Translations under genes and position numbers: made by a program
The notes under the pieces: model-generated
Seen by the model: the letters and a program-made list of their open reading frames with translations, nothing else
Databases searched by the model: none
Told to the model about the DNA's origin: nothing
Shown here: positions 1 through 64,000 of the stretch, one piece after another
How positions within the stretch are numbered: the stretch's first letter is position 1
Layout of the letters: each line of letters starts with the position of its first letter
NCBI RefSeq assembly: GCF_044647545.1
Contig: NZ_CP172818.1
Length of the DNA: 64,000 bases
Reading direction: 5' to 3' (one strand)
DNA from: Escherichia coli
GTDB lineage: Bacteria > Pseudomonadota > Gammaproteobacteria > Enterobacterales > Enterobacteriaceae

Positions 1-239
1 ATGATCCCGACGCGAAAGCCCTGCGCTTCCAGCATACGACCGCAAATCGCCATCCCGAAGCTTGGGTGATCGACATACGCGTCGCCAGTAACCAAAATGA
101 TGTCGCAGCTATCCCAGCCAAGTTGATCCATCTCTTCACGTGACATCGGCAAAAACGGTGCCGGTCCAAAACAGGCGGCCCAGTACTGCGGCCAGGAGAA
201 CAGGTCGCGATCCGGTTGGATCAGGGAGATAGAGCTCAT
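1..239 (-). CDS. ygiQ: UPF0313 / radical SAM family protein YgiQ, N-terminal fragment (gene runs off the window start)
   Basis: Minus-strand ATG at 237-239 opens a frame translating [20 protein letters not shown]... with no stop before position 1; lies upstream of ftsP as in the K-12 gene order (from memory). Confidence 0.7.
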
Positions 240-349
240 TTTGCTTCCAGAAATGATAAAAAAATAATCAAAGGCCGGGGATTATACGCCGGAACGAAAG
301 AGAAATCGAAAGGTATTCCATACTCGCCCTCCTCGGGCGAGTATGAAGA

Positions 350-1762
350 TTACGGTACCGGATTGACCAACAGTTGCCCAATCGAACCACGGTCCGCCAT
401 TTCCAGCGTCTGACTGTTGAAGTAGAACGGGAAGTGCGCCCAGGAAGGCTGACCGAAATAAACAAGCAGCTCCACTTGTCCGTCAACCCAAACGGTATCT
501 TTCCAGCCTCTGTCTTCCGGGAACGGCATCGCGCCATTCACGTTACGGATCTGGAACATCACGCCTTCAATATGGAACGCTTGCGGCTCGTCCGCGCGCA
601 CCGTCCAGCGTTCCCACGTTCCTTGCTGCGCAGTAACATCAATACGGTTGACGTCCCACAACTGCCCATTAATCCCCGGGTCATCACCCAGACTGATATC
701 GCGACTACGAATCGGCGAACCGGCCATGATTTCAGTTGGCAGCAAGCGCATCGGAAGACTGTCTGTGACCAGCGGCAGAAGGCCGGTTGGGCGCAGCGTT
801 AGTACCAGCGTAGAAACCAGAATGCTGGATGGCTCAAAGAAGCCGCGAATACGATCAACAATGCTCGCCGCTTCACCACAGGTGATCGACACTTCATCAC
901 CGTTGCTCATATCCACCAGAATCTCGCGGCGCTCGCCCGGTGCCAGCGAAAGTTGCTTCACCGATACAGGAGCGGGCAGGAATCCCTGATCGCCAGAAAT
1001 CACATGTAACGGGCGACCATCGCTCATCTGTAGTTGATAGCGACGAGAGTTCGACGCGTTCAACAGACGCAAGCGCACCCAGCCACGCGAGACTTCAACG
1101 TACGGGCTTTGTACACCGTTAACCAGCAGCGTATCGCCAACAAAGCCGCCGCTTCCCGGTTCGTTATATTCCGGCGTACCAAAGTTATCCAGCCGTTTAT
1201 CCTGAATAATGACCGGAAAATCATCCACACCATAATGGTTGGGGATAGGCAGCGATTTGCTGACTTCATCTTCCACCAGCCACATTCCGGCAAGGCCGTT
1301 ATAGACCTGCTGAGCCGTGCGGTTGGGAGTATTGGCGTGATACCACAGAGTAGCTGCGTTCTGGCGAATGGGCAGTACGGGTGCCCAGTCAGCGTTTGGC
1401 GACATCATCCGTGCCGGACCGCCCATCAGCGGGCCTGGTACCTGTAGCCCGGCCACCGTCATTGAGACATTTTCTGTCAGGCGGTTGCTGTAAATAAGCT
1501 TAACATCGTCGCCCTTCCAGACGCGGATAGTCGGCCCCAGGTAACGACCATTGATTCCCCAAACCGACGCGCGTGTCCTTGGCGTAAATGACCAGTGCGC
1601 ACGTTGTACAGTCATAAACAGCGGTTGCCCACGGCGAGATTCAAGCAGCGGCGGAACGGGTAGCGGTTGCTGTTGCCCGGCTGCGCTGGCCTTCAGGGGA
1701 ACAGCGCCTGCACAAAGTGCAATCCCCGATGCCTGAATGAACTGACGCCGACTGAGTGACAT
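350..1762 (-). CDS. ftsP: Cell division protein FtsP (SufI), Tat-exported multicopper-oxidase-like protein
   Basis: 470-aa ORF; N-terminus MSLSRRQFIQASGIALCAGAVPLKASA is a twin-arginine signal peptide; length and sequence match FtsP/SufI. Confidence 0.93.
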   Translation of the reverse strand: MSLSRRQFIQASGIALCAGAVPLKASAAGQQQPLPVPPLLESRRGQPLFMTVQRAHWSFTPRTRASVWGINGRYLGPTIRVWKGDDVKLIYSNRLTENVSMTVAGLQVPGPLMGGPARMMSPNADWAPVLPIRQNAATLWYHANTPNRTAQQVYNGLAGMWLVEDEVSKSLPIPNHYGVDDFPVIIQDKRLDNFGTPEYNEPGSGGFVGDTLLVNGVQSPYVEVSRGWVRLRLLNASNSRRYQLQMSDGRPLHVISGDQGFLPAPVSVKQLSLAPGERREILVDMSNGDEVSITCGEAASIVDRIRGFFEPSSILVSTLVLTLRPTGLLPLVTDSLPMRLLPTEIMAGSPIRSRDISLGDDPGINGQLWDVNRIDVTAQQGTWERWTVRADEPQAFHIEGVMFQIRNVNGAMPFPEDRGWKDTVWVDGQVELLVYFGQPSWAHFPFYFNSQTLEMADRGSIGQLLVNPVP

Positions 1763-1836
1763 ATTTGCTCCATGTAAAACTGGCTAAAGTAATACCGTGC
1801 AGGAAAGTGTTCCCCGCAAAAATACAGATTGCCGAC

Positions 1837-2574
1837 TTAAACTTTTCCGGCGGCTTCGCGCTCTGCGACTTCTTTATCGAGCTCGGCGATTTTTTGTTCC
1901 ATTATCGAACGACAATGGGCAGCCAGCTCACGAACCTGATCTTTGCCATACTGACTGACGTCAATTGGCGGCAGCATTTCGACAATCACCAGACCGTTGT
2001 GCAGTCGATTAAGATTAATCTTATTCGAAGTTGTAGAGACGCACACGGGAATAATCGGGACGCCCGCCGCAATTGCCGCGTGAAATGCCCCGGTTTTGAA
2101 CGGTAGCAGGCCGCGACCACGGCTGCGGGTTCCTTCCGGGAACATCCAGATGGAAATACGGCGTTTTTTGAAGTGATTCACGACTTCCGCAATAGTGCCG
2201 TGAGCTTTAGTGCGATTGTTTCTGTCGATCAATAAGTTGCCGGTTAACCAGTACAACTGCCCGAAGAAGGGGATCCACAGCAAGCTCTTTTTACCTACCG
2301 TCACCGTCGGCGGTTGCACAATGTTCGATGCTGTGACCATGTCATAGTTGTTCTGGTGGTTAGCGATATAGATAGCATTGCCGTAGCTTTCAGCATCCGC
2401 AGGTTTGCGGCACTCAACTTTCAGGCCGAACAGCGGTGCAAGACGACCAAACATATGCCCAAAGGTGGCCACATGTTTCGGGTTACGCGGGCTGAAAAGG
2501 CAGTAAATGGAGCCGAATACACAGACTAAGATGCTGTAAATCACGGTAATAATAAGACGAAAGATATATAGCAT
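1837..2574 (-). CDS. plsC: 1-acyl-sn-glycerol-3-phosphate acyltransferase
   Basis: 245-aa ORF with N-terminal membrane anchor and acyltransferase H-X4-D motif (NHQNNYD). Confidence 0.93.
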   Translation of the reverse strand: MLYIFRLIITVIYSILVCVFGSIYCLFSPRNPKHVATFGHMFGRLAPLFGLKVECRKPADAESYGNAIYIANHQNNYDMVTASNIVQPPTVTVGKKSLLWIPFFGQLYWLTGNLLIDRNNRTKAHGTIAEVVNHFKKRRISIWMFPEGTRSRGRGLLPFKTGAFHAAIAAGVPIIPVCVSTTSNKINLNRLHNGLVIVEMLPPIDVSQYGKDQVRELAAHCRSIMEQKIAELDKEVAEREAAGKV

Positions 2575-2807
2575 AACACCCTCTGAAGGTCTGAGAGACT
2601 GGCATTGTACGTCACCTGAAATCAGGTTAGGGCATTGTTAAAAGCCGCTCTCTGGAAAAGCGTATTGTTAATCGCAACGCATGAATAAACAACGGTTTCA
2701 AGGGAATTTTTATCGTTTCCGGGGGTTGAATACGCTGCCGGATGACGACTTAACGTTTCATCCGGCGTTCCTTGCAAGCGGGAGGAAACAGCGCCCTCCC
2801 CGGCATA

Positions 2808-5066
2808 TTACTCTTCGCTATCACCGCTGCTGGCACGGCGAGGAGAGTCGATCTCAACACGATCGATACGCTGCAAACCGCGCATCAACGTACCGCGGCG
2901 TCCACGTTCGCCAGTGACTTTCTGTAGCTCTTCCGGACGCAGTTTAATTTTGCGTTTCCCAACATGAATGGTCAGCGTGCTTTGCGGCGGCAGAACGTAC
3001 AGTTGCGCCAGACCATCCTCGCCACGCGCGGCTTCTGCCGACGGAATGTTGATAATCTTATTGCCTTTGCCCTTCGACAACTGCGGCAGATCGCTTACCG
3101 GGAACATCAACATACGGCCTGCCTGAGTGATTGCCAGCAGCATATCGGAAGCATCCTCAATCACCACCGGCGGCATAACATGGGCATTTTCCGGTAAGGT
3201 GATCAAAGCCTTACCTGCACGGTTACGCGCCACCAGATCGTTAAAGGTGCAGACGAAACCGTAACCCGCATCGGAAGCCATCAGCAGTTTCTGATCGTCG
3301 CTTTCCATCAGCATATGGTCAACGGTCGCCCCAGGCGGCAACGTTAATTTGCCGGTGAGCGGTTCGCCCTGACCACGCGCCGACGGCAGCGTAATCGGGT
3401 CGATGGCATAGCTACGACCGGTGGAATCAACAAACACTACCGGTTGGTTGCTCTTACCTTTCACCGCCGCTTTGAAGCTATCGCCCGCTTTATAATTCAG
3501 GCCCGGCGCGTCGATATCATGGCCTTTAGCGCTGCGTACCCAGCCCATCTGCGACAGCACAATGGTGACAGGTTCAGACGGCAGCATGTCGTGCTCGCTC
3601 ATCGCTTTCGCTTCTTCGCGTTCCTGCAACGGCGAACGACGTTCGTCACCGTAGGCTTGCGCGTCTGCCTGCAGTTCTTTCTTCAGCAGGTTATTCATTT
3701 TACGCTCGGAAGCCAAAATGCCCTGCAACTGGTCGCGCTCTTTTTCCAGCTCACTCTGCTCACCGCGAATCTTCATCTCTTCCAGTTTGGCAAGATGACG
3801 CAGTTTCAGTTCGAGGATCGCTTCCGCTTGGGTTTCCGTAAGGCCAAACCGCGACATCAGCGCCGGTTTCGGTTCATCTTCATTACGAATGATCTCAATC
3901 ACTTCGTCGATATTGAGAAACGCCACCAGCAAACCTTCGAGGATATGCAGGCGCTTGAGGACTTTCTCCAGACGATAATTCAGTCGGCGGCGCACGGTAT
4001 CGCGGCGGAACACCAGCCATTCGGAGAGGATTTCCAGCAGGTTTTTCACCGCCGGACGACCATCCAGACCGATCATATTGAGGTTAATGCGATAGCTCTT
4101 TTCCAGATCGGTGGTAGCAAAGAGGTGGTTCATCACCTGATCCATATCCACGCGGTTGGAACGCGGCACAATCACCAGACGGGTCGGGTTCTCGTGGTCA
4201 GATTCATCGCGCAGATCGTCAACCATCGGCAGCTTTTTGTTGCGCATTTGCGCAGCAATTTGCTCCAGTACGCGCGCACCTGAAACCTGATGCGGCAATG
4301 CGCTGATAACCACCGCGCCATCTTCTTTCTTCCAAACCGCGCGCATACGCACTGAACCACGTCCGTTCTCGTAGATTTTACGAATCTCGGCGCGCGAAGT
4401 GATAATTTCCGCTTCAGTCGGATAATCCGGCCCCTGCACGATATCCAGCAGCTGATCGAGCGTGGTTTTCGGCTGGTCGATTAATGCGATTGCCGCCTGA
4501 GCCACTTCACGCAGGTTATGCGGTGGAATATCGGTCGCCATGCCGACGGCAATACCGGTGGTGCCGTTAAGCAAAATGTTTGGCAGACGGGCAGGTAGCA
4601 TTTTCGGCTCCTGCAAAGTGCCGTCGAAGTTTGGCACCCAGTCAGCCGTCCCCTGCCCCAGCTCGCTCAATAGCAGCTCGGAATATTTCGACAACCGGGA
4701 TTCGGTGTAACGCATTGCCGCGAACGATTTCGGATCGTCCGGCGCACCCCAGTTCCCCTGACCATCAACCAGCGGATAACGGTAAGAGAACGGCTGCGCC
4801 ATCAGGACCATCGCTTCATAACAGGCAATATCGCCGTGCGGATGGTATTTACCCAGTACGTCACCGACGGTACGGGCCGATTTTTTAAATTTGGCGCTGG
4901 CATTCAGGCCCAGTTCAGACATCGCATACACAATGCGCCGCTGAACGGGTTTCAGACCATCACCAATAAACGGCAACGCACGGTCCATGATCACGTACAT
5001 GGAGTAGTTTAAGTAGGCGTTTTCCGTAAATTCATGTAGCGCAAGGCGCTCTGCCATATCGCTCAT
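2808..5066 (-). CDS. parC: DNA topoisomerase IV subunit A
   Basis: 752-aa ORF; GyrA-family N-terminal domain with QRDR motif [12 protein letters not shown]; codon 80 (4827-4829) encodes Ile. Confidence 0.95.
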
Positions 5067-5203
5067 TAATTCTGATTCCTCAACTTATTCGCCAGCCTTC
5101 AAAGGGGCAATATTGCCGGAGATACTACATTATCTGCCGCGTCGAGTCACAGGAGATCAGCGTGAATAGCGCCGCCGGACGTGCTCCGACGGCGATAAAG
5201 GCA

Positions 5204-6811
5204 TCAATGTGCCTTGATATACAACTCTTTGCTGTAGACATAATCCTGGGGATTATGCAGCGGAAAACCGCCAACGTAGGGTTTAAGCAGTTTGATTAAC
5301 GGCTGATAGTAGACAGGAATGAGCGGTGCCTGCTGGTTGATGATCACTTCGGCCTGCTGATACAACGCATTACGCTTTGTTGCATCAGCCGTTTGTGCCG
5401 CCTGGTTTAGTAAGGTGTCATACTGCGCGTTTTTCCAGTGGCCGACATTTTCCTCGCTATCGCTCTTAAGCGTGTTCAGAAAGGTGGAGGCATCATTGTA
5501 CGTCGCATCCCACGACTGCCGAGACAGCATGAAATCACCGGCTCGTCGGGCATCAAGATAAGTTTTCCACTCCATTGTGCGCAGCGTCACCTGTGCACCC
5601 AGCCATTTTTTCCATTCGGAAGACAACGCTATCGCGGTCTTTTCATGCAGATCGTACTTGTTGTAGAACAGCTCAAAGCGTAGCGGATGAGAGGCGTCGT
5701 ATCCCGCCTGTTTCAGCAAGACTTTTGCCATCGCGACGCGCTCACTCATTGGCTTTTGCAGTTCATCGAACGTCGTCGCGCTAAAGCCTTTTACCTCTGG
5801 CGGCGTCAGCGTGGTTGCGGGCGTTCTCAACCCCAGTACCTTTTGCGCAATAAGCTGTCGATCAACCGTAAGATATAGCGCCCGACGCACCCGCACATCG
5901 TTAAATGGCGGTTTCTCAAGGTTAAAGTTGTAATATTCGCTGTTCAGACGCGGAATAATTCGTAGCTCGCCAGGCAGTGATTTTTCAATGGCGGGAATTT
6001 GCTGCGCCGGAACCCAGGTGAGATCGACCTCTCCCGCGCGATAGCGGTTATAGCCGGTGACCGAATTATCCAGCGCCAGATACTCAACCTGTTGCAATAC
6101 TGTATGTTGCGCATCGCGGTACTTTGGATTTTTGCGTGCAGTAATCTTTTCGTTAACTACCCACTGATCAAGCACAAAGGCACCGTTGTAAACCATGTTC
6201 TCTGGCTTACTCCAGCTATCGCCATGTTTAGCGATGACATGATGAGGAACCGGGAACAGCGTCGGCCAGGCGAGCATCGTCGTGAACCAAGGAACTGGCT
6301 GCTCAAGCGTAACTTCAAGAGTACGATCATCCATCGCTTTGACACCCAGCGATGTAACATCTGCTTTACCCGCAACAATAGCCGCGGCATTGTTAATGTG
6401 CGCCTGTGCCAGATAGCCAGCAAAAGGGCTTGCCGTTTTCGGGTCAACCGCACGTTGCCAGCCGAGGACAAAATCCTCTGCCGTCAGAGGCTGACCGTCT
6501 GACCACTGCAAACCGCTACGTAGATGGAAAATATAGCGCTTGCCGCCGTCCAGTATCTCCCAGCATTCAGCCTGAGCGGGCTGCACCTGGCCTTCACCGT
6601 CCATCCATACCAGACCTTCAAACAGATCCAGCACAATCTGCGCGGCAGTATTCTCCTCCACCTTTTGCGGGTCGAGCGTGCCTGGGTCGCTATGATTGTT
6701 GTAACGAAAAACTTGTTGCGGGGCGAGCGGTGTGTTGGCGGGAACGTCAGCAGCGTAGAGAGGAGCCGCACTTACCAGGCTGACCAGCCATAATAAATTT
6801 CGCGTATACAT
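5204..6811 (-). CDS. ygiS: Periplasmic solute-binding protein, family 5 (oligopeptide/dipeptide-type)
   Basis: ORF 5204-6874; start placed at internal Met (6809-6811) giving 535 aa with signal peptide MYTRNLLWLVSLVSAAPLYA; SBP-5 family. Confidence 0.85.
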   Translation of the reverse strand: MYTRNLLWLVSLVSAAPLYAADVPANTPLAPQQVFRYNNHSDPGTLDPQKVEENTAAQIVLDLFEGLVWMDGEGQVQPAQAECWEILDGGKRYIFHLRSGLQWSDGQPLTAEDFVLGWQRAVDPKTASPFAGYLAQAHINNAAAIVAGKADVTSLGVKAMDDRTLEVTLEQPVPWFTTMLAWPTLFPVPHHVIAKHGDSWSKPENMVYNGAFVLDQWVVNEKITARKNPKYRDAQHTVLQQVEYLALDNSVTGYNRYRAGEVDLTWVPAQQIPAIEKSLPGELRIIPRLNSEYYNFNLEKPPFNDVRVRRALYLTVDRQLIAQKVLGLRTPATTLTPPEVKGFSATTFDELQKPMSERVAMAKVLLKQAGYDASHPLRFELFYNKYDLHEKTAIALSSEWKKWLGAQVTLRTMEWKTYLDARRAGDFMLSRQSWDATYNDASTFLNTLKSDSEENVGHWKNAQYDTLLNQAAQTADATKRNALYQQAEVIINQQAPLIPVYYQPLIKLLKPYVGGFPLHNPQDYVYSKELYIKAH

Positions 6812-6919
6812 GGTATTCCTTACCGGAGAAATTATAAGCCCAACAACAATACGCCTGTGGCATTGTTCGCTCAAACTTATCGCGAGTGATTTGGCTCACA
6901 CTCCGGTAAAGATTCCCCA

Positions 6920-7402
6920 TCACGCTAACGGTACATAAACATCCGTTTCCAGTCGCTGCTCTGTCATCCCTTCGGCAAGATTGGTGTAGTGAAACAGGAT
7001 CGGGGCTTTGCGCATTTTTTCGCCGCTTGCCGGAAGCCAGTGGCGAATGATGCCCCATATCGTGTGTGAAATATCGTCCAGCTCGCCAACATGGCGGGCC
7101 ACAGCATAACGTCCACCGGTAAGTTCACCATTACTTACGCCATAACGATTATCGGGGATCGGTTCGCTAACGCTGCCGCAGATATCAAAGCGAAACGCTT
7201 CTGGTGCGGTGGTGGCAGGGTCGTCCCAGGCGACGCCAAAAGTCTGGCTTTGGTTAACAGGAGAAAGCCCCGTCTCTTTACGCCACATGATAAATTTCGC
7301 CACGCTGTAGTTGAGCAACTCAGGGCTACAGCGGTGCGGCAACATCGCCACAGGGATTGATGGGAAATCGATAATATTTACATCCAGTGTCAGGTTTGTC
7401 AT
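6920..7402 (-). CDS. ygiV: GyrI-like small-molecule-binding domain protein
   Basis: 160-aa ORF matching YgiV from memory. Confidence 0.8.
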   Translation of the reverse strand: MTNLTLDVNIIDFPSIPVAMLPHRCSPELLNYSVAKFIMWRKETGLSPVNQSQTFGVAWDDPATTAPEAFRFDICGSVSEPIPDNRYGVSNGELTGGRYAVARHVGELDDISHTIWGIIRHWLPASGEKMRKAPILFHYTNLAEGMTEQRLETDVYVPLA

Positions 7403-7454
7403 TTTGCCTCCCTGCGAAATTATTCCCGGGAACGCGTCCCGGGAGCGGTAACAA

Positions 7455-7847
7455 TTACGGATTTACTTTGCGGATCTGTTTGACGTCAATTTCAACAGAG
7501 TTCCAGTCTTTATCGACTTCACCCTGAATCTCAACCGTATCTTTCGGCGTCACCGTCACGCCGTTCCAGCGTTTGTGATCGATATCCACATTGATAGTAC
7601 CGCTGGCATCTTTGAACACGTAGAGATCGTCAGAGATGCGTTCAACGATATTGCCGCGCAGGGTTACCCAGGTGTCGTCACGCAGGGATTTTGCGCTTTC
7701 TACGGTCGTTACGCTGCCGTTCGGCCCCTGGAATCCTCCGGCCTGACTTTGTGTTGCCGATGGGCCAGAAAAACCTCCCTGCTCTGCTGCCATAACCGGT
7801 GCACTGCACAGGGCCATTACTGCGATTACTGCTGCGAATTTTTTCAT
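7455..7847 (-). CDS. ygiW: BOF/YgiW family periplasmic OB-fold stress protein
   Basis: 130 aa from Met at 7845-7847 (signal peptide MKKFAAVIAVMALCSAPVMA); the longer 149-aa frame is an in-frame upstream extension. Confidence 0.85.
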   Translation of the reverse strand: MKKFAAVIAVMALCSAPVMAAEQGGFSGPSATQSQAGGFQGPNGSVTTVESAKSLRDDTWVTLRGNIVERISDDLYVFKDASGTINVDIDHKRWNGVTVTPKDTVEIQGEVDKDWNSVEIDVKQIRKVNP

Positions 7848-7998
7848 GTTTATTACTCCCTTTAATGTCTGTTTCCGAGCATTTAACAAGATAGTCCTTA
7901 ACAACTTCTTAAGGGAAAAAAATAAAATTTAATGCTGTACAGAGCGCGTTACAACACGGTTTACTGGCAGCAAATACGGTTATCGCAGGGATGAAAAA

Positions 7999-8658
7999 AT
8001 GCGAATTTTACTGATAGAAGATGACATGCTGATTGGCGACGGCATCAAAACGGGCCTTAGTAAAATGGGTTTTAGCGTCGACTGGTTTACACAAGGTCGT
8101 CAGGGAAAAGAGGCGCTATATAGCGCACCTTATGATGCGGTGATCCTGGATTTAACCTTACCGGGCATGGATGGTCGCGATATTTTGCGCGAATGGCGAG
8201 AAAAAGGTCAGCGTGAGCCGGTATTGATCCTGACCGCGCGCGATGCGCTGGCGGAACGTGTAGAAGGGCTGCGTCTGGGAGCTGACGATTATCTGTGTAA
8301 ACCTTTTGCGTTGATAGAAGTCGCCGCCAGGCTGGAAGCTCTGATGCGCCGAACCAACGGCCAGGCCAGCAACGAGCTGCGCCACGGCAACGTCATGCTC
8401 GACCCCGGCAAACGTATCGCCACGCTGGCTGGCGAACCCTTAACGCTGAAACCAAAAGAATTTGCCCTGCTGGAATTACTGATGCGTAACGCTGGTCGGG
8501 TACTGCCGCGCAAACTGATTGAAGAGAAACTGTATACCTGGGACGAAGAGGTCACCAGTAATGCCGTTGAAGTGCATGTGCATCATCTGCGACGCAAACT
8601 CGGCAGTGATTTTATTCGTACCGTTCATGGTATTGGCTACACATTAGGTGAGAAATGA
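7999..8658 (+). CDS. qseB: Two-component response regulator QseB (OmpR family)
   Basis: 219 aa; receiver domain plus winged-helix output domain; stop overlaps the start of the downstream kinase gene (ATGA). Confidence 0.93.
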
Positions 8659-10004
8659 AATTTACCCAACGTCTTAGTCTGCGAGTCAGGCTGACGCTAA
8701 TCTTTTTAATTCTGGCCTCGGTGACCTGGCTGTTTTCCAGCTTTGTCGCCTGGAAACAAACAACGGATAACGTCGATGAGTTGTTCGACACCCAACTGAT
8801 GCTGTTTGCCAAACGGTTAAGTACGCTCGATCTCAACGAAATCAACGCGGCGGATCGCATGGCACAGACGCCAAATAAATTAAAACACGGTCATGTTGAT
8901 GACGATGCGCTGACCTTTGCCATCTTTACCCACGACGGCAGAATGGTCCTTAACGATGGCGATAACGGAGAAGATATTCCTTATAGCTATCAGCGGGAAG
9001 GTTTTGCTGACGGGCAACTGGTCGGTGAAGACGATCCCTGGCGTTTTGTCTGGATGACCTCACCTGATGGCAAATATCGCATCGTTGTTGGTCAGGAATG
9101 GGAATACCGTGAAGACATGGCGCTGGCGATTGTTGCCGGACAATTGATCCCGTGGCTGGTCGCACTGCCGATTATGTTAATCATCATGATGGTACTACTG
9201 GGTCGTGAACTCGCGCCGCTGAACAAACTGGCGCTGGCACTACGTATGCGTGACCCAGACTCGGAAAAACCACTAAACGCGACGGGCGTACCCAGCGAAG
9301 TGCGTCCACTGGTTGAGTCGTTGAATCAACTGTTCGCCCGCACACATGCGATGATGGTTCGTGAACGACGCTTTACCTCCGACGCAGCTCACGAACTTCG
9401 TAGCCCGTTAACGGCGCTGAAAGTGCAAACCGAAGTTGCTCAGCTCTCTGACGATGATCCGCAGGCGCGGAAAAAAGCGCTGCTCCAATTACATTCCGGG
9501 ATCGATCGTGCTACTCGTCTGGTTGATCAACTGCTCACGCTATCGCGGCTGGACTCACTGGATAACCTTCAGGACGTCGCGGAGATCCCGCTTGAAGATC
9601 TCCTGCAATCGTCGGTGATGGATATTTACCACACGGCGCAGCAGGCGAAAATTGACGTGCGACTGACACTCAATGCCCACGGCATCAAACGCACCGGACA
9701 ACCGCTGTTGCTAAGTTTGTTGGTACGAAACCTTCTGGATAACGCCGTGCGCTACAGTCCACAGGGCTGCGTGGTGGACGTCACGCTGAATGCCGATAAT
9801 TTCATCGTGAAGGATAACGGCCCCGGTGTGACACCAGAGGCACTGGCGAGAATTGGCGAACGCTTCTATCGCCCACCCGGACAAACCGCTACCGGCAGTG
9901 GACTTGGGCTATCGATTGTCCAGCGAATCGCCAAATTGCATGGCATGAATGTTGAGTTTGGGAATGCGGAACAAGGTGGATTTGAGGCGAAGGTAAGCTG
10001 GTAA
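8655..10004 (+). CDS. qseC: Sensor histidine kinase QseC
   Basis: 449 aa; two TM segments, H-box AAHELRSPL, HATPase domain; translationally coupled to qseB. Confidence 0.93.
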
Positions 10005-10049
10005 CTTCTCTGTCTATGAGAGCCGTTAAAACGACTCTCATAGACTTTA

Positions 10050-10382
10050 CTAATAGCAAAATATAAACCGTCCCCAAAAAAGCCACCAACCACAACCCAA
10101 ACAAATAACGAGCGAGAATACATATAGCCAAAACTCGAACATTTCCCGCATAAAGAGTTTTCTTAAGATAAGAATAATAAGTGGCGTCAGAAGAAAAAAT
10201 GCTGCAATCATTGCTTGCAATATACGATCTTCGCCTGAAACGGAAGGTATACTGCAAATATTGTCTCCCGACTCAAGCATCCAGTCATACTTATTGAAAG
10301 CAAAAAAAGCATCTATTAACCAATAAGTAAGCATTATGTATAACAGAGCTTCAAATATTGTTTGAATTTTATGCTTTAACAT
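10050..10382 (-). CDS. ygiZ: Small inner membrane protein YgiZ
   Basis: 110-aa hydrophobic multi-TM ORF between qseC and mdaB. Confidence 0.75.
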   Translation of the reverse strand: MLKHKIQTIFEALLYIMLTYWLIDAFFAFNKYDWMLESGDNICSIPSVSGEDRILQAMIAAFFLLTPLIILILRKLFMREMFEFWLYVFSLVICLGCGWWLFWGRFIFCY

Positions 10383-10735
10383 ATGTTAGCACTCTCTAAA
10401 AAAGTCCAGTCGGAGATTTGGTTTTCAACCCCCATAAATCTATTTAAAATAATCTGCGTAACACGCTGATATTTTCATTTTTAGTTATTCAACACCACAA
10501 TTATCAACTCGCAGAAAGTCCACACCAACGTTGTAAATTAACCCTGTGCTAGTTGGAATGATGAGAAATTGCTATCAGTATTGTCATTTTCAGAAAATAT
10601 TTATCCCGCATCGGTGAATCAGAGCAAGATCAGACTTTTGCTAAATTCGCAAAAGACTTTGCACATTTTGCTAATTTCACCGTACCGCTCTGTGACGTAC
10701 TATAGTCGGCAAACGTCTCACCTTGAGGTTAAAAA

Positions 10736-11317
10736 ATGAGCAACATCCTGATTATCAACGGCGCGAAAAAATTCGCCCACTCCAATGGTCAACTGAACGA
10801 CACCCTGACCGAAGTCGCGGATGGCACACTGCGCGACCTCGGGCATGATGTCCGCATCGTTCGCGCCGACAGCGACTACGATGTCAAAGCGGAAGTACAA
10901 AACTTTCTCTGGGCTGATGTGGTGATCTGGCAGATGCCAGGCTGGTGGATGGGCGCGCCGTGGACAGTGAAAAAATACATTGATGATGTATTTACCGAAG
11001 GTCACGGGACGCTGTATGCCAGCGATGGTCGTACCCGCAAAGATCCGTCGAAAAAATACGGTTCTGGCGGTCTGGTACAAGGTAAAAAATATATGCTTTC
11101 CCTGACCTGGAACGCACCAATGGAAGCTTTCACCGAAAAAGATCAGTTCTTCCACGGGGTTGGCGTTGACGGTGTGTATCTACCATTCCATAAAGCAAAC
11201 CAATTCCTTGGTATGGAACCGCTGCCGACATTTATCGCTAATGACGTGATAAAAATGCCTGATGTTCCCCGCTATACTGAAGAATATCGCAAGCATCTTG
11301 TGGAAATTTTTGGTTAA
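10736..11317 (+). CDS. mdaB: NADPH:quinone oxidoreductase MdaB
   Basis: 193-aa flavodoxin-like fold ORF; matches MdaB. Confidence 0.92.
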   Translation: MSNILIINGAKKFAHSNGQLNDTLTEVADGTLRDLGHDVRIVRADSDYDVKAEVQNFLWADVVIWQMPGWWMGAPWTVKKYIDDVFTEGHGTLYASDGRTRKDPSKKYGSGGLVQGKKYMLSLTWNAPMEAFTEKDQFFHGVGVDGVYLPFHKANQFLGMEPLPTFIANDVIKMPDVPRYTEEYRKHLVEIFG

Positions 11318-11347
11318 CTAGAGCTCTGGCTTTAGAAGGAGTTAACC

Positions 11348-11662
11348 ATGATTACAGTAATCGCAGAAATCCGTACTCGTCCTGGTCAACATCACCGTCA
11401 GGCAGTGTTGGATCAGTTTGCTAAAATCGTTCCAACCGTACTGAAAGAAGAAGGTTGCCACGGCTATGCGCCAATGGTGGATTGCGCTGCTGGCGTGAGT
11501 TTCCAGTCTATGGCACCGGATTCTATCGTGATGATTGAGCAGTGGGAAAGCATCGCGCATCTTGAAGCGCATCTGCAAACCCCGCACATGAAAGCATATA
11601 GCGAAGCCGTAAAAGGTGACGTGCTGGAGATGAATATTCGTATCCTGCAGCCGGGGCTTTAA
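11348..11662 (+). CDS. ygiN: ABM-domain quinol monooxygenase
   Basis: 104-aa ORF 30 bp downstream of mdaB, preceded by aggag SD. Confidence 0.9.
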   Translation: MITVIAEIRTRPGQHHRQAVLDQFAKIVPTVLKEEGCHGYAPMVDCAAGVSFQSMAPDSIVMIEQWESIAHLEAHLQTPHMKAYSEAVKGDVLEMNIRILQPGL

Positions 11663-11709
11663 TCCTGCCTTGTTTGCCCGGCCATCCTGACCGGGCAATG
11701 TTCTTTCCT

Positions 11710-13605
<1,896 letters not shown>

Positions 13606-13630
13606 TTAAGTTAGCAATTCGAGTTGATCG

Positions 13631-14212
13631 TCAGAGATGGTGCAGACCAAGAAAATCGACGATCGGGTTGAAATAATCTTCGAAGCCCGTGAATGCGTGG
13701 TTGCCGCCTTCTATGACAGTCTGGCGGCAGGAAGCGTAGTACGCCACCGCCTGGCGGTAATCCAGCACTTCATCTCCCGTCTGTTGCAGCAGCCAGATCA
13801 AATCCGGCGCTTCCAGCGGGTCAATCTGCATGACTTTGAGATCGTAAATATGGCGTGACTCTAGCACATATTGCTGCCCGGTGTAGGGGTTCTCGTTCTG
13901 ACCGAGATAGTCCGTTAGCAGTTCAAACGGGCGCACCGCCGGGTTGACCACCACTGCGGGCAACATAAAACATTGCGACAACCAGGTGGCGTAATATCCC
14001 CCCAGTGACGAACCGACAATACCCAGCGAATCGCCGCCATGTTCCAGGACAATGGATTCCAGCAGTTCTGCCGCATCGGAAGGATACGGCGGCAACTGCG
14101 GAATGATCATCTCTACGTCAGGGTGATGTTCCGCCAACCAGTTTTTTAACAAGCTCGCTTTTGCAGAGCGCGGCGAGCTGTTGAAACCGTGTAAATAAAG
14201 AAGCGTAGACAT
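13631..14212 (-). CDS. yqiA: Esterase YqiA (alpha/beta hydrolase)
   Basis: 193-aa ORF; matches YqiA. Confidence 0.88.
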
Positions 14213-15039
14213 CAGTAGCCTTCTGAAGCGGTATCAGGTTGGAAACGTGTGTCCGCCAGGCGATGCACCTCGGTGGTCAGCGTGCCATCAGCATGTAACT
14301 CGAGAGTACGCCAGCCGGGCGCGATGGTGTCCAGCGTAAAGTTGGAACAGTGCGGCTTAAACTGCACACAGGTCGACGGCGTTGCCAGCAGGCGGCGACC
14401 GTTCCAGTCGAGATCCAGCTCCTGATGAATATGACCGCACAGCAAGTATTTGACGTGCGGAAACTTCGCCAGCACGGTATCCAGTTCGCCCGCGTTACGC
14501 AGGCTGTGTTGATCAAGCCAACTACAACCCGCAGGTAGCGGATGATGATGCAGCAGCAGCAACGTATGGCGTTCTGGCGCATCGGCCAGTTTACGTTCCA
14601 GCCACTCAAGCTGAAACTCGCTCAGCTCACCGTGCGGCACGCCAAACACCTGGCTATCCAGCAACAGGATTTGCCATTGCTCACCAATAAACACGCGCTT
14701 CGCCGGGGAGATACCCGCATCCTGTAACGCGCTGTACATCGCGGGCTGGAAATCGTGGTTGCCCGGCAGCCAGACGCAGGGCGCACGAAAACTTGCGATG
14801 CCTTCAGCGAAATGCTGATAGGCCGCAGAGGATTGATCCTGCGCTAAATCACCTGTCGCGACAATCAGGTCGAATTCGTGCTGGTGTGGCCGAATCGCCT
14901 CCAGCACCGCCTGGTAGCTTTCCCAGGTGTTTACCCCTAACAGGGCTTCGTGCTTTTGTGCAAACAGGTGAGTGTCGGTAATTTGTAAAATCCTGACTCT
15001 GGCCTCACCAGCCAGAGGAAGGGTTAACAGGCTTTCCAA
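14212..15039 (-). CDS. cpdA: 3',5'-cyclic AMP phosphodiesterase
   Basis: 275 aa; calcineurin-like metallophosphoesterase motifs (GDLAQD, GNHD); stop overlaps yqiA start. Confidence 0.92.
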
Positions 15040-15063
15040 ATGGTGTCCTTAGGTTTCACGACG

Positions 15064-15486
15064 CTAATAAACCGGAATCGCCATCGCTCCATGTGCTAAA
15101 CAGTATCGCAACCAGTCCGCTAGAAACTGATTAATTTGATGCTTTTCGTCGCGTTGATGCAACTTTTTATTAGGATAATCATACCGCGCTTTGAAGCGAA
15201 AAATCTGCTGGCTTGAACACACTTCAGCCACCATCGCGTCATGATACAGACGCACCGTCATTGACGGAAGGCTCCAGTAACTGATCGCGGGCGCAGTCTG
15301 TTCTATTGTCACCAGGGTAGTGTATCGGGTCGATTCCACAATCGTCAGCCGATATTGTGCGTTTGCCACCTGATAGCTTACAGTTTCGCCGGGTGCGTCA
15401 TTGCGCGGTAACAAACGGCGCAATTGTGAAAAGTTCATCTCGCACAGGCGCATCATTTCAGGAAAGTCAGGTGTGTAACGCTTCAT
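15064..15486 (-). CDS. yqiB: DUF1249 family protein YqiB
   Basis: 140-aa ORF immediately downstream of nudF on the minus strand. Confidence 0.85.
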
Positions 15487-16116
15487 TTATGCCCACTCAT
15501 TTTTTAACGCTTGATGATGCAGCTGCAGCCATTGCAAAGCGATGACCGACGCTGCGTTGTCGATTTTCCCCTCTTCTACCCACTGGTATGCCTGTTCCCG
15601 GCTTACCACATGAACGCGAATATCTTCGTTTTCATCAGCCAGACCGTGAATACCGCTTGCGGTCGTGGCGTCCACTTCGCCCACCATAATTGACGAACGC
15701 TCACTGGTGCCCCCCGGGCTTGCCAGGAAACTTAACACCGGTTTGGTCCGTTTGACTATCAGCCCCGCCTCTTCAATCGCTTCGCGACGGGCAACATCTT
15801 CCACACTTTCACCCTCTTCAATCATCCCGGCAACCATCTCCAGTAGCCAGGGGGTTTCGCTAGTGTCGTACGCGGCAATTCGAATCTGCTCAATCAGCAC
15901 AACTTCATCACGCACTGGGTCAAAGGGTAGCAAGACTGCGGCGTGACCGCGCTCAAAAATTTCCCGCCGTACCTCATGACTCATTTGCCCGTTGAATAGA
16001 CGATGACGAAATCTATAAAGATCTAATGAAAAAAAGCCGCGATAAAGTGTTTCTCGTGCAATAATTTCTACATCGTTTTTGCCAAATGTAACGGGCAGGT
16101 TGTCTGGCTTAAGCAT
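15487..16116 (-). CDS. nudF: ADP-ribose pyrophosphatase (Nudix hydrolase)
   Basis: 209 aa; Nudix box region [22 protein letters not shown]. Confidence 0.92.
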
Positions 16117-16217
16117 TGTTAATGTCCTGGCACTAATAGTGAATTAAATGTGAATTTCAGCGACGTTTGACTGCCGTTTGAGCAGTCATGTGTTAAATTG
16201 AGGCACATTAACGCCCT

Positions 16218-16240
16218 ATGGCACGTAACGCCAACCTTTT
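16218..16240 (+). promoter_or_regulatory. Putative MarA/SoxS/Rob box in the tolC promoter region
   Basis: atggcacgtaacgccaacctttt resembles the marbox consensus (GCAC...AAA spacing) about 80 bp upstream of the tolC ATG; tolC is a known mar/sox/rob regulon member. Confidence 0.45.
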
Positions 16241-16320
16241 GCGGTAGCGGCTTCTGCTAGAATCCGCAATAATTTTACAGTTTGATCGCGCTAAATACTG
16301 CTTCACCACAAGGAATGCAA

Positions 16321-17802
16321 ATGAAGAAATTGCTCCCCATTCTTATCGGCCTGAGCCTTTCTGGTTTCAGTTCGTTGAGCCAGGCCGAGAACCTGATGCA
16401 AGTTTATCAGCAAGCACGCCTTAGTAACCCGGAATTGCGTAAGTCTGCCGCCGATCGTGATGCTGCCTTTGAAAAAATTAATGAAGCGCGCAGTCCATTA
16501 CTGCCACAGCTAGGTTTAGGTGCAGATTACACCTATAGCAACGGCTACCGCGACGCGAACGGCATCAACTCTAACGCGACCAGTGCGTCCCTGCAGTTAA
16601 CTCAATCCATTTTTGATATGTCGAAATGGCGTGCGTTAACGCTGCAGGAAAAAGCAGCTGGGATTCAGGACGTCACGTATCAGACCGATCAACAAACCTT
16701 GATCCTCAACACCGCGACCGCTTATTTCAACGTGTTGAATGCTATTGACGTTCTTTCCTATACACAGGCGCAAAAAGAAGCGATCTACCGTCAATTGGAT
16801 CAAACCACCCAACGTTTTAACGTGGGCCTGGTAGCGATCACTGACGTGCAGAACGCCCGCGCACAGTACGATACCGTGCTGGCGAACGAAGTGACCGCAC
16901 GTAATAACCTTGATAACGCGGTAGAGCAGCTGCGCCAGATCACCGGTAACTACTATCCGGAACTGGCGGCGCTGAATGTCGAAAACTTTAAAACCGACAA
17001 ACCACAGCCAGTTAACGCGCTGCTGAAAGAAGCCGAAAAACGCAACCTGTCGCTGTTACAGGCACGCTTGAGCCAGGACCTGGCGCGCGAGCAAATTCGC
17101 CAGGCGCAGGATGGTCACTTACCGACTCTGGATTTAACGGCTTCTACCGGGATTTCTGACACCTCTTATAGCGGTTCGAAAACCCGTGGTGCCGCTGGTA
17201 CCCAGTATGACGACAGCAATATGGGCCAGAACAAAGTGGGCCTGAGCTTCTCGCTGCCGATTTATCAGGGCGGTATGGTTAATTCGCAGGTGAAACAGGC
17301 ACAGTACAACTTTGTCGGTGCCAGCGAGCAACTGGAAAGCGCGCACCGTAGCGTCGTGCAAACCGTGCGTTCTTCCTTCAACAACATTAATGCATCTATC
17401 AGTAGCATTAACGCCTACAAACAGGCCGTGGTTTCCGCCCAAAGCTCATTGGACGCGATGGAAGCGGGTTACTCGGTTGGTACGCGTACCATTGTTGATG
17501 TGTTGGATGCGACCACCACGCTGTACAACGCTAAGCAAGAGCTGGCAAATGCGCGTTATAACTACCTGATTAACCAGCTGAATATTAAGTCAGCTCTGGG
17601 TACGTTGAACGAGCAGGATCTGCTGGCACTGAACAATGCGCTGAGCAAACCGGTTTCCACTAATCCGGAAAACGTTGCCCCGCAAACGCCGGAACAGAAT
17701 GCTATTGCTGATGGTTATGCGCCTGATAGCCCGGCACCCGTCGTTCAGCAAACATCCGCACGCACTACCACCAGTAACGGCCATAACCCTTTCCGTAACT
17801 GA
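16321..17802 (+). CDS. tolC: Outer membrane efflux channel TolC
   Basis: 493 aa from ATG 16321 (signal peptide MKKLLPILIGLSLSGFSSLSQA); the 506-aa frame has 13 extra upstream codons. Confidence 0.95.
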   Translation: MKKLLPILIGLSLSGFSSLSQAENLMQVYQQARLSNPELRKSAADRDAAFEKINEARSPLLPQLGLGADYTYSNGYRDANGINSNATSASLQLTQSIFDMSKWRALTLQEKAAGIQDVTYQTDQQTLILNTATAYFNVLNAIDVLSYTQAQKEAIYRQLDQTTQRFNVGLVAITDVQNARAQYDTVLANEVTARNNLDNAVEQLRQITGNYYPELAALNVENFKTDKPQPVNALLKEAEKRNLSLLQARLSQDLAREQIRQAQDGHLPTLDLTASTGISDTSYSGSKTRGAAGTQYDDSNMGQNKVGLSFSLPIYQGGMVNSQVKQAQYNFVGASEQLESAHRSVVQTVRSSFNNINASISSINAYKQAVVSAQSSLDAMEAGYSVGTRTIVDVLDATTTLYNAKQELANARYNYLINQLNIKSALGTLNEQDLLALNNALSKPVSTNPENVAPQTPEQNAIADGYAPDSPAPVVQQTSARTTTSNGHNPFRN

Positions 17803-17949
17803 TGACGACGACGGGGCTTCGGCCCCGTCTGAACGTAAGGCAACGTAAAGATACGGGTTATCTGCCGCATTCCTCCCCCTTCTCGCTTCAATTTCGACCA
17901 GCCATCCTCTATTCTGATGGGTATTTACCACTGGTCCCGGAAGACAAAA

Positions 17950-18621
17950 ATGAAACGGACAAAATCCATACGCCACGCATCGTTCCGCAAAAACTGGAGC
18001 GCACGCCATCTGACACCAGTCGCTCTCGCGGTTGCCACTGTTTTTATGCTGGCGGGCTGTGAAAAGAGTGATGAAACAGTGTCTCTCTATCAAAATGCTG
18101 ACGACTGTTCAGCTGCAAACCCAGGCAAAAGCGCCGAATGTACCACCGCGTACAACAATGCGCTGAAAGAAGCCGAACGTACTGCGCCGAAATACGCCAC
18201 CCGTGAAGACTGTGTTGCTGAATTTGGTGAAGGTCAGTGCCAGCAGGCACCAGCCCAGGCTGGCATGGCACCAGAAAACCAGGCGCAGGCCCAGCAATCC
18301 AGCGGGAGTTTCTGGATGCCGCTGATGGCCGGTTACATGATGGGGCGTCTGATGGGCGGCGGCGCGGGATTTGCACAGCAGCCGCTGTTCTCCTCGAAAA
18401 ACCCGGCCAGCCCGGCTTACGGTAAATATACCGACGCGACCGGTAAAAACTATGGCGCAGCCCAGCCAGGCCGCACCATGACCGTACCGAAGACGGCAAT
18501 GGCACCAAAACCGGCGACCACCACCACCGTTACTCGTGGCGGTTTTGGTGAATCTGTTGCCAAACAAAGCACTATGCAGCGTAGCGCAACCGGCACCTCT
18601 TCTCGTTCAATGGGTGGCTGA
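17950..18621 (+). CDS. ygiB: DUF1190 family protein YgiB
   Basis: 223 aa from Met at 17950 ([12 protein letters not shown]...), lipobox-like LAGC; Gln/Ala/Gly-rich. Confidence 0.85.
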
Positions 18622-18626
18622 TACCG

Positions 18627-19787
18627 ATGGAAAGAGTCAGTATTACCGAGCGCCCGGACTGGCGCGAAAAAGCCCACGAATACGGTTTCAATTTTCACAC
18701 CATGTACGGCGAGCCGTACTGGTGTGAAGATGCTTACTACAAGTTGACCCTCGCTCAGGTTGAAAAGCTGGAAGAAGTCACCGCCGAACTGCACCAGATG
18801 TGCCTGAAAGTGGTGGAAAAAGTGATCGCCAGCGATGAGCTGATGACCAAATTCCGCATACCAAAACACACCTGGAGTTTTGTGCGCCAGTCATGGCTGA
18901 CGCACCAGCCATCGCTTTATTCGCGTCTTGATCTGGCGTGGGATGGCACTGGCGAACCTAAGCTTCTGGAAAATAACGCCGATACGCCAACGTCACTATA
19001 CGAGGCGGCGTTCTTTCAGTGGATCTGGCTGGAAGATCAGCTTAACGCCGGTAACTTGCCGGAGGGCAGCGACCAGTTTAACAGTTTGCAAGAAAAGCTG
19101 ATCGATCGCTTCGTTGAGCTGCGTGAACAGTATGGCTTCCAGTTGCTGCATCTCACCTGCTGTCGCGACACGGTGGAAGATCGCGGAACCATTCAGTATT
19201 TGCAGGACTGCGCGACGGAAGCTGAAATCGCTACCGAGTTCCTCTACATCGACGATATCGGGTTAGGTGAAAAAGGTCAGTTCACGGATTTACAGGATCA
19301 GGTGATTTCCAACCTGTTCAAGCTGTATCCGTGGGAATTTATGTTGCGTGAGATGTTCTCCACCAAGCTGGAGGATGCAGGCGTACGCTGGCTGGAACCG
19401 GCGTGGAAGAGCATTATCTCCAACAAAGCGCTTCTACCGCTACTGTGGGAGATGTTCCCGAATCACCCGAACCTGCTGCCCGCTTATTTTGCGGAAGATG
19501 ATCATCCGCAAATGGAAAAATATGTGGTTAAACCGATCTTCTCCCGTGAAGGCGCAAACGTGTCGATCATTGAGAACGGCAAAACCATTGAAGCAGCGGA
19601 AGGTCCGTATGGCGAAGAAGGGATGATTGTTCAGCAATTCCACCCGTTACCGAAATTCGGCGACAGCTATATGCTGATTGGTAGCTGGCTGGTGAACGAT
19701 CAACCTGCCGGAATTGGCATTCGTGAAGACCGTGCATTGATCACCCAGGATATGTCTCGGTTTTATCCGCATATTTTTGTTGAGTAA
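18627..19787 (+). CDS. ygiC: Glutathionylspermidine synthase-like ATP-grasp protein YgiC
   Basis: 386-aa ORF 6 bp after ygiB. Confidence 0.88.
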
Positions 19788-19802
19788 GCTATCCCCTTTT
19801 TT

Positions 19803-19957
19803 CTAACACCACAATACCCCCCCACCACAAAACAAAAAAAACAAAAAAAAAAAAAAAAAAAAAACAAAAAAAACAACCAAAAAAAAATAAACAAAACCAA
19901 AAAAACAAATCCCAATACCCGAGGCACTCGCCATCCGGTTTAAAAAAAAAAAAATTA
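19803..19957. repeat. Low-complexity A/C-rich tract containing an A22 homopolymer (19843-19864) and an A13 run (19942-19954)
   Basis: Between 19811 and 19910 the top strand is almost exclusively A and C; non-coding, sits between the convergent ygiC and ygiD stops. Confidence 0.9.
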
Positions 19958-20773
19958 TTAACCTATCTGCACCGACAGCATACTTAAACTGCCCATTTCT
20001 ATACCATCGACCGGAATGGTAATTGGCTCCTGCCCATCCCACGCACCTAAGACATACAACAACGGCAGATAGTGCTCTGGCGTTGGGTTCGATAACGCGC
20101 CACCTTCATGGTCGAGATAATTCACCAGAGGATGTTGTTCCACCGGCCCTTGCCACGTCAGATTCGCTTTCACATACTCATTAAACGACGTCGCCCACGG
20201 ATACGGTGAACTATCACCGTGCCACTTCACTGTACGCAGGTTATGCACCACGTTGCCACTGGCGACCAACATTATCCCTTCATCACGCAGCGCCGCGAGT
20301 TTGCGCCCCATTTCGAAATGCCAGGCGGCAGGTTTGCTACTGTCGATACTCAACTGCACCATCGGGATATCGGCGTCAGGATACATCTTAATCAGTACGC
20401 CCCACGAGCCGTGGTCGAAGCCCCAGGCTTCTTTATCCAGCGTCACAGGGACCGGCGCTAACAGCTCAACCAGATGCTGTGCCAGCGCAGGTGAACCCGG
20501 AGCAGGATAATGCGTATCGTACAGCGCCTGCGGGAAGCCACCAAAGTCATGAATCGTGGGCGGCGTCTCCATCGCGGTCACTCCTGTTCCACGGGTAAAC
20601 CAGTGAGCCGAAACCACCACTATTGCTTGCGGGCGTGGCAATGTCATCCCCAACGTCTGCCAGCTGCGGGTATACAAATTATCTTCCAGCACGTTCATCG
20701 GACTACCGTGACCTAAAAACAATGCTGGCATACGTGTTGAAGACATGATGATATCCTTAACTAAAGGTGTCAT
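19958..20773 (-). CDS. ygiD: Extradiol ring-cleavage dioxygenase (LigB/DOPA-dioxygenase family) YgiD
   Basis: 271-aa ORF; start uncertain (alternative Met codons at residues 10 and 15). Confidence 0.85.
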   Translation of the reverse strand: MTPLVKDIIMSSTRMPALFLGHGSPMNVLEDNLYTRSWQTLGMTLPRPQAIVVVSAHWFTRGTGVTAMETPPTIHDFGGFPQALYDTHYPAPGSPALAQHLVELLAPVPVTLDKEAWGFDHGSWGVLIKMYPDADIPMVQLSIDSSKPAAWHFEMGRKLAALRDEGIMLVASGNVVHNLRTVKWHGDSSPYPWATSFNEYVKANLTWQGPVEQHPLVNYLDHEGGALSNPTPEHYLPLLYVLGAWDGQEPITIPVDGIEMGSLSMLSVQIG

Positions 20774-20888
20774 TTTGATATCCTCACAATACGCTTGTTC
20801 GGCGGAGTAAGAACCCGGATAACAATGATGATGATCATCAGTTATTTTGACGATCTGCCTGAAGGTGAAGATTTATAAGGAGTTGTCG

Positions 20889-21662
20889 ATGTCAGTACCT
20901 CTCATTCTGACCATACTGGCGGGGGCAGCCACGTTTATTGGCGCGTTTCTCGGCGTTCTCGGGCAAAAACCCTCGAACCGCTTACTGGCGTTTTCGCTAG
21001 GATTTGCGGCGGGGATCATGTTGCTCATCTCATTAATGGAAATGCTTCCTGCCGCATTAGCCGCCGAAGGAATGTCACCTGTGTTGGGTTATGGAATGTT
21101 TATCTTCGGTCTGCTTGGCTATTTTGGCCTGGACCGCATGTTGCCACATGCGCATCCGCAGGATTTAATGCAAAAATCGGTGCAGCCGTTGCCAAAATCG
21201 ATCAAGCGCACAGCCATTCTGCTCACTCTCGGCATCAGTCTGCATAACTTCCCGGAAGGGATTGCCACCTTTGTCACGGCGAGCAGCAACCTAGAGCTGG
21301 GCTTTGGCATCGCACTGGCCGTTGCGTTACACAATATTCCTGAAGGTCTGGCGGTTGCAGGCCCGGTTTACGCGGCAACGGGGTCTAAACGCACCGCGAT
21401 TCTTTGGGCGGGGATTTCTGGACTGGCAGAAATTCTTGGTGGTGTGCTGGCGTGGTTAATCCTCGGTAGCATGATTTCCCCGGTGGTCATGGCGGCAATC
21501 ATGGCGGCGGTTGCAGGAATTATGGTAGCGCTCTCGGTTGATGAATTAATGCCGCTCGCCAAAGAGATTGACCCTAATAATAACCCCAGCTATGGCGTAC
21601 TATGTGGAATGTCAGTGATGGGATTCAGTTTAGTGCTGCTACAAACGGCGGGAATTGGTTAA
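20889..21662 (+). CDS. zupT: ZIP family zinc/divalent metal transporter ZupT
   Basis: 257 aa from ATG 20889 preceded by SD taaggag; multi-TM with HNxPEG motifs. Confidence 0.92.
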
Positions 21663-21719
21663 AAGCAACATCAGAAGTTGTCCAGCGCATGGACAACTTC
21701 TGCCAGCTTCACTAAAGCC

Positions 21720-21890
21720 TTATTCTACCTTTTCGGCTGTCTCTTCTCTCGTACTGTTTAAGTATTTGTTCCGCGCTTCAAGCAGTGCGTCTCTGTCCTG
21801 GCGAAACGCCCGACAATAACGTTTCAAATGCAGGAAATAACCCACAACAACAAGAGCAATCAATACAATCCAGTACCAGGCGATAAACAT
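21720..21890 (-). CDS. Hypothetical small single-pass membrane protein
   Basis: 56-aa product MFIAWYWIVLIALVVVGYFL... with one TM helix and a charged C-terminal tail; gggtaaaagg lies directly upstream of this Met; a longer 64-aa frame starts at 21914; may correspond to a K-12 small protein but I cannot name it confidently. Confidence 0.45.
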   Translation of the reverse strand: MFIAWYWIVLIALVVVGYFLHLKRYCRAFRQDRDALLEARNKYLNSTREETAEKVE

Positions 21891-22151
21891 CCTTTTACCC
21901 TTAATATTTAACAATACTAAACATTTAGCGCATAAATTTCACATATCCTTTTTCGGATATATTCATATGGTCGCATAATAACGGAACAATTATATGATTT
22001 TGATCATAATGAAAAAGAATGCCTGATATTAATGAAATTTTCTCATAGAAAGAGAAGCGGAATTAACATCTTGCATAGCAGGGAAAAATAAAAACCGAAG
22101 CCTGCTACAACTTCGGTTTCTTGATTAAGGCAGTAAATTAAGCAGCGGTTT

Positions 22152-22805
22152 TCAGCTGGCTTTACGCTCATGTGCCTGACGGTATGCCACCAGGTCTTCA
22201 ATAGTCACGAGCGCCATATTGTGTTTATTGGCAAACTCAATGCACTCTGGTGCACGCGCCATCGTGCCATCGTCATTAGTCAGCTCACACAGCACACCAG
22301 CCGGTTTAAAGCCTGCCAGCGTCATTAGATCAATAGTTGCTTCAGTATGGCCGCCACGCGTCAGTACTCCACCTGCCTGCGCGCGAAGTGGGAAAACGTG
22401 GCCCGGGCGATTCAGATCAGAAGGTTTTGCGTCATCGGCAATCGCTGCGCGAACGGTCGTAATACGGTCAGCGGCAGAAACACCGGTAGTCACACCTTCA
22501 GCCGCTTCAATGGTCACGGTAAAACCGGTGCCATAGGCGCTGGTGTTATTTTCTACCATCATTGGCAGATCGAGTTGTTTACGGCGATCTTCAGTAATGC
22601 ACAGGCAAACAATACCGCTACCGTGGCGAATGGTCAGCGCCATCTGCTCAACGGTCATGGTTTCTGCCGGGAAGATCATATCGCCTTCGTTTTCACGGTC
22701 TTCATCATCAAGCACCATTACACCGCGTCCTTCACGCAGCGCAGCCAGTGCATTTTCAACACGTTCGAAAGGCGTACCAAAAGAGGAAAGTAGCGTCTGA
22801 TTCAT
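22152..22805 (-). CDS. ribB: 3,4-dihydroxy-2-butanone 4-phosphate synthase
   Basis: 217-aa ORF; matches RibB. Confidence 0.95.
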
Positions 22806-23060
22806 GGTAAAAAAACCTCACTAAAATTATGGTTACCAGAATCAGGGCAGTCTTAGGAGTGGCGGCATATAGCCAAAATAACGTGAGCGGGTCCATGCCC
22901 GACAGAATCGTTACTCTCTCCCATCCGGACTCTAACCGTCGGCCCCGGAATTACACCGGATCTGCTGTCCTTTGAGTTCGCACCCAAAGCGCTCGCGGGC
23001 TTTCAACTGAGTTGATTTACCGCCGGTGGGGAATTTCGCCCCGCCCTGAGAATAAGCGGA
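22806..23060 (-). promoter_or_regulatory. ribB leader containing FMN riboswitch (RFN element; sroG region)
   Basis: Minus-strand leader contains the conserved RFN segments ...agggcggggcgaaattccccaccggcggtaaa...agcccgcgagcg...ccgacggttagagtccggatgggagagagt... directly upstream of ribB. Confidence 0.7.
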
Positions 23061-23178
23061 TTCACTATAACGCTAATGATTAGCGGCAGCAACGCATAGC
23101 TTCACATAATTCTGGTTTATGACTTACCCTTATCGCACTACAATGGCACTCAACACCTATCAGTACAGGGAAACTACA

Positions 23179-23463
23179 ATGATTGACCCGAAAAAAATTG
23201 AGCAAATCGCTCGCCAGGTTCACGAATCAATGCCTAAAGGAATCAGGGAGTTCGGGGAAGATGTGGAGAAAAAAATCCGCCAAACCCTACAAGCGCAGCT
23301 GACGCGTCTCGATCTGGTAAGCCGCGAAGAATTCGACGTTCAGACGCAAGTCCTGTTACGGACTCGTGAAAAACTGGCGTTACTGGAGCAGCGCATCAGT
23401 GAACTGGATTTGAAAAAACCAACACAAAAACGGGCCAGACGGCCCGTAATATCAGTGTTCTAA
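23179..23463 (+). CDS. ubiK: Ubiquinone biosynthesis accessory factor UbiK (YqiC, BMFP coiled-coil family)
   Basis: 94-aa product from ATG 23179 ([16 protein letters not shown]...), SD caggga upstream; the 114-aa frame is an upstream extension. Confidence 0.8.
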
Positions 23464-23652
23464 TTCAAGTTCTCTGGTTTGCATCATTTGTTGGCAATAC
23501 CAGGCATAACGTGCGCAAAACCAGGTTCTATGTTCTTCATCCATGTTACCAGTAACGGCCAGAATATCGACCGGGCGACCTTCTGCGTGCATTCTGGCAA
23601 AACTACGCGCCAGGAAATCGAAATTATTTAAAGAATTAAGACTATGATCCAT
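23452..23652 (-). CDS. glgS: Surface composition regulator GlgS
   Basis: 66-aa product [57 protein letters not shown]...; 3' end overlaps the ubiK 3' end by 12 bp. Confidence 0.88.
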
Positions 23653-23920
23653 AAGCACATCCTCCGGTTATCGCATACCTTTTAAGGCCATATGCTTTTT
23701 CTGATTTCAGTATTCCCCAATCAGTGTAGTGCCTTTAAACATAACGTGCGTAAATATATTGTCCCCGATCACACTTTTTAGTGAAAAATAAAAAACCATA
23801 TTAAAAGACTTTCTCTTCCAGAACTTCTCTAACATGTGTTATTATTAACAAAGATAAATGTAAGCAAGGAAACTATCCTAAAGTAAATATTGCGTCACTA
23901 AATGGACATTGGAGTGACAT

Positions 23921-24550
23921 ATGATTTTATTCGCCGACTATAACACCCCTTATCTTTTCGCTATTTCCTTTGTACTGTTGATCGGCCTTTTAGAAATTTT
24001 TGCGCTTATCTGCGGTCACATGCTCTCCGGTGCACTTGATGCACATCTTGACCATTATGATTCCATAACCACAGGTCATATTAGCCAGGCACTTCATTAT
24101 CTCAATATCGGAAGATTGCCAGCTCTCGTCGTTCTTTGCTTACTGGCTGGTTTTTTTGGTCTTATTGGCATCCTGTTGCAGCATACCTGCATCATGGTCT
24201 GGCAATCACCACTCTCGAACCTGTTTGTGGTTCCTGTCAGTTTACTGTTTACGATTATTGCGGTGCATTATACCGGTAAAATAGTTGCGCCCTGGATTCC
24301 ACGCGATCATAGCTCAGCTATTACAGAAGAAGAATATATTGGTAGCATGGCGTTAATTACCGGTCATCAAGCCACTTCAGGTAATCCCTGCGAAGGAAAA
24401 CTCACCGATCAATTTGGCCAAATACATTATTTACTACTGGAGCCTGAAGAAGGAAAAATTTTCACTAAAGGAGACAAAGTGTTAATTATTTGCCGACTTT
24501 CTGCAACTCGATATTTGGCGGAAAACAATCCCTGGCCCCAAATATTGTAA
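23921..24550 (+). CDS. yqiJ: NfeD-like inner membrane protein YqiJ
   Basis: 209-aa multi-TM ORF immediately upstream of the flotillin-like gene. Confidence 0.85.
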
Positions 24551-24576
24551 TTTATTAATCAAAAGGAAATTTAATA

Positions 24577-26238
24577 ATGGATGATATTGTTAATTCTGTG
24601 CCCTCCTGGATGTTTACCGCGATTATTGCCGTATGCATTCTGTTTATTATTGGAATTATTTTCGCCAGGCTCTATCGTCGCGCTTCGGCAGAGCAAGCTT
24701 TTGTTCGTACTGGTTTAGGTGGGCAAAAAGTGGTAATGAGCGGTGGCGCAATCGTGATGCCGATCTTTCATGAAATAATCCCCATCAATATGAATACTCT
24801 GAAGCTGGAAGTCAGCCGCTCAACCATTGATAGCCTGATTACGAAAGATCGTATGCGCGTCGATGTCGTTGTCGCTTTCTTTGTGCGGGTAAAACCGTCA
24901 GTGGAAGGTATTGCCACCGCCGCCCAGACGCTGGGGCAACGCACCCTGTCGCCTGAAGACTTACGTATGTTGGTTGAAGATAAATTTGTCGATGCCCTCC
25001 GTGCAACAGCTGCACAAATGACCATGCATGAGTTACAGGATACCCGCGAGAACTTCGTGCAGGGCGTACAAAATACCGTTGCTGAAGATCTGTCGAAAAA
25101 CGGCCTGGAACTGGAAAGCGTTTCACTTACCAACTTTAACCAGACGTCGAAAGAACATTTCAATCCTAACAACGCCTTTGACGCCGAAGGTTTAACCAAG
25201 CTGACGCAGGAGACGGAGCGCCGTCGTCGCGAACGTAACGAAGTTGAACAGGATGTAGAAGTTGCGGTGCGTGAGAAAAACCGTGATGCACTTTCGCGCA
25301 AGTTGGAGATTGAACAACAAGAAGCGTTTATGACGCTTGAGCAGGAGCAGCAGGTTAAAACCCGTACCGCTGAGCAGAATGCGAAAATTGCGGCTTTTGA
25401 AGCTGAACGTCGTCGTGAAGCAGAGCAGACGCGAATTCTGGCTGAACGACAGATTCAGGAAACGGAAATCGACCGCGAACAGGCCGTCCGTTCCAGAAAA
25501 GTTGAAGCTGAACGTGAAGTTCGCATTAAAGAGATCGAACAGCAGCAGGTCACCGAAATCGCCAACCAGACGAAATCGATCGCTATTGCCGCCAAATCGG
25601 AACAGCAGTCACAAGCGGAAGCGCGTGCCAACCTTGCACTTGCAGAAGCGGTAAGCGCCCAGCAAAACGTAGAAACCACTCGCCAGACCGCAGAAGCCGA
25701 TCGTGCTAAACAAGTTGCCCTAATCGCTGCCGCGCAGGATGCAGAAACCAAAGCGGTTGAACTGACCGTGCGGGCGAAAGCAGAGAAAGAAGCCGCAGAG
25801 ATGCAGGCGGCGGCGATCGTTGAGTTAGCCGAAGCAACACGCAAAAAAGGCCTGGCGGAAGCAGAAGCACAACGTGCGCTGAACGACGCTATCAACGTAC
25901 TTTCTGACGAGCAAACCAGCCTTAAATTCAAACTGGCATTATTGCAGGCGCTGCCTGCGGTAATTGAGAAATCCGTGGAACCAATGAAGTCTATCGACGG
26001 CATCAAAATTATTCAGGTCGATGGGCTGAATCGTGGTGGCGCTACGGGTGATGCAAACACGGGTAATGTGGGGGGCGGAAACCTGGCAGAACAAGCGTTA
26101 TCAGCCGCACTCTCTTACCGCACACAGGCACCGCTGATTGACTCCTTGCTCAATGAAATTGGCGTTTCAGGCGGCTCACTGGCGGCATTGACTTCATCCT
26201 TAAGCTCAACAACTCCCGTCGAAGAAAAAGCAGAGTAA
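24577..26238 (+). CDS. yqiK: Flotillin-like SPFH/band-7 domain protein YqiK
   Basis: 553 aa; N-terminal TM, SPFH domain, long E/A/Q/R-rich coiled coil. Confidence 0.9.
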   Translation: MDDIVNSVPSWMFTAIIAVCILFIIGIIFARLYRRASAEQAFVRTGLGGQKVVMSGGAIVMPIFHEIIPINMNTLKLEVSRSTIDSLITKDRMRVDVVVAFFVRVKPSVEGIATAAQTLGQRTLSPEDLRMLVEDKFVDALRATAAQMTMHELQDTRENFVQGVQNTVAEDLSKNGLELESVSLTNFNQTSKEHFNPNNAFDAEGLTKLTQETERRRRERNEVEQDVEVAVREKNRDALSRKLEIEQQEAFMTLEQEQQVKTRTAEQNAKIAAFEAERRREAEQTRILAERQIQETEIDREQAVRSRKVEAEREVRIKEIEQQQVTEIANQTKSIAIAAKSEQQSQAEARANLALAEAVSAQQNVETTRQTAEADRAKQVALIAAAQDAETKAVELTVRAKAEKEAAEMQAAAIVELAEATRKKGLAEAEAQRALNDAINVLSDEQTSLKFKLALLQALPAVIEKSVEPMKSIDGIKIIQVDGLNRGGATGDANTGNVGGGNLAEQALSAALSYRTQAPLIDSLLNEIGVSGGSLAALTSSLSSTTPVEEKAE

Positions 26239-26253
26239 ACCCTCTTCTATGAA

Positions 26254-26288
26254 TAATCCCTGGCCCAAAAAGCCGGGGATTTTTTATA
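26254..26288 (+). terminator. Intrinsic terminator downstream of yqiK
   Basis: Hairpin aatccctggc / gccggggatt followed by tttttat. Confidence 0.6.
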
Positions 26289-26399
26289 TCTGCGTTCCGC
26301 TAAAAGGTGCAAATGATCAGGCTGTTGCAGCATTTTGCGTGACTGCTCGGGGAAGGCAAAACTGCCTCTGGGAAAGCGTTGCGCGGAGTCCGGCGCTCA

Positions 26400-26545
26400 T
26401 CAACAATCGGGGAGTCAGCAAGGGGCTGAAACGGGAAAGCCCCTCCCGAGGAAGGGGCCTTACAGAAGGAAAGGGTTATGATGAAGCTCGTCATCATACT
26501 GATTGTGTTGTTACTTGTAAGTTTCGCCACTTATTAACAGCCAAT
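26400..26545 (-). ncRNA. Sib-family antisense sRNA (type I antitoxin) opposite the ibs toxin ORF
   Basis: Minus strand reads ataagtggcgaaacttacaagtaacaacacaatcagtatgatgacgagcttcatcataaccctttcc...ggccccttcctcgggaggggctttcccgtttcagcccctt, matching the Sib sRNA pattern as recalled; ends are approximate. Confidence 0.6.
26478..26537 (+). CDS. Ibs-family type I toxin, 19-aa hydrophobic peptide
   Basis: atg atg aag ctc gtc atc ata ctg att gtg ttg tta ctt gta agt ttc gcc act tat taa = MMKLVIILIVLLLVSFATY, preceded by SD gaaggaaaggg; too short for the 60-aa ORF track. Confidence 0.7.
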   Translation: MMKLVIILIVLLLVSFATY

Positions 26546-26659
26546 CAGAGGGGGAGAAATCCTCCCTCACCCTTGTTCCTTTACTTGGGGTAGGTTGAAA
26601 AAACAACAGCGTCAATAGGCCTGCCAGGTTCGAAGCGAGATCTGTGAAGCGCTTTCCGG

Positions 26660-28093
26660 TTAGCCTTTTTTATCCTGTTGGATCTTCTTGATAATGTTAG
26701 TGGTCGAGCAACCGTCTTCAAAGTTGAGCACCAGCACTTCGCCACCATTGGCCCAGACTTCTTTACTCCCGGCAATCTCTTCTGGTTTATAGTCGCCGCC
26801 TTTCACCAGCAGATCTGGCAGGATCCCGGCAATCAAGCGCTGCGGCGTGTCTTCTTCAAACGACACCACCCAGTCGACCGCTTCCAGTGCGCCCAGCACA
26901 ATCATACGCTGTTCGAGCGGGTTAACGGGGCGGGAATCCCCTTTCAGCCGTTTGGTGGAGGCATCGCTGTTGACGGCGACAATCAAACGGTCACCCAGCT
27001 TGCGGGCATTTGCCAGATAAGAGACGTGTCCGGCGTGCAGGATGTCAAAGACGCCATTGGTCATCACCACTTTTTCACCGCGTTTACGCGCTGCCGCTAC
27101 AGCAAACTTCAGTTCCTCTTCGGTCATCACACCAAAGCCGGTATCTGCACGTCCACGTACTGCGTTTTCCAGCTCGATCGGCGAAACCGGGGATGTCCCC
27201 AGTTTGCCGACCACCACACCAGCCGCCGCATTGGCAAAGAAGCAGGCTTCTTCCAGCGAATTACCCGCTGCCAGCGTTGCCGCCAGGACACCAATCACCG
27301 TGTCGCCCGCACCGGTAACGTCATACACTTCCTGCGCCTGGGTTGGCATATGCAGCGGCGCTTTACCCGGTTGCAGCAGCGACATACCCTGTTCGGAACG
27401 GGTCACTAACAGAGCCGAGAGTTCGTAATCGGCAATCAGTTTCATGCCGCGCTCAACAATCTCTTCTTCGGTTTTACATTTACCGACAACAGCTTCAAAT
27501 TCCGAGAGATTCGGCGTTAACAGCGTAGCGCCGCGGTAGCGCTCAAAATCGGTACCTTTTGGATCAATCAGCACCGGAACACCCGCTTTACGCGCCAGTT
27601 GGATCATCTGCTGTACGCTTGCCAGCGCACCTTTGGCGTAGTCAGAAAGCACCAGCGCGCCAATCGAACTCAGCGCCTGATTAATCCGTTCGTGCAGCGG
27701 CTGCGGATCAACACCTTCGAAACCTTCTTCAAAATCCAGACGAATCAGCTGTTGGTTGCGGGAAAGCACCCGTAATTTGGTGATGGTCGGATGCGTCGGT
27801 ACAGAAACGAAGTCGCATTTGACGTTGACGTCGGCCAGAGATTTACTCAGCGCGCGCGCCGCATCGTCAATGCCCGTTAACCCGACCAGGCGTGCATTAG
27901 CACCGAGAGAAGCGATATTCATCGCCACGTTAGCCGCGCCGCCCGGACGTTCTTCGATGGTATTTACTTTAACCACGGGCACCGGCGCTTCCGGCGAGAT
28001 ACGGCTGGTGGGACCGTACCAGTAACGATCCAGCATCACATCACCAACCACCATCACTCCTGCACGTTCAAACTCTGGCAGCGTTACTTTCAT
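26660..28093 (-). CDS. hldE: Bifunctional heptose 7-phosphate kinase / heptose 1-phosphate adenylyltransferase
   Basis: 477-aa ORF; N-terminal ribokinase-like and C-terminal cytidylyltransferase-like domains. Confidence 0.95.
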
Positions 28094-28140
28094 TCCTGTC
28101 TCCTGAGAGATTCAAAATTTGCGCGCGATAATACCATACT

Positions 28141-30981
28141 TCATTCTTCCACCAGCCACTTCTGCCAGCTTGCCCGCACCAGATCACGCTCTGCGGTGAA
28201 GCAATCCTCCGACACATGGCCCGGCAATTCCTGTAATGCCAGATGATGAAGTTCATCGCGCAGCGTAGTGTAAGCACGGGTCAGCACCATCGCTTCCTGC
28301 TCTTCCATAATGTCGTTTTGCGCCAGCAGCTCCAGAATACGCACGTTGTCTGACCAGCGCGTTAACTTCGGTTTTTCATGAGCGTAGCGCAACACCAGAT
28401 ATTGGGTAATAAATTCGATATCGGTAATTCCGCCTTCATCGGCTTTGATATCAAAGCGATCGCGATGTTTATTACCGAGATGAGCGCGCATTTTCTCGCG
28501 CATTTCCCGCACTTCCGTTTGCAGAGTTTTACCTTCTCGCGGCAGCGTCATAATCTCGCGACGCACCGCGTCAAAGTGCGCGGTGAGCTGCGGATCGCCG
28601 TACACTACACGCGCACGCACCAGCGCCTGATGTTCCCACGTCCAGGCCTCGTTTTTCTGATAATCAGCAAATGCTTCTGCGGATGTCACCAGCATTCCCG
28701 CCGCCCCGGATGGACGCAGTCGAGCATCCACTTCATACAAAATGCCGGAAGAGGTTCGCGTACTGAACAGATGCATAATGCGTTGCGCCAGACGCAGATA
28801 AAACTGTCGCCCGTCGATTTCCCGCTCGCCGTCAGTCATCGCATCCATTGGGCAATCATGGAGGAAGATCAGGTCAAGATCGGAACTGTAGCCTAACTCC
28901 CAGCCGCCCAGCTTGCCGTAGCCGACCACCGCAAAACCACGCCCTTCGCGCTCGTTCAGGTGATTCGGTTTACCGTAGCGGGCAACCATTTGAACCCACG
29001 CCTGCTGAACGACGGCATCTATCATAGCTTCCGCCAGCCAGGTTAAGTGATCGCTCACTTTCATTACCGGTAGCGTACCGGCGATATCCGCTGCCGCAAT
29101 GCGTAACAGTTGCGCCTGTTTGAACTGACGCAGCGCCTCAAGCTGTTGTTCTTCGTCATCTTCCGGCACGCGCAGCAAATACTGGCGCAGTTCATCACGG
29201 TAGGCATCGGTCGCCGTCGGCTGGTAGAGAGTGTTTGGATCGAGCAGTTCATCCAGCAATAACGGATAGCGCGCCAGCTGGCTGGCAATCATCGGCGATG
29301 CGGCACACAGAGAAATCAAATGCTTAAGCGCCGCAGGAAATTCACTGAGCAATTCTAAATAGGTGGTGCGGGTAACAATCCCCACCAGCAAGGCCGTAAT
29401 GCGCGACAGCGTTACAGCAGCGTCTTCACGTGTACAGACATCTCTTAGCAGATGTGGCATCAGATGGTCGAGCACCTGACGTCCGCGTGGCCCGATTGTG
29501 CGCTTATCCAGCTCTTTGCGGAAATCGGCAATCAGCGTCAGCACCTGTTTGCGATCGTCCTCGCTAAGATGCGCCAGCACTGGTGTAGTGTCATCTTCCT
29601 GCAACGCGTCCTGCCACAGCTCACGCCACTGTTCCGACAGCGACTCTTCCTGAGTTTCACTTTCGTCGTCGCCAATCAATTCATTAAACACCCGGCGCAC
29701 ATTGGTCATATGTCCGATCAGCGCCCCAGTCAGTTGCTGCCAGTCAGCAAAGTCCATCGCCCACGCCAGCCGCGCACGGTTAAGCTCATCAGAAGGAAGC
29801 GTCTGGTTTTGTTCGTCGTTAATGCTTTGCAGCAGGTTTTCCAGACGCCGCAGGAACAGATACGCCACTCGCAATTGTTCAGCATCGTTTTCAGAAAGCA
29901 GATGCAGCTCGGCAATGGCGCTGAGCGTTGGCAGTAAAGAGCGCGATTGCAGCGACGGTTCGCGCCCGCCGCGAATGAGCTGGAATACCTGGACGATAAA
30001 TTCAATTTCACGAATGCCACCCGCGCCAAGTTTGATGTTGTCGGTCAAACCGCGCCGACGCACTTCACGGGCAATCATCCCTTTCATGTTGCGCAGCGAC
30101 TGAATCACGCTGAAATCGATGTAACGACGGAAAACAAACGGGCGCAGCATCGCACGCAACTCGTTAGCATAGACGCCTTCGCTATCGCCCATAATCCGCG
30201 CCTTGACCATCGCGTAACGCTCCCAGTCGCGCCCCTGCTCCTGGTAATAATCTTCCAGTGCCGCAAAGCTCAGCACCAGCGGGCCACTTTCGCCAAACGG
30301 ACGCAGTCGCATATCCACGCGATAGACGAAGCCATCCTGCGTTGGTTGATCCAGCACTTTAATCAGCCGCTGCCCCATGCGGGTAAAAAACTGGGCGTTA
30401 TCCAGTTCCCGGCGTCCGCCCTGCGTACAACCATGTTCCGGCCAGGCAAAAATCAGATCGATATCTGAGGAGAAATTCAGTTCCCCTCCGCCCAGCTTAC
30501 CCATGCCTAAAATCAGCAGCGGTTGCGCTTCGCCCTGCGCATTGCACGGCGTTCCCCACTCGCGGCAGCAGGCGTCATACAGCCAGTCACGCGCCGCAAC
30601 AATCAGCGTCTCCGCCAGATGGCTGAGCTGCAGCAATATGCTCTCTTCAGTAACCAGTGCCAACGTTTGCGCCCAGGCGATGCGCACCATAATGCGCCGC
30701 CGGAATAGCCGCAGCTCGCGCATTAACCCGGCTTCGTCACTCACATTACTGAGCGCCTCCTGCCACCATGCAGAGTAATGCTGCCATTCGTCGGCCTGCG
30801 GCGGTTGGCTTTCCAGTTCCGTCAGCCACTCTGGATGCGCAATCACGCTGTCCTGCACAAAATCACTGAAAGTAAGTACCGACTTCGCCTGTGCGCTAAG
30901 TGATTCGTCGGCTAAAGGCTCTGGCAGCCGCTCAACAACGGTCTGCCAGTACTGCTGTAACGGTGAAGAGAGCGGCTTCAT
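28141..30981 (-). CDS. glnE: Glutamine synthetase adenylyltransferase / adenylyl-removing enzyme
   Basis: 946 aa from Met at 30979-30981 ([13 protein letters not shown]...); two nucleotidyltransferase domains; 977-aa frame is an upstream extension. Confidence 0.93.
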
Positions 30982-31003
30982 AAGCGATTTTATCCTTGCC
31001 TGA

Positions 31004-32305
31004 TTAACGTTTTCCGCTGTGCAACCAGAACGGTTCCTGATTGTTTGCCTCATTACGGAAATGTTCAATTTCAATGCGTTGCCCGGTCACAATAGCGTGA
31101 CGCAGCCCCTGCCAGTTCTCCAGCCAGGCTTGAGCCACGACAGGATCATAGTAACCCGCCAGCAACAGTATTGAGTCAATATCACGCGTCAGACGTGGCA
31201 ACTGGTCACGGTAGCGATCGCCTAACGGCTGGCAGAAAACGCTTTTCAGTTCAGCGGCATGGCGGGAAAGATGGATATCGGCAAAGCGTTTGAAGGAATC
31301 GCTCATTTTACTCTGCGCTTTGGCATCTAAAAACGGCTGCCAGGCTTTGCTTACCAGCCATTCGGTCAACGCCAGCTTCGCCATTGCCGTTTCGGTAGAA
31401 TAGACCGCCGTCACGGCAGAAACCGCTGAAGCGATGGTCGCTTCGCATTGGGTCAGCAAATCACGTAAGTGAGTGCTCGCTTTACGCGGCACAATGCCAC
31501 CGAACAGCATCAGCGTATGACGGACCAGGCCAATGGCTGCCAGCACCTGCTCTTTCGCCGCATCGTTGCCGCGTACCCACAGCTCTTCATGATACTGCCA
31601 TTGCGCTAACGCCAGCTCGAGCGCCGCTTCCAGCCCCTGCTCGACATCCGCTTTTGCCGCAACATGTAAAATGGTGGTCGGTTTGATTTCACGCGCCGGA
31701 TTGCCCTGCGCCAGATGATAGCCACGCGCCGCTTTGCTCAGGCTGCCCTGGCGTAATCCGGTTTGCGATACCAGTTGGTTCGCCAGTTTCAGCACCGCGC
31801 GCGTGTCGCCGCTAAGCAGTTCCAGTTCCAGCTCGCAGATAGGTTCAGCAAATTCACCCGCTTTCACTTCCCCTTGGTCGAGGGCGATTTCAATTTGGCT
31901 ACCATCAACCTCTACCAGCCACTTTTCGCGATAAAAATCGGTGCTAAACAGCGGCTGCACGCGGGAAGCGAGATCGGTAGGCAATTCGCCGTTCGGCCAG
32001 ACTTCCGTCGGTAACTGCGCCAGGTCGAGCGTCGGTTCGCTCAACGCCACGTTATATTCCGGGCGCTGGTGTAAGCCGCCTGTCACTCTTCCTGCAACTT
32101 TCATGGTCATCTCATAGCGACCGTTTTCGCCACGAATACGCAAGCCCATGTCGTGCCCACGCAGCCAGTTATCCGGCGTTTCGTAGTAAATATTCAGCAA
32201 CTGCACGGGGTCATGGTGCTCGCCGCCCAGCGTATTGAGATGGTCACGCAACGCCTCAACGGCACTGTGATTAACAATAAACTTTAATTCGATTTCCTGA
32301 GCCAT
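31004..32305 (-). CDS. ygiF: Inorganic triphosphatase (CYTH domain)
   Basis: 433-aa ORF, N-terminal MAQEIELKF (ExExK CYTH motif). Confidence 0.9.
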
Positions 32306-32546
32306 AGCCTTTACTTATCGGTTATGTCACATAAGTGACGATGAACGGCGAACTTAATGCGATCTTTTTTGTCAGTAGATAGTATTTTGCGCCAAATTGC
32401 CATGCAACGGGCAATTTGACGGGCGTAAAAGTTTGAAGCAGTGGCAAGACCTGACACAGAGGATTCCGATTGATGTCGAATGCTTTGCGTAGCGACACTG
32501 ATGCCACTACTATCGTTCCACTTTCCATGACAATAACGACAGCCTG

Positions 32547-33167
32547 ATGCCAAAATTACGCCTGATCGGATTAACTTTACTCGCACTTAGCGCGACTGCC
32601 GTCTCACACGCTGAAGAAACGCGCTATGTTTCTGACGAACTGAATACCTGGGTCCGTAGCGGTCCGGGAGATCATTATCGCCTCGTAGGCACGGTTAACG
32701 CCGGCGAGGAAGTGACCTTATTACAAACTGACGCCAACACCAATTATGCCCAGGTGAAAGACAGCTCTGGCCGTACCGCCTGGATCCCGTTGAAACAACT
32801 TAGCACTGAGCCAAGCCTGCGCTCCCGTGTGCCAGATCTGGAAAATCAGGTCAAAACCCTGACCGATAAACTCACCAATATCGATAACACCTGGAATCAG
32901 CGCACCGCAGAAATGCAGCAAAAAGTGGCGCAGAGCGACAGCGTGATCAACGGGTTAAAAGAAGAAAATCAGAAACTGAAAAACGAGCTGATTGTCGCGC
33001 AGAAAAAGGTCGATGCCGCCAGCGTACAGCTGGATGACAAACAGCGCACCATCATCATGCAATGGTTTATGTATGGCGGCGGCGTGCTGGGGCTTGGCTT
33101 GCTGCTCGGTCTGGTACTGCCGCACCTGATCCCAAGCCGCAAACGCAAAGATCGCTGGATGAACTAA
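32547..33167 (+). CDS. ygiM: SH3-domain membrane-anchored protein YgiM (HtrG)
   Basis: 206 aa; signal peptide, SH3-like domain, coiled coil, C-terminal TM. Confidence 0.88.
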   Translation: MPKLRLIGLTLLALSATAVSHAEETRYVSDELNTWVRSGPGDHYRLVGTVNAGEEVTLLQTDANTNYAQVKDSSGRTAWIPLKQLSTEPSLRSRVPDLENQVKTLTDKLTNIDNTWNQRTAEMQQKVAQSDSVINGLKEENQKLKNELIVAQKKVDAASVQLDDKQRTIIMQWFMYGGGVLGLGLLLGLVLPHLIPSRKRKDRWMN

Positions 33168-33230
33168 ATCGCCTTCTTCGTTGCACTGTCTTATTATTAG
33201 GAATTGTGTATTTGACGAAGGGATGATGGC

Positions 33231-34469
33231 GTGAAGATTTATCTGGTCGGTGGTGCTGTTCGGGATGCATTGTTAGGGCTACCGGTCAAAGACAGAGATT
33301 GGGTGGTGGTCGGCAGTACGCCACAGGAGATGCTCGACGCGGGCTACCAGCAGGTAGGCCGCGATTTTCCTGTTTTTCTGCATCCGCAAACGCATGAAGA
33401 GTATGCGCTGGCACGTACTGAACGGAAATCCGGTTCCGGTTACACCGGTTTTACCTGCTATGCCGCACCGGATGTCACGCTGGAAGATGATCTTAAGCGT
33501 CGCGATCTGACCATTAATGCGCTGGCCCAGGACGATAACGGCGAGATTATCGACCCGTACAACGGTCTGGGCGATCTGCAAAATCGTCTGCTGCGCCATG
33601 TTTCCCCCGCTTTTGGCGAAGATCCGTTACGCGTACTGCGCGTGGCGCGTTTTGCTGCGCGTTATGCCCACCTCGGTTTTCGTATTGCCGATGAAACTCT
33701 GGCGCTGATGCGCGAGATGACCCATGCGGGTGAACTGGAACACCTGACGCCTGAACGGGTATGGAAAGAGACGGAAAACGCCCTCACCACCCGCAATCCC
33801 CAGGTGTTCTTCCAGGTACTGCGCGATTGCGGCGCACTGCGCGTTTTATTCCCGGAAATTGACGCCCTGTTTGGCGTTCCGGCCCCTGCCAGGTGGCATC
33901 CGGAAATCGACACCGGTATTCATACCTTAATGACGCTCTCAATGGCGGCGATGCTGAGTCCGCAGGTCGATGTCCGTTTCGCAACTTTATGCCACGATCT
34001 CGGTAAAGGACTGACGCCACCAGAACTTTGGCCGCGTCATCATGGCCATGGCCCGGCGGGTGTTAAGTTAGTGGAACAACTATGCCAGCGTCTGCGCGTG
34101 CCAAATGAAATTCGCGATTTAGCCAGACTGGTGGCTGAGTTTCACGATCTCATCCACACCTTCCCAATGCTGAACCCAAAAACCATCGTCAAATTGTTTG
34201 ATTCCATCGACGCCTGGCGTAAACCGCAGCGTGTCGAGCAACTGGCGCTGACCAGCGAGGCTGACGTGCGCGGCAGAACCGGTTTTGAATCAGCGGACTA
34301 CCCGCAAGGCCGCTGGTTGCGCGAAGCCTGGGAAGTGGCGCAGTCAGTGCCGACAAAAGCCGTCGTTGAAGCAGGATTTAAAGGTGTGGAGATTCGTGAG
34401 GAGCTGACCCGACGGCGGATTGCGGCGGTAGCCAGCTGGAAGGAACAACGTTGCCCAAAGCCTGATTAA
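33231..34469 (+). CDS. cca: tRNA nucleotidyltransferase (CCA-adding enzyme)
   Basis: 412 aa; initiates at GTG 33231; head domain GGAVRD...DRD and HD domain. Confidence 0.93.
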
Positions 34470-34530
34470 CTAAAAACAGAAATCCCTAGGTCGGATAAGA
34501 CGCACAAGCGTATCCGACACTATTCCTCAA

Positions 34531-35352
34531 TCAAAAGAACACGACATACACCGCAGCCGCCACAATAAAGCGATAAATGGCGAACGGAATAAACGAAATG
34601 CGCTTAATCAATTGCAGGAAGGTTTTAATCGCTATCAGCGCCACCACAAAAGCGGTGATAAACCCAACGGCAAACATCGGGATATCGCCGGTTGTCAGGA
34701 AGCCCCAGCTTTTGTAGAGATCGAGCGCCGTTGCGCCCATCATCATCGGCACAGCCAGCAGGAACGAGAACTCGGAAGCCGCATAACGGCTCACACCCAT
34801 CAGCATCCCACCTGAAATGGTCGCCCCGGAACGGGAGAAACCCGGCCACAGCGCCAGACACTGGAAACAGCCAATCATAAACGCCTGACGATAGGTCATA
34901 TCATCAAGACCCGGCGCACGCGGCTCTTTCGGCTTCAGGCATTCAGCGGCAATCAGCAACAGACCGCCAACGACCAGTGCATACATCACATTTATCGGGT
35001 TAAACAATGATTTAATCGTGTCGTGGAACAACAGCCCCAGTACCACCGCCGGAATCATCCCCAGCAAAATGTGGATCAGCGTTAAACGGCCTTTGCTTTC
35101 TCCTTCGTGCTGCAACGGGCGACCAAAGTGAATACCAATAAGGCCAAACAGACGTCGCCAGAACATGACAACCACAGCCAGAATTGATCCTAACTGGATC
35201 ACGACTTCAAAGGTTTTCGCCGTGTCGCCCTCAAACCCCAACAAGTGACCGACAATAATCATATGGCCCGTGCTGGATACCGGCAGAAATTCTGTCAATC
35301 CTTCGACCACACCCAATATTGCCGCTATCAGCAGCGAGTGCATATCGCTCAT
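34531..35352 (-). CDS. uppP: Undecaprenyl-diphosphate phosphatase
   Basis: 273 aa from second Met of the frame ([18 protein letters not shown]...); multi-TM. Confidence 0.93.
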
Positions 35353-35442
35353 CAATAAACCCCTAAATTATAAAAATGTAACGCTTGTCCGAACTACTGC
35401 AGTATGACCAGGTTATAACCGTTTGGTTTAACAGCTGTAAAA

Positions 35443-35811
35443 TTAATTATTTTCTTTCAGATTATTGCCACGCTCAATGATGACGCCAACATTCGCCGCC
35501 CGCGCCACTGCGCCTGGCTTGCTGAGTTTGATACGCACCCACGGCGAGTTGAAGCGTGCTAACAGCAGCTCCGCCACCTCTTCAGCCACGCGTTCCACCA
35601 GCGCAAAACGCGCCCCCTCGACGTGGCTGACCACCGTTTCTGCAATGTCAGCGTAACTGAGGCAATCCGCCACATCATCACTTTTCGCCGCTTTACGGTT
35701 ATCCCACGCCATTTCGATATCGAACACTAACTTCTGTTCGATGGTCTGTTCCCAGTCGTAAACACCAATAGTGGTGATTACCGAAAGTTGCTCTATAAAT
35801 ACAATATCCAT
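35443..35811 (-). CDS. folB: Dihydroneopterin aldolase
   Basis: 122 aa (MDIVFIEQLSVITTIGVYDWEQ...). Confidence 0.92.
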   Translation of the reverse strand: MDIVFIEQLSVITTIGVYDWEQTIEQKLVFDIEMAWDNRKAAKSDDVADCLSYADIAETVVSHVEGARFALVERVAEEVAELLLARFNSPWVRIKLSKPGAVARAANVGVIIERGNNLKENN

Positions 35812-35915
35812 CACGTCCTGCCTGCTTTTTGGCTAACCGGATACCACTTCCGGCGAAATGTGCGTATTATCCACAGATTCATCGTTGAACACGAATTTTC
35901 AAAACGGAACAGCTT

Positions 35916-36533
35916 ATGAGTGCAATCGCGCCTGGAATGATCCTCATCGCGTACCTCTGCGGCTCCATTTCCAGTGCCATTCTGGTTTGCCGCTTGTGTG
36001 GGCTGCCCGATCCGCGAACCAGCGGCTCCGGCAATCCTGGCGCAACCAATGTGTTACGTATCGGTGGCAAGGGAGCAGCCGTAGCAGTACTGATTTTCGA
36101 CGTTCTGAAAGGAATGTTGCCCGTCTGGGGCGCGTATGAATTAGGTGTCAGCCCCTTCTGGCTAGGCTTAATTGCCATCGCCGCCTGTCTTGGACACATC
36201 TGGCCCGTTTTCTTCGGTTTTAAAGGAGGAAAAGGCGTTGCTACCGCTTTTGGTGCCATCGCACCAATTGGCTGGGATCTCACTGGAGTAATGGCGGGAA
36301 CCTGGTTACTGACCGTGCTATTGAGTGGTTACTCGTCGCTGGGAGCGATTGTCAGTGCACTGATTGCTCCGTTTTATGTCTGGTGGTTTAAGCCACAATT
36401 CACCTTCCCGGTTTCGATGCTCTCTTGCCTGATCCTGCTGCGTCATCATGACAACATCCAGCGTCTGTGGCGTCGTCAGGAGACAAAAATCTGGACGAAA
36501 TTCAAAAGAAAGCGCGAAAAGGATCCCGAGTGA
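35916..36533 (+). CDS. plsY: Glycerol-3-phosphate acyltransferase PlsY
   Basis: 205-aa multi-TM ORF. Confidence 0.92.
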
Positions 36534-36545
36534 TTTCTGGTGGAT

Positions 36546-37478
36546 TTACATGACCTGATAGCCTTCGTCGGGCTTGCCCAGCCGTTGCTGGCACCATGCC
36601 GCCAGAAATTCCACGCAGACACGTAATTTCATGCTGCGATAGAGCGGCTCCCGGTAAACAGCCCAGATATTGGCGCTTTGTGCATACTCCGGCAATACTC
36701 GCACCAGTTTGCCACTCTCCAGAAACGGCAACACATCCCACTCGGAACGCAACATAATCCCTTTGCCCTCCAGCGCCCATTGCAACACTATCTCGCCGCT
36801 ATTGGAGGAAAGATGCCCGCTTACCTTCACCGATTTTTTCTCCTGACCGTTCCCCAACTCCCATATTCCGTGGGTCATATCGCGCTCTTTGGTCACCAGA
36901 CAATCATGACGACTTAATTCCTGTAAGGATTGTGGCTGCGGATATTTTTGCAGATACTCAGGTGCTGCGCATAATATTCTTTTATTTTTCGTTAACAGAT
37001 GCGCAATATAATAATCAGGAATTTCGTCATTAATACGAATATCCAGATCAATATTATCCTGCACTAAATCAATTTGCCGATCGAACAATTCAAAATGCAC
37101 CTGTAACTCAGGATAATTGCGCATCAGTTCGGTAATGGCTGGCGCAATATGGCTGCGCCCAAAACCAAAACTGCAACCAATACGAATCATCCCCTCCGGG
37201 CGCGTTTTGATTTGCGTGACGTCATCGACCAGTCGCTGATATTGGGTGAGGATTTCCAGCGCATGCTCGTAACAACGTTGGCCACTTTCAGTCAGCGCCA
37301 CACCGCGAGCGGAGCGGTTCAGCAGCGTTGTTGCCAGCGTATTTTCAAGGATTTGGATCCGCTTGGTGACAAATGCAGGCGTCTGCCCAAGCGTCGCCGC
37401 TGCAGCACTAAAACTCCCGCTGTGGACGATTTCTACCAGTACCTGCAAATCTTTGGCTAAAGGCCAGCTATTCAGCAT
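36546..37478 (-). CDS. ttdR: LysR-family transcriptional activator of the tartrate operon
   Basis: 310 aa; N-terminal HTH, divergent from ttdA. Confidence 0.9.
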
Positions 37479-37684
37479 CGTTAATTATCCGCAGTTGTGA
37501 TAAGCGCAGTGTATTTCGCAAAACATTGCCATTCCCTGCTCTGGCGCAATATTCATTCTTATTTTCGCGTTGATTCACGAACTGTGAATTACATATTCAC
37601 GGCGGCAAAAAATATAAAACCACATTTTTAGTGGTAGTTTGTGGCGGTGAATTTTTCCAGACAAATACATAAACTGGAGTTGCC

Positions 37685-38596
37685 ATGATGAGCGAAAGTA
37701 ATAAGCAACAGGCAGTGAATAAGTTGACGGAGATTGTCGCTAACTTTACCGCCATGATTTCTACCCGAATGCCCGATGACGTGGTGGATAAACTAAAACA
37801 GCTAAAGGATGCCGAAACGTCGTCGATGGGGAAAATCATCTACCACACGATGTTCGACAACATGCAAAAAGCAATCGACCTGAATCGCCCGGCCTGTCAG
37901 GACACCGGGGAGATTATGTTCTTCGTTAAAGTCGGTTCCCGCTTCCCACTGCTTGGCGAGCTGCAAAGCATACTCAAACAAGCCGTGGAAGAGGCAACCG
38001 TCAAAGCGCCACTGCGTCACAATGCGGTAGAAATTTTTGACGAAGTAAATACCGGCAAAAATACCGGTAGCGGCGTACCGTGGGTCACCTGGGACATCAT
38101 CCCCGACAATGACGATGCGGAAATCGAAGTTTACATGGCAGGCGGCGGCTGCACGCTACCAGGCCGCTCGAAAGTGTTAATGCCGTCAGAAGGCTACGAA
38201 GGCGTAGTGAAATTCGTCTTCGAAAATATCTCCACCCTCGCCGTAAACGCCTGTCCACCGGTACTGGTGGGCGTGGGCATCGCCACCTCGGTGGAAACCG
38301 CCGCAGTGCTCTCGCGAAAAGCCATTTTGCGCCCGATTGGCAGCCGCCACCCCAATCCGAAAGCGGCAGAGCTGGAGCTACGCCTGGAAGAAGGACTCAA
38401 CCGTCTGGGGATTGGTCCACAAGGGCTGACTGGCAACAGTTCAGTGATGGGCGTACATATCGAATCTGCCGCCCGCCATCCGTCAACCATCGGCGTTGCT
38501 GTTTCTACAGGCTGCTGGGCGCATCGTCGCGGCACACTGCTGGTTCATGCCGATCTCACCTTTGAAAATCTGTCTCACACCCGGAGCGCGTTATGA
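37685..38596 (+). CDS. ttdA: L(+)-tartrate dehydratase alpha subunit
   Basis: 303 aa; Fe-S hydro-lyase alpha-type. Confidence 0.93.
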
Positions 38597-39198
38597 AAAA
38601 GATCCTGACAACCCCGATCAAAGCTGAAGATCTGCAAGATATTCGCGTCGGCGATGTGATCTACCTGACCGGTACGCTGGTGACCTGCCGTGACGTTTGT
38701 CACCGTCGCTTGATCGAACTCAAACGTCCGATCCCTTACGATCTCAACGGCAAAGCGATTTTCCACGCTGGCCCCATCGTGCGCAAAAACGGCGACAAAT
38801 GGGAGATGGTGTCCGTCGGCCCGACAACCAGTATGCGTATGGAAAGTTTTGAACGTGAATTTATCGAGCAGACCGGCGTGAAACTGGTGGTCGGCAAAGG
38901 CGGAATGGGGCCGCTGACCGAAGAAGGCTGCCAGAAATTCAAGGCGCTGCATGTGATTTTCCCGGCAGGCTGCGCAGTACTGGCGGCAACCCAGGTGGAA
39001 GAGATTGAAGAGGTGCACTGGACAGAACTCGGGATGCCGGAGTCACTGTGGGTCTGCCGGGTCAAAGAGTTCGGCCCGCTGATTGTCTCTATTGATACCC
39101 ACGGCAACAACCTGATAGCCGAAAACAAAAAGCTGTTCGCCGAACGCCGCGATCCCATCGTGGAAGAGATTTGCGAGCACGTCCACTACATCAAATAA
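38593..39198 (+). CDS. ttdB: L(+)-tartrate dehydratase beta subunit
   Basis: 201 aa; start overlaps ttdA stop (ATGA). Confidence 0.93.
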
Positions 39199-39246
39199 CC
39201 CTCCCGGAGAGGCTCACCCCCTCTCCTTTTTCGCAGGCATAACACG

Positions 39247-40710
39247 ATGAAACCTTCCACTGAATGGTGGCGATACCTTGCGCCGCTGGCGGTCATCGCC
39301 ATTATTGCTCTACTTCCGCTTCCCGCAGGGCTGGAGAGTCATACCTGGCTCTACTTTGCCGTTTTTACTGGCGTGATCGTTGGACTGATCCTCGAACCCG
39401 TGCCGGGTGCCGTGGTGGCGATGGTGGGTATCTCCATCATCGCCATTCTTTCGCCGTGGCTGCTGTTTAGCCCGGAGCAGCTCGCCCAGCCAGGTTTTAA
39501 GTTCACCGCCAAATCCCTCTCCTGGGCGGTTTCTGGTTTTTCTAATTCGGTTATCTGGCTGATTTTCGCCGCCTTTATGTTTGGCACAGGCTATGAAAAA
39601 ACCGGGCTTGGACGCCGCATTGCGCTGATTCTGGTGAAAAAAATGGGGCATCGCACGCTGTTTCTCGGCTATGCAGTGATGTTCTCCGAGCTGATACTCG
39701 CGCCTGTAACACCGTCCAACTCGGCGCGTGGTGCGGGAATTATCTTTCCCATCATCCGTAACCTGCCACCGCTCTATCAATCACAACCAAACGACAGCAG
39801 TTCGCGCAGCATTGGCTCGTACATCATGTGGATGGGGATTGTTGCCGACTGCGTGACCAGCGCCATTTTCCTGACGGCGATGGCACCTAACTTGCTGTTA
39901 ATTGGCCTGATGAAAAGCGCATCTCACGCCACACTGAGTTGGGGCGACTGGTTCCTCGGGATGTTGCCGCTCAGTATTTTACTGGTTCTGCTGGTTCCCT
40001 GGCTGGCTTACGTGCTGTACCCGCCGGTACTGAAGTCTGGTGATCAGGTGCCGCGCTGGGCAGAGACGGAACTGCAGGCAATGGGCCCGCTCTGTTCGCG
40101 TGAAAAACGGATGTTGGGGCTGATGGTAGGCGCGCTGGTGCTGTGGATTTTCGGCGGTGATTATATCGATGCCGCGATGGTCGGTTACAGCGTGGTGGCG
40201 CTGATGCTGCTTCTGCGCATTATCAGTTGGGACGACATTGTCAGTAATAAAGCCGCGTGGAACGTTTTCTTCTGGCTGGCCTCGCTTATCACCCTCGCTA
40301 CCGGACTCAACAACACCGGTTTTATTAGCTGGTTTGGCAAACTGTTAGCAGGCAGCTTAAGCGGTTATTCGCCAACGATAGTGATGGTGGCGTTGATTGT
40401 GGTGTTTTATCTACTGCGCTACTTTTTCGCCAGCGCCACGGCGTATACCTCCGCTCTCGCGCCGATGATGATTGCCGCCGCGCTGGCGATGCCGGAAATC
40501 CCGCTGCCGGTATTCTGCCTGATGGTTGGCGCGGCAATTGGTCTGGGGAGCATTCTTACGCCATACGCCACCGGACCCAGCCCGATTTACTACGGTAGTG
40601 GTTATCTGCCAACGGTGGATTACTGGCGACTGGGGGCAATTTTTGGGCTGATATTCCTCGTATTGCTGGTGATTACCGGCTTACTGTGGATGCCCGTGGT
40701 GTTGCTTTAA
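39247..40710 (+). CDS. ttdT: Tartrate/succinate antiporter (DASS family)
   Basis: 487-aa polytopic membrane ORF. Confidence 0.92.
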   Translation: MKPSTEWWRYLAPLAVIAIIALLPLPAGLESHTWLYFAVFTGVIVGLILEPVPGAVVAMVGISIIAILSPWLLFSPEQLAQPGFKFTAKSLSWAVSGFSNSVIWLIFAAFMFGTGYEKTGLGRRIALILVKKMGHRTLFLGYAVMFSELILAPVTPSNSARGAGIIFPIIRNLPPLYQSQPNDSSSRSIGSYIMWMGIVADCVTSAIFLTAMAPNLLLIGLMKSASHATLSWGDWFLGMLPLSILLVLLVPWLAYVLYPPVLKSGDQVPRWAETELQAMGPLCSREKRMLGLMVGALVLWIFGGDYIDAAMVGYSVVALMLLLRIISWDDIVSNKAAWNVFFWLASLITLATGLNNTGFISWFGKLLAGSLSGYSPTIVMVALIVVFYLLRYFFASATAYTSALAPMMIAAALAMPEIPLPVFCLMVGAAIGLGSILTPYATGPSPIYYGSGYLPTVDYWRLGAIFGLIFLVLLVITGLLWMPVVLL

Positions 40711-40752
40711 GTGAGGACGGTGCCGGAAGTGACTCTCCGGCACCCAATAGTT

Positions 40753-41766
40753 TTACGCGGCCGGTAACTCCGCCAGCGGCCAGCGCGGACGCACGCTAAC
40801 GCCGAGATCCGCCGTCGCGCCTGCTTTAAACCGCACCATTCCGGCATAGGCGATCATCGCGCCGTTATCAGTACAAAATTCCGGACGCGCGTAGAACACT
40901 TCGCCACGGCGTTTTTTCATCATTTCAGCCAGCTTCGCCCGTAACGTGCGGTTAGCACTCACGCCGCCTGCCATTACCAGTCGCTTAAAGCCCGTCTGAT
41001 CCAGTGCTCGCTTACACTTAATCATCAACGTATCGACCACCGCATCTTCAAAGGCGCGGGCGATATCAGCACGCGTCTGGTCGTCGGTGCCGTTGTCACG
41101 AATCGTGTTCGCCGCAAAGGTTTTCAGACCAGAAAAGCTGAAATCCAGCCCCGGACGGTCGGTCATCGGGCGCGGGAAGACAAAGCGCCCGGCAGTACCC
41201 TGAGCCGCCATTTTCGACAGTAACGGTCCGCCAGGATAATCCAGCCCCAGCAGCTTCGCGGTTTTATCAAACGCTTCACCGGCGGCATCATCAATAGACT
41301 CACCGAGCAGCTCGTACTGACCAATGCCAGTCACGCTGATTAACTGCGTATGACCGCCGGAAACCAGCAGCGCGACAAACGGAAATTCCGGTGGGTTATC
41401 TTCCAGCATCGGCGCTAACAGATGTCCTTCCATATGATGTACCGGGATTGCCGGAACGTCCCAGGCAAACGCCAGAGAACGCCCCACGGTCGCGCCAACC
41501 AGCAGTGCGCCGACTAATCCTGGGCCTGCGGTATAGGCCACAGCATCAATGTCTTTTGCCGTTAAACCAGACTCTTTCAGCGCCTCCTGGATCAACGGTA
41601 CGGTTTTACGCACGTGATCGCGGGAGGCCAGTTCAGGCACGACGCCGCCGTAGTCAGCGTGCAATTTCACCTGACTATACAATTGGTTGGCTAACAAACC
41701 TTTTTCATCGTCGTAAATGGCGATGCCGGTTTCATCGCAGGAAGTTTCAATACCCAGTACACGCAT
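40753..41766 (-). CDS. tsaD: tRNA N6-threonylcarbamoyladenosine synthase TsaD
   Basis: 337 aa Kae1/TsaD family ([20 protein letters not shown]...). Confidence 0.95.
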
Positions 41767-41964
41767 GACTTGTTTTACCTCGCTTTATTACCGCGCAGTG
41801 TAGGACCAATGCGGGTTGATGTAAAACTTTGTTCGCCCCTGGAGAAAGCCTCGTGTATACTCCTCACCCTTATAAAAGTCCCTTTCAAAAAAGGCCGCGG
41901 TGCTTTACAAAGCAGCAGCAATTGCAGTAAAATTCCGCACCATTTTGAAATAAGCTGGCGTTGA

Positions 41965-42219
<255 letters not shown>

Positions 42220-42262
42220 TTCCCCGAGAGCGTTGCTCTCCGATCAGACCGAGTTGTAGTTG

Positions 42263-42300
42263 TAAGGCCGTGCTTCCGAAAGGAATGCGCGGCTTATTTT
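42263..42300 (+). terminator. Partial intrinsic terminator (T1-like) between rpsU and dnaG
   Basis: GC-rich hairpin gccgtgcttccgaaaggaatgcgcggc followed by ttattttcgttt. Confidence 0.5.
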
Positions 42301-42329
42301 CGTTTATGAATTGCTAAAAATCGGGGCCT

Positions 42330-44075
42330 ATGGCTGGACGAATCCCACGCGTATTCATTAATGATCTGCTGGCACGCACTGACATCGTCGATCTGATCGA
42401 TGCCCGTGTGAAGCTGAAAAAGCAGGGCAAGAATTTCCACGCGTGTTGTCCATTCCACAACGAGAAAACCCCATCATTCACCGTTAACGGTGAGAAACAG
42501 TTTTACCACTGCTTTGGATGTGGCGCGCACGGCAACGCGATCGACTTCCTGATGAACTACGACAAGCTTGAGTTCGTCGAAACGGTCGAAGAGCTGGCAG
42601 CAATGCACAATCTTGAAGTGCCATTTGAAGCAGGTAGCGGCCCCAGCCAGATCGAGCGCCATCAACGACAAACGCTTTATCAGTTGATGGACGGTCTGAA
42701 TACGTTTTACCAACAATCTTTACAGCAACCTGTTGCCACGTCTGCGCGCCAGTATCTGGAAAAACGCGGATTAAGCCACGAGGTTATCGCCCGCTTTGCG
42801 ATTGGTTTTGCCCCCCCTGGCTGGGACAACGTCCTGAAGCGGTTTGGCGGCAATCCAGAAAATCGCCAGTCATTGATTGATGCGGGCATGTTGGTCACTA
42901 ACGATCAGGGGCGCAGTTACGACCGTTTCCGCGAGCGGGTGATGTTCCCCATTCGTGATAAACGCGGTCGGGTGATTGGTTTTGGCGGACGCGTGCTGGG
43001 CAACGATACCCCCAAATACCTGAACTCGCCGGAAACGGACATTTTCCATAAAGGCCGCCAGCTTTACGGTCTTTATGAAGCGCAGCAGGATAACGCTGAA
43101 CCCAATCGTCTGCTTGTGGTCGAAGGCTATATGGACGTGGTGGCGCTGGCGCAATACGGCATTAATTACGCCGTTGCGTCGTTAGGTACGTCAACCACCG
43201 CCGATCACATACAACTGTTGTTCCGCGCGACCAACAATGTCATTTGCTGTTATGACGGCGACCGTGCAGGCCGCGATGCCGCCTGGCGAGCGCTGGAAAC
43301 GGCGCTGCCTTACATGACAGACGGTCGTCAGCTACGCTTTATGTTTTTGCCTGATGGCGAAGACCCTGACACGCTGGTACGAAAAGAAGGTAAAGAAGCG
43401 TTTGAAGCGCGGATGGAGCAGGCGATGCCACTCTCCGCATTTCTGTTTAACAGTCTGATGCCGCAAGTTGATCTGAGTACCCCTGACGGGCGCGCACGTT
43501 TGAGTACGCTGGCACTGCCACTGATATCGCAAGTGCCGGGCGAAACGCTGCGAATATATCTTCGTCAGGAATTAGGCAACAAATTAGGCATACTTGATGA
43601 CAGCCAGCTTGAACGATTAATGCCAAAAGCGGCAGAGAGCGGCGTTTCTCGCCCTGTTCCGCAGCTAAAACGCACGACCATGCGTATACTTATAGGGTTG
43701 CTGGTGCAAAATCCAGAATTAGCGACGTTGGTCCCGCCGCTTGAGAATCTGGATGAAAATAAGCTCCCTGGACTTGGCTTATTCAGAGAACTGGTCAACA
43801 CTTGTCTCTCCCAGCCAGGTCTGACCACCGGGCAACTTTTAGAGCACTATCGTGGTACAAATAATGCTGCCACCCTTGAAAAACTGTCGATGTGGGACGA
43901 TATAGCAGATAAGAATATTGCTGAGCAAACCTTCACCGACTCACTCAACCATATGTTTGATTCGCTGCTTGAACTGCGCCAGGAAGAGTTAATCGCTCGT
44001 GAGCGCACGCATGGTTTAAGCAACGAAGAACGCCTGGAGCTCTGGACATTAAACCAGGAGCTGGCGAAAAAGTGA
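42330..44075 (+). CDS. dnaG: DNA primase
   Basis: 581 aa; zinc-binding CHC2 region (CCPFHNEKTPSF...CFGCG), TOPRIM, C-terminal helicase-interaction domain. Confidence 0.96.
   Translation: MAGRIPRVFINDLLARTDIVDLIDARVKLKKQGKNFHACCPFHNEKTPSFTVNGEKQFYHCFGCGAHGNAIDFLMNYDKLEFVETVEELAAMHNLEVPFEAGSGPSQIERHQRQTLYQLMDGLNTFYQQSLQQPVATSARQYLEKRGLSHEVIARFAIGFAPPGWDNVLKRFGGNPENRQSLIDAGMLVTNDQGRSYDRFRERVMFPIRDKRGRVIGFGGRVLGNDTPKYLNSPETDIFHKGRQLYGLYEAQQDNAEPNRLLVVEGYMDVVALAQYGINYAVASLGTSTTADHIQLLFRATNNVICCYDGDRAGRDAAWRALETALPYMTDGRQLRFMFLPDGEDPDTLVRKEGKEAFEARMEQAMPLSAFLFNSLMPQVDLSTPDGRARLSTLALPLISQVPGETLRIYLRQELGNKLGILDDSQLERLMPKAAESGVSRPVPQLKRTTMRILIGLLVQNPELATLVPPLENLDENKLPGLGLFRELVNTCLSQPGLTTGQLLEHYRGTNNAATLEKLSMWDDIADKNIAEQTFTDSLNHMFDSLLELRQEELIARERTHGLSNEERLELWTLNQELAKK
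43871..43903 (+). promoter_or_regulatory. Putative sigma-32 heat-shock promoter for rpoD inside the dnaG 3' end
   Basis: cccttgaaaa-N-gacgatata resembles sigma-32 -35/-10 elements; the Phs promoter is known to lie in the dnaG 3' coding region. Confidence 0.45.
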
Positions 44076-44269
44076 TTTAACGGCTTAAGTGCCGAAGAGC
44101 GATCGGGAAGCCCCCGACAGCCGCACTGAGAGGCAGCGGCAAATATATAAGTACGCCCTCGTAATTATCGTTGGCGGTAAACAACCGTTGGATTTCAGCG
44201 TTAACGGCTGAAGGACATCGGGTCAATCGCCCAACACCAACCTCATGAAATAAGTGTGGATACCGTCTT

Positions 44270-46111
44270 ATGGAGCAAAACCCGCAGTCACAGCTGAAAC
44301 TTCTTGTCACCCGTGGTAAGGAGCAAGGCTATCTGACCTATGCCGAGGTCAATGACCATCTGCCGGAAGATATCGTCGATTCAGATCAGATCGAAGACAT
44401 CATCCAAATGATCAACGACATGGGCATTCAGGTGATGGAAGAAGCACCGGATGCCGATGATCTGATGCTGGCTGAAAACACCGCGGACGAAGATGCTGCC
44501 GAAGCCGCCGCGCAGGTGCTTTCCAGCGTGGAATCTGAAATCGGGCGCACGACTGACCCGGTACGCATGTACATGCGTGAAATGGGCACCGTTGAACTGT
44601 TGACCCGCGAAGGCGAAATTGACATCGCTAAGCGTATTGAAGACGGGATCAACCAGGTTCAATGCTCCGTTGCTGAATATCCGGAAGCGATCACCTATCT
44701 GCTGGAACAGTACGATCGTGTTGAAGCAGAAGAAGCGCGTCTGTCCGATCTGATCACCGGCTTTGTTGACCCGAACGCAGAAGAAGATCTGGCACCTACC
44801 GCCACTCACGTCGGTTCTGAGCTTTCCCAGGAAGATCTGGACGATGACGAAGATGAAGACGAAGAAGATGGCGATGACGACAGCGCCGATGATGACAACA
44901 GCATCGACCCGGAACTGGCTCGCGAAAAATTTGCGGAACTGCGCGCTCAGTACGTTGTAACGCGTGACACCATCAAAGCGAAAGGTCGCAGTCACGCTGC
45001 CGCTCAGGAAGAGATCCTGAAACTGTCTGAAGTATTCAAACAGTTCCGCCTGGTGCCAAAGCAGTTTGACTACCTGGTCAACAGCATGCGCGTCATGATG
45101 GACCGCGTTCGTACGCAAGAACGTCTGATCATGAAGCTCTGCGTTGAGCAGTGCAAAATGCCGAAGAAAAACTTCATTACCCTGTTTACCGGCAACGAAA
45201 CCAGCGATACCTGGTTCAACGCGGCAATTGCGATGAACAAGCCGTGGTCGGAAAAACTGCACGATGTCTCTGAAGAAGTGCATCGCGCCCTGCAGAAACT
45301 GCAGCAGATTGAAGAAGAAACCGGCCTGACCATCGAGCAGGTTAAAGATATCAACCGTCGTATGTCCATCGGTGAAGCGAAAGCCCGCCGTGCGAAGAAA
45401 GAGATGGTTGAAGCGAACTTACGTCTGGTTATTTCTATCGCCAAGAAATACACCAACCGTGGCTTGCAGTTCCTTGACCTGATTCAGGAAGGTAACATCG
45501 GCCTGATGAAAGCGGTTGATAAATTCGAATACCGCCGTGGTTACAAGTTCTCCACCTACGCAACCTGGTGGATCCGTCAGGCGATCACCCGTTCTATCGC
45601 GGATCAGGCGCGCACCATCCGTATTCCGGTGCATATGATTGAGACTATCAACAAACTCAACCGTATTTCTCGCCAGATGCTGCAAGAGATGGGCCGTGAA
45701 CCGACGCCGGAAGAACTGGCTGAACGTATGCTGATGCCGGAAGACAAGATCCGCAAAGTGCTGAAGATCGCCAAAGAGCCAATCTCCATGGAAACGCCGA
45801 TCGGTGATGATGAAGATTCGCATCTGGGGGATTTCATCGAGGATACCACCCTCGAGCTGCCGCTGGATTCTGCGACCACCGAAAGCCTGCGTGCGGCAAC
45901 GCACGACGTGCTGGCTGGCCTGACCGCGCGTGAAGCGAAAGTTCTGCGTATGCGTTTCGGTATCGATATGAACACCGACCACACGCTGGAAGAAGTGGGT
46001 AAACAGTTCGACGTTACCCGCGAACGTATCCGTCAGATCGAAGCGAAGGCGCTGCGCAAACTGCGTCACCCGAGCCGTTCTGAAGTGCTGCGTAGCTTCC
46101 TGGACGATTAA
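44270..46111 (+). CDS. rpoD: RNA polymerase sigma-70 factor
   Basis: 613 aa; acidic non-conserved region, regions 2-4 (e.g. [24 protein letters not shown]). Confidence 0.97.
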
Positions 46112-46163
46112 TCGGTAGGCCGGATCAGGCGTTACGCCGCACCCGGCACTAGTCCCTCTGCAC

Positions 46164-46192
46164 AAACGCCACCTTTTCGGTGGCGTTTTTTA
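46164..46192. terminator. Bidirectional intrinsic terminator between convergent rpoD and mug
   Basis: Hairpin gccacc ttttc ggtggc flanked by aaa on one side and tttttt on the other. Confidence 0.6.
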
Positions 46193-46696
46193 TCGCCCAC
46201 GCACTACCAGCGCCTGGTCCAACTCGCGATACGCTTCAACCAGTTTCTCCAGTGAAACGCGACTTAAACCGCTGGGATTTGGCAGCACCCAAATCTGCGT
46301 CGAACCAATGGTGAGCGTTTGTTTCCCCCACTGTGCACCGCGCTGGCTGAATCCCTGTTCATATGCTTGTTTGCCCAGAATCGCCAACGCCTGCGGCTGA
46401 TAATCTTCTATTTTTTCAATTAGCTTACGCCCGCCTGCGTGTAGCTCCTGCTTTGAAACTTCATTGGCTTGCACCGTTGGACGGTCTACCAGTTTGGTGA
46501 CGCCACAACGATAATCCAGCAGATGCTGTGCCTCCTGCGGCTTCAACTGACGGTCGGTAAACCCGGCCTGATATATCACCTTCCAGAAGCGATTTGCCGG
46601 ATGAGCAAAGGGAAAACCCGTTCCGGCGGATGAAAGCCCAGGGTTGATACCGCAAAACACGACCCGTAACCCTGGAGCCAAAATATCCTCAACCAT
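46190..46696 (-). CDS. mug: G/U mismatch-specific DNA glycosylase
   Basis: 168 aa; GINPG motif near the N-terminus. Confidence 0.93.
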
Positions 46697-46820
46697 ATTT
46701 ACTCCTTTCTAACATCACCAGGAAAAGTATAACGGATTGAAAATACATTGTTTATAAAAACAGCAGGCGCGCGGTAATGGCTGGATTGCGACACGGAGTT
46801 ACTTTATAATCCGCTACCAT

Positions 46821-46896
46821 GGCCCCTTAGCTCAGTGGTTAGAGCAGGCGACTCATAATCGCTTGGTCGCTGGTTCAAGTCCAGCAGGGGCCACCA
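46821..46896 (+). tRNA. ileX: tRNA-Ile (anticodon CAU, lysidine-modified; ileX-type)
   Basis: 76-nt cloverleaf ggcccctta...ggggcc-a-CCA; anticodon loop ctCATaa; position after mug as in K-12. Confidence 0.85.
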
Positions 46897-46903
46897 GATA
46901 TAG

Positions 46904-46940
46904 CAAAGGCTGACGAGAAATCGTCAGCCTTTTTCTTTTT
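46904..46940 (+). terminator. Intrinsic terminator downstream of ileX
   Basis: Hairpin ggctgacga gaaa tcgtcagcc followed by tttttcttttt. Confidence 0.75.
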
Positions 46941-46949
46941 ATATATCAG

Positions 46950-47714
46950 TTACTTTGCGTGCCAGTAAGCCGCTGCACGTACCCGCTGTGGGTCATACTG
47001 TTCCGCTTCAAAGCGGCGGCTTAAATTCTTAACGACTTTGCCTTCGCCGGTTATCCAGATGAAGTAATCATCGGCAGGGATTTGCATCTGCGCCAGACGC
47101 GCATCTACCGCCTGCTCATCATGCGCCAGCCATTCGATATTAAAACCATCAAGGTGCGCGAGATAATCCTGGCAGGCGTGATCCCGCACGCTAACCAGTG
47201 CGCTAACTTGCGGTTTAACAGCAAGTTTGCTCAACGTTTCCAGGCGGCGGCGCAGTGCGGGCATTCCGGATTCATCGCAGACATACAGCTGATACGCGTA
47301 ATCCTCTGGCACCACCAGCGAACCGCGCGGACCTGCCACCGTGAGTTTATCGCCCGGTTGCGCCTGCATTGCCCAGCTGCTGGCGACGCCACCGTCGTGA
47401 ATAAAGAAATCAATCGCCAGTTCATGGCGTAGTTCGTCATACAGCGGCGTATAGTCACGCGACGGTGGGCGTGGTCCTTCCGGCCAGACGATGCCCTCTT
47501 CCGTTACCGTTGGCGGCACAAAGTGAGCATCAGATTGAGGAAAGAAGAGTTTGCTGTGATCGTCAAAGCCGCGCGATGTAAAACCGTCCAGCGCCTCGCC
47601 GCCAAGGACAATGCGCTGAAAACCGGCGCTAATACGCTCAGCGCGTAGCACAGTCAATTCACGGAAGCGCAGATCATTGCGAACGCGCTGCGGGTAGCGG
47701 GGGGAGTTATTCAT
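46950..47714 (-). CDS. yqjH: NADPH-dependent ferric-chelate (siderophore) reductase
   Basis: 254-aa ORF, FAD-binding siderophore-interacting family. Confidence 0.9.
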   Translation of the reverse strand: MNNSPRYPQRVRNDLRFRELTVLRAERISAGFQRIVLGGEALDGFTSRGFDDHSKLFFPQSDAHFVPPTVTEEGIVWPEGPRPPSRDYTPLYDELRHELAIDFFIHDGGVASSWAMQAQPGDKLTVAGPRGSLVVPEDYAYQLYVCDESGMPALRRRLETLSKLAVKPQVSALVSVRDHACQDYLAHLDGFNIEWLAHDEQAVDARLAQMQIPADDYFIWITGEGKVVKNLSRRFEAEQYDPQRVRAAAYWHAK

Positions 47715-47764
47715 TGTTATCGCCTTCGTGATAGTAATCAGATATATCTAAATAAATTTCGCAA

Positions 47765-47790
47765 ATGATAATGATTGTTAATCATGATAA
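47765..47790. promoter_or_regulatory. Fur box in the yqjH-yqjI divergent promoter region
   Basis: tgataatgattgttaatcatgataa closely matches the Fur consensus gataatgataatcattatc. Confidence 0.7.
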
Positions 47791-47854
47791 ATGCAAGCGA
47801 TTTGTAGAACTGATATATCTGAAGTATGAGAAGACATTCAGCGTCGTAGCAAGG

Positions 47855-47890
47855 CTGCCGGATGCGGCGTGAACGAATTATCCGGCCTGG
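47855..47890. repeat. REP-like palindromic element
   Basis: gctgccggatgcggcgtgaacgaattatccggcctgg resembles enterobacterial REP sequences. Confidence 0.45.
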
Positions 47891-47990
47891 ATGTGAGGTG
47901 TATTCACGTTTAAAAATCATTTTTATACTTGCAAAAGCGCTCATATCAGATATAAATTAGATATATCTAATTAAGCAAAAGGAGGCTGAT

Positions 47991-48614
47991 ATGAGCCATC
48001 ATCACGAAGGGTGTTGTAAACATGAAGGCCAGCCACGCCATGAAGGCTGCTGCAAAGGTGAGAAGTCAGAACATGAGCACTGCGGACACGGTCACCAGCA
48101 TGAACACGGTCAATGCTGCGGTGGTCGCCACGGTCGCGGCGGCGGTCGTCGGCAGCGTTTCTTTGGTCACGGTGAATTGCGTCTGGTGATTCTGGATATT
48201 CTCTCGCGCGATGACAGCCACGGTTACGAATTGATTAAAGCGATTGAGAATCTAACCCAGGGGAATTACACCCCAAGCCCGGGCGTCATCTACCCAACGC
48301 TGGATTTTCTGCAGGAGCAGTCGCTGATTACCATCCGCGAAGAGGAAGGTGGTAAGAAGCAGATTGCACTGACCGAACAGGGCGCGCAGTGGCTGGAAGA
48401 AAACCGCGAACAGGTGGAGATGATCGAAGAACGCATCAAAGCGCGTTGCGTTGGTGCTGCACTCCGCCAGAACCCGCAAATGAAGCGGGCGCTGGATAAT
48501 TTTAAAGCGGTGCTGGATTTACGCGTCAACCAGAGCGATATCACTGATGCACAAATAAAAAAGATCATTGCGGTGATCGACCGCGCCGCTTTTGATATTA
48601 CCCAACTGGATTAA
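47991..48614 (+). CDS. yqjI: PadR-family metal-responsive transcriptional repressor YqjI
   Basis: 207 aa; His/Cys/Gly-rich N-terminus (MSHHHEGCCKHEG...HEHCGHGHQHEHGQCCGG), PadR winged-helix. Confidence 0.9.
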   Translation: MSHHHEGCCKHEGQPRHEGCCKGEKSEHEHCGHGHQHEHGQCCGGRHGRGGGRRQRFFGHGELRLVILDILSRDDSHGYELIKAIENLTQGNYTPSPGVIYPTLDFLQEQSLITIREEEGGKKQIALTEQGAQWLEENREQVEMIEERIKARCVGAALRQNPQMKRALDNFKAVLDLRVNQSDITDAQIKKIIAVIDRAAFDITQLD

Positions 48615-48700
48615 CGGATGCGGCGTACCCCTACCCCCCCCGTAGGCCTGATAAGATGCGCCAGCATCGCATCAGGCATTGTGCTCCAACCGCCGGATCC
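48615..48700. repeat. REP element(s) between convergent yqjI and aer
   Basis: cggatgcggcgta... and gtaggcctgataagatgcgccagcatcgcatcaggc palindromes typical of REP/BIME. Confidence 0.7.
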
Positions 48701-48710
48701 GGCATACCGA

Positions 48711-50231
48711 TTAATGCAGCACCGTCACCGCGTCTTCCAGTCGGCTGGCGCGGTGTTTCACCATCGCCGACACCTGCGCACTCTCTTCCACTAACTCGGC
48801 GTTTTTCTGGGTGATCAGGTTAAGCTCATCCACTGCACGGGTCAGGCTGGAAAGCCCATCGGCCTGTTCCAGCGTTGAATGGCTAATCTGAGCTATCAAC
48901 TGGGTGACGTTTTTTACCTGTGCCACAATATCTTCCATCGTCCGTCCGGCGGCGTGTACCTGCTGCGAACCGGATTGCACCTTATCAGCACTGGCATCAA
49001 TCAGCTTGCGAATATCGTTGGCAGCATTGGCGCTGCGGCTGGCTAAATGACGCACTTCCCCCGCCACCACTGCAAAACCTTTGCCCTGTTCGCCGGCACG
49101 CGCCGCTTCCACCGCCGCATTCAGGGCCAGAATATTGGTCTGAAACGCAATATCGTTAATCAGCGAAGTAATGGTGCCAATGCGCTGGGTACTGTCGGCA
49201 ATATCGTCCATTGTCTTGATCACCGTAGTCATCGCCTCTCCGCCCTGCACTGCCGCATTACTGGCAGTGATAGAAAGTTTATCGGCAGCCGACGCCGTGG
49301 CAGAGTTCTGTTTCACCGACGCCGCCATTTGGTTCATGGTCGCCACCGTTTGCTGAACGTTATCAACTGTCTGCTGGGTATGTTCGTTCAGTTCATCGGT
49401 GCCTTTCGCCAGCGTCTCACTGCCATTTCTGACACTGGACACCTGGCTTGAGACATCGTTAATTAGCCAACGGCACATCAGACCAAGCTGCCCTACCGCG
49501 CGTAATGTCAGCCCCAGCTCATCGCTGCGATTCAGATGCTCAACACTATTACGCTCTCCGGTCGCCACCTTCAGCGCCTGACGGGCGACATTTTCTATCG
49601 GGCGCACAATCTGCCATTCAAAACAAGCGCTTGCCAACAATACCACTAACGCACAGAGGATATACGTCACCACCGGGGCAGCAACAAACCAAAGCATGGC
49701 CGCCAGCAAGATAAACATCAGGGTCATCACGCCACGCGCCCGCCAGCGAAGCGGTAATGAAGGCAGTTTTCCCAACCAACCTTTACGCACCACCAGGCCT
49801 TTATGAATACGCTTACTGGTCCGTCCGGCGTTCAACGCTTTGTACAGCGGCTCCACCGCCGCGATCTCTTCATCCGTCGCCCGGGTACGAATCGACATAT
49901 AGCCACTGATTTTTCCCTCGCGCACCATCGGTACCGCATTGGCCCGCACCCAATAATGGTCGCCATTTTTGCGGCGATTTTTCACGATGCCGCTCCAGGG
50001 CTCCCCTTTTTTCAGGGTGAACCACATATCCGCAAACGCCGCTTTTGGCATATCCGGGTGACGCACCATGTTGTGCGGTTGCCCCTGTAACTCCTGCAAG
50101 GTATAGCCGCTCACCTGCACAAAAGTGTCATTAGCATGAGTGATATAGCTTTGCAGATCGGTAGTGGACATCAGAGTGGTGTCGTCCGCCAGCGGGGTAT
50201 TTTGCTGGGTGACATACGGATGAGAAGACAT
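48711..50231 (-). CDS. aer: Aerotaxis receptor Aer (PAS-FAD / HAMP / MCP signalling domain)
   Basis: 506 aa; N-terminal PAS, central TM hairpin, methyl-accepting signalling domain. Confidence 0.93.
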
Positions 50232-50278
50232 GTTCGCGTCCTGTGCAGGTTATATGGTTGTTAACTTCTTGTCAGAGT

Positions 50279-50308
50279 TTATGTCGGCCCCGCTGCGGTT
50301 ATCTTTAA
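50279..50308 (-). promoter_or_regulatory. Putative sigma-28 (FliA) promoter for aer
   Basis: Minus strand ttaaagata-N11-gccgacataa vs consensus TAAAGTTT-N11-GCCGATAA, about 50 nt upstream of the aer ATG. Confidence 0.5.
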
Positions 50309-50513
50309 CCAATTAATTTGATTTAGATCGCAATTTGCGACTAAAGCACAAATCTAATTCCTTGATTTAAAATACTTTCACTCTGTTACTATACGAAAAC
50401 GTTAATTATCTTGCCCAAAAATCAGGCAATTATTGCCCTGAAAGCGTGCATTTGCGCAGCAATCATCAAATCCATACCCGACAAAAACCGTGCAAAATAA
50501 CAGCAAATGTTAG

Positions 50514-52426
<1,913 letters not shown>

Positions 52427-52435
52427 TTACTAAAT

Positions 52436-52471
<36 letters not shown>

Positions 52472-52472
52472 C

Positions 52473-62383
<9,911 letters not shown>

Positions 62384-62392
62384 TTAGCAACG

Positions 62393-62480
<88 letters not shown>

Positions 62481-62581
62481 TACCACCGGGCGTATTCTTT
62501 TTGAATCCCATCACAAACCCCGCACTCCCCTTTTCCCTTTTCTCCGGCGACGGCTAAATTAGAACTCATCCGACCACATAA

Positions 62582-64000
<1,419 letters not shown>

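Follow-up and report, generated by a model that had tools for sequence, protein, structure and literature searches.

The window analysed here, a 64,000-nucleotide stretch of Escherichia coli DNA, contains a parC gene in which codon 80 reads ATT and encodes isoleucine. We are highly confident that this is the classic ParC S80I target-site fluoroquinolone-resistance allele, carried on the parC allele of the ST648 clone, reached from an AGT serine codon by one G-to-T change, and acting through the secondary-target mechanism. The parC features are given below with the evidence used for each.

2808..5066, minus strand: parC coding sequence, DNA topoisomerase IV subunit A, 752 aa (open reading frame list and translation, K-12 alignment, TIGR01062, identity with ST648)
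4827..4829, minus strand: parC codon 80, ATT, Ile (S80I) (reading of the window and K-12 alignment)
4828: mutated base, the middle of codon 80, T on the minus strand and A on the plus strand (strain 1428 differs solely at parC nucleotide 239)
4815..4817, minus strand: parC codon 84, GAA, Glu, unchanged, the second anchor of the quinolone-binding bridge (K-12 alignment)

The open reading frame at 2808..5066 on the minus strand begins with ATG in the open reading frame list. It is parC by its score against the NCBIfam equivalog model TIGR01062 (parC_Gneg), 1423.4 bits with a cut-off of 628.9, and by its plsC-parC-ygiS neighbourhood, the order of which is conserved in the window. On the same protein the gyrA models stayed under their cut-offs (TIGR01063, 593 vs. 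877). The wider gene order, ftsP-plsC-parC-ygiS-ygiV-ygiW-qseBC, is that of the K-12 locus minus mqsRA. Both the mqsRA toxin-antitoxin genes (6913-6917) and the ygiL-yqiGHI genes (23409-23920) of K-12 are absent from the window, as they are from ST648 genomes.

The alignment to parC of K-12 MG1655 (b3019) was ungapped, with 2259 nt in each gene and 98.7% nucleotide identity, and 25 of the 29 nucleotide differences fell at third codon positions. At the protein level, the window ParC differs from K-12 ParC by S80I (AGC to ATT) and D475E only. Since the alignment is ungapped and the genes are of equal length, the numbering of residue 80 is correct and not shifted. The idea that the numbering had slipped, or that the gene was gyrA or a paralogue, so that the residue would not be ParC 80 at all, found no support: the equal-length alignment (752 aa) speaks against the former, and the parC_Gneg score, the gyrA models under their cut-offs and the retained plsC-parC-ygiS order speak against the latter. 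Its probability is practically nil.

Read on the minus strand, positions 4832-4830 are GAT (Asp79), 4829-4827 are ATT (Ile80), and 4817-4815 are GAA (Glu84). The isoleucine stands within the motif KYHPHGD-x-ACYEAM, where susceptible references have serine; in K-12 the codon is AGC. The first-pass annotation, which had reported Ile at codon 80, a wild-type Ser at that residue and an unchanged Glu84, was thus right on all three points.

In order to examine the origin of the substitution, ATT was swapped for AGT in the window parC and the resulting sequence was used as a search query. This AGT-restored gene had a perfect match (2259/2259 nt) in eight genomes, including that of strain 1428, a canine strain from Scotland, whose parC differs from that of the window at nucleotide 239 only (G vs. 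T) and has AGT (Ser) at codon 80. Because the same allele with AGT/Ser80 exists in these genomes, Ile80 is derived on this backbone through a single base change and is not ancestral. The susceptible AGT allele carries D475E too, and D475E is therefore a lineage polymorphism.

The first-pass annotation had raised an ancestral Ile80 as one of the findings that would overturn its reading, and the eight genomes show the opposite state on the identical allele. No support was found for Ile80 as an ancestral or neutral natural state of the lineage instead of a resistance mutation, although D475E in ParC and T172A in ParE are examples of neutral differences from K-12 in this lineage. A serine codon occupies this position in 3,457 of the 5,426 complete E. 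coli genomes, and the solved structures agree. The 63-aa stretch around residue 80 is the same as in 1ZVU (E. coli ParC) and in 9KGT and 6WAA (Klebsiella pneumoniae topoisomerase IV) except for the change from Ser to Ile, while 5EIX from K. pneumoniae and 2XKJ/2XKK from Acinetobacter baumannii have Ser at the 80 position and differ at one to three other residues of the stretch. The position is thus Ser in every solved Gram-negative topoisomerase IV structure compared (1ZVU, 5EIX, 6WAA, 9KGT, and 2XKJ/2XKK). An ancestral Ile80 is accordingly extremely improbable.

The spelling of the codon was examined with a census of the 5,426 complete E. coli genomes. The megablast queries were 30-mers in which codon 80 lay inside every possible 28-base seed, so that a match required the exact codon. 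The genome counts in this 30-mer census were as follows.

Codon 80 AGC, Ser: 2,749 genomes of the 5,426
Codon 80 AGT, Ser: 708 genomes of the 5,426
Codon 80 ATC, Ile: 1,319 genomes of the 5,426
Codon 80 ATT, Ile: 529 genomes of the 5,426

The four counts sum to 5,305 of the 5,426 genomes; the other genomes of the collection must have a different codon 80 or sequence variation next to it. Among the genomes with ATT are JJ1886, strains labelled O25b:H4-ST131, and those with the parC allele of the window; among those with AGT are the phylogroup B2 strains UM146, Nissle 1917, and NC101. S80I therefore has two common spellings, of which ATT is the second, and each lies a single G-to-T transversion away from a serine codon, ATT from AGT and ATC from AGC. 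The first-pass annotation had contrasted ATT with ATC, the codon it gave for S80I alleles; the two codons do differ, but ATT is not unusual, being found in 529 of the 1,848 genomes with Ile80. It is spelled ATT here because the Ser80 codon of the lineage itself is AGT. A literature search for an explicit statement of the AGT-to-ATT or AGC-to-ATC change in E. coli parC gave primer tables and reports on other species only. As a separate observation, a single record that the complete-genome collection lists as a plasmid has a parC match, and its codon-80 30-mer is the ATT form.

These counts lead to a simple typing rule, in which ATT or ATC at ParC codon 80 reports whether the allele had spelled Ser80 as AGT or AGC, respectively. 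The rule was observed directly for the allele of the window, and its extension to other lineages follows one-step parsimony.

The parC gene of the window is 100% identical to that of many genomes, which include, among the matches listed, the ST648 genomes MS6198, ECONIH1, and IMT16316 and a strain named 'ST648'. ST648 is a multidrug-resistant clone of phylogroup F. Identity with MS6198, ECONIH1, and strain 'ST648' extends to the ParE protein, and the DNA shared with ST648 genomes is ~100% identical, with one coding SNP relative to ECONIH1 over 64 kb. The likeness ends at three islands and the 3′ end of ubiK, where colinearity with ST648 fails; the MLST loci (adk, fumC, gyrB, icd, mdh, purA, and recA) are located outside the window.

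The second subunit gene of topoisomerase IV is located 6.6 kb from parC, and its change at codon 458 lies ~7.4 kb from S80I.

11710..13602, minus strand: parE coding sequence, DNA topoisomerase IV subunit B, 630 aa (TIGR01055, 1248 bits; compared with K-12 parE)
12229..12231, minus strand: parE codon 458, GCG, Ala (S458A, from TCG), the second topoisomerase IV QRDR change (K-12 comparison)

Relative to K-12, the ParE of the window carries T172A, which is a lineage polymorphism, and S458A. The parE of strain 1428 differs from that of the window at nucleotide 1372 (T to G, S458A) and at two 3′-terminal bases tied to an island junction. Because codon 458 is TCG (Ser) in strain 1428, whose parE on the same backbone is otherwise identical, S458A is derived as well. 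A survey of ciprofloxacin-non-susceptible isolates reports it as the typical parE change of ST648 and found S80I in 90% of the isolates (PMC8710580). S458A had not been part of the S80I finding in the first-pass annotation. In MS6198, whose parC is identical to that of the window, gyrA has S83L (TCG to TTG) and D87N (GAC to AAC). An Ile80 allele accompanied by ParE S458A and, in MS6198, by these two gyrA changes is a further argument against an ancestral isoleucine.

An alternative origin is that homologous recombination brought in the ATT allele from a different resistant lineage; ST131, for example, has ATT as well. ATT is common to several clones, and recombination is known in the region, since a 1.5-kb patch at nfeF-nfeR is ~5% different between ST648 sublineages. 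In addition, strain 98218 joins ST648-type parC and parE genes to a different ygiQ-ftsP flank. Against import, the allele is one base in 2,259 nt away from the susceptible allele on the same backbone, as mutation in situ predicts. A transfer from ST131 would be expected to bring other SNPs together with E84V, but Glu84 is intact here. Import is therefore highly unlikely, and we retain the in situ G-to-T change from AGT.

The substitution is of a catalogued kind, ParC S80I being listed by PointFinder-type tools. The gene, the residue, the substitution, and the motif are the same as in the catalogued E. coli allele, Glu84 is intact, ParE S458A stands alongside, and gyrA S83L/D87N occurs in relatives with the same allele. 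The only difference is ATT instead of ATC, which reflects the AGT serine codon of the lineage.

The proposed mechanism would begin with a G-to-T transversion at the second position of the AGT codon for Ser80, giving ATT; in lineages with AGC, the same change would give ATC. Ser80, the counterpart of GyrA Ser83, anchors, together with Glu84, a water-metal ion bridge to the C3/C4 keto-acid of the quinolone. The replacement of Ser by Ile would remove one anchor of the bridge, so that the drug would poison topoisomerase IV inefficiently. Published work describes a bridge anchored by a serine and an acidic residue, with anchor mutation as the main route to target-mediated resistance and mutant enzymes that remain catalytically active (PMC11015057). 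For E. coli topoisomerase IV, a passage in PMC9917921, citing Aldred et al. (2014), states that the bridge mainly positions the drug.

As quinolones act primarily on gyrase in E. coli, S80I alone is silent. S80I gives a high ciprofloxacin MIC only once gyrA has S83L, with or without D87N, and ParE S458A belongs to this stepwise series. Ciprofloxacin MICs in isogenic MG1655 strains were 0.016 µg/ml with S80I alone, the same as in the wild type, 1 µg/ml with S80I plus gyrA S83L, and 32 µg/ml with S80I, S83L, and D87N, with no measurable fitness cost (PMC2714960). Close counterparts of S80I are GyrA S83L in E. coli gyrase and the Ser-to-hydrophobic substitutions of ParC/GrlA in other species. In E. 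coli, topoisomerase IV ranks second to gyrase as a target, and S80I differs in this respect from GyrA S83L, which alone raised the MIC 24-fold while S80I alone had no effect (PMC2714960).

The window therefore presents a resistance-associated genotype and no proof of resistance, because the phenotype depends on gyrA, which lies outside it, as do the plasmid quinolone-resistance genes and the efflux regulators. From the parC and parE alleles, the source isolate would be expected to be resistant and to carry gyrA mutations.

Other parts of the window were compared with the same relatives. At 46939-48464, the 1.5-kb nfeF-nfeR patch is ~5% different from MS6198 and K-12 and 99.9% identical to ECONIH1-type ST648; it is a recombination patch separating ST648 sublineages. 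At 58197 in ygjI (open reading frames 57389-58342 and 58227-58811), an 11-bp deletion frameshifts an amino-acid permease gene. The frameshift marks an ST648 sublineage, since it is present in ECONIH1, whose annotation calls the gene a pseudogene, and absent from MS6198. That the deletion was an artefact was considered and rejected, as ECONIH1 shares the frameshift. A K-12-based consensus was likewise rejected as a full explanation of the window, which has neither of two K-12 features, mqsRA and the ygiL-yqiGHI fimbrial operon, and whose nfeF-nfeR patch matches ECONIH1-type ST648, not K-12.

No complete E. coli genome was collinear with positions 1-25000 of the window; the best matches had ~100% identity in 4-5 pieces spanning 35.8-43.5 kb. 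The window was compared with ST648 by blastn. Relative to ECONIH1, three islands are missing.

290-348: missing 7.7-kb island with FadR, dehydrogenase and TRAP-transporter genes
11661-11713: missing 7.3-kb island with siderophore receptor, ABC and MurR genes
19788-19954: missing 3.7-kb assT-dsbL-dsbI island

All three islands are present in every close ST648 relative examined, and their flanks are 100% identical to the window. Strain 98218, which has the same parC and parE, is likewise without the first island, and its natural empty site is identical to the first junction, with one mismatch outside it at window position 287. The second junction is identical to K-12 intergenic sequence. The third, between ygiC and ygiD, consists of a 167-bp A/C-rich filler with runs of 22, 13, and 9 adenines and a fragment of a K-12 terminator; a 451-bp query spanning this filler had no match covering >65% of it in the 5,426 complete genomes.

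Smaller anomalies were found elsewhere. The ubiK gene (23179-23460) has 64 bp less at its 3′ end (23409-23419) than in ST648, and an unrelated tail of 18 residues stands in place of its last 23. Small intergenic indels or swaps relative to ECONIH1 and MS6198 were observed at 10418-10434, 26549-26590, 34471-34510, 48628, and 62459-62461, some of which look like corrupted copies. The sole coding SNP relative to ECONIH1 in the 64 kb is at position 1579 in ftsP (350-1762, minus strand), where GGG is changed to AGG, giving FtsP G62R; base-by-base comparison showed that this SNP is missing from MS6198, ECONIH1, and strain 98218.

As an account of this pattern, an assembly artefact or sequence editing seems likelier than natural streamlining of an ST648 strain. 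It is unlikely that the source was a real, hitherto unsequenced ST648 derivative which had precisely lost three accessory islands and kept the parC and parE changes; if it was, it would represent a streamlined sublineage of a pandemic clone.

Since none of the complete genomes has the filler at 19788-19954, the three islands are absent, and parts of the intergenic DNA look corrupted, codon 80 itself could be suspected of being a sequencing, assembly, or editing artefact. Against this, the whole parC gene is 100% identical to natural genomes (the first 30 among the matches listed), and 529 genomes have ATT in the same 30-mer. Apart from two coding changes, one at the 3′ end of ubiK and the other the G62R SNP in FtsP, the anomalies are intergenic or at island junctions. 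There is hardly any chance that codon 80 is an artefact. The artefact-like stretches do not affect parC or parE, and parC itself is a base-for-base match to natural genomes.

The S80I allele of the window is a resistance marker of the textbook kind, found here in a known clone, and has practical value only, with no new biology. In practice, it flags the source as very probably belonging to, or closely related to, the fluoroquinolone-resistant ST648 clone, and high-level ciprofloxacin resistance would be predicted if its gyrA carries S83L and D87N.

Follow-up and report, generated by a model that had tools for sequence, protein, structure and literature searches.

The 108 bp that separate ygiV from ygiS in the window (by which we mean the whole 64,000-nucleotide stretch of Escherichia coli DNA analyzed here) are very probably the original Escherichia spacer, never occupied by a toxin–antitoxin (TA) pair, and it would be the K-12 arrangement that arose later, by insertion of a 927-bp mqsR-mqsA cassette. 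Calling mqsRA present or absent is a matter of structural comparison, not of a statistical signal. According to the ORF list, the minus strand of the window carries parC (2808-5066), ygiS (5204-6811), ygiV (6920-7402), and ygiW (7455-7847), with qseB and qseC lying beyond ygiW on the plus strand. Both neighbors of the spacer are intact: ygiS encodes a 535-aa ABC-transporter substrate-binding protein and ygiV a 160-aa AraC/GyrI-like regulator, as in the RefSeq annotation of FDAARGOS_497, in which the gene ends are the same as those of the window and the stretch is identical base-for-base over 1,201 bp. The spacer at 6812-6919 is exactly 108 bp long, bounded by the ATG with which ygiS starts (6809-6811) and the TGA with which ygiV ends (6920-6922), both on the minus strand and taken from the sequence and the ORF list. 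The first-pass annotation had described a gap of about 108 bp with no ORF here; neither mqsR nor mqsA is found in it. No ORF in 6812-6919 would fit an MqsR-family RNase toxin of about 98 aa, and an adjacent gene for an MqsA antitoxin of about 131 aa, with a zinc-ribbon N-domain and an HTH-XRE C-domain, is not found in the window. Two mechanically called ORFs overlap the spacer (6810-6938 on the plus strand, 42 aa; 6747-7058 on the minus strand, 103 aa), and we rejected both as genes, as they are out-of-frame overlaps of the neighboring genes with no support.

The comparison with K-12 fixes the site of the difference to the base. Gene order in K-12 is ygiS-mqsA-mqsR-ygiV, and ygiS and ygiV are therefore not adjacent there; the statement in the first-pass annotation that mqsRA lies between the two genes in K-12 is right, and its proposal that the present strain has no mqsRA at this canonical site is borne out by the alignment and by the read-out of the junction. 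Positions 6700-6912 of the window align to the K-12 locus (L001:1901-2113) with a single mismatch, the leftmost 101 bp of the spacer being identical, and homology returns at position 6918 of the window (L001:3041). Between these two blocks, pairwise alignment shows five bases in the window, TTCCC (6913-6917), where K-12 has the 927-bp mqsRA cassette (L001:2114-3040), at a point 2 nt from the ygiV stop codon on its downstream side. The window thus reads GGTAAAGA, then TTCCC, then CATCACGC, and K-12 reads GGTAAAGA, then 927 bp, then CATCACGC.

From the ygiS side, the K-12 cassette holds the mqsA terminator hairpin, mqsA, mqsR, the promoter, and about 150 bp of upstream DNA with another hairpin. 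The mqsRA promoter contains two ACCT-AAA-AGGT palindromes (L001:2869-2885 and 2901-2917), and the GC content of the cassette is 41.1%, as against 52-53% in ygiS, in ygiV, and over the entire window. What would have entered 2 nt downstream of the ygiV stop codon, replacing TTCCC, is thus a self-contained module of low GC content that brings along a promoter with two MqsA operator palindromes as well as a terminator. A search of the cassette ends for a target-site duplication or flanking direct repeats, for microhomology, and for terminal inverted repeats found none, and given the lack of such repeats, the mechanism can be named only as illegitimate insertion or replacement.

The direction of the change is given by the outgroups. 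A scan with YgiV of species-representative genomes yielded loci from five Escherichia lineages other than E. coli (E. albertii, E. whittamii, and three more). At each of these loci, ygiS or what remains of it comes directly after ygiV, with no match to MqsR or MqsA. The three lineages that retain an intact ygiS have spacers of 108-110 bp, which are colinear with the window through the insertion point, TTCCC-like bases included. A gap of about 108 bp between ygiV and ygiS, colinear with that of other Escherichia species through the point at which K-12 has its insertion, is what an ancestral spacer should look like, and it is what the window has. Since a deletion would have to recreate the outgroup sequence exactly, the empty spacer is the ancestral Escherichia state rather than the outcome of a loss, and K-12 has the derived state. 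That the strain "lacks" mqsRA, as it was first put, therefore holds for the site, but not in the sense that something was lost, as the empty site is both the ancestral and the majority state. As a separate observation, ygiS itself survives only as fragments beside ygiV in the non-coli Escherichia MOD1-EC7003 and E1V33 (L004:4553-4922 and L006:3713-4140); the gene has been lost repeatedly in the genus, while the ygiV-proximal end of the spacer persists.

How common each state is within the species can be seen from 5,426 complete E. coli genomes. The 927-bp cassette was found by megablast in 2,299 of them (42.4%), always on the chromosome and always at an identity of at least 99%, and the empty junction, for which we used a 160-bp probe across the insertion point, in 3,123 (57.6%), the probe matching as one uninterrupted piece. 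The two states are complementary and mutually exclusive, and together they account for 5,422 of the 5,426 genomes. CFT073, JJ1886, NC101, and O157:H7 are among the strains with an empty site, and the window is one more member of this allele class. We infer a single gain and a horizontal origin for the cassette, which would now reside in a set of related E. coli backgrounds (going by published tables, phylogroups A and C and some of D) and would never have reached the lineage of the window (ST648-like, phylogroup F), nor B2, E, or most of B1. In three carriers, comparison with K-12 gave flanks no less similar than the cassette, and the high identity of the cassette consequently does not help to date its arrival. 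The idea of a recent sweep, which would have left the cassette more conserved than its flanks, likewise allows no inference, with flanks equally close to K-12. One carrier, NZ_CP042934.2, was left out as a marker of phylogroup D; it has genes for an Hcp-family type VI secretion effector and a hypothetical protein between ygiZ and mdaB (L011:10399-11591), which are absent from both the window and K-12.

It could be argued that the ancestor of the present strain did carry mqsRA at this site and later lost it through a clean deletion. TA cassettes are known to decay or to be lost in E. coli (PMC7167474), and decayed copies of this cassette do exist: an IS1 insertion splits mqsR in strain 203740 (NZ_CP025913.1), and in strain JNEC-KY203 (L012:6429-6719), mqsR is annotated as a pseudogene without its N-terminus, next to an intact mqsA. 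However, the deletion would have had to take exactly 927 bp and to recreate TTCCC as it stands in E. albertii and the other outgroups, no remnant of the cassette is left in the spacer or elsewhere in the window, and every one of the 3,123 empty junctions (3,123/3,123) is matched by the 160-bp probe without interruption. We regard a secondary loss as close to refuted, and read the site as one that was never occupied.

A different possibility is that mqsRA, or a functional equivalent of the same family, sits outside the window, only 64 kb of the genome being visible. Relatives of MqsR with 61-67% identity are indeed found on plasmids of Rahnella, Pectobacterium, Herbaspirillum, and others, but these plasmid-borne relatives are almost all in other genera, no copy of the cassette was detected by megablast on E. 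coli plasmid records, and no match to MqsR was found in phages. Within the 64-kb window, tblastn with K-12 MqsR gave no homologue (best E = 7.5), and with K-12 MqsA, the best hit (E = 1.6) covered 42 residues at 11444-11569 and is unrelated to the locus. The MqsA operator pattern ACCT-N2-4-AGGT occurs once in the 64 kb (10720-10729), against 1.3 occurrences expected by chance, and not at all in the spacer. For the remainder of the chromosome, we turned to the best-matching public chromosomes, searching them by sensitive blastn with a chimeric query that joined a 3-kb window marker distant from the locus to the K-12 cassette. FDAARGOS_497 and 58 of the 59 other best-matching chromosomes were hit in a single place, the marker. 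The search for mqsR and mqsA elsewhere in the genome, which the first-pass annotation had named as a check, thus returned no cassette-like DNA from the nearest public chromosomes. In both the 64-kb window and the closest public chromosomes, mqsRA is absent elsewhere at the DNA level, down to about 65-70% identity; a very divergent pair of the MqsR family, carried by a plasmid or prophage of the strain itself, would escape such searches. The complementary counts (2,299 + 3,123 = 5,422 of 5,426) also argue against further copies of the cassette in empty-site genomes.

Published data on the lineage agree with this. The nearest relatives of the window are ST648-like (phylogroup F); IMT16316, which is among the top matches, is an ST648 strain (PMC6003029), and ST648 belongs to phylogroup F (PMC10790755). 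In those rows of the HMM-based File S3 of the latter study on which we draw here, MqsR_toxin is scored 0 in 10 of 10 ST648 rows. The same portion of File S3 gives a score of 1 for the rows of ST10, ST48, ST410, and ST405 and for most rows of ST167 and ST69, and a score of 0 for three of four ST38 rows and for the B2 sequence types, ST11, the B1 sequence types, and ST117 (PMC10790755). Taken with the searches above, relocation of the pair appears very improbable, and a genome in which the site was never filled is again the reading we retain.

The window does, however, depart from its relatives at several places outside the locus, and this bears on how far it can be trusted as a copy of a natural genome. 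It is 99.8-100% identical to ST648-like genomes in blocks, yet it is colinear with none of its best 25 matches. At 11661-11713, the window has the short ygiN-parE intergenic sequence of the K-12 and O111 type, whereas the best 25 matches, with flanks 100% identical, have a 7.3-kb siderophore-uptake island there, which encodes a TonB-dependent receptor and an iron-siderophore ABC transporter along with a MurR/RpiR regulator. Also absent from the window is the 3.7-kb assT-dsbL-dsbI cluster that ST648-like genomes with 100% identity have between ygiC and ygiD, and between the same two genes, at 19788-19954, the window has 167 bp of A/C-rich low-complexity DNA with long poly-A runs. The dinucleotide entropy of this stretch is 1.1, compared with a window mean of 3.75, and it is the only such stretch in the 64 kb; it includes a damaged copy of a K-12 hairpin, CCGGATGGCACTCGCCATCCGG, in a place where K-12 has 37 bp, and the 167-bp sequence itself was not found in K-12 or ST648. 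At 23409-23411, the last 64 bp or so of ubiK, which all close relatives have, are missing, with a few bases in their stead and a changed UbiK C-terminus. Finally, positions 1-348, upstream of ftsP, hold the 5' end of ygiQ as in K-12 and O111, whereas FDAARGOS_497 has a gene for a TRAP-transporter permease there, which is absent from the window.

These non-colinear places look like an artefact of assembly, consensus building, or editing, and they slightly weaken trust in the window as a faithful copy of a genome; the stretch at 6812-6919 is unaffected, being identical to natural genomes. That the cassette itself went missing from a mis-assembled, reference-guided, or edited sequence could draw on the two absent islands, the 64 bp of ubiK, and the A/C-rich filler at 19788-19954, but with a locus that FDAARGOS_497 matches over 1,201 bp and an empty junction shared by all of the closest relatives and 3,123 complete genomes, it can practically be dismissed.

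The same interval has a third allele. In O111:H2 12A, a single-copy filler of 236 bp (L002:5765-6000) replaces most of ygiS, corresponding to positions 5246-6789 of the window. It occurs in 1,357 of the 5,426 genomes (25%), O26:H11 11368 and O111:H2 12A among them. In O111:H2 12A, the one filler locus that we examined in detail, mqsRA is absent as well; if all 1,357 filler genomes were of the empty-site type, the allele of the window, with an intact ygiS and no cassette, would be left with about 1,770 genomes (33%). The filler shows a 93% match to a region annotated in one genome as a group II intron maturase domain and has no Rfam match; it is probably a 3' remnant of a group II intron.

A further question is whether the spacer has a role of its own. 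Between the window and E. albertii, the spacer is 92.6% identical, compared with 86-87% in the coding DNA alongside (about 87% in each of the two genes, and 71% in ygiS if third codon positions alone are counted). A minus-strand transcript of the spacer has a predicted minimum free energy of -48.3 kcal/mol (z = -4.73), and none of 200 shuffled sequences folded as well. A repeat search recovered a 17-nt imperfect inverted repeat (82% complementary) that closes the entire spacer: in RNA terms, its 5' arm (6901-6917, minus strand), also seen in the fold, lies directly after the ygiV stop codon, and its 3' arm (6812-6828, minus strand) lies just upstream of the ygiS ATG and covers the ygiS Shine-Dalgarno sequence TAAGGA (6822-6817). 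In the predicted fold, the bases behind the ygiV stop codon are paired with the ygiS Shine-Dalgarno sequence and start codon. The point at which the mqsRA cassette entered in K-12 coincides with the outer base of this stem; the inner stem is still present there, immediately behind the mqsA terminator. The closing stem could shut off translation of ygiS on read-through transcripts from ygiV, and transcripts that start at a promoter inside the spacer would escape it.

A perfect TATAAT hexamer can be read from the sequence at 6831-6836 (minus strand), inside the loop of the stem and at a distance of 19 nt from the ygiS ATG on its upstream side. It is invariant in seven Escherichia sequences and might serve ygiS as the -10 box of a promoter for which no good -35 element is seen. 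A consensus scan of the spacer called no promoter, the TATAAT included, and a terminator scan of the spacer gave one weak terminator-like hairpin, at chance level. The spacer has no Rfam match, and compensatory changes were seen at 0 of 47 predicted pairs among seven sequences whose mean identity of 94% makes them too similar to decide the matter. We think that the spacer probably still does a job of its own in holding the ygiS promoter and leader; the stronger proposal that it is a functional RNA or DNA element (a ygiS leader or an insulator) and not plain intergenic DNA is a reasonable one, though rather improbable.

An empty mqsRA site is not in itself a novelty. It is an already known and common accessory-gene polymorphism, and the lineage-specific distribution of MqsR has already been tabulated (PMC10790755). 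According to a review of the field, chromosomal type II TA systems belong to the accessory genome, and the strains MG1655, W, EDL933, and UTI89 do not have a single TA system in common (PMC7167474; for TA presence and absence, the review cites Fiedoruk 2015, Ramisetty and Santhosh 2016, and, on ccdO157, Mine 2009). An adherent-invasive (AIEC) B2 strain has been explicitly reported to be without MqsRA (PMC7232551). The first-pass annotation had considered that the absence bears on persistence and biofilm phenotypes attributed to MqsR, and here its relevance is weak: the roles of MqsRA in persistence, biofilm formation, and stress are disputed, an independent study having failed to reproduce them (PMC6918082; PMC7167474); the same goes for the claimed role with deoxycholate, and the study also warns that deletions of mqsRA may have polar effects on the downstream ygiS (PMC6918082). 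At this locus, K-12 is the one in the unusual state, as MqsRA is missing from about 58% of sequenced E. coli, major pathogenic lineages (B2, E, F, and most of B1) among them, and phenotypes that have been ascribed to MqsR in K-12 can therefore not hold for the species in general. This lack of generality was already evident from published surveys, and with the phenotypes themselves in dispute, it matters little. A departure from K-12 does not yet amount to a finding, and the state in the population and in outgroups is to be checked first.

Three comparisons place the locus among known systems. Next to the K-12 mqsR-mqsA locus (ygiU-ygiT, b3022-b3021), it has the same flanks (parC, ygiS, ygiV, ygiW, qseB, and qseC) in the same order and orientation, with DNA identities of 97.6% in ygiS and 95.9% in ygiV and of 96-99% across the flanks overall; what differs is the 927-bp cassette, in whose place the window has TTCCC. 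Next to the empty-site alleles of B2, E, and F strains (CFT073, JJ1886, NC101, O157:H7, the ST648 strain IMT16316, and FDAARGOS_497), there is no material difference, the junction being 95.6-100% identical over the 160-bp probe and ygiS and ygiV being annotated as adjacent in those genomes. Finally, mqsRA resembles the other accessory chromosomal type II TA cassettes of E. coli in being a small, self-contained intergenic module of low GC content between core genes, present like them in some phylogroups only, a likeness that we draw from a review (PMC7167474) and from the counts made here; the window shows the unoccupied state alone.

Follow-up and report, generated by a model that had tools for sequence, protein, structure and literature searches.

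YqiD is a conserved small protein of Escherichia coli and a candidate membrane accessory encoded beside zupT

Introduction

Among the characterised small membrane proteins, AcrZ binds AcrB, MgtS acts with MgtA and PitA, and MgrB acts with PhoQ. Here we consider a short open reading frame (ORF) in the spacer between zupT and ribB in a 64,000-nt stretch of Escherichia coli DNA (hereafter the window), which encodes the protein YqiD. YqiD falls in the same size class as AcrZ, MgtS and MgrB, has a single predicted membrane helix, and contains no enzymatic domain. By prediction it has the one membrane helix expected of proteins of the AcrZ/MgtS kind (about 50 residues or fewer), and it resembles AcrZ in that an N-terminal helix is followed by a cytoplasmic tail, an arrangement that is predicted for YqiD and taken from general knowledge for AcrZ. 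There is no sequence similarity between YqiD and these proteins, however, and the motif KRYCRAFRQDRDA is unique to the YqiD family; the likeness is therefore one of kind, not of membership. A second point of comparison is SgrS/SgrT, which like yqiD is an Hfq-bound transcript of ~300 nt that also encodes a small protein, whereas in yqiD the coding region makes up most of the transcript and the protein is predicted to be membrane-anchored.

VanOrsdel et al. (2018; PMC6001520) placed YqiD at 3183381-3183551 of the K-12 chromosome, detected the chromosomally SPA-tagged protein by immunoblot in LB cultures, and noted that it had also been an unassigned positive in tetracycline ribosome profiling; according to these authors, in the small set of proteins that includes YqiD, most are present at high levels. 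Bilusic et al. (2014; PMC4152368) found by Northern blot an RNA of ~320 nt "between zupT and ribB" (ig-ribB-zupT) that co-immunoprecipitates with Hfq and whose abundance falls when hfq or RNase III is mutated; they classed it as a bona fide sRNA and noted in it a putative ORF of 56 aa. Shimada et al. (2017; PMC5493296) reported a SELEX peak for the RpoS holoenzyme within the convergent zupT/ribB spacer, at position 3181642 of U00096.2; by our own coordinate conversion the peak lies at about window position 21958, ~68 nt upstream of the yqiD ATG. The gene is also the last locus ID on the gene axis of a figure of 785 NAD-capped RNAs, which is compatible with a transcript that starts with A, and reporter assays in a 2025 preprint made use of upstream regions of yqiD named "WT" and "MT"; the primers of that preprint show that the "MT" region is that of a divergent E. 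coli haplotype described below. We found no experiment on the localisation, topology, partners, phenotype or function of YqiD in the searchable literature, and no published function, as the initial annotation of this stretch had implied in calling attention to small proteins of this kind.

Results

The open reading frame is yqiD

The ORF lies on the minus strand at 21914..21720, where it reads as 64 aa from a TTG codon to a TAA at 21722-21720, and an internal ATG at 21890 gives a 56-aa form, MFIAWYWIVLIALVVVGYFLHLKRYCRAFRQDRDALLEARNKYLNSTREETAEKVE. The two forms agree with the 56-64 aa minus-strand ORF that the initial annotation had described. With 42 ORFs of 30 aa or more overlapping the 4-kb stretch around it, the existence of an ORF is not in itself evidence of a gene, and it is conservation that sets this one beyond chance.

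When positions 21500-22300 of the window were compared by megablast with 5,426 complete E. coli genomes, 5,425 matched, and the RefSeq/PGAP label under the match is "yqiD: protein YqiD" (WP_000469266.1), between zupT and ribB. All 56 residues of the translation are identical to K-12 YqiD (b4756) as printed in PMC6001520, and an exact-sequence look-up of the 56-aa protein returned the UniProt entry YQID_ECOLI ("Protein YqiD"). The window ORF and K-12 yqiD thus have the same protein sequence, position between zupT and ribB, strand and start codon and are the same gene; at the DNA level the window differs from K-12 by a few substitutions, all of them synonymous or intergenic. We regard it as virtually certain that the ORF is yqiD, a translated gene. 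The suggestion that the ORF is unannotated does not hold: YqiD has not been overlooked, since it is carried in RefSeq/PGAP and UniProt and its expression has been published, with translation confirmed by SPA-tag immunoblot and tetracycline ribosome profiling (PMC6001520). YqiD is an already known, annotated and experimentally confirmed gene, and the observation made from the letters was itself correct. Two further details of that reading also proved accurate, namely a purine-rich Shine-Dalgarno sequence directly upstream of the second Met, which makes that Met the likely start, and a spacer of about 490 bp that holds the ribB terminator (489 bp, from the zupT stop at 21662 to the ribB stop at 22152). 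Coordinates of the features of the region are collected in Table 1.

Table 1 Features of the ygiC-ribB region, in window positions.
Feature	Position	Strand	Basis or remark
yqiD paralogue remnant, last ~50 nt	19744-19788	-	overlaps ygiC 3' end
Palindrome ATGATGATGATCAT, ygiD-zupT spacer	20825..20838	.	51-64 nt upstream of zupT ATG
zupT, ZIP-family metal importer, convergent neighbour	20889..21662	+	RefSeq annotation; 27/27 species loci
Stem-loop between convergent yqiD and zupT, 13 bp	21672..21702	-	terminator scan; U-tract poor, interrupted (AUGUUGCUUUU)
yqiD CDS, 56 codons + TAA	21720..21890	-	K-12 identity, RefSeq, dN/dS
Shine-Dalgarno AAGGGTAAAAGG	21891..21902	-	sequence; nearly invariant, 18 species
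A/U-rich 5'-UTR block …AAATGTTTAGTATTGTTAAATATT	21903..21928	-	TGTTAA invariant, flanks at least 90% conserved, 18 species
Candidate 5'-proximal RNA hairpin, AUAUAUCC-GAAAAA-GGAUAUGU	21941..21962	-	minimum-energy and centroid folds
Candidate extended -10, TGCnAnTAT	21967..21975	-	T, G, A, T, A columns invariant, 18 species
Palindrome ATGATCAAAATCAT, contains GATC	21994..22007	.	104-117 nt upstream of yqiD ATG
ribB intrinsic terminator, separates ribB from yqiD	22090..22121	-	terminator scan

YqiD has a predicted membrane helix followed by a conserved basic segment

The first 20 residues of YqiD (MFIAWYWIVLIALVVVGYFL) are strongly hydrophobic, lack charge at the N-terminus and are predicted to form a membrane helix; the Kyte-Doolittle mean over residues 1-19 is 2.33, one helix is predicted, and the net charge after the helix is +4. 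Residues 21-42 form a conserved basic juxtamembrane helix, HLKRYCRAFRQDRDALLEARNK, with seven basic and three acidic residues, in keeping with the hydrophobic helix and charged tail that had been noticed at first sight, and residues 43-56 make up a variable tail that is net acidic. AlphaFold2, run with a 37-sequence alignment, gave a single helix over residues 2-55 with a mean pLDDT of 73 (84-90 over the first 20 residues). By the positive-inside rule, the distribution of charge suggests an N-out/C-in topology.

The conserved basic motif of the family is KRYCRAFRQDRDALLEAR, which across distant members takes the form [KR]R-x-C-[KR]-A-[FYC]-R-[QH]-[DE]-R-[DE]-A; in those members M1, I3, W5, R24, A28, R30, R33 and A35 are invariant or nearly so. 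A Cys occurs at position 26 or 29 in 124 of 126 non-identical motif-bearing sequences, a set that is dominated by close relatives (118 at 26 only, 5 at 29 only, 1 at both and 2 at neither). On the predicted helix these positions lie about three residues from each other.

The coding sequence is under strong purifying selection

Taking one genome per species, we recovered 27 loci in Enterobacteriaceae, each with an intact ORF of 56-60 aa. Over codons 1-42, dN/dS is 0.03-0.09 (Nei-Gojobori, with dS saturated), and the variable sites in this core fall 20/16/37 on the first, second and third codon positions. From codon 43 onward dN nears dS (dN/dS about 0.3-0.9). The substitution pattern indicates that codons 1-42 are under strong purifying selection, and frame conservation, which had been put forward as the means of refuting the gene, speaks in its favour. 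The A-run that precedes the ATG varies by one base between species (AAAAGGATG, AAAAAGGATG, AAATAATG), and since in several species these one-base differences shift the upstream TTG out of frame, the 56-aa form that starts at the ATG is the real product.

YqiD belongs to a small family confined to Enterobacteriaceae

A word-indexed search returned 108 relatives and a profile search 149. Among 1.84 billion cluster representatives searched exhaustively by profile there were only 24, which makes the family a small one. Its members come from Escherichia, Shigella, Citrobacter, Salmonella, Kosakonia, Kluyvera, Phytobacter and Metakosakonia, with Intestinirhabdus and an "Enterobacter sp." found in addition by a genome scan; one match labelled Vagococcus is probably a mislabelled record. 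From its sequence distribution the family is confined to Enterobacteriaceae. Many homologues bear the name DUF4051 in NCBI and UniRef, and this label derives from those names: a Pfam-A search with 14 family members gave no DUF4051 match and only sub-threshold matches to DUF2621 and DUF4381. Searches with YqiD of Pfam, NCBIfam, PADLOC and PDB sequences likewise found nothing above threshold, the sub-threshold matches being composition-driven.

Copies on plasmids or phages were considered and rejected, the only such matches being misfiled chromosomal records. The gene is single copy in the window and in the region of E. coli 042, where a search for a second copy found only a C-terminal remnant of ~50 nt adjoining ygiC. 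Elsewhere in Enterobacteriaceae we observed a paralogous class that is convergent to ygiC (P0113, P0115 and P0117; loci L032, 3951-4112, and L037, 1498-1722), of which E. coli keeps no more than the ~50-nt remnant at the 3' end of ygiC. Some versions in Salmonella enterica and S. bongori (P0089, P0096, P0108) have a disrupted N-terminus; one Salmonella form, MLNFKGKKDVYCLVW…, is read from the upstream TTG after a frame change, and another is annotated only from an internal MKRYC…. These may reflect decay or, in S. bongori, an alternative start. Two short metagenome contigs carry apparent fusions, one of the UbiK N-terminus to the YqiD C-terminus and one of the ZupT N-terminus to a YqiD-like C-terminus (P0103, P0123), which are most likely assembly chimeras formed at short common words, given the orientations of the genes.

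Within E. coli there are two yqiD haplotypes, compared here over window 21720-22160, 2725-3480 of locus L003 and 15669-21395 of locus L038, with a dS of about 1.9, which is saturated; the divergence between them is as deep as that between genera. Haplotype 1 is the K-12 type. Haplotype 2, the 042 type (WP_001296421.1), differs in the C-terminal 19 aa and occurs in roughly 1,000 of the 5,426 E. coli genomes; the two genomes of this type that were inspected (300444 and 042) have a fimbrial operon beyond yqiD. The adjacent zupT is nearly identical in both haplotypes, which, next to so diverged a yqiD, suggests an old recombination boundary. Only three of the genes tested by Santiago et al. (2017) in enteroaggregative E. 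coli 042 were up-regulated in an aar mutant, namely aggR, aap and "orf3334, DUF4051 family". In the 50 kb of E. coli 042 that we examined, the yqiD allele (L038, 15669-15839) is the sole gene of DUF4051 type and is a candidate for orf3334.

Conserved elements precede yqiD and a stem-loop follows it

The A/U-rich block upstream of the Shine-Dalgarno sequence, which ends in TGTTAAAT in the 18-species alignment, is kept even upstream of the distant paralogues P0113 and P0117. It may serve as an Hfq or sRNA contact, or as a translation-initiation element. Farther upstream, the candidate 5' hairpin has moderate comparative support: 78.5% of cells are paired across 18 species, where slid controls reach 26-60%, and some of the changes are two-sided. 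RNAalifold gave a weak consensus for the upstream region (-1.7 kcal/mol). Long-range pairing of the upstream segment GGCAUUCUUUU with the Shine-Dalgarno sequence was considered and rejected, as that segment is not conserved.

From the candidate extended -10 one would expect transcription to begin near 21960 and to give an RNA of 297 nt, and from an alternative TATAAT at 21994-21989, specific to E. coli, one of about 319 nt; the ~320 nt seen by Northern blot is compatible with both. Because the upstream region is conserved whatever precedes it, yqiD appears to have its own promoter and not to depend on read-through from ribB. The stem-loop between yqiD and zupT is probably the yqiD terminator, and in the divergent E. 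coli haplotype it is kept by compensatory changes (CAGATGTTGCC…GGCAACATCTG). Rfam gave no match for yqiD or for the zupT leader, and only the expected FMN riboswitch upstream of ribB. A weak match to the Salmonella sRNA family STnc240 on the minus strand at 22083-22153, at the 3' end and terminator of ribB, scored 29 bits against a gathering threshold of 55 and is probably not significant.

yqiD and zupT are convergent in every species locus

In all 27 species loci yqiD and zupT are convergent, about 57 bp apart, with the hairpin common to both, and the same convergence is found in two more distant metagenomic contexts. The ribB side of yqiD is repeatedly interrupted in these loci and the zupT side never is: beyond yqiD lies either ribB directly or an operon of four fimbrial genes, the latter arrangement being that of E. 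coli 042, with the four genes between yqiD and ribB, and of roughly 1,000 E. coli genomes.

Over positions 15000-24600 the gene order in the window is tolC-ygiB-ygiC-ygiD-zupT-yqiD-ribB-ubiK-glgS-yqiJ. This stretch is without the assT-dsbL-dsbI island of FDAARGOS_497 (a 100% match over 801 bp) and lacks the fimbrial operon that K-12 has between ubiK and glgS; such differences make the neighbourhood a mosaic of insertions across E. coli. The ygiC-ygiD spacer (19793-19953) contains ~120 nt of A/C-rich low-complexity sequence on the plus strand, …CCACAAAACAAAAAAAACA(A)n…, together with a run of 13 A, neither of which is found in a typical E. coli, strain VCSW7. Coverage of positions 19560-20100 stays below 80% in every complete E. 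coli genome, a comparison in which the BLAST low-complexity filter may mask matches, and the stretch could be a strain-specific sequence or an assembly artefact.

A palindrome occurs upstream of both yqiD and zupT

The exact 14-bp palindrome ATGAT-N4-ATCAT, with a GATC in it, has only two matches in the window, one upstream of yqiD and one in the zupT leader, against a chance expectation of about 0.06 (64,000/4^10; our own estimate). With one mismatch allowed there are 7 matches where 2.0 are expected, a number reached in none of 100 shuffles. The yqiD-side copy, TATGATC(A/G)AAATCAT, is invariant in the 18 aligned species and present in 26 of the 27 loci; the zupT-side copy, which lies within the conserved block GAAGAACyCrGATAACcATGATGAwGATCATCAGTTATTTTGA, is likewise found in 26, and both are kept in 25. 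In L031, the most distant syntenic context, both are degenerate.

We compared the palindrome, using consensus sequences, with the sites of CRP, FNR, Fur, Zur, NikR, ArgR, IHF, ArcA and PhoP, and rejected each because half-site and spacing never both fit. Closest in geometry are the CRP and FNR operators (TGTGA-N6-TCACA and TTGAT-N4-ATCAA), whose TGA-N6-TCA arrangement the palindrome matches, but the flanking base, G for CRP and T for FNR, is A in the palindrome (ATGA…TCAT) in all 18 species. If transcription starts at about 21960, the yqiD-side copy would be centred near -40.5, compared with -41.5 for class II CRP/FNR sites, whereas use of the alternative TATAAT would place it in the promoter spacer. 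The start site of zupT in Reg-Seq data, 3182433 (PMC7567609 supplement), corresponds to window position 20772, which puts the zupT copy at +53 to +66, a location that does not fit an activator. In that study zupT, which has been reported to be constitutive, had only an RNA polymerase site; the mutagenised region ran from -115 to +45, and because it ends before the palindrome the conclusion does not bear on it. The palindrome could be an RNA-level or promoter-symmetry feature rather than a common operator. We regard the pair as a modest new lead.

Discussion

Our overall explanation, to which we assign a probability of roughly 55%, is that yqiD is a stand-alone monocistronic gene for a membrane accessory or modulator, with ZupT as its most plausible partner. 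In this reading an Hfq-associated mRNA of ~300-320 nt arises at a promoter belonging to yqiD itself, within the zupT-ribB spacer, and probably ends at the hairpin common to the convergent zupT; the mRNA is translated from the ATG at 21890 into 56 residues. The protein may insert in the inner membrane in an N-out/C-in orientation, with residues 1-20 spanning it, so that the basic helix KRYCRAFRQDRDALLEAR, with its nearly always kept Cys, would sit at the cytoplasmic face and be followed by the fast-evolving acidic tail. The membrane and juxtamembrane helix might then pack on a larger inner-membrane protein and modulate its activity or stability. Taken on its own, and by analogy with AcrZ, MgtS and MgrB, an accessory or modulator role for YqiD seems to us to have an even chance of being right.

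ZupT is named as the candidate partner or pathway, tentatively, because of the convergence in 27 of 27 loci and in the distant contexts, the interruptions confined to the ribB side, and the pair of palindromes. Adjacency in itself is weak evidence, since the ygiD-zupT-ribB neighbourhood is syntenic among close Enterobacteriaceae, and against the link stand the arrangement of the two genes, which is convergent and not an operon, and the paralogues P0113 and P0117, which adjoin ygiC and not zupT. That YqiD acts specifically on ZupT or on metal homeostasis therefore seems doubtful from sequence context. A narrower proposal, in which YqiD is a dedicated modulator of ZupT or metal homeostasis, the palindrome a common operator or RNA element bound by some regulator, and Cys 26/29 a site of metal or redox sensing, is more doubtful still.

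The alternative that fares best is that YqiD is a real membrane protein whose partner is unrelated to ZupT (a sensor kinase or a respiratory or biogenesis complex, for example, or lipid, with which the basic helix would be in contact), the adjacency and the palindrome being coincidence or promoter architecture. Most characterised small membrane proteins, MgtS, AcrZ and MgrB among them, are encoded away from their partners, which favours this alternative, as do the paralogues beside ygiC and the reported constitutive expression of zupT. The two-copy palindrome that flanks zupT is, however, hard to put down to chance, and insertions have repeatedly split yqiD from ribB but never from zupT. We consider an unrelated partner unlikely on balance, at appreciably lower odds than our overall explanation.

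The locus might instead specify a trans-acting, Hfq-dependent sRNA in which the ORF is incidental, or a dual-function RNA like SgrS/SgrT. The ~320-nt RNA is enriched with Hfq and destabilised without it (PMC4152368), and the 5'-UTR block is as conserved as the coding core, distant paralogues included. However, an mRNA that is a target of sRNAs would equally be expected to bind Hfq and to lose stability in an hfq mutant, the U-tail of the terminator (AUGUUGCUUUU) is poor for a canonical Hfq-dependent sRNA, and no Rfam family matches. Coding constraint is unambiguous and the protein has been detected, which excludes an incidental ORF, and we judge an sRNA role for the locus improbable.

Far less probable is a toxin role, in which YqiD would belong to a type I toxin-antitoxin-like module and depolarise the membrane when made. 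A small hydrophobic single-helix protein, a long conserved 5' UTR and an Hfq-associated transcript whose levels are affected by RNase III are features that such a module would share. Against it, yqiD is a core gene of the chromosome, present once and at a fixed locus, neither multicopy nor mobile, with no genuine plasmid or phage copies; tagged YqiD is detected in LB-grown cultures; a polar, predicted cytoplasmic tail with a conserved motif accounts for over half of YqiD; neither PADLOC nor any other search gave a match; and in our sequence scan there was no antisense element, the only promoter-like match being on the strand of yqiD itself. Finally, a chance ORF in the ribB 3' region and spacer, with no protein product, is refuted for practical purposes, even in a region with many chance ORFs of 30-60 aa, by the frame kept in 27 of 27 loci, the low dN/dS, the third-position excess, and the immunoblot and ribosome profiling.

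As a discovery of a gene the finding carries little weight, because yqiD is annotated and its expression already published, although the case does illustrate how a reading of raw sequence can bring genuine small-protein genes to light. YqiD is one of many validated E. coli small proteins without an assigned function, and its restriction to Enterobacteriaceae, its constrained, Cys-containing motif, its invariant pairing with zupT and the palindrome provide handles for functional study. Were the link to ZupT true, the view of zupT as simply constitutive would have to be revised, and YqiD would, as far as we know, be the first small protein to regulate a ZIP transporter in bacteria.

Follow-up and report, generated by a model that had tools for sequence, protein, structure and literature searches.

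The leader of ribB in an Escherichia coli genome carries the known FMN riboswitch: architecture, conservation and competing helices

The ribB locus

The window, that is, the whole stretch of Escherichia coli DNA that was analyzed, spans 64,000 nucleotides of contig NZ_CP172818.1. The open reading frame at 22152-22805 on its minus strand encodes a protein of 217 amino acids that matches the ribB model TIGR00506 with 287.7 bits, well above the cutoff of 177.45. Downstream of ribB lie yqiD and zupT, and upstream of it lie the divergent ubiK as well as glgS, yqiJ, and yqiK. Several complete E. coli chromosomes match the stretch from 22100 to 23250 with 100% identity, and it was found in 5,425 of 5,426 complete genomes. 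The first-pass annotation, made from the sequence alone, had assigned the interval 22806-23060 to the leader of ribB, and this interval equals the whole 5′ untranslated region (UTR) (nt 1 to 252 of the transcript) plus 3 nt of the promoter, with the aptamer proper taking up 149 nt. The main features of the locus are as follows, where nt denotes the published transcript numbering explained below.

23087..23092, minus strand: putative −35 hexamer TTGCTG (TTGCCG in most relatives, kept as TTGCyG in alignment A1)
23064..23069, minus strand: putative −10 hexamer TATAGT (near-invariant across ~60 genera and species in alignment A1)
22909..23057, minus strand: FMN aptamer, nt 1-149 (RF00050, RefSeq, pair counts)
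22152..22805, minus strand: ribB coding sequence, 3,4-dihydroxy-2-butanone-4-phosphate synthase, 217 amino acids (TIGR00506, RefSeq)
22090..22121, minus strand: intrinsic terminator-like hairpin and T-run after ribB (terminator scan, 13-pair stem followed by ATTTTTCC)

The region over the ribB stop codon and the terminator hairpin also gave a sub-threshold match to STnc240, an enterobacterial sRNA family (22083-22153, minus strand; 29.1 bits, gathering score of 55, E value of 0.29). Since this match is carried mostly by the terminator stem, it is probably due to chance.

On the plus strand, RefSeq starts ubiK at 23179, so the divergent control region between ribB and ubiK measures only 121 bp (23058-23178). 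A mechanical open reading frame of 114 amino acids begins at an upstream in-frame ATG at 23119, thereby taking in 23119-23178 (plus strand), and the UbiK profile match begins at residue 21 of this frame. At the 3′ end of ubiK, the trinucleotide TTT at 23409-23411 (plus strand) replaces 64 nt of NZ_CP033850, a record otherwise identical to the window there, for a net loss of 61 nt. This deletion removes the last ~23 residues of UbiK (..ELEARNNSVADLQSPPAIPPIDKAE), and the frame (ATG at 23179, end of the open reading frame at 23463) reads through into an altered tail that overlaps the glgS stop codon and terminator. The deletion junction was not found at high identity among complete E. coli genomes (1 of 5,426, at 87.3%), and the 64-nt segment is present in 1,102 of the 5,426. 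Either this allele is private or the assembly is wrong at this point.

Identity of the leader element

A covariance scan of the 6-kb neighborhood with Rfam 15 matched the FMN riboswitch family RF00050 to 22909-23057 on the minus strand, with 120.9 bits (gathering score, 66.2) and an E value of 1e-28. The alignment is untruncated, spanning model positions 1 to 138 of 138, and all helices and junction motifs are present. The aptamer and ribB share a strand, with 103 nt between the 3′ end of the aptamer and the AUG. Matches to AdoCbl-II (22.3 bits, inside the aptamer) and snoZ105 fell far under their gathering scores and were taken as chance. In a 100%-identical E. coli record, the RefSeq feature “FMN riboswitch” maps to 22909-23057, exactly the interval returned by the covariance scan. 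The 252-nt leader is at least 99% identical in 4,958 complete E. coli genomes, always under a “riboswitch” feature, and compared with another E. coli allele (L002) it shows two loop differences, one in the loop of P3 and one in the loop of hairpin HP2.

The four conserved motifs that had been quoted in the first-pass annotation are all on the minus strand at the place claimed, and for three of them this is the sole occurrence in the 64-kb window. Their order fits the aptamer, except that the 3′-most motif had been named first.

23026-23016, minus strand: ccggcggtaaa, nt 32-42
23001-22990, minus strand: agcccgcgagcg, nt 57-68
22942-22935, minus strand: ccgacggt, nt 116-123
22926-22913, minus strand: ggatgggagagagt, nt 132-145

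The proposal of an FMN aptamer in the ribB leader is thus borne out, and the RF00050 scan of the minus strand that had been suggested as its check is strongly positive. The RF00050 score, the RefSeq feature, the ribB gene identified downstream by TIGR00506, and the base-for-base fit to the published numbering together identify the element, and no evidence speaks against the identification. It is almost certainly the FMN riboswitch of E. coli ribB, also known under the name sroG, which acts in cis as an OFF switch from within the 252-nt 5′ UTR by preventing translation initiation and making the leader accessible to Rho. This riboswitch is already known, annotated, and experimentally characterized, and its recovery here adds no new knowledge of it. 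It is a textbook regulator, a target of antibiotics (ribocil and roseoflavin), and a model of cotranscriptional and Rho-dependent control, and genome pipelines annotate it as routine. The locus instead provides a calibration point, as a reader with the sequence alone placed the riboswitch, its strand, and its extent correctly.

Numbering and parts of the leader

The published numbering could be anchored on the window through the anti*-P1 helix. The helix AGAGUAACG/CGUUAUUUU found independently by ViennaRNA is the published anti*-P1 (nt 141-149/175-183; PMC11571811), which fixes +1 at window position 23057 and gives the conversion window = 23058 − nt. On this scale, the bases named in the literature fit the window, namely, C175, G176, U181, the AUG at 253, the pauses at 175 and 247, and the probes 137, 184, and 218. 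Transcription would start at this position from the putative promoter listed above, in which the two hexamers are separated by 17 nt and the −10 hexamer sits 6 nt before +1. A simple sigma-70 scan missed this promoter because its −35 hexamer fits the consensus at only three of six positions, and its placement comes from conservation.

The aptamer comprises six helices, and the expression platform spans nt 150 to 252. Within the platform and the first codons of ribB, segments were found that can pair with each other or with the aptamer.

nt 3-10/140-147: aptamer P1
nt 17-19/27-29: aptamer P2
nt 35-38/60-63, distal part 43-47/51-55: aptamer P3
nt 66-68/92-94, distal part 69-75/82-88: aptamer P4
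nt 98-102/110-114: aptamer P5
nt 120-122/130-132: aptamer P6
22888..22901, minus strand: linker hairpin HP1, nt 157-170, CGGG-loop-CCCG (compensatory changes)
22875..22883, minus strand: anti*-P1 3′ strand, nt 175-183, CGUUAUUUU (ViennaRNA minimum free energy [MFE] fold, PMC11571811)
22854..22859, minus strand: CUCCUA, nt 199-204, complement of the aptamer-core UGGGAG at nt 135-140 (constrained and unconstrained folds)
22842..22850, minus strand: probable anti-P1 3′ strand, nt 208-216, CUGCCCUGA (pairability, MFE fold of nascent RNA)
22828..22897, minus strand: C-rich, G-poor candidate rut region, nt ~161-230 (composition profile)
22797..22845, minus strand: sequestering stem-loop, nt 213-261 (every fold, pair counts)
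22816-22819, minus strand: Shine-Dalgarno GAGG, nt 239-242, in a weak inner helix of the sequestering-stem loop
22803-22805, minus strand: AUG of ribB, nt 253-255, inside the sequestering stem

The pause reported at nt 175 (window 22883; PMC11571811) comes just after HP1. In the FMN-free state, the partner of the anti*-P1 3′ strand is nt 141-149 (22909-22917, AGAGUAACG), the 3′ strand of P1, and that of the anti-P1 3′ strand is nt 9-17 (UCAGGGCGG, 23041-23049). The concept of anti-P1 is published (PMC11571811), and its exact pairs, reconstructed here from complementarity, are probable ones. The sequestering stem has 13 bp and a bulged U254, with its 5′ arm at nt 213-225 (22833-22845) and its 3′ arm at nt 248-261 (22797-22810). 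Because nt 208-216 overlap the 5′ arm, anti-P1 and the sequestering stem are mutually exclusive.

Comparison across enterobacterial leaders

A RibB protein search with one genome per species returned 80 enterobacterial loci, 78 of which include the upstream region. Sequence landmarks of both aptamer halves are present upstream of ribB in all 78, and RF00050 was found upstream of ribB in 20 of 20 loci of a first scan, each time at an equal distance, and in 2 of 7 loci of a later one. Pairing was evaluated on alignment A2, which covers +1 to AUG+30 in 70 distinct leaders and was made with mapped transcript ends; it replaced alignment A1, where four leaders with long insertions had been misaligned.

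The FMN-bound (OFF) structure, consisting of the aptamer, two linker hairpins, and the sequestering stem, forms standard pairs in 95.6% of the cells of the 70-leader alignment, compared with 38.9 to 52.4% when the partners are slid by 1 to 3 columns. Compensatory changes occur at 13 pairs, and 0 or 1 of 500 shuffles reached the observed values on five measures. These changes are mainly in distal P3, distal P4, and HP1; HP2 and the inner helix of the sequestering loop have one each. P1, P2, P3, P5, P6, and the distal parts of P3 and P4 are 99 to 100% paired across the orthologues; basal P4 is 66.7% paired, its third pair being noncanonical in 70 of 70 leaders, as flagged in the Rfam alignment. 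HP1 is 93.9% paired, with compensatory changes at all four of its pairs.

The platform also contains the alternatives to P1, with anti*-P1 and anti-P1 excluding P1 and the sequestering stem, and 94 to 100% of the cells of these helices are pairable. The sequestering stem is paired in 100% of cells, with 12 of its 13 pairs invariant and an A216G change that gives a G-U pair. Anti-P1 is likewise 100% pairable, and its variable positions are compatible with pairing (U209C gives G-C and A216G gives U-G), while in anti*-P1 94.5% of cells are pairable and every change is one-sided. No compensatory changes were found among the 70 leaders in the sequestering stem, anti-P1, or anti*-P1. Because nt 199-266 are almost invariant, the comparison neither proves nor contradicts these switching helices.

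Insertions in the loop of P3

The distal P3 loop, of about 10 nt in E. coli, measures 130 to 132 nt in five relatives, where it forms an imperfect palindrome. The five loci (L022, L023, L029, L032, and L033) belong to Phytobacter diazotrophicus, a Pseudocitrobacter metagenome-assembled genome, Kluyvera genomosp. 3, K. ascorbata, and a record titled “C. freundii M-21,” and the insert lies at approximately locus positions 860 to 1000, between GGCGGTAAATC and GAAAGCCCGCGAGCG. In L029 it folds as one long imperfect hairpin of −55.5 kcal/mol. The inserts resemble ERIC elements, with the ERIC2/ERIC1R primer motifs matching at 12 to 16 of 22 positions in four of the five loci (15 to 16 in L029); L032 has neither motif. 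Although neither aptamer half is disrupted, RF00050 gave no match at the gathering threshold in these five loci, whose riboswitches are therefore probably overlooked by automated annotation. Shorter forms of 59 to 65 nt occupy the P3 site in L017 and L018 (Salmonella enterica subsp. diarizonae and arizonae), L019, and L035. Those of L019 and L035 share end sequences with the long ERIC-like form, and they fold as hairpins. In these four aptamers, RF00050 is still found, with 106 to 110 bits over 199 to 206 nt.

Folding energies

The unconstrained MFE structure of nt 1-282 computed with ViennaRNA has −88.1 kcal/mol and holds both anti*-P1 and the sequestering stem. Forcing anti-P1 together with anti*-P1 as a model of the FMN-free state gave −82.7 kcal/mol for the same segment. 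When the aptamer helices were forced, the energy, which contains no ligand or tertiary terms, was −78.4 kcal/mol, and the sequestering stem formed spontaneously. This stem appears in every fold with its 13 bp and one bulged U, and the pairing of UGGGAG with CUCCUA appears in the ligand-free folds. Compared with shuffled sequence, the whole leader shows no extra stability (z = −0.15); as riboswitches have folds that compete with one another, this does not speak against structure.

Nearest-neighbor energies without ligand or tertiary terms thus do not favor the aptamer fold, and the ligand-free full-length MFE structure retains the sequestering stem, so that thermodynamics alone does not reproduce the ON state. 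That equilibrium energies do not reproduce the switch is consistent with the published view of a decision taken during transcription. For nascent RNA exposed up to nt 235, as when the polymerase stands at the nt-247 pause, the MFE structure holds anti-P1, and this modeled fold agrees with the published poor FMN binding of complexes paused at 247 (PMC11571811).

Mechanism and alternative explanations

The published mechanism fits the sequence of this leader exactly; the identity, architecture, and conservation of the element and the pairing potential of all helices are documented above. Transcription would start at about window position 23057 from the putative TTGCTG-17-TATAGT promoter, and nt 1-149 fold into the six-helix FMN aptamer. 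FMN bound during transcription locks P1 (nt 3-10/140-147), leaving nt 213-225 free to pair with nt 248-261. The resulting 13-bp sequestering stem buries the AUG and holds the Shine-Dalgarno sequence in its loop helix, blocking translation initiation, and in this FMN-bound state the C-rich platform segment would be opened to Rho, leading to termination in the leader or in early ribB. If little FMN is present, nt 175-183 instead capture the 3′ strand of P1 (anti*-P1), and nt 208-216 probably capture aptamer nt 9-17 (anti-P1). Together, these two helices dismantle P1 and consume the 5′ arm of the sequestering stem, which leaves the ribosome-binding site accessible and allows ribB expression.

Several of these steps come from experiments published for this sequence. 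FMN binding has been reported with a Kswitch of 176 ± 19 nM at probe 137 and of 57 to 206 nM at other probes (PMC11571811). On nascent transcripts, FMN shields from RNase H the 3′ strand of P1 (176 nM) and, with a Kswitch of 206 nM, the sequestering stem on its 5′ side, where nt 218-227 are protected; it makes nt 184-193 more accessible (PMC11571811). Mutations of C175 and G176 that weaken anti*-P1 change FMN sensing (Eschbach et al. 2024, PMC11571811), and transcription pauses at nt 175 and nt 247 (PMC11571811). Deletion of the riboswitch, named sroG in that study, derepresses riboflavin production (PMC9885008). Chromatin immunoprecipitation shows that Rho controls the occupancy of ribB by RNA polymerase, with a Rho termination score of 3.1 and loss of the effect in rho R66S (PMC5499598), and in a purified system a riboswitch ligand increases Rho-dependent termination on the ribB leader (PMC10085680). 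A rut site and termination sites have been placed in the expression platform (PMC11571811; PMC5499598; PMC10085680). The composition profile shows that the C/G ratio reaches 2.0 within nt ~161-230, which is compatible with rut and makes this segment a candidate region for it.

How Rho enters is the point on which another reading carries the most weight. The switch could be essentially translational, with Rho acting indirectly on the bare, untranslated ribB mRNA rather than through direct gating of a rut site. No other feature of the platform is as strong or as conserved as the stem around the AUG, indirect control by Rho has been described for thiM (PMC5499598), and the C-rich stretch runs on into early ribB (nt 251-290, C/G ratio of 2.0), all of which would suit such a route. 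Direct gating of rut has, however, been attributed to ribB specifically (PMC5499598, Fig. 7A), and ligand-dependent Rho termination has been obtained without ribosomes in a purified system (PMC10085680). Because the latter is already reported, a purely translational switch is rather unlikely, and this route survives only as a contributing one. Attenuation by an intrinsic terminator of the Bacillus subtilis ribD type is very improbable. HP1 is rich in G+C and a U-run follows downstream at nt 180-183 (up to 7 U in relatives), but the two are 9 nt apart, the U-run belongs to the 3′ strand of anti*-P1, and the control described is translational and Rho dependent (PMC11571811). The terminator scan returned no terminator-like site between the aptamer and the AUG (22806-22908), and on this ground the intrinsic-terminator reading was rejected.

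Two further readings would give the leader RNA a role other than that of a cis-acting switch. The terminated or processed fragment (SroG, approximately the aptamer) might also act in trans, as a small RNA (sRNA) or as an FMN sponge. The sRNA name sroG remains in use for the element, which reportedly first came to light when an sRNA screen by Vogel and colleagues in 2003 turned up a stable fragment of ~150 nt, and termination by Rho or at a pause site would release such a fragment. Stable aptamer fragments are, however, a common by-product of riboswitch attenuation, and the literature examined on the ribB riboswitch gives no evidence for a target in trans, which makes a second function of this kind improbable. 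The least credible alternative, to which we attach next to no weight, is a leader peptide whose translation would mediate the regulation. Two mechanical open reading frames on the minus strand, at 22756-22896 and 22853-22987, overlap the leader, but only 20 and 18 of the 70 orthologous leaders, respectively, retain their start codons, their frames are broken by indels, and they start inside structured helices or loops of the riboswitch. Both frames were rejected as unconserved, and the earlier statement that no open reading frame explains the leader holds.

The invariant segment of the platform

In the segment from nt 199 to 266, most positions are identical in 70 of 70 leaders, with loop positions 232-233, 237, and 243-247 being 69 to 93% conserved. 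The invariant stretch takes in the first codons of ribB and an apparently unpaired “linker,” CUCCUAAGAC, in a set where RibB protein identity goes down to ~90%, and the hairpins just upstream of it (nt 150-198) vary freely. Part of the invariance of nt 199-261 is explained by complementarity to invariant segments of the aptamer. That the near-invariance of nt 199-266 reflects a constraint beyond the published helices is a tentative idea to which we give only a small chance. One possible source is the 6-bp pairing UGGGAG/CUCCUA (nt 135-140/199-204), which is 99.5% pairable across the 70 leaders with both strands invariant and no covariation, and which may link anti*-P1 with anti-P1 in a single extended structure of the FMN-free state. 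If this pairing is real, nearly all of the invariant nt 199-216 would be accounted for as the complement of invariant aptamer sequence. The invariance could also stem from a partner that recognizes the sequence, for instance Rho or a protein, or from a function in trans of the SroG fragment after its release.

Comparison with known systems

The element is the same as the E. coli K-12 ribB FMN riboswitch (sroG, RF00050), from which it differs in nothing of substance. With the RFN element of B. subtilis ribD (ribDEAHT) it shares the aptamer family, the ligand, the OFF logic, and the use of P1 as the switching helix. The two differ in their platforms, which in B. subtilis ribD is an intrinsic terminator/antiterminator (PMC11571811), whereas in ribB it combines sequestration of the start codon with Rho. 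The Mg2+-responsive leader of Salmonella enterica mgtA has been grouped with ribB as a case in which the conformation of the RNA directly gates a rut site (PMC5499598; PMC10085680), although it responds to another ligand, has an unrelated fold, and shows no sequence relationship. The TPP riboswitches of E. coli thiM and thiC are likewise translational, with anti-P1 helices, pauses near the start codon, and an involvement of Rho (PMC11571811; PMC5499598). They belong to a different aptamer class from ribB, and in thiM Rho acts indirectly, after the inhibition of translation (PMC5499598).

Follow-up and report, generated by a model that had tools for sequence, protein, structure and literature searches.

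Probable technical origin of a ubiK-glgS overlap in a single Escherichia coli assembly

The ubiK-glgS junction in the window

Do the convergent genes ubiK and glgS of Escherichia coli overlap naturally in strains without the Yqi fimbrial cluster, or is such an overlap peculiar to one genome? The question is raised by a 64,000-nucleotide stretch of DNA (the window; contig NZ_CP172818.1 of assembly GCF_044647545.1), for which a preliminary description reported that the two open reading frames share 12 bp on opposite strands; reading the sequence bears this out, with correct coordinates. The same description stated that K-12 carries a fimbrial-like segment between these genes, and MG1655 indeed has ygiL, an IS2 transposase, the usher gene yqiG, yqiH and yqiI there, in a ubiK-glgS interval of 6,608 bp. 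The window lacks this segment, as had also been described: both the list of open reading frames and the sequence itself are free of fimbrial and IS sequence between ubiK and glgS. Gene order in the window is ribB(-), FMN riboswitch, ubiK(+), glgS(-), yqiJ(+) and yqiK(+), and the features of the locus are as follows; adding 21299 to a coordinate of the FDAARGOS_497 locus gives the window coordinate.

22152-22805, minus strand: ribB, the upstream neighbour; an open reading frame identical to the annotated ribB of FDAARGOS_497
about 22909-23057, minus strand: FMN riboswitch, identical to the annotated riboswitch of FDAARGOS_497
23179 (ATG) to 23461-23463 (TAA), plus strand: ubiK, as read from the sequence
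23179-23408, plus strand: native part of ubiK, codons 1-76 plus the first two bases of codon 77
23407-23463, plus strand: frameshift-derived UbiK tail of 18 residues, from the translation, with its stop TAA at 23461-23463
23409-23419, plus strand: junction filler TTTGAAAAAAC, standing in place of 72 bp in the relatives (alignments)
23430-23447, minus strand: stem-loop ACGGGCC-GTCT-GGCCCGT followed by TTTTTGTGTTGGTTTTTT (terminator scan and folds)
23452-23652, minus strand: glgS (66 aa), intact; ATG at 23652-23650, stop at 23454-23452
23452-23463, both strands: the 12-bp overlap of the ubiK and glgS open reading frames, as read from the sequence
23921-24550, plus strand: yqiJ, open reading frame
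24577-26238, plus strand: yqiK, open reading frame

The native part of ubiK is 100.000% identical to the corresponding segments of ECONIH1 and FDAARGOS_497, whose ubiK genes are 300 nt long, code for 99 aa ending in the tail EARNNSVADLQSPPAIPPIDKAE, and stop 34 bp before the glgS stop. When the window is aligned to these relatives, TTT at 23409-23411 stands in place of 64 bp from the end of ubiK, which correspond to its final 22 codons, and the next 8 bp contain two substitutions, T>A at 23415 and G>C at 23419; on balance 61 bp are lost and the frame is shifted. The resulting junction sequence is GAACTGGATTTGAAAAAACCAACAC, and the junction 25-mer is unique within the window. Native UbiK sequence ends at residue 76, the native tail and stop are missing, and the frameshifted reading frame crosses the glgS terminator hairpin to end at a fortuitous TAA 12 nt inside glgS. 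The 12-bp overlap is thus present because a private 61-bp frameshifting lesion removed the native ubiK stop. As to the possibility, raised in the preliminary description, that the ubiK stop had been mis-called, a stop does stand at 23461-23463 and the genes do overlap, but it is a product of the frameshift and the native one is gone. The other partner is unaffected: glgS DNA in the window is identical to that of ECONIH1, its stop reads 'tca' on the plus strand (that is, TGA), and its product matches Pfam GlgS (PF08971) over residues 1-66 of 66 (E=1.1e-45).

The 94-aa UbiK of the window retains the Pfam BMFP domain (PF04380), residues 1-76 aligning with profile positions 1-75 of 77 at 93.5 bits (E=1.1e-26; gathering score 37.2 bits). 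A coiled-coil that mediates UbiJ binding has been predicted at residues 53-80 of UbiK, or 49-85 in the model (PMC9499169). With native sequence ending at residue 76 and a proline at residue 81 of the new tail, set against these limits, the break would clip the end of the predicted coiled-coil; a search for a solved UbiK structure by which to judge the truncation found none.

The lesion is private to one assembly. A 1.2-kb query (1201 bp) across the site has matches in 5,425 of the 5,426 complete E. coli genomes, and the ubiK and glgS halves are adjacent, with no Yqi cluster between them, in about 2,066 of the 5,426. All of the adjacent-site matches listed are in two pieces and occupy 1262-1263 bp for 1201 bp of query, i.e. 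61-62 bp extra; a single-piece match to the window junction would have topped the ranking of genome matches. When a 101-nt query was used, the one-piece junction was found in no complete E. coli genome (5,426), and the best matches were split and spanned 162 bp. An exact-match scan of a metagenome collection returned 0 hits for the junction and 8 for the ordinary junction, which served as a positive control. At the protein level, the exact 94-aa sequence corresponds to WP_400164888.1, on record from one contig of 4,499,902 bp, and the normal 99-aa UbiK is found on at least 1000 contigs.

The empty site, its ancestry and its terminator

The window is colinear with empty-site genomes, and in comparison with the empty site of ECONIH1 and FDAARGOS_497 it has the same gene order, the same lack of fimbrial and IS DNA, the same hairpin, the same glgS, and the same ubiK through codon 76. 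It differs in having a 94-aa frameshifted UbiK and a stop-to-stop gap of -12 bp, where the relatives have a 99-aa UbiK and a spacer of +34 bp. Stop-to-stop distances were also measured at outgroup ubiK loci, using one genome per species; outgroups with glgS comprise E. albertii, a divergent Escherichia, eight Citrobacter, Salmonella enterica subsp. arizonae, and two each of Superficieibacter, Pseudocitrobacter, Raoultella, and Klebsiella. In every outgroup possessing glgS, this gene lies convergently and directly after ubiK, and the gap is positive at all of these loci (21/21), ranging from +28 to +73 bp, with 241 bp in one Superficieibacter. Neither fimbrial genes nor an overlap of the reading frames was found between ubiK and glgS at any outgroup locus with glgS.

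This spacing without fimbrial genes in the outgroups shows that adjacency with a spacer is ancestral and that the K-12 cluster was inserted, which settles whether the site is an ancestral empty one or a deletion. Absence of the Yqi cluster is both the ancestral state and an already known polymorphism, variable presence of Yqi fimbriae among phylogroups having been described previously (PMC8545135). The overlap, in contrast, does not come with the empty site: the other empty-site genomes examined and the outgroups have a positive gap and a full-length UbiK.

The empty-site spacer of the relatives contains an 18-nt stem-loop, ACGGGCC-AGAC-GGCCCGT. In a terminator scan and in folds, the minus strand has the stem-loop and then a U-tract, and the plus strand has the hairpin without a U-tract; the hairpin is therefore the intrinsic terminator of glgS, and both it and the minus-strand U-tract are unchanged in the window. 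The GGGCC/GGCCC stem is kept in most outgroup spacers. At the loci examined in Escherichia, Citrobacter, Raoultella, and Klebsiella the longer stem ACGGGCC/GGCCCGT is invariant, Salmonella differing at the outermost pair, and the 4-5-nt loop varies freely among the outgroups. The Citrobacter spacer has A/T tracts flanking the stem on both sides, which gives it a bidirectional look, and in E. coli the U-tract is solely on the glgS side.

Convergent gene pairs with shared terminators are described as common in E. coli in a preprint (bioRxiv 10.1101/2022.10.23.513370, citing Ju et al. 2019). The ubiK-glgS pair resembles the arrangement given there in having convergent genes with one stem-loop that would serve both 3′ ends, and departs from it in that the E. 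coli U-tract is on the glgS side alone and, in the window, the stem-loop lies within the ubiK reading frame; the window therefore does not show the layout of a shared terminator, in which the stem would sit between the two stops and U-tracts would be found on both strands.

The K-12-type allele is distinct at ubiK itself. K-12 UbiK carries its own 20-residue tail and shares nothing with the ancestral type after residue 77. Upstream of the point at which the tails diverge, the K-12-type ubiK has 8 synonymous differences over the last 34 nt (K-12 locus 9540-9670 versus window 23375-23408), and on the glgS side identity between K-12 and the window is 95.6%, below the regional 97-98%. The K-12-specific tail and the 8 differences in the preceding 34 nt suggest that a foreign ubiK 3′ end came in with the Yqi island. 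In its flanking genes, and in the placement of the Yqi (EA/I) chaperone-usher cluster ygiL-(IS2)-yqiG-yqiH-yqiI exactly between ubiK and glgS, the K-12-type allele corresponds to the same locus as that in the window; it differs in that the window lacks the cluster and K-12 UbiK has its distinct tail.

Private patches and structural boundaries

The whole window was compared with FDAARGOS_497, then with ECONIH1, accession NZ_CP009859.1, and then three ways with K-12. Against ECONIH1 there is 1 isolated SNP (at 1579) in about 63.6 kb, and the segments 11714-19787 (8,074 bp) and 19955-23408 (3,454 bp) are at 100.000% identity. Against this one SNP stand seven private indel or complex patches, including the ubiK lesion.

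10418-10434: a substitution plus four dropouts of one base each (G, T, T, G), about 40 nt upstream of ygiZ
19788-19954: between ygiC and ygiD; a 167-nt A/C-rich low-complexity run with A22, A9, and A13 homopolymers
23409-23419: the ubiK junction
26549-26590: beside an ibs toxin gene; G6 becomes G5, with an inserted GGGG
34471-34510: cca-bacA spacer; seven small, separate gaps make it 18 nt shorter than that of ECONIH1
48628: after nfeR; an extra C in a C-run
62459-62461: loop of a REP-like hairpin between ygjK and fadH; GCC instead of CGG, also private

ECONIH1 and FDAARGOS_497 give the same list of differences from the window at all seven patches, and they therefore do not differ at these sites. 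The ygiZ patch is private, with a best match of 95.9% between identical flanks, and lies at a site that cannot be aligned between K-12 and the window lineage. The cca-bacA patch is private as well, its best match in the 5,426 genomes reaching 87.4% with identical flanks, and both are clusters of separate 1-6-base dropouts, mostly of T and G. The change at 62459-62461 looks like a 3-nt inversion. The A/C-rich run between ygiC and ygiD is covered by 0 of the 5,426 complete E. coli genomes; at this position the relatives have a 3.7-kb assT-dsbL-dsbI island and K-12 has a 37-bp REP spacer, and the run ends as a chimera, in which a K-12-type REP arm is joined to an ECONIH1-type end. We considered the run as a possible remnant of the assT island and rejected this, local alignment to the island giving low-complexity matches only.

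In the three-way comparison, K-12 and the window are colinear except at 8 structural breakpoints, and all seven private patches (7/7) fall on 7 of these 8. The patch beside ibs coincides exactly with the site of an extra ibs copy in K-12, and the single-base indel at 48628 with that of extra REP units. At ubiK the window retains, on both sides of the break, exactly those bases that are common to the K-12-type and ancestral-type alleles, and the bases at which the two differ are lost.

Larger segments are affected too. Three islands of the clone are missing from the window, namely the TRAP-transporter island that lies left of ftsP, the Fec-like siderophore island (7.3 kb), and assT-dsbL-dsbI. 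The Fec-like island, present in all close relatives, codes for a MurR/RpiR regulator, an ABC transporter, and a TonB-dependent receptor. The 53-nt ygiN-parE spacer (11661-11713) matches the K-12 empty-site sequence exactly, and the flanks around it are ECONIH1-type. The K-12-only segment mqsRA is cleanly absent at 6912-6918, with an ECONIH1-type junction. The source contig is 4.50 Mb, versus 5.31 Mb for ECONIH1.

Two further differences set the window apart from FDAARGOS_497. In one, the amino-acid permease gene ygjI has an 11-bp deletion at 58197, which we considered as a private lesion and rejected; it is a genuine lineage allele, common to 31 genomes, and the ECONIH1 annotation marks the gene as a frameshifted pseudogene. 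In the other (46939-48464, nfeF-nfeR), about 70 substitutions over about 1.5 kb separate FDAARGOS_497 from both the window and ECONIH1, a pattern that resembles a tract of recombination among the clone's relatives.

Origin of the ubiK lesion

We consider it probable that the ubiK lesion is an artefact of assembly or polishing. The decisive result is the three-way comparison, because all seven patches lie on structural breakpoints between K-12 and the window lineage; the same reading is favored because a window nearly clonal to ECONIH1, with its 1 isolated SNP, has seven private patches, because the junction is confined to one assembly and the spaced state is conserved in the outgroups, and because the bases kept at ubiK are those shared by both alleles and the differing ones are lost. 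The A/C-rich run, the dropout clusters, the missing islands, and the K-12-type spacer in ECONIH1-type flanks point the same way. Independent natural mutations, in a clone with about 1 SNP per 60 kb, would not be expected all to hit boundaries between lineages, nor to make poly-A/C filler. From the lesion, its privacy, the ancestral spacing, and its co-occurrence with degenerate patches at structural-variation boundaries, all of them observations on sequence, we infer the technical origin.

Such an artefact could have come about when strains were assembled together, or when the genome was assembled or polished against a template built like K-12, and the lesion would arise where the sequenced lineage and the K-12-like template or co-assembled strain cannot be aligned. 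In its simplest form, a consensus called on a K-12 reference, this model fits the K-12-type spacers and the missing islands and fails at the ECONIH1-type mqsRA junction and at the 130-nt A/C-rich insertion; the clean absence of mqsRA therefore means that a simple consensus on K-12 does not explain everything, and the form that we retain is a foreign template or a mixed-strain assembly. The window shares with local mis-assembly and consensus errors at structural-variation sites its private indel clusters, low-complexity filler, excess of indels over SNPs, and missing islands, and differs from them at the cleanly resolved K-12-only mqsRA site. Other observations also weigh against an artefact: outside the patches the consensus has no flaw, unlike that of a generally poor assembly; the record passed RefSeq annotation, so that a WP_ accession exists; and natural E. 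coli chromosomes can be as small as about 4.5 Mb, as in BS-01. REP-rich spacers are moreover naturally unstable, and some coincidence of changes with variable sites is expected in a real strain.

Alternatively, the lesion may be a real, strain-private complex deletion after which UbiK keeps its BMFP domain (residues 1-76) and gains a basic, frameshift-derived tail of 18 residues, a possibility that we regard as doubtful. The sequence does come from a deposited and annotated genome, it still has the hairpin with the U-tract on the minus strand, and one other frameshift in the window, that in ygjI, is a genuine allele of the lineage in 31 genomes. The UbiK tail is also naturally variable, K-12 and ancestral types differing after residue 77 and outgroup tails differing in both length and sequence, and a replaced tail could therefore be tolerated. 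This has to be weighed against a break that removes the end of the predicted UbiJ-binding coiled-coil (PMC9499169), and against the crowding of a deletion, a 3-nt insertion, and two substitutions into 11 bp of a window with one isolated SNP in about 63.6 kb. Both this signature and the placement at a structural boundary are common to the six other private patches, among them low-complexity sequence that looks non-biological.

We also tried specific mechanisms by which such a deletion could have formed. Microhomology-mediated deletion through a GGAA/AGAA slip predicts GAACTGGAATAAAG, with a clean stop after residue 77, and the observed junction has 3 extra T and two substitutions. For template switching at a quasi-palindrome, GGAUUUGAA can pair with the downstream UUCAAGUUC, yet there is no inverted copy nearby, and we take the pairing to be a coincidence. 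If the deletion were real, translation of ubiK would have to pass the glgS terminator hairpin, glgS and its terminator being unaffected; a ubiK mRNA ending at 23447, before the stop at 23461-23463, would be a non-stop mRNA, with a lower level of UbiK; and the UbiK coiled-coil would be shortened. Its interest would then be local only: UbiK is an accessory factor of ubiquinone biosynthesis whose tail varies naturally, and a single strain would carry the variant.

Seen at the scale of the chromosome, the source could instead be a real and very recent genome-reduced derivative of an ECONIH1-like clinical clone, 4.50 versus 5.3 Mb, that has shed islands and left short scars, although we think this unlikely. 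We looked for an engineered scar (FRT, lox or similar) in the 53-nt and 167-nt junctions at missing islands and found no such site. Under such a reduction, the scar at ubiK would truncate UbiK and fuse its reading frame to the glgS terminator, and ubiK expression would need read-through of that terminator.

That the junction is instead the excision scar of the ygiL-IS2-yqiGHI island, left in a K-12-like ancestor by a deletion and not an ancestral empty site, appears very improbable. K-12-type and ancestral-type alleles diverge directly after the left breakpoint, 23408, and there is a loose likeness between the filler TTGAAAAAACC and the yqiI 3′ end CCTGAAAATCACC; both flanks, however, are 100% ECONIH1-type, whereas K-12-type flanks differ by 2.3-4.4%, and by 8 of the 34 bases just left of the breakpoint. 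The Yqi cluster is in none of the near-identical relatives, no relative with flanks more than 99.9% identical carries it among the 5,426 genomes, and there are no IS or repeat remnants at the site.

A reading built on the preliminary description, in which overlap is the natural state of strains without the Yqi cluster and the complementary 3′ ends let ubiK and glgS control each other by antisense, is scarcely tenable: the genes do have the hairpin in common in all empty-site strains, the lack of a plus-strand U-tract makes ubiK read-through into antisense glgS plausible, and convergent pairs with shared terminators are common in E. coli according to the preprint cited above, but the overlap requires a private frameshift, and no other empty-site genome examined and no outgroup has overlapping reading frames, the gap being +34 bp in E. 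coli, +28 to +73 bp elsewhere, and likewise positive in the Superficieibacter with 241 bp. Since the plus-strand hairpin has no U-tract, such read-through is possible in all empty-site strains, and the antisense idea adds little, both predicted transcripts sharing the 18-nt hairpin in every one of them, as is normal where convergent genes have a terminator in common.

Returning to the probable artefact of assembly or polishing, the lesion matters mainly as a caution, having already yielded a unique RefSeq protein, WP_400164888.1. If it is an artefact, the same assembly probably holds many similar false junctions and misses real islands, and inferences of gene content or pseudogenes drawn from it would be unsafe; in the organism itself, ubiK and glgS would not overlap at all.

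Follow-up and report, generated by a model that had tools for sequence, protein, structure and literature searches.

A single D-type Sib/Ibs toxin-antitoxin unit in the yqiK-hldE spacer of an ST648-like Escherichia coli and a 4-bp insertion in its sib promoter

The yqiK-hldE spacer of the window (the whole 64-kb stretch of E. coli DNA that was analysed) almost certainly carries one complete unit of the Sib/Ibs repeat, a type I toxin-antitoxin family, at the site which is occupied by sibD and sibE in K-12. This identity follows from a match to the SIB_RNA covariance model, a match to the Ibs_toxin profile, the RefSeq label of the identical ORF in a relative, the synteny with K-12 and a predicted fold like that of SibD. 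The full explanation of the locus, a single D-type Sib/Ibs unit which probably originated by collapse and has a split -10 in its sib promoter, is put forward with high confidence. The locus is already known: it belongs to the Sib/Ibs family, is annotated, and has a D-type core and the single-copy layout, which is a common one.

Identity and content of the Sib/Ibs unit

The spacer between yqiK and hldE measured 421 bp in the window and aligned end to end with one K-12 repeat unit of ~377 bp at a mean column identity of ~90%. The terminator-like hairpin which opens the unit downstream of yqiK had a counterpart at the head of both K-12 repeat units. The Rfam model RF00113 (SIB_RNA; gathering score 56) matched the minus strand at 26463-26615 with 126.8 bits (E 1.3e-25) over the full model (positions 1-147 of 147); compared to the model consensus, the sequence had 4 nt inserted at one place and 1 nt deleted at another. 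This was the sole SIB match in the 64-kb window. The Sib antisense RNA that the preliminary description had placed on the strand opposite to a small hydrophobic ORF was thus confirmed far over the gathering score. K-12 MG1655 has sibD/ibsD and sibE/ibsE in a yqiK-hldE spacer of 794 bp, and the K-12 annotation together with the alignments agreed with the earlier statement that K-12 carries two tandem copies and the window one. No remnant of a second repeat unit was found in the 421-bp spacer with the SIB_RNA model scan and the alignments to K-12. The interval first delimited, 26400-26545, did enclose the ibs -10, the start of transcription and the ORF, but ended short of the Sib gene's 5' third. 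Two longer ORFs across the spacer (114 aa on the plus strand and 76 aa on the minus strand) were treated as spurious since they overlap conserved RNA genes. The features of the locus are listed in Table 1.

Table 1. Features of the yqiK-hldE spacer and its flanking genes in the window (positions are those of the window)
Feature	Position	Strand	Details and basis
yqiK (flotillin family), left flank	24577-26238	+	553-aa ORF; named yqiK in FDAARGOS_497 and K-12
Terminator-like hairpin and T-run 3' of yqiK	26255-26281	+	Terminator scan; opens the ~377-bp Sib/Ibs repeat unit
ibs promoter	26379-26407	+	-35 TTGCGC 26379-26384; 17-bp spacer; -10 AACAAT 26402-26407
ibs mRNA, 161 nt	26414-26574	+	Homology to the 163-nt ibsD mRNA
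Shine-Dalgarno AGGAAAGGG	26467-26475	+	Read from the sequence; 2 nt 5' of ATG; kept in all aligned copies
ibs ORF, 19 codons, MMKLVIILIVLLLVSFATY	26478-26537	+	Translation; Pfam Ibs_toxin match
G/C hairpin	26548-26568	both	Plus strand: 3' hairpin of ibs mRNA; minus strand: first Sib hairpin
Sib antitoxin RNA body, 143 nt, D-type	26576-26434	-	Ends from the K-12 sibD annotation via alignment
TRD1-equivalent, Sib +46 to +68	26509-26531	-	Antisense to the ibs ORF, 3' part
TRD2-equivalent, Sib +99 to +115	26462-26478	-	Antisense to the ibs Shine-Dalgarno and start codon
Sib terminator hairpin	26437-26461	-	Fold; homologous to the SibD 3' hairpin
sib promoter	26577-26615	-	-35 TTGACG 26610-26615; 17-nt spacer 26593-26609; split -10; AAAGGA; +1A 26576
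GGGG insertion (CCCC on the sib strand), private to the window	26587-26590	.	Alignment with FDAARGOS_497
hldE, right flank	26660-28093	-	477-aa ORF; annotation in relatives; transcribed towards sib

The assignment of the 19-codon ORF to the Ibs family held exactly at the position given for it, with the Pfam profile PF13956 (Ibs_toxin) matched end to end. The match reached 40.5 bits (E 2.4e-10; cut-off 27 bits) and took in all 19 profile positions (1-19), the query being the peptide plus one in-frame upstream codon to reach the 20-aa minimum query. A search of the peptide against the NCBIfam profiles gave no match to an Ibs model and only an irrelevant one to RC1041 (E 0.25). The peptide was identical to K-12 IbsD at 18/19 residues and to IbsE at 16/19, and RefSeq labels the identical ORF in FDAARGOS_497 as Ibs family toxin (WP_100249717.1). 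It retains Leu11, and has Lys3 at the position where Salmonella IbsA has His3. From the 18/19 identity with IbsD, we infer that the window peptide would be toxic and repressed by its cognate Sib. That the two features of the pair arose from a chance ORF and a chance antisense likeness has a negligible probability; the small size of the ORF is the single point in its favour, and the E values of both models and the K-12 alignment rule it out.

Upstream of the ORF, the good Shine-Dalgarno reported before was recovered as a purine-rich motif. The ibs promoter hexamers were assigned from the sequence, 5' of the site that corresponds by homology to the ibsD +1, which was mapped by primer extension by Han et al. 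2010 (PMC2943612). The -10 AACAAT was the same as in the K-12 D and E copies and the -35 the same as in the E copy. The promoter -10, the +1-homologous position, the Shine-Dalgarno and the ibs ORF were conserved with both K-12 ibsD and ibsE. The ends of the ibs mRNA were taken from the primers ERI-T7-ibsD and ibsD+163 (PMC2943612) and transferred via the alignment. In the G/C hairpin, the G-run at 26550-26554 was G5 compared to G6 in the closest relatives as aligned with FDAARGOS_497; the G5 variant was also present in strain 463, and in the fold it removes a bulge from the first Sib hairpin.

The Sib body was 95.9% identical to SibD and 89.6% to SibE. It contains the whole ibs ORF and its Shine-Dalgarno and overlaps the inferred ibs mRNA by 141 nt, while the sib promoter extends by homology to 26615. 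The minimum-free-energy fold of the body (-57.2 kcal/mol, z = -4.9) had the architecture of K-12 SibD: a closing P1 stem and three hairpins, then the CCUUCUGU segment left single-stranded, and a hairpin for the terminator. With the domain definitions and TRD positions of Han et al. 2010 (PMC2943612), the TRD1-equivalent differed from that of K-12 SibD at three positions (26516, 26528 and 26529), all of them common to the ST648-like relatives. The TRD2-equivalent, which is the J1/7 segment in the family architecture, was single-stranded in the fold and had the SibD type CCUUCUGU, unlike the SibE type CCUUAUAC.

Sib RNAs are constitutive and each represses only its cognate ibs mRNA via TRD1 and TRD2, from which pairing spreads into the flanks (PMC2943612), and the Sib-ibs duplex is a substrate of RNase III (PMC4147584). 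Ibs peptides, hydrophobic and 18-19 residues long, are lethal or growth-arresting when overproduced; toxicity and repression by the cognate Sib were shown for K-12 IbsC and IbsD (PMC2943612), and likewise for Salmonella IbsA. The latter reduces both ATP and membrane potential and binds two subunits of Fo, a and b, its Leu11 being needed for activity and its His3 for AtpF binding. By homology, the plus-strand ibs mRNA of ~161 nt would encode a hydrophobic inner-membrane peptide of 19 residues which, when overproduced, would depolarise the membrane and lower ATP. The minus-strand Sib of ~143 nt, perfectly complementary to the ibs ORF and ribosome-binding site, would meet this mRNA through the single-stranded TRD1 at the 3' part of the ORF and TRD2 at the Shine-Dalgarno and start codon. 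Their pairing is expected to block translation and lead to RNase III-dependent decay.

Core type and origin of the single copy

K-12 and E. albertii share the same order of copies, with the IbsD-type on the yqiK side and the IbsE-type on the hldE side. A total of 11 sites separated D from E in both, all of them in the Sib/ibs overlap (26462-26568). At these sites the window had the D state at eight, the E state at one and a private state at two; on this comparison, the core kept in the window is D-type. The single copies of strain 463 and of SCPM-O-B-8794, a divergent genome labelled E. coli, had an E-type core, and that of strain 118UI was mixed, with an E-type TRD2 joined to a D-type ORF. 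The single copy of OkiPb01709 showed 15 D sites followed by 18 E sites and is a clean D|E recombinant, a pattern which, read from the aligned sites, is what a single unequal crossover within a pair like that of K-12 leaves behind.

The single-copy arrangement was present in 1,325 of 5,426 complete E. coli genomes (24%), counted as genomes that match without a break a 701-bp segment reaching from the end of yqiK across the single unit to the end of hldE. The best match in all other genomes was confined to the sibE-hldE part, which is what two copies would give. Single-copy yqiK-hldE spacers of other E. coli measured 417-421 bp and carried an annotated Ibs family toxin. A D-type core adjoining hldE was found in about 364 genomes, of which 117 were at ≥99% identity to the window haplotype and 247 at 95-99%. 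The lineage of the window was close to FDAARGOS_497, MS6198, ECONIH1 and the strain named ST648 (99.9% identity over 24 kb). ST648 belongs to phylogroup F. E. albertii had two copies at the site, and one Sib next to hldE was present in Citrobacter sp. FP75, in C. youngae and in SCPM-O-B-8794.

The D/E order of E. albertii, the occurrence of single copies with either core and the recombinant of OkiPb01709 make it probable that the single copy is what was left when recombination between the ~377-bp repeats collapsed an older D/E tandem. The D/E pair appears older than E. coli, and collapse to a single copy appears to have happened more than once in this species. For the haplotype of the window itself the collapse is less certain because its D/E states upstream of the core were interleaved, without a single switch point, and because one hldE-side copy is found in Citrobacter. 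The same two observations, together with the one hldE-side Sib of SCPM-O-B-8794, speak for the alternative in which a single copy is ancestral in the window lineage and the K-12 D/E pair is a later duplication. This alternative is unlikely, since both core types are present in E. albertii in the K-12 order with the 11 shared diagnostic sites, since D-core (window, 118UI) and E-core (463, OkiPb01709) single copies cannot all be one ancestral copy, and since the allele of OkiPb01709 derives cleanly by recombination from a pair like that of K-12. Upstream of the core, the E. albertii copies were closer to each other than to their K-12 counterparts, which suggests that the repeat flanks were homogenised while the specificity cores stayed distinct. 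That both species, E. coli and E. albertii, have conserved the D and the E core fits selection against cross-reaction between the two Sib RNAs, alongside repeated collapse.

With the single-copy state common and the peptide annotated in RefSeq, the locus itself changes nothing in what is known of the family. RefSeq puts the name ibsE on many single copies at the yqiK-hldE site, and this pipeline label is wrong for D-core alleles like that of the window.

The sib promoter and the GGGG insertion

The consensus promoter scan of the window gave no sib promoter at 26577-26615, with the -35 and the spacer intact; TTGACG-17-TAAAGT or TAGAGT, the form of the sigma-70 promoter that Sib RNAs have of their own, was found in FDAARGOS_497 and in both K-12 copies. 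The -10 of the window was split into TA (26591-26592), CCCC and AAGT (26583-26586) by the GGGG insertion, which falls within the interval matching the 35-bp minimal sibD promoter (-35 to -1) that was experimentally sufficient for transcription (PMC12956327). Among 52 promoter-to-+1 intervals, that of the window was 27 nt and the other 51 were 23 nt with TAAAGT or TAGAGT, the metagenome loci among them having been retrieved by the intact hexamer and hence not being independent evidence. A 39-mer across the insertion had no match in the 5,426 complete E. coli genomes. A 27-mer with the insertion was found in no metagenome contig, and a 23-mer without it in 32 stretches. The insertion lies outside both RNA bodies, and the ibs promoter, the ORF, the hairpin and the Sib body are intact.

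If the insertion were real, transcription of Sib from its own promoter would be expected to drop strongly. The remaining antisense cover could come from residual activity of the damaged promoter or from read-through of hldE, the latter being possible because the terminator scan found no minus-strand terminator-like site between hldE and sib. An internal promoter-like match, CTTACA-17-TATGAT at 26521-26493 in the promoter scan, could also supply compensating antisense RNA. A new sib promoter made by the insertion itself was looked for by eye; the best candidate, TTGTTT-17-TAAAGG (3/6 and 3/6, with a -10 lacking the final T), was unconvincing.

Comparison of the window with FDAARGOS_497 bears on whether the insertion is genuine. 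From 11714 to 46938 (~35 kb) there was no base substitution between the two, and every difference was an indel or filler. At the Sib locus the differences were two indels only, G5 for G6 and the GGGG insertion. A stretch of 160 bp at 19795-19954, A/C-rich and of low complexity with A22, A13 and A9 runs, replaced the 3.7-kb assT-dsbL-dsbI island of the relatives and had no match in any E. coli genome searched. In addition, the 3' end of ubiK was truncated, its last ~24 codons being replaced by a 12-nt A-rich patch, and small deletions were present in a REP-like spacer at 34471-34510. Odd indels without substitutions are unlike the usual natural divergence, and for this reason an artefact or edit in the window sequence is considered no less likely than a mutation in the organism.

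Three accounts of the promoter were weighed. That the module is normal and fully functional, as in its ST648-like relatives, with the GGGG insertion and the one-G deletion being sequence errors or edits, is an evenly balanced proposition. It draws on the 35 kb with indels or fillers and no substitutions, on the A22-containing stretch and the A-rich ubiK patch, and on the 117 complete genomes with the window haplotype, in which TAAAGT is intact and the insertion absent. Against it, the GGGG is not a homopolymer-length error, since the relatives have no G-run at the insertion site, and the window is otherwise error-free over 35 kb. Nor was the GGGG copied from any paralogue in the 5,426 genomes, so that a mix-up of repeat copies at the assembly stage is no explanation for it; the lack of any genome match for the 39-mer likewise argues against a paralogue as donor, be it through gene conversion or through mis-polishing. 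In FDAARGOS_497, the stretch where coordinate offset placed the sibC paralogue, as a candidate donor, was a capsule and genomic island with no ibs gene.

An insertion that is real and weakens Sib expression is a tentative reading of the sequence, and doubt grows for the fuller proposal of a natural knock-down, in which an ST648-like E. coli recently gained the 4 bp, lost the sib -10 by this and kept an intact ibs with its promoter. Under such a knock-down, the rest of the genome would offer no Sib of close match, and Ibs would be derepressed in part or, alternatively, kept in check only by antisense transcription reading through from hldE. The strain would then be a natural experiment on a chromosomal type I antitoxin without its promoter. 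A module in decay, with the antitoxin promoter broken and the pair a non-functional relic on its way to loss, is improbable. The split -10, the lost consensus promoter match and an Rfam score below the 142-147 bits of intact copies elsewhere would agree with decay, but the ibs promoter, Shine-Dalgarno, ORF, 3' hairpin, Sib body and terminator are all intact, other inactivating changes are absent, and loss of the antitoxin before the toxin would be the harmful order.

Comparison with known Sib/Ibs and other type I systems

Compared to K-12 sibD/ibsD (b4447/b4664), the window unit has the same yqiK-hldE site, TRD2, fold, terminator and, except for the insertion, promoter layout. It differs in standing alone and in being joined directly to the hldE-side flank, which in K-12 is that of sibE. 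The peptide has Thr18 for the Ala18 of IbsD, TRD1 has two synonymous changes, the first hairpin has G5 instead of G6 and the -10 contains the 4-bp insertion. With K-12 sibE/ibsE (b4611/b4666) the unit shares its position relative to hldE, the right-hand flank, Thr18 and the ibs -35 hexamer, but its core is not E-type. The alleles of FDAARGOS_497, MS6198 and the strain named ST648 were the same as that of the window except for the two indels. The single-copy alleles of 463 and OkiPb01709 (E-type core) and of 118UI (mixed core) differed from the window, and none had the -10 insertion.

The ibsA/sibA pair of Salmonella Typhimurium similarly consists of a 19-aa Ibs toxin and a fully overlapping Sib antisense RNA, but is a different paralogue at a different locus. 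A Salmonella mutant with the sibA -35 and -10 substituted was viable, with SibA undetectable and ibsA mRNA raised in low Mg2+. This engineered mutant is the laboratory counterpart of what the window insertion would do, and its viability indicates that a real sib lesion could be tolerated and need not give a strong phenotype.

The ldr/rdl, hok/sok and tisB/istR-1 systems as well as shoB/ohsC resemble Sib/Ibs in pairing a small hydrophobic membrane toxin with an antisense RNA which silences its mRNA, and ldr/rdl also occurs as tandem repeats within one spacer, as sibD/sibE do. The Sib antisense RNA covers the complete ibs ORF together with its ribosome-binding site in cis, unlike the RNAs of these other systems, which overlap in part at the 5' or 3' side or are divergent and act in trans.

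Differences from FDAARGOS_497 and other relatives

The window was compared with FDAARGOS_497, a close ST648-like relative, and coordinates of all features are collected in the table below. The 3' end of ubiK was found to be replaced, with TTTGAAAAAACC in place of the final ~24 codons, and the predicted UbiK of the window loses its normal C-terminus while the reading frame runs to a later stop. This replacement was private to the window. Between ygiC and ygiD, a low-complexity, A/C-rich stretch with runs of A22, A13 and A9 was present, and it had zero matches among complete E. coli genomes. The exact same site is occupied by a 3.7-kb assT-dsbL-dsbI island in the closest relatives and by a 37-bp spacer in K-12. 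The stretch looks like an artefact of assembly, gap-filling or editing.

In addition, the window did not have a 7.3-kb cluster which FDAARGOS_497 carries at the same point. Compared with FDAARGOS_497, the cca-bacA spacer showed several small deletions, together removing ~20 bp, around a REP-like palindrome. Finally, the nfeF/nfeR region differed from FDAARGOS_497 by ~70 substitutions as well as indels. No substitutions were found upstream of 46939, and the abrupt shift in identity directly after the tRNA gene suggests a recombination boundary just past this gene.

Features of the window and of the two-copy repeat loci compared
Feature	Sequence	Coordinates	Strand	Details
7.3-kb cluster missing	window	11660-11714		MurR/RpiR regulator, iron-siderophore ABC transporter, TonB-dependent receptor in FDAARGOS_497
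ygiC-ygiD stretch	window	19795-19954		
FMN riboswitch	window	22909-23057	-	upstream of ribB; Rfam RF00050, 120.9 bits
ubiK 3'-end replacement	window	23408-23419		
Promoter-like match	window	26493-26521	-	CTTACA-17-TATGAT
cca-bacA deletions	window	34471-34510		
tRNA gene	window	46821-46893	+	CAU anticodon loop; Rfam, 73.1 bits
nfeF/nfeR region	window	46939-48630		
Two-copy repeat locus	E. albertii (L008)	3935-4728		
Two-copy repeat locus	K-12 (L001)	2527-3320		

RNA elements and the promoter-like match inside the Sib gene

The FMN riboswitch was ordinary and its annotation was also present in relatives. The FDAARGOS_497 homologue of the tRNA gene was annotated as tRNA-Ile. A promoter-like match inside the Sib gene, antisense to the ibs Ile-Ile codons, was found in the window and in relatives, and its K-12 sibE counterpart reads TTAACA-16-TATGAT (10/12). 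The internal match either could drive a 5'-truncated antisense RNA that spans the start of ibs or may have arisen by chance.

Naming and evolution of the D and E units

Single copies at the yqiK-hldE site, where any RefSeq name was assigned, were always named ibsE, and single copies with a D core, such as those of FDAARGOS_497 and another E. coli strain, 118UI, had no gene name in RefSeq. Naming by position at this site would mislabel D-core alleles.

Upstream of the core, the two repeat units were alike within each of the two species compared, E. albertii and E. coli (K-12). Within the Sib/ibs core, the D and E identities were maintained between K-12 and E. albertii. The combination of flanks alike within species and D and E cores shared across species suggests that the flanks are under concerted evolution and that selection holds the specificity determinants apart.

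Follow-up and report, generated by a model that had tools for sequence, protein, structure and literature searches.

The DNA between the divergent genes nfeF (yqjH) and nfeR (yqjI), in a 64,000-nucleotide stretch of an Escherichia coli genome (NZ_CP172818.1; the whole stretch is here called the window), is very probably a two-input metal switch in which Fur and NfeR both control nfeF and NfeR also controls itself. The locus is the E. coli nfeF(yqjH)-nfeR(yqjI) control region, the already published system itself and not a relative of it. Judged from its sequence, its layout is that of a doubly repressed promoter, with Fur and NfeR as the predicted repressors, facing the promoter of a regulator that would repress its own synthesis. 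The anatomy, the statistical excess of motifs, the conservation and the protein domains on which this reading draws were computed here; repression by Fur and NfeR and its relief by nickel are taken from the literature. The features are collected in Table 1.

Table 1. Features of the nfeF-nfeR region, with positions in the window and, where it applies, the strand
Feature	Position	Strand	Sequence and remarks
nfeF/yqjH coding sequence, NADPH-dependent ferric-chelate/siderophore reductase	46950-47714	-	254-aa ORF; Pfam FAD_binding_9 and SIP; RefSeq nfeF
nfeF-nfeR divergent spacer	47715-47990		276 bp
Putative nfeF RBS	47723-47727	-	GAAGG; 8 nt before ATG; block CGCCTTCGTG largely conserved across genera
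Site A, presumed NfeR operator at the nfeF promoter	47738-47751		TCAGATATATCTAA; 10-bp palindrome AGATATATCT at 47740-47749
Fur box	47761-47790		Overlapping 19-mers 47761-47779 (14/19) and 47767-47785 (13/19) in a consensus scan against GATAATGATAATCATTATC
Putative nfeF -10 hexamer	47768-47773	-	CATTAT; within the Fur box; read by eye, conserved across genera
Putative nfeF -35 hexamer	47791-47796	-	TTGCAT; 17 nt from CATTAT; plus-strand GCAAG kept in nearly all 33 spacers
Site B, strain-variable third copy	47811-47820 (core 47812-47819)		TGATATATCT; ~55 bp upstream of the predicted nfeF start
REP-like element	47857-47890		Degenerate, CC to AA in the inner stem; aligned with the canonical K-12 REP GCCGGATGCGGCGTGAACGCCTTATCCGGCCTAC
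A/T-rich block	47910-47928	+	TTAAAAATCATTTTTATAC; directly upstream of the nfeR -35; nearly invariant in Escherichia
Putative nfeR promoter	47929-47956	+	TTGCAA (47929-47934), 16 nt, TATAAA (47951-47956); read by eye; spacing of TTGC and TATA(A/G)N constant in 33/33 spacers
Site C	47948-47968		Half-site C1 AGATATAAAT (47948-47957) and palindrome C2 AGATATATCT (47959-47968)
nfeR RBS	47980-47985	+	AGGAGG; 5 nt before ATG
nfeR/yqjI coding sequence	47991-48614	+	RefSeq annotation
NfeR codons 1-53, His/Cys/Gly/Glu-rich tail	47991-48149	+	HEGCCK twice; tail identical to K-12
NfeR PadR winged-helix domain, residues 67-136	48189-48398	+	Pfam PF03551, 56.6 bits against a cut-off of 27, E = 2.5e-15

The two genes are the orthologues of YqjH (minus strand) and YqjI (plus strand), and their products share 98% (NfeF) and 99.5% (NfeR) identity with the K-12 proteins. 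The genes here follow one another as rpoD, mug, tRNA-Ile, nfeF/yqjH, nfeR/yqjI, aer, with the flanking tRNA ileX, mug and aer as in K-12, and the FAD_binding_9 and SIP domains of NfeF are those of siderophore-interacting reductases. A 601-base query across the region finds a match in 5,423 of the 5,426 complete E. coli genomes (with 100% identity in strain 7/2), and RefSeq names the two genes that it covers nfeF and nfeR in 5,421 E. coli genomes. The 276-bp divergent spacer that the initial annotation had placed between yqjH and yqjI is found as described, and its G+C content is 35.5%. In one E. coli strain an integrase/IS3 insertion beside tRNA ileX has removed nfeF together with the spacer and the 5′ part of nfeR. 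A 68-aa ORF on the minus strand of the spacer (47738-47944) was considered as a gene and rejected: it spans the REP-like element, and in K-12 the 11-bp indel interrupts it.

K-12 has the same genes in the same order and in the same divergent layout, and site A, the Fur-box block, the nfeR promoter, site C and the NfeR tail are all identical in the two. The K-12 spacer measures 287 bp as against 276 bp in the window, a difference due to an 11-bp indel beside the REP, the inner stem of which reads GCC in K-12 and GAA in the window. The middle repeat is a perfect GATATATC in the window and GATATGTC in K-12. Nearly all the differences fall in the central ~110 bp, from site B to the REP flank (mean column identity over the aligned region is 93%), and they are allelic.

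Three copies of a palindrome had been claimed for the spacer (47739-47752, 47810-47824 and 47947-47973). All three are present, and those at sites A and C2 are the same 10-bp palindrome, but the middle copy, site B, resembles them in the 8-bp core GATATATC only. Measured against the 14-bp palindrome TTAGATATATCTAA, C2 has no mismatch, A has one and B has four, and A and C2 are the sole matches to it with at most one mismatch in the 64 kb. The 8-bp core itself occurs four times in the window, as against 0.52 expected, with three of the four inside the spacer; three copies were reached in none of 20,000 simulations (first-order Markov, matched to the composition of the AT-rich spacer). Site A, presumed to be the NfeR operator of nfeF, would lie at about +13 to +22 relative to the nfeF transcription start. 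At site C, C1 lies upstream of C2 at an offset of 11 bp, with C1 overlapping the putative nfeR -10 and C2 the putative start point, and C2 is contained in an 18-bp perfect palindrome (47955-47972); through the whole of site C, which spans -10 and +1 of its own promoter, NfeR presumably regulates itself. Site C and the nfeR start codon are together flanked by a perfect inverted repeat of 11 nt.

Conservation of the palindromes in orthologous spacers had been named beforehand as a test. A scan of species-representative genomes yielded 32 loci in Escherichia, Citrobacter, Enterobacter, Lelliottia, Superficieibacter and Raoultella, and a divergent nfeF is present at every scanned locus that extends far enough. 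From 33 spacers (145 to 287 bp), aligned at both ends, it emerges that the positions of A and C are kept, but the middle copy is not conserved. The core GATATATC of site A (some 25 nt from the nfeF start codon), the Fur-box core AATGATAATGATT and the C2 block TTAGATATATC are invariant in 33 of 33, across all six genera. The C1 half-site GATATA is nearly invariant (most spacers read TAGATATA, and three carry single substitutions), and the tandem at site C is conserved as (A)GATATA-N4-AGATATATC over the nfeR promoter. The other conserved blocks are GCAAG, which is the minus-strand -35 TTGCA(T/A), and the TTGC of the nfeR -35. Part of the conservation of C1 and of the Fur core could reflect promoter function, since they overlap the -10 hexamers of nfeR and nfeF respectively. 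The candidate operator motifs at both promoters are thus as in K-12 and kept across six genera. The proposal in the initial annotation that the palindromes are plausible PadR-family (YqjI) operators may accordingly be retained for A and C, but the middle copy varies between strains.

Between its two ends the spacer cannot be aligned across genera, and in Enterobacter and Lelliottia (145-147 bp) it is without a central region. Among nine Escherichia sequences the 35-bp Fur/-35 block and site A are invariant, as is site C except that one strain has a single T-to-A between C1 and C2, in the linker; the spacer centre is only about 80-90% identical, with many substitutions and the 11-bp indel. Helical phasing between A and C2 was considered as a conserved rule but finds no support, the spacings having no common phase across genera: the distance is 219 or 230 bp in the E. 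coli forms, about one turn apart, and 96-97, 166, 172-175 or 183-185 bp in other genera.

A near-consensus Fur box had been reported at 47765-47790. The stretch is present, its core (AATGATAATGATT, here at 47764-47776) is conserved and it sits over the spacer and -10 of the putative nfeF promoter, but "near-consensus" is too strong since the match is a moderate one (14/19 for the best 19-mer, 13/19 for the next) and the Fur consensus is matched at 14/19 or better by five further 19-mers of the window, some within coding genes. Altogether six 19-mers with at most five mismatches are found in the window as against 0.97 expected. The other Fur-like 19-mers (at 9170, 20818 and elsewhere) were rejected as sites; they are inside cpdA and a fimbrial usher gene and are taken as chance. 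While the consensus count is by itself insufficient to identify the Fur box, position and conservation support it as the probable site of Fur action. As in classical Fur-repressed promoters, with their 19-bp box over the -10/-35, an array of GATAAT-like hexamers here covers the promoter core; the nfeF box differs from them in matching at only 14/19 and in having a second predicted repressor, NfeR, on the same promoter. A sigma-70 consensus scan of the spacer called neither the nfeF nor the nfeR promoter. Both are by-eye readings, aided by fixed spacing and conservation across genera; the exact promoter hexamers and the bases contacted by NfeR are inferred, and transcription is predicted to start at about 47761 (minus strand) for nfeF and about 47963 (plus strand) for nfeR.

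It is doubtful that all three palindromes are working NfeR operators, with B an ancestral third that loops with A or C. Site B would then cooperate with A over a distance of 71 bp or with C over 148 bp, and its loss in K-12 fashion would alter the tightness of nfeF repression. The failure of the simulations to produce three cores counts in favour of this. So does the perfect core of B, which at least 1,629 of the 5,426 E. coli genomes (about 30%) possess and which, among the sequences compared, is seen in the strain of the window, in ST131 and two others, in E. albertii and in Escherichia sp. E1V33. A GATATAG half-site is also present near the position of B in Citrobacter, Raoultella and others, and Enterobacter has AATATATC between the promoters. 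However, B departs from the 14-bp palindrome common to A and C2 at the four positions mentioned, and it is mutated to GATATGTC, the form of K-12 and O157:H7, in at least 2,467 of the 5,426 E. coli genomes and to GAAACATC in strain SCPM-O-B-8794. (These allele counts come from 40-mer megablast queries in which any seed is forced to span the core, and are valid for site B only; at A and C such counts are uninterpretable because flanking SNPs break the 28-base seed.) The other genera have no more than the half-site TTTTGATATAG, which, read by eye from the spacers, is ~5 nt nearer the -35 than site B, the alignment having a 5-column gap there. The surroundings of B, moreover, are as variable as the unconstrained centre. 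Site B is at most an auxiliary and dispensable element. The polymorphism of this third repeat, and its degenerate form in K-12, may be additions to the literature, the primary Wang papers aside.

The REP-like element that the initial annotation had noted in the spacer proves to agree with the K-12 REP at the orthologous place in 29 of 34 positions. It is an intergenic imperfect palindrome of the GCCGGATG...ATCCGGC type by which a REP is recognised, it scores weakly against naRNA4, an Rfam family derived from REP sequences (47830-47887, 25 bits, E = 0.08), and the 11-bp indel relative to K-12 adjoins it. The stability of its hairpin is no better than that of shuffled sequence (z = -0.24), which is consistent with a decaying copy, and among the spacers compared the REP is restricted to Escherichia. 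The A/T-rich block before the nfeR promoter is possibly, and speculatively, a UP element or a site for an architectural protein. The proposal made here is that the REP and the A/T-rich centre, which separate the two operators, may be filler particular to the lineage or DNA with an architectural role.

Other proteins, namely PepA, or IHF or nucleoid proteins on the REP and A/T-rich blocks, are unlikely to be the major organisers of the spacer. In a genomic SELEX with PepA the nfeF/nfeR spacer was the single genomic target (PMC8249747), but the result was obtained in vitro and does not say where in the spacer PepA binds. The block TTTAAAAATCATTTTT is nearly invariant in Escherichia and, by eye, the spacer centres of Citrobacter and Raoultella contain perfect IHF-consensus sequences; against this, no IHF consensus with at most one mismatch is found in the window's spacer, and the central DNA, which defies alignment between genera, is missing from the Enterobacter spacers of 147 bp. 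Binding of the PepA or IHF type would supplement, not replace, the Fur/NfeR model. That the palindromes are chance products of A/T-rich promoter DNA (in keeping with the 35.5% G+C and with the coincidence of C1 with a -10 hexamer), or leader RNA structures, is extremely improbable and is excluded by the simulation statistics and by the absolute conservation of the A and C2 cores in six genera where their flanks diverge; a 10-nt palindrome leaves no room for a loop and so can form no stable RNA hairpin, the REP hairpin is unremarkable, and Rfam gives only the tRNA and, within the spacer, the weak REP/naRNA4 match.

The His/Cys/Gly-rich N-terminus attributed to YqjI is real: the first 53 residues of NfeR, before the RRQRFFGHG motif, include 12 His, 7 Cys, 13 Gly and 7 Glu, as against 2 His and 1 Cys in the 148 residues from position 60. 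The nearest solved structures are PadR-family regulators (e.g. 9qbc, E = 6e-9), and no NCBIfam equivalog model matched NfeR at its cut-off. Like the PadR-family repressors (B. subtilis PadR, LmrR; structures 9qbc, 3l9f, 4esb), NfeR is a winged-helix PadR protein whose gene adjoins its divergent target and which would be autoregulated through a palindrome over its own promoter. It differs from PadR and LmrR in its N-terminal tail, predicted to bind metal, and in its effector, a metal ion and not a phenolic compound or drug. The operator box of PadR/LmrR is ATGT-N8-ACAT, and the presumed NfeR operator TTAGATATATCTAA is unrelated to this box. The canonical box was rejected as a candidate in the spacer: its one match there with at most one mismatch (47822-47837, beside site B) is not conserved in K-12, and the window holds 12 such matches as against 23 expected by chance.

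HypB, UreE and SlyD are nickel-handling proteins with His/Cys-rich tails. The tail of NfeR is likewise a low-complexity His/Cys/Gly/Glu sequence on a folded domain, with a length that varies by species, but it is carried by a DNA-binding regulator and the likeness is compositional only, with no homology claimed. Across orthologues the tail ranges from 8 to 81 residues and from 0 to 10 Cys. It has 52-53 residues with 7 Cys in Escherichia, 30-81 residues with 3-10 Cys in Citrobacter (the longest, of 81 residues with 10 Cys, being that of Citrobacter sedlakii), 27-44 His-rich residues with no Cys in Raoultella and Enterobacter sp. kpr-6, 19 residues with no Cys in Superficieibacter, and 8-10 residues with no Cys in Enterobacter and Lelliottia (the 8-residue tail is from Enterobacter). 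Of the six genera compared, Escherichia and Citrobacter are thus the only ones with a Cys-rich tail. Enterobacter, Lelliottia, Raoultella and Superficieibacter have tails without Cys though their operators are kept, and some genera may therefore lack the nickel-sensing step. Short tails accompany short spacers. The contrast between a hypervariable tail and invariant operators may also be new to the literature, again leaving aside the primary Wang papers.

NfeR represses nfeF and excess nickel lifts the repression (PMC7981267, citing Wang 2011 and 2014); in Klebsiella, deletion of nfeR raises nfeF 85-fold, and nfeR influences how virulent the bacterium is in an insect model (PMC7981267). Expression of nfeR is induced under nickel stress, and nfeF is counted as part of the Fur regulon (PMC9508795) and is included in the Fur-2 iModulon (PMC10164565). 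YqjH reduces the iron once Fes has hydrolysed ferric enterobactin (PMC6460284). These reports on nfeF, NfeR and Fur, with the domains and the conservation described above, support the iron- and nickel-responsive control of the siderophore reductase YqjH that had been expected from the architecture. The K-12 yqjH-yqjI intergenic region is reportedly the subject of two papers in J Bacteriol, one by Wang, Wu & Outten (2011) and one by Wang et al. (2014), and the authors of the second are said to have found two YqjI sites, one per promoter and nearly 200 bp apart, which communicate, and an extended footprint at the yqjI promoter. Sites I and II as published are presumably A and C here, a layout of that kind fitting A on the one side and C1+C2 on the other.

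In the Fur/NfeR switch as proposed here, Fe(II)-Fur would bind the Fur box over the -10 and spacer of the nfeF promoter and keep nfeF off when iron is sufficient. NfeR, as a PadR-type winged-helix dimer, would bind palindromes of the TTAGATATATCTAA type at A, just past the nfeF start, and at C1+C2, over the -10 and +1 of nfeR, and so repress both genes. Nickel bound to the His/Cys-rich N-terminal tail would lower the affinity for DNA and derepress both, with the result that the siderophore-iron reductase would be induced when nickel disturbs the iron supply.

It is conceivable, though improbable, that natural variation retunes this switch, by loss of the middle repeat within Escherichia and by differences in the tail across genera. 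If so, there were ancestrally three NfeR sites, the middle one of which the K-12 and O157 lineages lost via an A-to-G change, and some 30% of E. coli genomes (those of the window strain and the ST131 strain included) would repress or loop nfeF in a manner unlike that of the laboratory strain, on which all published NfeR footprints were reportedly made. The effector metal of NfeR, or its sensitivity, would likewise differ between genera, with the operators staying fixed. The polymorphic third repeat and the variable tail are matters for specialists in metalloregulation, and leave the known model unchanged. The correct recognition of a published regulatory region in the initial annotation, from sequence alone, serves as a positive control for a genome scan. 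The region itself ties iron acquisition, by way of the release of siderophore iron by NfeF, to nickel stress.

The middle one of the palindromes in the nfeF/nfeR spacer (site B) is polymorphic among E. coli strains. A perfect core is present in at least 1,629 of 5,426 E. coli genomes, and the K-12 type, GATATGTC, in at least 2,467 of the same set. The K-12 form is probably the derived one, as E. albertii and Escherichia sp. E1V33 both have a perfect site B. A second polymorphism is an 11-bp indel beside the REP-like element, at which K-12 has CATCATTACTC, and from it come two forms of the spacer, of 276 bp and 287 bp. It is unlinked to the site B allele, as ST131 combines the insertion with a perfect site B.

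Features of the nfeF/nfeR region (window coordinates unless stated)
Feature	Position	Remark
Terminator-like hairpin	46905-46932	12 pairs, then T-run
Site B	47811-47820	
11-bp indel	~47854	between 47853 and 47857
REP-like element of the spacer	47857-47890	
Inverted repeat, first arm	47939-47949	GCTCATATCAG
Inverted repeat, second arm	47986-47996	CTGATATGAGC
NfeR N-terminal tail (coding)	47991-48149	
nfeR-aer gap	48617-48710	
REP-type match in that gap	48645-48704	Rfam naRNA4, 46.7 bits
aer end	48711	48721 in strain 7/2 coordinates
Locus with the replacement, E. coli UTME-3	1-2954 of locus L039	

The centre of the spacer differs between genera: where E. coli has the REP-like element, Citrobacter and Raoultella have perfect IHF-consensus sequences, e.g. 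AATCAATTAATTA, in A/T-rich surroundings (read by eye; loci L007, L011, L013, L014, L016 and L031-L033). No match to the IHF consensus with up to one mismatch occurs in the E. coli spacer of the window. The spacer is also the single binding target found for aminopeptidase A (PepA) by genomic SELEX in E. coli K-12, though the account does not specify the position of the site within it (PMC8249747).

The arms of a perfect 11-nt inverted repeat flank site C (the presumed NfeR operator at the nfeR promoter), the nfeR ribosome-binding site and the start codon. A structural role for it is doubtful because the substitutions that E. albertii carries in it are non-compensatory.

Beyond nfeR, the gap before aer contains a REP-type match stronger than that of the spacer, and in this region strain 7/2 has about 10 bp more than the window. 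On the other side a strong hairpin separates tRNA-Ile from the 3′ end of nfeF; it is likely the terminator of the tRNA transcript and, via its A-tract, may possibly serve nfeF also. E. coli UTME-3 lacks nfeF, all of the spacer and the nfeR 5′ end, and carries in their place an IS3 transposase together with a site-specific integrase that is truncated; that this region adjoins tRNA ileX suggests an island insertion or deletion there.

Across loci L003-L034 the operators are invariant and the metal-binding tail of NfeR, N-terminal to its PadR domain, is hypervariable. It has 8–10 residues in Enterobacter and Lelliottia, 19 in Superficieibacter, and 27–44, His-rich, in Raoultella and Enterobacter sp. 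kpr-6, with no Cys in any of these; in Citrobacter it has 30–81 residues with 3–10 Cys and in Escherichia 52–53 with 7 Cys. Short spacers, of 145–147 bp, are found together with short tails.
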